Positions 1-14,821 of a stretch of DNA of 14,821 bases are shown one piece after another. The notes beneath the pieces were generated by a model, which was given only the letters and a program-made list of their open reading frames with translations, searched no databases and had not been told where the DNA came from. Within the stretch, counting starts at the first letter, position 1. Each line of letters opens with the position of its first letter. The DNA comes from a candidate division WOR-3 bacterium (GTDB lineage Bacteria > Hydrothermota > Hydrothermia > JBDRYB01): the NCBI GenBank assembly GCA_049969615.1, contig JBMFOM010000044.1, positions 1 through 14,821 of the forward strand, in the 5' to 3' direction. The position numbers were made by a program, and so were the translations under genes.

Positions 1-9
1 TCTGGTCGC

Positions 10-72
10 TTAGGGTTAGTTTTTTATTTTGAGCGATTGAAGGCCCTAAGGTTAGGGTTTAGTTTTGAGCGA
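10..72. repeat. Imperfect direct repeat TTAGGGTT(T)AGTTTT...GAGCGA (10-36 and 52-72), with the inverted repeat CCCTAA-GG-TTAGGG at 44-57
   Basis: Read directly: ttagggttagttttttattttgagcga versus ttagggtttagttttgagcga. It sits at the point where the TOPRIM-like ORF stops. Confidence 0.55.
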
Positions 73-276
73 AGAGGTAAACTTGTCCAAAGCATGCCTT
101 GTTGCTGTGCGTCCACCCTCATATCTTTTGCATTCCGGGTTATACGGATACCCCCTGGGGAAGCGAACCTCTATGGGTTGAGCTGAGGGCAATATTTTTA
201 GTTCTATTAGTTTGCAGAGCACGGCCCAATCGGTTTTACCTGCAAGGAAAACCCTTATCAGCCTTGTTTCGCCCAT
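52..276 (-). pseudogene. Truncated TOPRIM-like protein (DUF4435/DUF3226/OLD-TOPRIM-like N-terminus), probable partner of the upstream ATPase
   Basis: LIRVFLAGKTDWAVL resembles the TOPRIM motif hhhEGxxD, with the catalytic E read as A (GCA, one change from GAA). The ORF stops after 74 aa, before any DxD motif, and lies directly downstream of an ABC-type ATPase remnant. Confidence 0.5.
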
Positions 277-1064
277 TTTTCTATGTCAATAATTTCAAAG
301 AGCCTTCTGGGATCTTCTCCCATGGAAATGAAATCCACAATCCCTGATAATCAAACCTAAGGGCCTTTAGCTCCCCATTGTGCAAGATCAGGTGGTAAAG
401 GACGAATTCATTTTCAAGGCCGTTATCCATGAGCGCATTCAGGAGATACTTCAGGAATCCCTGGCTGTGGGTGGTGAAGAAGGATTGAAGATTGGACTTA
501 TCCCGGAATATCCTTGCAATCAGTTTAGCGATGCCTTCAATGGCTGATGGGTTCTGGAAATTCTCATGCTCCTCGTGCAGATACATCCCCTCTTCCATCA
601 TAAGGAGGATGGCGGCAATAAATACGGCCATGCGCGCCCCGTCCGGAAGCTGCTCAATGTAGACACCAGCAATATCAGGGAATTCAAAGAGTATCTTATC
701 TTGTAAGAACTGGACGCTGCTGATTTCCTTCCCAAGCATTTCTGCGTATAAATCATTGAAGATCTCTGCTAGTCTTTTACTTTTGTTCACCTTTATCAGG
801 CTTTCATAGGCCTGGCTGAAGGCATCACTTTCCTTACGGATGTTTTCATCTACCAGAATAGATCTAAGCCATCCTAGATCTCCTAGCCCACATTAACAAA
901 TTTGTCCGGATTATCTATTTTCAGAATAAATGTAAGCCATCCCGGAGTCGTGCTAACAAATTTATCCAATTTGATATTTACAGGTTCTCGGCTAAATGTC
1001 AGGCCAAGATCAATATCACCAATTCCATGCCACGAAAATTTTCAATTTCAATCGCTGTGATCAT
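258..1064 (-). pseudogene. Degraded ABC/AAA-type ATPase (AAA_15/AAA_21-like) split over four frame segments
   Basis: 1064-999: MITAIEIENFRGM.., the typical N-terminus of this family, with ATG overlapping the secY TGA and GGAGG upstream. No Walker A follows. 1026-883: a second-frame segment ending in TAG. 889-281: signature-like LPDG, decayed Walker B/D-loop YLHEEHENFQNP (cf. hhhEEPENxLHP) and H-loop QSFFTTHS. Another frame from about 341 gives IVDFISMGEDPRRLF...QG* ending at 258. Manual GC count at 901-1020 is 45/120. Confidence 0.75.
854..967. repeat. Imperfect tandem duplication (period 60-68 nt) inside the ATPase pseudogene
   Basis: CAGAATAGATCTAAGCCATCC (854-874) vs CAGAATAAATGTAAGCCATCC (922-942), 19/21. 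TAACAAATTTGTCC (894-907) vs TAACAAATTTATCC (954-967), 13/14. Confidence 0.75.
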
Positions 1065-2377
1065 GACCCCCTCCACCCCCTTACCTTGCCCTTCTTGAGA
1101 AGGGAATCATATTGTCGCATGACCAGGTGAGCGTTTATTTGGTTCACTATCTCCAGAGCGACGCCAACGACAATGAGTAGCCTGGTTCCGCCAAAATACA
1201 GGGGGATGTTCAGGCCCTTGGTGATATACCAGGGGATAAGAGCGATAAACGCGTAGAATATGGCGCCGGGGAGGATTATTCTGGTTAGAACCCTGTCTAT
1301 GTATTCTGCTGTCTTATCTCCTGGGCGGATACCTGGGATGAACCCTGAGTATCTTTGGAGGTTATCCGCCATGTCCTTGGGGTTTATCACCACCGAGGTG
1401 TAGAAGTAAGCGAAGAAAATGATTAGGACCGCGTAGATTATGTCGTAGACCAGGGTGCCAGGTTGGAACAGGTTTGTTATCCCTTCGGCCCACGGCGCGG
1501 CCGTGAATGTCTGGATGGTCTGAGGGAACATCAGAACAGACTGCGCGAAGATTATTGGAATGACACCCGCTGTGTTCACCGTAAGGGGCAGGTATGTTGC
1601 CTGTCCTCCATAGACCTTTCTGCCGACCACCCGTTTGGCATAGTGTATTGGAATCCTTCTCTGCGCCTCGGTGATTATGACGACAGCGGCGGTTATGGTT
1701 ATTATTATGATTAGTAACGCCACCACCGATACCCAGCTGACCGCGCCTGATCGCCAGAGGGTTATCGTGTTCATTATCTCGTTCGGGATTGAGTCCAGTG
1801 TTCCCACGAATATTAGGACGGATATACCGTTGCCTATGCCCCGTTCTGTTATCTGCTCACCCATCCACATAAGGAACATGGTTCCGCCTATGAGGGTGAT
1901 CATCACGGATATGGTGAACAGGGGCCCCGGGAAAGGAACGATGGGCAGGCCGGAGGGACTGGTGAGCCTCTGCAGGAATGTTGATATGCCGAAGGCCTGG
2001 ATTCCGGCAACGACTATAGTGAGGTATCTAGTCCACTGGTTTATCTTTCTGCGGCCATGTTCCCCTTCCTTTTGAACGCGCTCAAAGTATGGGACAGACG
2101 CGGCTAGGAGCTGGAACACGATGGACGCGGATATGTATGGCATTATGCCTATACCGAATATAGCCGCTCTCTGGAGTGCTCCACCCACAAATATGTCATA
2201 AAGCCCGAAAACGGTTCCGGCCAGGGCCTCCCTGAAGAACTCGCCTAGCGCGGCCGCGTTCACGCCAGGCATGGGAATGTGAGTTCCTATCCTGTAAATG
2301 AGTATGAGGCCAAGGGTAAAAAGGATCCTTTGCTTCAGTTCCTCTATCTTGAATATGTTCTGTGGCGACCGGAACAT
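1061..2377 (-). CDS. secY: Preprotein translocase subunit SecY
   Basis: 438 aa with multiple TM segments; motifs GIMPYISASI, GIGNGISVLIF, AGVIPIIFA, FIPGIRPG; follows rplO. Confidence 0.99.
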   Translation of the reverse strand: MFRSPQNIFKIEELKQRILFTLGLILIYRIGTHIPMPGVNAAALGEFFREALAGTVFGLYDIFVGGALQRAAIFGIGIMPYISASIVFQLLAASVPYFERVQKEGEHGRRKINQWTRYLTIVVAGIQAFGISTFLQRLTSPSGLPIVPFPGPLFTISVMITLIGGTMFLMWMGEQITERGIGNGISVLIFVGTLDSIPNEIMNTITLWRSGAVSWVSVVALLIIIITITAAVVIITEAQRRIPIHYAKRVVGRKVYGGQATYLPLTVNTAGVIPIIFAQSVLMFPQTIQTFTAAPWAEGITNLFQPGTLVYDIIYAVLIIFFAYFYTSVVINPKDMADNLQRYSGFIPGIRPGDKTAEYIDRVLTRIILPGAIFYAFIALIPWYITKGLNIPLYFGGTRLLIVVGVALEIVNQINAHLVMRQYDSLLKKGKVRGWRGS

Positions 2378-2928
2378 CAGCCTTCTCCCTCTGGCTCAGG
2401 TTCCTGTAGAGTCCCTGTTTTCTCGGAATCCGTTGCTTCCGCGGTCTCGGGTTCTTCGCCCAGCGTGGCGGATTCCTTTGATTTCTTTTCCTGCACGATC
2501 ACCGTGCCGCCAGCGGCCTCAACAGCCTTTGCCGCTGAAGCGGAAACAGCATCCAGCCTTACGGATAACTTTTTGCTCAGGCTTCCATGACCCAGGAGCT
2601 TGACCGGTAGCCTGCGGCGTATCAACCCCTTGGCCCGCAAGGTTTCTGGAGTTATCTCGTCGCCATCGGAGAATCGCGCCTCCAGGTCTCGGAGGTTGAC
2701 CACCTGATAGACCGTTCTGGTGGGATTGTGAAAACCCCTCTTTGGAAGCCTTCTGTGTAGAGGGGTTTGGCCGCCCTCAAACCAGGGGCCCTTACCGGAA
2801 CCCCTTGAATTCTGTCCTTTGTGGCCCCTGCCGGAAGTCTTTCCACTGCCACTGCCGGGCCCTCTTCCTAGCCTCTTTGCCTTCCTACGCGCGCCCCTGC
2901 CGGGCGTTAGGTTTGAGAGGTTTATCAT
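2377..2928 (-). CDS. rplO: 50S ribosomal protein uL15 with acidic C-terminal extension
   Basis: RLGRGPGSGSGKTSGRGHKGQNSR, FEGGQTPLHRRLPKRGF. Confidence 0.98.
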   Translation of the reverse strand: MINLSNLTPGRGARRKAKRLGRGPGSGSGKTSGRGHKGQNSRGSGKGPWFEGGQTPLHRRLPKRGFHNPTRTVYQVVNLRDLEARFSDGDEITPETLRAKGLIRRRLPVKLLGHGSLSKKLSVRLDAVSASAAKAVEAAGGTVIVQEKKSKESATLGEEPETAEATDSEKTGTLQEPEPEGEG

Positions 2929-3128
2929 TCCGAGACCTCCTCTACATCAACATATTGTGAGACCTTTCTTATCATACCCCTTGTTGCCTCGTTATCGGGC
3001 TGAAGAACCGATTGCCTTATCTTGCGAAGGCCCAAAGCCCTCAGAGTGGCCTCGTTCTTCTTGTGCATGTCTATGAGGCTAACCTTCAGGGTTATTTTCA
3101 GGAGTTTCTTTTTCTTTTCTCGGGCCAC
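2925..3128 (-). CDS. rpmD: 50S ribosomal protein uL30
   Basis: LKITLKVSLI..TLRALGLRKIRQSV..RGMIRKV; GTG start with GGAGG upstream; located between rpsE and rplO. Confidence 0.95.
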   Translation of the reverse strand: MAREKKKKLLKITLKVSLIDMHKKNEATLRALGLRKIRQSVLQPDNEATRGMIRKVSQYVDVEEVSE

Positions 3129-3645
3129 CTGAGAACCTCCTCATTATTTTTTCCGGATCCTTGCCCCTGGACTCCGCAACCTCAACGGGGTCCTTTAGGG
3201 ACAACAGGCCCTTCATGGTTGCCTTGAGTATGTTAACTACACTGCCGCCGCCGTGAACCTTTGTCAGGACGTTCTTGTAGCCGGCGGCCTCCAGGACTGC
3301 TCGTGCGGCCTGGCAGGCCTTTATGCCAGTTCCGGGAGCCGCTGGTTTCATCGTGAGCCGAGTGGCTCCATGCTTCACGATGATGGGGTGGGGGATAGTG
3401 CCGTGCCAGAGTATGACCCTCTGCATGTTCTTCATGGCCTTTTTCTTCGCCTTTTCTATGGCCGCTGGGGTCTCCTTACCTGACCCACGCCCAACCCCAA
3501 CCTTGCCCTGGCCATCGCCGACTACAACCCACGCGGTCAGCTTGAATGTCCGACCGCCCTTTGTCATCTTGGAGACACGGCTTATGGAGACTACATTTTC
3601 CGAAAGCTCGGCGTATTCTTCCTCGTAGGTTATTTCTCTGGGCAT
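3079..3645 (-). CDS. rpsE: 30S ribosomal protein uS5
   Basis: RVSKMTKGGRTF..VVVGDGQGKVGVG, TIPH, PAAPGTGI; operon position. Confidence 0.97.
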   Translation of the reverse strand: MPREITYEEEYAELSENVVSISRVSKMTKGGRTFKLTAWVVVGDGQGKVGVGRGSGKETPAAIEKAKKKAMKNMQRVILWHGTIPHPIIVKHGATRLTMKPAAPGTGIKACQAARAVLEAAGYKNVLTKVHGGGSVVNILKATMKGLLSLKDPVEVAESRGKDPEKIMRRFSGGPRKEKETPENNPEG

Positions 3646-4034
3646 CAGAACTCCAATCCTCCTTCCCTCAGCGCGTCCGCGAAGGCTTTTATCACTCCGT
3701 GATAGGGGTATCCAGAACGGTCAAAAACAATCCTTTTGTAGCCTTTATCTTGGACCCTCTTTGCCATAAACGCGCCGAGAGACTTTGCCTTTTCTACCAT
3801 TCCACCATTGAGGTTTTCCCTGAGTCCGGGGCTGAGGGTTGACGCGCCGGTTATAACATAGCTGGGAGCGCCCGGAGGGTCAATTATCAACTGCGCATAA
3901 AGGTGCCTGTGGCTTTTTACCACGCAGAGGCGTGGACGCTCGCTGGTACCGATCACCTTTTTGCCTATCCTTTTTTGTCTACGCTTGCGCTGATAGAATC
4001 GTAAAAAGGTTTTCTCGCGCTCAGAAACCGCCAT
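3645..4034 (-). CDS. rplR: 50S ribosomal protein uL18
   Basis: GTSERPRL, VFDRSGYPYHG..ADALREGGLEF. Confidence 0.98.
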   Translation of the reverse strand: MAVSEREKTFLRFYQRKRRQKRIGKKVIGTSERPRLCVVKSHRHLYAQLIIDPPGAPSYVITGASTLSPGLRENLNGGMVEKAKSLGAFMAKRVQDKGYKRIVFDRSGYPYHGVIKAFADALREGGLEF

Positions 4035-4609
4035 TATTTGCCTCCTGTTGTGGCTGATTTTCCGGGTTTTAGGTGGATTACCTCGTCCGCATACCTTATG
4101 CCCTTGCCCTTGTAGATATTGGGCGGTTTTATGTCCCTTATGTGGGCCGCGGCCTGCCCAACCTTGTGTTTGTCGGGGCCGGAAACTGTCACCCTTATAG
4201 CATCTGTTCCACCAACAGAGACCTTTTCGCCGGAGACCTCCACTTTTATGCCCTCCGGTGGTTCAAATACGGCCGGGTGAGAGTAGCCCACTGTCAATAT
4301 GAGCTTGCCTTCCTCCACCTTTGCTCTATATCCGGAGCCAACAACAAGCAATTCCCGCTTGAAACCCTTTGAAACCCCTTCCACGGCGTTGGCTATGATC
4401 TGGCGCAGGGTTCCCCGGATGGAGTGCGCGAACTTGCTGTTGCCTTTTTGTTCAACCAGAATGGCCCCTTCTTCAAAACGCACATCCACCTCTGGCCTAA
4501 GGGGCACCATGAGTTCTCCAAGGGGGCCTTTGATCAGACAGGATTCTTCTTCTATCTTGACCTCAACGCCCTTTGGTACTGGTATTGGTTTCTTTCCTAT
4601 CCTGCTCAT
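4034..4609 (-). CDS. rplF: 50S ribosomal protein uL6
   Basis: MSRIGKKPI, KGPLGEL, GYSHP, YKGKGIRY. Confidence 0.99.
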   Translation of the reverse strand: MSRIGKKPIPVPKGVEVKIEEESCLIKGPLGELMVPLRPEVDVRFEEGAILVEQKGNSKFAHSIRGTLRQIIANAVEGVSKGFKRELLVVGSGYRAKVEEGKLILTVGYSHPAVFEPPEGIKVEVSGEKVSVGGTDAIRVTVSGPDKHKVGQAAAHIRDIKPPNIYKGKGIRYADEVIHLKPGKSATTGGK

Positions 4610-4613
4610 CTTT

Positions 4614-4994
4614 TCACCATATCTGACAGATGACCTCTCCGCCGACCTTCCTCGCCCTGGCCTCGGAGTCGGTGAGGAGACCCTTTGAGGTTGAGATTAT
4701 CGCTATACCCAGGCCATTCTTTACCCATGGGATCTCGCTGGCACCCACATAAACCCTCCTGGATGGTTTTGAAATCCTTTCCAAGGAGCTCAAGGTAGGC
4801 TTGCCCCTCTTGTCAAATTTGAACCGGACGGTAATGCTCCTACCCTCAACAGAAAAACCTTCTATGTAGCCTTCCTTTTTCATTATCTCCAACAGGGCGG
4901 TTTTCATCCTGGAAGCCGGGTATATGGTGCATTCCCGATGGCCCGCGGAGAGGGCGTTTCTCATCCTGGTCAACATATCACCTATGACATCCAT
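4614..4994 (-). CDS. rpsH: 30S ribosomal protein uS8
   Basis: DVIGDMLTRMRNA, RISKPSRRVY, GLGIAIISTSKG, VGGEVICQIW. Confidence 0.99.
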   Translation of the reverse strand: MDVIGDMLTRMRNALSAGHRECTIYPASRMKTALLEIMKKEGYIEGFSVEGRSITVRFKFDKRGKPTLSSLERISKPSRRVYVGASEIPWVKNGLGIAIISTSKGLLTDSEARARKVGGEVICQIW

Positions 4995-5002
4995 ATCGTC
5001 TC

Positions 5003-5188
5003 CTACCAGCTGGCCTTTGTGACTCCGGGTATCTCGCCCACGAGGGCAAGTTCACGGAAGCATATCCTGCATATCCCAAACCTGCGTATGTAGCCTCTGT
5101 CCCTGCCACAGCGGGAACAGCGGTTGACCCTTCTGGTCCTGAACTTAGGTTTTTTCTTCAGTTTTTCCCACTGGCATTTGCTCGCCAT
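5003..5188 (-). CDS. rpsZ: 30S ribosomal protein uS14, type Z (Zn-binding, 61 aa)
   Basis: [31 protein letters not shown]. Confidence 0.98.
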
Positions 5189-5733
5189 TATGCTCTCCTC
5201 TCAAAGGGAAACCCCAGCGCTGAGAGCAGACGGAAGGCCTCCTCGTCGCGCCGGGCCGTTGTTACGATGGTTATGTTCATGCCGAAGACCGTTTTGACCT
5301 TATCCACCTCTATTTCCGGAAAGATTATCTGTTCATCCACGCCAAAGGTATAACTGCCTCGGCCATCAAAGGAATCCGCGGGTATGCCGCGGAAATCCCT
5401 GACCCTGGGCAGGGCAAAATTGACTAGTCTGTCTATGAAATCATAGGCCATGGCGCCACGCAGGGTTGATTTCAGGCCCAAGGGGATCCCTTTCCTGAGA
5501 TGGAATCCAGAGACCGACTTTCTGGCCCTTGTGACCGATGGCCTCTGGCCCGTTATGATTGCAATATCATCTGCCATGACATCAAGCACCTTGGGGTCCT
5601 GAACAGCCTTGCCGGTTGTGGTTGAGACGACAACCTTGACTATCCGCGGCACCGCGTTGATGTTCTTGTAGCCGAGCTCCTTCATGAGCTTTGGCCTTAT
5701 CTTCTTTCTGAATTCATCAAGCAGTCTGGACAT
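5188..5733 (-). CDS. rplE: 50S ribosomal protein uL5
   Basis: [30 protein letters not shown]. Start moved to ATG 5733 (MSRL, TGATG overlap with rplX) from the ORF-track 5754. Confidence 0.98.
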
Positions 5734-6053
5734 CACCCTATAACCTCCCCGCATTTCTTGCAGACCCGGTGTTTCTTTCCCTCATCGTCAAAGGCGAACC
5801 CTACTCTCGTTGGCTTACTGCACTTCGGACATACGAGCATGACGCAGTCTATCCGGACCGGACCGGGTATCTCAATTATCCCGGAGGGCTTGTTCTGGCC
5901 GCGGGGGCGCTGGTGTTTTTTTAGCATGTTGACGCCCTCAATTATGAGCATCCGCTTCTGGATCAAAACCTTTGAGACCTTGCCCTCTTCGCCGCGGGCC
6001 CTGCCCCTGGTAACCTTTACGGTGTCCCCTTTTCTTATCTTGAGTCTCATCAC
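5733..6053 (-). CDS. rplX: 50S ribosomal protein uL24 (CxxC...CxxC form)
   Basis: [10 protein letters not shown] (KOW), [18 protein letters not shown]. Start is GTG 6053 or ATG 6050. Confidence 0.97.
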
Positions 6054-6418
6054 AACACCTCCGGCGCTAGGGAGATTATCTTCATGAACTTCTTGTCCCT
6101 GAGTTCTCGGGCCACGGGGCCGAACACCCTGGTTCCCTTTGGGTCTCCGTTCTGATCTATTATGACGGCCGCGTTATCGTCAAACCTTATGTAAGTTCCG
6201 TCTGGTCTGCGGGTCTCTTTCCGGGTTCTCACTATCACGGCCTTTTCCACGGCGCCCTTTTTTATGGGTGCGCCAGGGACTGCGTCCTTGATTGCCACCA
6301 CTACTATGTCCCCGACAGACGCATATCTGCGCTTTGACCCTCCCATAACCCTTATCACCATTGCTCTCTGAGCGCCGGTGTTGTCTGCTATCCGCAGGGA
6401 GGTTGTATCCTGTATCAT
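6050..6418 (-). CDS. rplN: 50S ribosomal protein uL14
   Basis: [39 protein letters not shown]. Start moved to ATG 6418 (ATGA overlap with rpsQ). Confidence 0.99.
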
Positions 6419-6675
6419 TCCAGTTTCTCCGCCTTCTTGATTATCTTTACCACTCTCCACCTTTTCAGTCTTGACAGAGGCCTGGTCTCAGCGAGCTGAA
6501 CAAAATCCCCAACCGAGCACTGGTTCTCGCCGTCGTGCGCATATAGCTTCTTGCGCTTCCGGACGAATTTCCCGTAAAGAGGATGCTTGGCCATGGTCTC
6601 GGTGACCACGACCACGGTCTTATCCATCCTGTCGGATATGACCGTGCCCCTGACAGTCTTGCGTTTGCCCCTCAT
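6415..6675 (-). CDS. rpsQ: 30S ribosomal protein uS17
   Basis: [31 protein letters not shown]. Confidence 0.99.
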
Positions 6676-6881
6676 CTCTTGGACTCCTTTATCCTTTCCT
6701 CTCTCATTATGGTCATCACCCTCGCTATCTCCCGCCGTATCTCCTTGAATTTGTGGAACTGCTCTACATGACCCAACTGTTTCGCTATTCTGAGCTTGAA
6801 ATACTCGTCCTTGAGCTCCCGTAGCCTGGTCGCCCTTTCCTTCGGGGTCAGCTCCCTTATGTCCCTTGCCTTCTTTCCCAT
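6672..6881 (-). CDS. rpmC: 50S ribosomal protein uL29
   Basis: KARDIREL..ELKDEYFKLR..IRREIARVMT; located between rplP and rpsQ. Confidence 0.96.
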   Translation of the reverse strand: MGKKARDIRELTPKERATRLRELKDEYFKLRIAKQLGHVEQFHKFKEIRREIARVMTIMREERIKESKR

Positions 6882-6884
6882 GTC

Positions 6885-7307
6885 TCAGACGCCTCCTTCT
6901 GTCCTGCTGACGAACCTGGTGGCAACCGAGAGCTTGCGTGATGCTTTTCTGTATGCTTCCCGTGCGGTTTCCTCGGAGACCCCGGAGAACTCAAAGAGCA
7001 TTTTGCCCCGCTTGACAACAGCGACCCAGAGCTCCACATTGCCTTTCCCCTTTCCTTGGCGAGTCTCCGCTGGTTTCTTGGTTACCGGTTTGTCAGGGAA
7101 TATCCTTATCCATACCTTAGCGCCCTTTCCCAGCATCCTGGAGAGGGACACCCTCACTGCCTCTATTTGTCGCGCGGTAATCCAGGCGCCCTCGGTTGCC
7201 TTTATGCCGTAATCCCCATAATATAGAGAGTTGCCTGATTGGGCTATGCCCTTTCTGCGGCCTCGCTGTTGTTTCTTGAATTTGGTTTTTTTGGGCACCA
7301 GAAGCAT
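6885..7307 (-). CDS. rplP: 50S ribosomal protein uL16
   Basis: [44 protein letters not shown]. Confidence 0.99.
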
Positions 7308-7311
7308 TGCT

Positions 7312-7968
7312 CTATTCCTCCGTTTCCACTTGGCGTGGGCCCAGCTTCTCGCCTTTGTATATCCAAACCTTTATGCCTATTGTCCCGTATTTTGTGTAGC
7401 AAGTAGCAAAGCCATAGTCTATGTTGGCGCGAAGGGTCTGGAGAGGAACGCGTCCCCTGAGATACCATTCCTTTCTTGCTATCTCGGCTCCACCGAGGCG
7501 CCCCTTGCATCTTATCTTGATTCCCTTGGCACCCATGCGCAATGCGTTCTCTACCGCTCGCTTCATTGCCCTGCGGTGAGAGACCCGTTTCTCTATTTGA
7601 CGGGCGATGTTTTCCGCTACTATTTGGGCGTCAGTTTCGGGGTTGGATATTTCTTGGACATTGACCCCGACCCCTCGCAGTCCCGTCATCTTGATCAGAT
7701 CAGCTCTCAGGGTGTCCACATCAACGCCCTTCCTTCCTATGACCACGCCGGGTTTGCCAGTGTATATGCTCACGGTCATTCTCTGAGCGGCGCGATCTAT
7801 TACTATCTTGGAAATATCAGCGCCTGAGTAGTGATTCATTATGTAGCGCCTTATCTTCATGTCCTCTTCCAGATATGCCGGGAAACGCTTCTTATCCGCA
7901 TACCAGCGGCTGATCCATTCCTTGGTCAGCGGGAGTCTAAAACCAGTAGGGTGAACCTTTTGTCCCAT
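7312..7968 (-). CDS. rpsC: 30S ribosomal protein uS3
   Basis: [40 protein letters not shown]. Confidence 0.99.
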
Positions 7969-7970
7969 TA

Positions 7971-8330
7971 CTAGGATTCCTCCTCGTTGGTTACCTCAAC
8001 GATTATGTGGCTTGTTCTTCTTTTGATGGTGCTGTATCCACCGAACCTGAGAGGCTTTATGGCGGGTTTGAATATCCTCCAGGTTGGCCCCTGTTCTACT
8101 CTTACCGACGATACTACCATGTCGTCCTCATTTGCCCCTCCGCCGGATTTTGCTTTGCAGGCGGCCGCGGCCGCGGAGAGGGCCTTCTGGAAGATCGGGG
8201 CGGACCTCTTTAGCGTTATGGTTAGAATTGCCCTCGCCTCTGGCACGGACTTACCCTTTATTAGTTCCGCAACGAGCCGGGCCTTTTTGGGTGAGACCCG
8301 ACGATATTTCAGAACGCACCTGCCTGTCAT
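7971..8330 (-). CDS. rplV: 50S ribosomal protein uL22 (atypical beta-hairpin tip)
   Basis: [35 protein letters not shown] 8330 is preferred over TTG 8342. Confidence 0.95.
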
Positions 8331-8334
8331 ACTG

Positions 8335-8622
8335 TTATCCAACCTTTATCTTCAAAGCCTTCTTCGCTTCCTTGTGGCCCTTGAATGTTCTGGTGGGGGC
8401 GAACTCACCGAGTTTGTGTCCCACCATTTCCTGGGTCACATAGACCGGGATATGTTTGCGCCCGTTGTGTACCAGAAAAGTGTGGCCTATCATATCCGGG
8501 GTTATGGTGCATGACCTTGACCAGGTCTTCAGGGGTTTCTTTTCTCCGCTTTCGTTCATCGCTTTAACCCTGGCCAGAAGCCTGGTGTCCACATAGGGCC
8601 CTTTTTTAACTGATCTACCCAT
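8335..8622 (-). CDS. rpsS: 30S ribosomal protein uS19
   Basis: [38 protein letters not shown]. Start moved to ATG 8622 (TAATG overlap with rplB). Confidence 0.99.
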
Positions 8623-9443
8623 TATTTTCTCCTTTTGACTATGAACCTGTCCGAGGCCTTTTTGCCACGCCTCGTCTTGGCTCCCCTGGCCATCCGCCCC
8701 CACGGAGTCTTCGGGACCTTGCCTTTGTTTCTTCCCTCTCCTCCGCCATGGGGGTGGTCAACGGGGTTCATCGCTACCCCACGGACATTGGGTTTTCTAC
8801 CCATGTGTCTGATCCTGCCGGCCTTTCCTATGATCACCTTTTCGTGGTCAGAGTTGGAGACCGTGCCGACCGTTGCGAAACACCGGCCGTCAAATATTCT
8901 CACCTCACCGGATGGCAACTGCACATGGACCCTGGTCTCCTCTTTGGAAAGAATGGTCGCGGATGTTCCGGCAGAGCGCACTATCTGCCCGCCCCTGCCG
9001 GGTATCATTTCCATGTTGTGAATCGGGAAACCCTCTGGTATCTCTATTATGGGCAAAGCATTGCCTGGCTTGACAGGCGAGCCCGGACCGGATATGACTG
9101 TGTCCCCAACCGATAGGCCCTCTGGCGCGAGTATATATCTGCGTTCCCCGTCCTTGTAAGCTATGAGCGCTATGAAGGCTGTCCTGTTGGGGTCGTATTC
9201 AATCGTCTTTACGGTGCCGGGTATACCTATTTTATCTCGCTTGAAGTCAATCTTCCTGTATATCCTTTTGTGTCCTCCGCCCCTCTGCCAAGCGGTTACC
9301 CTGCCCTGGTTGTTCCTACCAGAGGTATTTTTTATCCTCTTTCTGAGACTGCGCGGTGGCTTTGTCTTGGTGAGGCCGGAATAATCCGGAATGGTTATGT
9401 ATCGTCTGGAAGGCGTTGTTGGCTTGTAAGTCTTTATTCCCAT
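8622..9443 (-). CDS. rplB: 50S ribosomal protein uL2
   Basis: [37 protein letters not shown]. Confidence 0.99.
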
Positions 9444-9444
9444 G

Positions 9445-9753
9445 TTATCCTACCTCCAGTTCACCTATGCGCTGGCCTTCCTTTAACCGTATAACAGCTT
9501 TTCTCCAACTGCGGCTACGGCCCGTGCGCCTACGATTTCTGGTCCTTTTGGGCTTGGGCTTAACGTTTATCACCTGGACATCCTCAACCTGGACGCCGAA
9601 TATGGTTTCAATTGCCCTCTTGACTGACTTCTTGGTAGCGCCGCGGGCAACCTCAAACACATACTGGTTGTATTGCTCCCGGAGGAATAGCGCGCGCTCG
9701 GTGAGTATGGGCCTGATGATTATGTCCCTAGGATCAACTATAGTAACCTTCAT
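9445..9753 (-). CDS. rplW: 50S ribosomal protein uL23
   Basis: [32 protein letters not shown]. Start moved to ATG 9753 (ATGA overlap with rplD, GGAGG upstream). Confidence 0.97.
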
Positions 9754-10379
9754 GATAGCCTTTCCTCCAGGATCTTTATACATGGTTCCTCAAGGACCAG
9801 AAACTCTGACCAGAGTACATCATATGCGTTAGCCTCGTTGACATCGGTTACCCTGACCCGGTCTATGTTCCTTCCAGAAAGATATAGATTCCTGTTCCCC
9901 GGAGATGTGATTATGAGGGTGTTCTTGCCGGAGAGCTCGGCGGCCTTGAGGAATCCCCAAATATCCTTGGTCTTCGGGGACTCCATTTGGAAACCCGGCG
10001 AAACAACCACGATCCTCTTCTCCGAAGCCCTGTCAGAGAGGCTCATGGCGAGGGCCTTTCTGAGCGCTTTCCTTGGAAGGGAATAAGAATAGTCCCTCTT
10101 TCGGGGGCCATGGGCAACGCCTCCTCCCTTGAATATTGGCGCGTAGCGGTCGCCGTGCCTGGCCCTTCCGGTGTGTTTTTGTCGCCATATCTTTCGCCGG
10201 GAACCGATTACCTCTGCTCTGGTTTTTGCCTGGGCATTGCCCTGTCTCCGATTAGCCAGATACATCCTCACTGCTTCCCAAAGCAGGGCGGGGTTTGATT
10301 CCACGCCGAAAACCGCGGCCGGGAGGGCTGTCTCTCCGATCCTCTTTCCGTCTGGCGAATAAACAGGTGCCTTATCCAC
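9750..10379 (-). CDS. rplD: 50S ribosomal protein uL4
   Basis: ANRRQG..KTRAEV..KIWRQKHTGRARHG..GGGVAHGP; GTG start. Confidence 0.98.
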   Translation of the reverse strand: MDKAPVYSPDGKRIGETALPAAVFGVESNPALLWEAVRMYLANRRQGNAQAKTRAEVIGSRRKIWRQKHTGRARHGDRYAPIFKGGGVAHGPRKRDYSYSLPRKALRKALAMSLSDRASEKRIVVVSPGFQMESPKTKDIWGFLKAAELSGKNTLIITSPGNRNLYLSGRNIDRVRVTDVNEANAYDVLWSEFLVLEEPCIKILEERLS

Positions 10380-11052
10380 GGGATTGCCTCCTCTTGGAAG
10401 GGACTATGATCAGATAGCCACCGGTTGGGCCAGGAACCGCGCCACGAACCAGAAGAACCCCTTTCTCGGGCATGGCTCCGACTGCTTTTAGCCCGACCAC
10501 GGTCAGCTTTTCGTTCCCGTACCTGCCTGCCATTTTGAGGCCCTTGAAGACCTTTGATGGCTCGGAGTGCTGGCCTATTGAGCCGGGTCTCCTGCCGAAC
10601 TTTGACCCGTGGGCCTTTGGTCCTCCAGCAAATCCCCATCTTTTTACCCAACCGGCTGTTCCGCGGCCCTTTGTCATGCCCGTTACATCAACCCAGAAAT
10701 CATTTATCCAGGAAAGGCCTTCGGTTTCTTCAGCGAGAGGAACCAGGTCCTTCAGGTTTATTTCCTGGCCTACCTGGAAACTGCCTGTGTCGGCAACGCG
10801 GAACTCCTTTATGACCTCGGCCGGATACGTTTCCCTTTCTCCGAGGGCGTTTCTGAGCTGATTCAAGAGAGGCCTGGATATCCGGGAGGGTTTTTTGTCC
10901 CCGAATCCCACTTTGATTGCAGAGTAGCCGTCGCGGTCGGGCGTTTTCAGATCAAGAACGAAACAGGGCCCAACCCTTATCGCTGTGACGGGGATCATGA
11001 CCCCATCCTGGGATGGGACCCTGGTCATTCCTAACTTTATCCCTATGAGCAT
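10372..11052 (-). CDS. rplC: 50S ribosomal protein uL3
   Basis: GIKLGMT, DGYSA, VDVTGMTKGRG, PGSIG, MAGRYG, GAVPG. Confidence 0.98.
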   Translation of the reverse strand: MLIGIKLGMTRVPSQDGVMIPVTAIRVGPCFVLDLKTPDRDGYSAIKVGFGDKKPSRISRPLLNQLRNALGERETYPAEVIKEFRVADTGSFQVGQEINLKDLVPLAEETEGLSWINDFWVDVTGMTKGRGTAGWVKRWGFAGGPKAHGSKFGRRPGSIGQHSEPSKVFKGLKMAGRYGNEKLTVVGLKAVGAMPEKGVLLVRGAVPGPTGGYLIIVPSKRRQSRG

Positions 11053-11054
11053 GT

Positions 11055-11366
11055 TTAAACCACCTTTATCTCCACCTCCACGCCCGCGGGGAGGTCAAGA
11101 CGGGACAGCTTGTCTATGGTCTCGTTGGTGGAGGAAATTATCTCTATGAGCCTTCTGTGGACCTTCAGTTCAAAGTGCTCTTGACTTCTCTTATCTATGT
11201 GGGGGCCTCGTATCACCGAATATAGCGTTCTCCTTGTAGGCAGGGGAATCGGGCCCTTGACCTCCGCGCCAGTGGTGCGGGCCGTGAGCACTATTCGCCT
11301 TGCCCACACATCAAGGATAGCGGGATCAAAGGCCTTTAGCCTTATGCGTATCTTTCCCTCTACCAT
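11055..11366 (-). CDS. rpsJ: 30S ribosomal protein uS10
   Basis: KIRIRLKAFD, GPIPLPT, DLPAGVEVEIK. Confidence 0.99.
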   Translation of the reverse strand: MVEGKIRIRLKAFDPAILDVWARRIVLTARTTGAEVKGPIPLPTRRTLYSVIRGPHIDKRSQEHFELKVHRRLIEIISSTNETIDKLSRLDLPAGVEVEIKVV

Positions 11367-11368
11367 AT

Positions 11369-12568
<1,200 letters not shown>

Positions 12569-12570
12569 TT

Positions 12571-14622
12571 CTAAGACCTCCTATCTTTCTCATCAATAGC
12601 GGGCATGAACCCCGCTATTTTCATCCAGAAGTTTCCTCGACCCTGGGTCAGGTTTCTGAGGTCAGTGGCATACCCGAACATGCGTCTCAGGGGCGCCCTG
12701 GCCTTGATCTTGTCAATCGCGCCTGGTCCGGGCTCAAGGCCCAATACCTCGCCTCCCCGTCCTGCGAGGTCGGCCATCACATTTCCGAGGAACTCCTTTG
12801 GCACCAGAGTTTCAACCTCCACTACAGGTTCAAGAAGAAGACTGCCCCCCTTTTTGAAGGCCTCTTTGAATGCCGCGGTTAAAGCATGCCTGAGGCCTAA
12901 AGTGGTGGTGCCTTCTTCCAGGCTTATTTTCGTAAGTTGCACCTCTACATCAACCACAGGATACCCTGCGAGAGGCCCAAATGATAAAGCCTCAGCAAGT
13001 GCTCGTGCAAGCTCTTGATCAAGCTCATCCGGAAGACCCGGAAAAGGCGCGATCCGGTTTCCAGCACCCCTTTGGGTTGGAGCGACCGTGATCTCAACTG
13101 CTCCGCGGTGCCGGACATCGCCTATTACTCTGTCAAATTCCTCGTAGGCCGTTGCCTTTTCCGCTATTGTTTCCCTGTATGTCACCTGCGGCTTGCCAGC
13201 CCTGACCGGAACCTCAAATTCCCTCCTTATCCTATCAACGATTATCTCCAGGTGGAGTTCACCCATTCCGCGCAAGATGGTCTGACCGGTCTCCTCGTCC
13301 CTGATAACCTGGAGCGTTGGGTCCTCCAGGCTAAGGGCTGTTAACGCCTCGGTGAGTCGTTCCTCGTCCGCAGAGCTCTTTGGCTCCACCGCTACCGATA
13401 CGGCTGGCTCCGGGAAACTCATCCCTTCCATAATTATGGGATGGTCCGGGTCGGCTATGGTGTCGCCGGTCTGAGTGCCGGTCAGGCCTACCAAGACCAC
13501 TATTTCTCCGGGCTGAGCCTCGCGCAGTTGGGTGTGTTTTTCCGCGTGCATCAAGTATATCCTAGTGACGCGTGCAATTTGGCCCGTTCTAACATTGAGG
13601 ATCTTTTGATTTGCCCTGAGAACCCCTGAGTATATCCTAGTGTAATAGAAATAGCCAACATGCTTTTCGTGTTGGACTTTGAATATAACCCCGGCCAAAG
13701 GGGCGTCTGGTCTGGGCGGGCGCTCCTGGATCTCGTTGGTTCCGGGAACGGTCCCCTTTGCAGGGGGGATCTCCAGAGGATTGGGCAGGTAGCGGACTAT
13801 GGCATCCATGATGGGTTGAACGCCCTTGTTCTTGAAGGCCGAACCCATCAACACGGGAACAAATGCCCTGGCTATTACCCCTCTCCTTATGCCAATGTCC
13901 ATCTTTTCGGGGTTCACGAAGCCCTGCGCCTCGTATTCGTCCAATATATCCTCGTGGAATTCGGATGCGGCTATTACTATCTCCTCATACTCCTCGTAGA
14001 AATCCGATCTGTCCACATCTGTCTCGGTGAAAACGAGGCCGATCTCATCCTCCCACACTATCTTTTTCATTCGGAGCAGGTCTATGACGCCCTGCAGGTT
14101 TTCCTCCAGGCCAACCGGTTTTTGGATGACCAGAGGTGCCGCGCCGAGCCTCTCCCTCATCTCCTGGATGACCCTATCAGGGTTCGCACCCATCCGGTCA
14201 AGCTTGTTGATGAACGCGAGCCGCGGAACCCCATATCTGTCTGCCTGGTGCCAGACCGTCTCTGATTGCGATTCAACCCCTTCCACTGCTGAAAATATCA
14301 CCACCAGGCCATCCAGAACCCTCAGAGACCTTTCAACCTCCGCGGTGAAATCAACATGTCCTGGGGTATCAATGATATTTATCCTGTGGCCTAGCCATGT
14401 GCAGGTCGTGGTGGCCGCGGTGATGGTTATCCCCCGCTCGCGCTCCTGGGGCATCCAGTCAGTGACCGTTGTCCCATCGTCTACCTCCCCCATCCTGTGA
14501 GTTCGCCCTGAGTAGAAGAGAATCCGCTCTGTCATGGTTGTCTTGCCAGCGTCAATGTGCGCCGCGAAGCCGATGTTTCGGACTTTTGCAATATCATATT
14601 CCTCAGCCTTTTGCGCTGGCAT
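12571..14622 (-). CDS. fusA: Elongation factor G family GTPase with divergent domain IV (possible recycling-type EF-G2)
   Basis: [56 protein letters not shown] are intact; the domain IV QS/TGG and SYHxVDS loops are absent. Confidence 0.93.
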
Positions 14623-14629
14623 ATCAATT

Positions 14630-14688
14630 CTCCCCTAACCACTATCTCCAAGCCCGAAAATTATAAGGCAAGGCCGGAGGCCGGAGAA
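14630..14688 (-). promoter_or_regulatory. Putative sigma70-type promoter and RBS for the fusA-tuf-S10-spc transcript
   Basis: Perfect TATAAT on the minus strand at 14660-14665; only a weak -35 (TTCTCC) at 17 nt spacing; GGGGAG SD 7 nt before the fusA ATG. Confidence 0.5.
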
Positions 14689-14819
14689 ACCCATTTTCTC
14701 CTTAATTCCCCTGATAAAAAGCCCCCGGCACGGAGGCTGGGGGCTGGCGTCAGGGGAAAGTCCTTTATTAGGACCTGGCCCTTTGCCAGGTTTATGACCT
14801 CAGAGACCTCCTTGTATCC
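14661..14819 (-). CDS. Possible 3' end of an unrelated upstream gene (window edge), PEGA/carboxypeptidase-regulatory-like beta domain; not rpsG
   Basis: The only minus frame that stays open from the edge reads GYKEVSEVINLAKGQVLIKDFPLTP..., resembling GYxxxxxxVxVxxGxxxxxxFxLxP. The other frames stop within 10 codons. None resembles the uS7 C-terminus. Confidence 0.35.
   Translation of the reverse strand, partial: GYKEVSEVINLAKGQVLIKDFPLTPAPSLRAGGFLSGELRRKWVSPASGLAL
14714..14745 (-). terminator. Putative intrinsic terminator upstream of fusA
   Basis: Minus strand GCCCCCAGC-CTCCGT-GCCGGGGGC followed by TTTTTAT, nested within an outer inverted repeat TTCCCCTGA (14706-14714) / TCAGGGGAA (14750-14758). 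Confidence 0.65.
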
Positions 14820-14821
14820 GG

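Follow-up and report, generated by a model that had tools for sequence, protein, structure and literature searches.

All bacteria are held to possess elongation factor G (EF-G) and to be unable to live without it. Its paralogues have been thought of as add-ons or, in spirochaetes and mitochondria, as a clean split between two GTPase-competent factors. The EF-G2 of Bacteroides reportedly translocates slowly, hydrolysing no GTP in the process. EFG II-type factors have been reported to translocate with little GTPase activity or none (bioRxiv 10.64898/2026.05.25.727771). EFG II has an accessory role in the species investigated to date, and one account holds EFG I to be indispensable (PMC3150367). 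Changes in loop 1 of domain IV are described as a mark of the recycling-only EF-G2mt and Borrelia EF-G2 (PMC8203779). In P. aeruginosa, the activity of the str-operon copy EF-G1A in poly(Phe) synthesis is given as 75-fold lower, and this copy apparently works with RRF (PMC3832671). The locus considered here presents the known EF-G paralogue split in a new form. Near-complete WOR-3 genomes are found without any EF-G that bears both functional centres, and the surviving pair of genes is an example of mirror-image decay.

The window is a stretch of 14,821 nucleotides of DNA from a candidate division WOR-3 bacterium. It carries on the minus strand an EF-G gene, referred to as type A or A (P0001; 12571..14622), which is translated as an open reading frame of 683 amino acids. 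The stop codon is followed after 2 nt by tuf (11369..12568, minus strand), the open reading frame of a 399-amino acid EF-Tu whose orthologous neighbours are EF-Tu by Pfam, and then by the S10/spc ribosomal protein genes. A Shine–Dalgarno-like GGGGAG of putative function can be read 7 nt before the ATG (14630..14635, minus strand). Upstream of this, a consensus scan that returned 6 sites, against 3.7 expected in shuffles, places a terminator-like hairpin with a T-run at 14720..14738 (minus strand), in keeping with a transcription unit that begins with A. Upstream of the start codon, the contig continues for 199 nt and then ends. The rpsL-rpsG genes of the window’s genome are on a separate contig, where a gene other than A comes after them, and the open reading frames upstream of A in a second genome of the same genus (G002) are non-ribosomal. 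With these and the hairpin, the description of the gene as operon-leading holds for this genus. Across the class, S7 and/or S12 were found upstream of A at 10 of the 14 loci examined, in 8 families, and were not found at L008, L009, L021 and L034. The neighbourhood of A contains no gene that hints at a new pathway.

The protein has the architecture of EFG I: five domains, the G′ insert and canonical G1–G5 motifs, including the catalytic His of DTPGH. The G domain with G′ spans residues 13-281 (13780..14586, minus strand; Pfam GTP_EFTU, 212 bits) and contains AHIDAGKTT (14536-14562), DTPGH (14356-14370) and NKLD (14197-14208), in agreement with the canonical G motifs noted by the sequence-only reading. 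The EFG_III and EFG_C domains score 105 and 75.7 bits, and EFG_IV only 43.7 bits. On the TIGR00484 equivalog, which denotes EF-G proper, P0001 reaches 743.6 bits and lies above the cut-off of 659.4; the corresponding values are 765.2 bits for the A orthologue of G005 and 933 bits for one canonical relative. The AlphaFold2 model has a mean pLDDT of 83.5, and its top Foldseek matches are T. thermophilus EF-G structures. An RF3-like identity was rejected on profile scores. A Tet-type ribosomal protection protein was also considered and rejected, as A scores 368.8 bits on NCBIfam tet_protect against a cut-off of 775.

Domain IV occupies residues 478-600 (12823..13191, minus strand). It is predicted to be folded, with a pLDDT of 81-91 over the blocks of residues 471-600, and has weak similarity to the family profile. 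The conserved tip of EF-G consists of K-Q-S/T-G-G-x-G-Q-Y, GGxIP and H-x-V-D-S-S, and none of the three is present in A. By alignment, the loop I region at residues 494-507 (13102..13143, minus strand) replaces K-Q-S/T-G-G-x-G-Q-Y-G; it includes IGDV in the window protein and is modelled by AlphaFold2 as a tight beta-turn at residues 501-502. The sequence PFPGLPDEL, residues 526-534 (13021..13047, minus strand), is acidic and takes the place of the GGxIPxE[FY] loop. The loop II region at residues 565-576 (12895..12930, minus strand) replaces DGSYHxVDSS. Canonical relatives have about 4 more residues in the GGxIP loop and 1 more in loop II. The sequence-only reading had flagged 12826-13190, which is indeed domain IV (residues 478-599), had quoted PFPGLPDEL as the replacement of IxGGxIPxEY, and had placed the loop II span (about 12895-12930) where it is found. 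Its loop I span of about 13102-13146 is right at the 13102 end and measures 13102-13143. It had further stated that both domain IV loops are lost; neither canonical loop is present, but the loops are substituted rather than deleted.

The same tip state recurs in 29 of the 31 genomes of the class, so the degenerate tip is not a matter of chance. Within the loop II region, three columns are near-invariant among the class A sequences, T573 (29/30), G576 (30/30) and A580 (29/30), and no others; G507 is near-invariant too. A short motif, T-x-[LMI]-G, is conserved after loop II. Both glycines of loop I are kept in 18 of the 30 sequences, and a Pro, as read off the alignment, lies approximately at S588 in 20 of the 30. 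The mean pairwise identity of A (n=30) is 0.62 in the G domain and 0.38, 0.25 and 0.35 in the three tip loops.

A second EF-G, type B or B, is located in the window’s genome (G000) at G000:C11:27423-29333; its loops I and II are intact, as is its GGAIPKEF segment. Its catalytic His is replaced by Tyr. All 33 typed B sequences have Tyr or Phe at the catalytic His and have lost the NKxD Asp, where the typing by motif left out the B-type matches in G020 and G025 and the match in G003. As read off the alignment, TQYS takes the place of NKxD in the B of family f2. The substitution H88Y is reported to nearly abolish the GTPase of M. smegmatis EF-G1 (bioRxiv 10.64898/2026.05.25.727771). The hallmarks of EFG II are present: the P-loop Gly, the Leu after GKTT, a non-His catalytic residue, weakly conserved domains I-III and a conserved domain IV. 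The exception is the G4 NKxD, which is reported as conserved in EFG II and is lost in B. Among 120 EFG II-like homologues of the B G domain, a regex search found the Asp kept in 97 and lost in 18, with 5 not scorable; 16 of the 18 are the closest relatives of B, and those that keep the Asp are mostly more distant. B exceeds the cut-off of NCBIfam NF009381, its best NCBIfam model. By these motifs and scores, B is EFG II-like and not a canonical translocase. An open reading frame downstream of B was considered as a translation partner and set aside; it is lipoprotein-like, with a signal peptide, a lipobox-like start and no family match.

The two proteins show reciprocal constraint: A preserves its G domain best and its tip least, and B the reverse. 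B (n=26) has a mean pairwise identity of 0.46 in the G domain and 0.89, 0.69 and 0.94 in the tip loops. The corresponding values for the canonical copy, type C (n=13), are 0.66 and 0.87, 0.59 and 0.83. The Pfam scores for GTP_EFTU and EFG_IV are 212 and 43.7 bits in A, 87.5 and 153.3 in B, and 217 and 155.6 in C. The ratio of loop identity to that of the rest is 0.54 in A where C is absent and 0.59 where it is present, so the tip is no more constrained where the canonical copy is missing; for B the ratios are 1.62 and 1.61. Codon usage was also compared. The CAI of B in the window’s genome is 0.710 (84th percentile), that of A 0.657 (31st) and that of tuf 0.736 (96th). The value of B is above that of A in 17 of the 22 genomes compared, which is weak evidence since the signal is small and the genomes are related to each other.

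A and B are the only genes of EF-G length in G000, which is 98% complete in 203 contigs, and no long open frame of this genome other than B carries the canonical tip motifs. Type A is present in 29 of the 31 class genomes, and 15 of the 31, from 6 families, hold A and B only; among these are assemblies in 3 and 4 contigs. When five near-complete genomes (G005 in 3 contigs, G017 in 4 contigs, G022, G016 and G004) were searched with TIGR00484, each of the five gave two EF-G-length matches. The RRF gene is present in G000 and in all five. Elsewhere in the phylum, tip degeneration is seen in families f17, f19, f22, f24 and f31 and partly in f42, and G100, G106, G108 and G177 have only a tip-degenerate EF-G gene and a B-type gene. 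At least six changes of tip state are needed among 45 rows. A search of the phylum with the B profile matched about 222 of 272 genomes at E <= 1e-83, a cut that was set after the data had been seen and counted by eye, that separates B from A and C less than cleanly and that misses the very divergent f2 B.

It could be argued that the pattern stems from an assembly or binning error, from a decaying pseudogene or from a canonical EF-G missing from the assembly, and the 203 contigs of G000 lend this some colour. Such an artefact is nevertheless highly improbable. The frame of A is intact, the same tip state occurs in 29 of 31 genomes with clear purifying selection on the remainder of the protein, and the two-gene inventory is repeated in the 3- and 4-contig assemblies. 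The long open frames of G000 yield the canonical tip motif in B alone. The sequence-only reading had proposed a search of the genome for a second EF-G with intact loops, and this gene was found. Its statement that the translocase is encoded elsewhere is borne out to the extent that the second EF-G has an intact tip. That gene is EFG II-like; in its product Tyr replaces the catalytic His and the NKxD Asp is missing, so it is not the canonical translocase that was expected.

The 30 A sequences of the class group together with support of 1.0, inside a larger clade that comprises 47 EFG I sequences of WOR-3 and has support of 0.979; the IQ-TREE SH-aLRT values for the two are 100 and 93. A is thus placed with the lineage’s own EFG I. 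Judged by trees, profiles and position, type A is a vertically inherited EFG I-type gene in the fusA position, with canonical GTPase motifs and a degenerate domain IV tip. The proposal that the window gene is an EF-G2 paralogue does not stand, as it is rather the ancestral gene beside tuf and lies above the TIGR00484 cut-off. Because A nests in the phylum’s own EFG I clade, the origin of the split is probably independent of the spirochaete and mitochondrial one, a possibility that the sequence-only reading had raised, in trees that were built without spdEFG and mtEFG references. A phmmer search with A, which is only a proxy for clade membership, gives 662 bits for T. thermophilus EF-G against 491 bits for EF-G2mt. 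In free trees type C falls outside the phylum’s clade. A lateral origin of C is only suggested, since the AU test did not reject A and C as one clade by in-class duplication (p-AU 0.106, delta lnL 42.4).

We hold with about as much confidence as doubt that A and B divide the normal work of EF-G: A would split ribosomes together with RRF in a GTP-dependent way, and B would be a tip-dependent translocase that acts without GTP hydrolysis. The biochemical activities of both proteins are inferred from their sequences. A would keep the ribosome-dependent GTPase and the five-domain body, having lost the tip that in studied EF-Gs enters the decoding centre during translocation; the relaxed constraint on the tip, together with the conserved GTPase domain, fits the loss of a role in the decoding centre. 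B would perform mRNA-tRNA translocation by means of its tip, at a slow rate and with no GTP hydrolysed, which is what has been reported for Bacteroides EF-G2. A would supply the GTPase-dependent activity beyond the reach of B, for which the main candidate is the RRF-dependent splitting of post-termination ribosomes.

There are findings that count against this division of labour. In E. coli, loop II deletions and S588P are reported to abolish or impair recycling and translocation alike (PMC4666400). The need for loop II in recycling counts against a recycling role of A, whose loop II is rewritten and shortened, and so does the Pro near S588 in most of the class sequences. The EFG II of M. smegmatis is reported to be unable to recycle and to be dispensable for growth, and splitting itself requires no GTP hydrolysis in mitochondria and, according to one preprint, in mycobacteria (bioRxiv 10.64898/2026.05.25.727771 for both mycobacterial reports). 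Splitting without GTP hydrolysis weakens the argument that recycling requires a GTPase-active factor. The place of A beside tuf, its score above the equivalog cut-off and the two loop I glycines kept in 18 of 30 sequences point the same way. B, for its part, has lost both the catalytic His and the guanine-binding Asp and, as the sole translocase, would be slow.

In a different reading, A is still the main translocase through a lineage-specific, loosely constrained tip, and B, in common with other EFG II proteins, serves as an accessory factor or under stress. This is the main rival and is unlikely. A sits in the fusA position next to tuf, with rpsL-rpsG ahead of it in most families of the class, and its G domain is conserved as in canonical copies. 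The TIGR00484 score and the residual conservation of the tip at G507, T573 and G576 agree with such a role, and EFG II is accessory in the species studied while EFG I is considered essential (PMC3150367; bioRxiv 10.64898/2026.05.25.727771). However, conservation within A is lowest in the three tip loops, which are shorter and more acidic than canonical ones and whose constraint is no higher where A would be the sole GTPase-active translocase. The loop II substitutions H583K, S588P and E589A are reported to dramatically impair translocation in E. coli, and both loops are described as essential (PMC4666400). The tip of B is moreover better conserved than that of canonical EF-G, which is hard to explain for a dispensable factor.

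A could also perform some other GTP-dependent task on the ribosome, such as rescue or A-site clearing, back-translocation or quality control, and be neither a translocase nor the usual partner of RRF. Conserved GTPase motifs with unconserved tip loops are described for archaeal aEF-2p and Tet (PMC6143161), and the T-x-[LMI]-G motif conserved in the class would suit a specialised function of this kind. We regard this as improbable: RRF is present, A is the sole EF-G with GTPase residues in the genomes that have A and B only, the tet_protect score is far under its cut-off, and the neighbouring genes suggest no new pathway.

The division of labour between A and B may be extended, with less confidence than doubt, to a more general proposal. 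In many WOR-3 bacteria every translocation would be carried out by an EFG II-type factor without the usual GTP hydrolysis, perhaps even without specific guanine binding. The fusA gene would survive only as the GTP-driven splitting partner of RRF, and this reciprocal decay of paralogues would have taken place several independent times in the phylum. If so, a free-living bacterial lineage would spend no GTP on translocation in its elongation cycle. If the division of labour is true, it would provide a natural experiment that parts the GTPase-dependent from the tip-dependent roles of EF-G, and would test the need for GTP hydrolysis in sustained translocation in a living cell. An ‘elongation factor G’ annotated in a ribosomal cluster could then not always be safely taken as the translocase. 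This also matters for how genes are annotated in the phylum and for fusA as a marker of its phylogeny.

Several described systems resemble parts of this arrangement. EF-G2mt (‘ribosome-releasing factor 2’) and the EF-G2 of Borrelia burgdorferi combine, like A, an intact GTPase with an altered domain IV loop 1, and the G-G to G-D change reported for EF-G2mt also occurs in the IGDV of the window protein (PMC8203779). In the spdEFG2/mtEFG2 systems, as here, the second factor keeps the tip and RRF is present. The changes that this source reports lie in loop 1 only, whereas all three tip loops are rewritten in A. In addition, spdEFG2/mtEFG2 is a separate paralogue family and A is a vertical EFG I orthologue beside tuf. 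Judged by P-loop, catalytic residue and best NCBIfam model, rather than by the KDG insertion that marks spdEFG1, a partner of the spdEFG1/mtEFG1 type was not found in the genomes searched, which hold no third EF-G; the only partner of A is EFG II-like and has no GTPase residues.

The Asgard and Korarchaeota aEF-2p has conserved G1-G5 motifs and unconserved tip loops, as A does, and the authors judged a role as translocase unlikely (PMC6143161). There, the degenerate copy is described as an extra paralogue and the canonical aEF-2 keeps most of the tip residues, whereas in WOR-3 the degenerate copy is the ancestral gene. Recycling through RRF also sets the bacterial setting apart from the archaeal one. 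Tet(M) and Tet(O) are EF-G-like GTPases with non-canonical domain IV loops, as is A; unlike them, A has the full length of EF-G, the G′ insert, a position beside tuf and a tet_protect score under the cut-off.

The family of B is EFG II, with T. thermophilus EF-G-2 and M. smegmatis EF-G2, whose hallmarks it shares (PMC3150367), and the EF-G2 of B. thetaiotaomicron is its functional analogue. The NKxD Asp, which that account gives as conserved in EFG II, is lost in 33 of 33 B sequences, and EFG II elsewhere coexists with a fully canonical EFG I, which in the WOR-3 class is often not the case. P. aeruginosa offers a parallel to A in its str-operon copy, a poor translocase that apparently acts with RRF, while a copy elsewhere, EF-G1B, drives elongation (PMC3832671). 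The P. aeruginosa pair are described as EFG I proteins that are 84% identical and both active GTPases, whereas A and B are about 30% identical and each has lost a different functional centre.

The type A EF-G gene occupies 12571-14622 (-) of the window, which is one entire contig of 14,821 nt (C44 of genome G000) bearing a minus-strand ribosomal gene cluster. Its ORF encodes the 683-aa protein P0001, in which the canonical G motifs described by the sequence-only reading are confirmed, NKLD among them. The three tip peptides quoted there are likewise found in the translation: a 14-residue peptide in the loop I region (residues 494-507; 13102-13143 (-)), PFPGLPDEL (residues 526-534; 13021-13047 (-)) and a 12-residue peptide in the loop II region (residues 565-576; 12895-12930 (-)). 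Alignment with relatives reveals that all three loops have a rewritten sequence and that two are shorter, and the only near-invariant residues around the tip in the class alignment are G507, T573, G576 and A580. All five EF-G domains are detected by Pfam, with 212 bits for the G domain versus just 43.7 bits for EFG_IV, and the protein scores 743.6 bits on the NCBI EF-G equivalog model TIGR00484 (cut-off 659.4). The AlphaFold2 model, built from an input alignment of 45 sequences, has a mean pLDDT of 83.5. Domain IV is retained, since its predicted fold is confident (pLDDT 81-91 per 10-residue block) and the top structural matches of the model are T. thermophilus EF-G structures.

The genome (98% complete, 203 contigs) encodes RRF and holds one EF-G-length gene besides type A, on contig C11, with approximately 30% identity to P0001. 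A second EF-G with intact loops had been expected elsewhere in the genome. This part of the proposal stands, as the 665-aa type B product carries KQTGGHGQYG, GGAIPKEF and DGKYHEVDSS at its tip, but its G domain is altered (GNSSSGKT, DTPGY, SKCK). No third copy or fragment was found in G000 by a six-frame motif scan or by tblastn with a canonical relative; the sole other tip-motif match of the scan, on contig C83, lies beside a stop codon. The best model for type B is NCBIfam NF009381 (729-857 bits, cut-off 583), and the type carries the EFG II hallmarks as set out by Margus et al. (PMC3150367).

All 33 type B sequences have Tyr or Phe in place of the catalytic His and lack the NKxD Asp. None of 120 homologues retrieved with the type B G domain has His at the catalytic site. 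By regex, 97 of these keep the NKxD Asp, 18 are without it and five are undetermined, with 16 of the 18 being the closest relatives of type B. The G domain has decayed further in family f2 than in other type B proteins. The f2 protein (G030, L103:1296-3170 (+); 624 aa) retains a canonical tip, GxxxxGKT and DTPGF; its alignment shows TQYS at the NKxD position and a shortened G domain, sequence-level marks of a more advanced GTPase decay. An ORF of 129-146 aa overlaps the type B stop codon (L002:3483-3920 (+), on C11 of G000), with counterparts at L071:1992-2432(-), L057:2016-2432(-), L059:2050-2442(-) and L067:2042-2431(-). Its start is signal-peptide and lipobox-like, and it bears a common WxN[KL]MP motif and a C-terminal [AI]VY but no Pfam match. 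It comes after type B in families f1, f3, f6 and f10 with weak similarity between families, and a DUF6754 gene follows it in f3, f6 and f10.

Close homologues carry the source name 'candidate division WOR-3 bacterium'. A survey of 31 class genomes from 11 families showed that the EF-Gs fall cleanly into three types: A, with a canonical G domain and degenerate tip, C, which is fully canonical, and the EFG II-like B. Type A is present in 29 genomes; the two without a type A match are G019 (94% complete) and G023 (84% complete). Type C occurs in 14, including a G006 copy (locus L048, G006:C107:1626-3810 (-)) whose split over two frames of 541 and 432 aa reflects either a frameshift in a pseudogene or faulty assembly. 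Type B matches were obtained in 30 (26 motif-typed, one read directly, three counted by match alone), the exception being G001 (86% complete). In fifteen genomes, drawn from six families (f1, f3, f4, f6, f9, f10), types A and B are the only EF-Gs. The TIGR00484 search returned two EF-G-length matches each in G005 (three contigs, 100% complete), G017 (four contigs), G022, G016 and G004, and all five encode RRF.

The types differ in where they are conserved. Mean pairwise identity in the G domain and the three tip loops, respectively, is 0.62 and 0.38, 0.25, 0.35 for type A (n=30), 0.66 and 0.87, 0.59, 0.83 for type C (n=13), and 0.46 and 0.89, 0.69, 0.94 for type B (n=26). Between families, the loops/rest identity ratio of type B is 1.61 with C and 1.62 without it. 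That of type A is 0.59 with C and 0.54 without, indicating that the type A tip is not recruited to a conserved role where the canonical copy is missing. The type A loops are also the most acidic, with a mean charge of -3.7 (canonical copies -1.9, type B 0). Codon usage offers weak evidence: with 18 window ORFs of the ribosomal protein region as reference, CAI in G000 places tuf at 0.736 (96th percentile), B at 0.710 (84th) and A at 0.657 (31st). As similarly weak evidence, B has a higher CAI than A in 17 of 22 genomes when the reference is tuf, joined by S12 and S7 in genomes where these were located.

FastTree (108 sequences, 665 columns) groups the 30 class type A sequences in one clade (support 1.0) nested within a 47-sequence WOR-3 EFG I clade (0.979), with type C as a separate clade outside that group (0.739). 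A quick IQ-TREE search of 51 rows gave SH-aLRT values of 100 for the class A clade, which has a long stem (0.37), and of 93 for that of the phylum. A single clade of A and C withstood the AU test (p 0.106), and type C is at most a possible xenologue. Twenty further loci of the phylum yielded 18 EFG I-type genes, with tips degenerate in six families (f12 of the same class, f17, f19, f22, f24, f31), partly degenerate in f42 and canonical in 11. At least six tip-state changes are required among 45 rows. The nesting and these changes indicate that type A represents the EFG I native to the lineage, with a tip that has decayed, apparently several times.

G100, G106, G108 and G177 have only the sampled EFG I-type gene and a B-type gene. 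G052 (f17) has a fully canonical third EF-G in addition (L101, G052:C81:2218-4896; 1073 bits on TIGR00484); its IQ-TREE placement among EF-Gs of other phyla (SH-aLRT 98) suggests lateral acquisition. A profile search with a post hoc threshold, counted by eye, suggested type B in approximately 222 of 272 phylum genomes; the sampled families without a B-like match (f37, f39, f43) have canonical tips. An in-frame TAA interrupts a type B G domain (G064:C70:1338-2192), and a 178-aa fragment of an EF-G N-terminus contains an in-frame TAG (G108:C60:9055-9585); both are possible pseudogenes or sequencing errors. Two 691-aa proteins, P0099 and P0100, have a canonical G domain and neither tip motif, and branch with weak support near type C; as they lie outside the WOR-3 EFG I clade, other lineages may also have tip-degenerate EFG I-type proteins.

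In the window, tuf begins 2 nt past the type A stop codon, and the 199 nt between the gene and the contig end contain GGGGAG, a Shine-Dalgarno-like element, and a terminator-like hairpin. The rpsL-rpsG pair of G000 is found on contig C4, followed by an ORF other than EF-G, and the ORFs upstream of type A in G002, of the same genus, are non-ribosomal. The description of the gene as operon-leading therefore holds for this genus. The detached pair lies at G000:C4:40843-41748 (-), with a 178-aa ORF, presumably RimM-like, approximately 500 nt downstream. At the opposite contig end, GC content is 0.44 over window positions 1-1000 versus 0.51-0.56 over the remainder, and a 438-aa ORF (1061-2377(-)) borders this low-GC end. 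Elsewhere in the class, S7 and/or S12 lie upstream of type A in 10 of 14 loci across eight families, two of them with an RNA polymerase subunit domain fragment further upstream; neither gene was found there at L008 (the window's genus), L009, L021 or L034. S7 is just upstream in nine of the 18 phylum loci, seven of these with S12 too, and was not found there in the other nine. Among the class loci, type C genes are never at the type A locus, adjoining for example lpxB in family f8.

In genomes with A and B only, RRF needs a partner; A alone has the GTPase residues and B alone has a tip under selection. Together these points argue for a division of EF-G labour between A and B, the best-supported reading, to which, with its inferred biochemical activities, an even chance is given. 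Loop 1 changes are taken to explain recycling without translocation in EF-G2mt and Borrelia EF-G2 (PMC8203779). In mycobacteria, a preprint reports, a His-to-Tyr change nearly abolished EF-G1 GTPase activity and EF-G2 is incapable of recycling (bioRxiv 10.64898/2026.05.25.727771). In E. coli, recycling was unharmed by loop I deletion and impaired by loop II deletions and S588P (PMC4666400). The loop II result favours a less likely alternative, that type A still translocates, as do the accessory role of EFG II in other organisms and the gene position of A. The str-operon EF-G copy of P. aeruginosa is described as the poor translocase (PMC3832671).

No publication on the WOR-3 EF-G configuration was found in a partial literature coverage of titles and abstract openings. 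The proposed division between A and B would follow the same logic as the archaeal aEF-2p case (PMC6143161) and the splits into spdEFG1/2, mtEFG1/2 and EF-G1A/1B. Unlike in those systems, here the tip is missing from the ancestral gene, that gene is paired with an EFG II without the GTPase residues, and near-complete genomes occur without any fully canonical EF-G. The last difference runs counter to the view, expressed in PMC3150367, that EFG I is indispensable.
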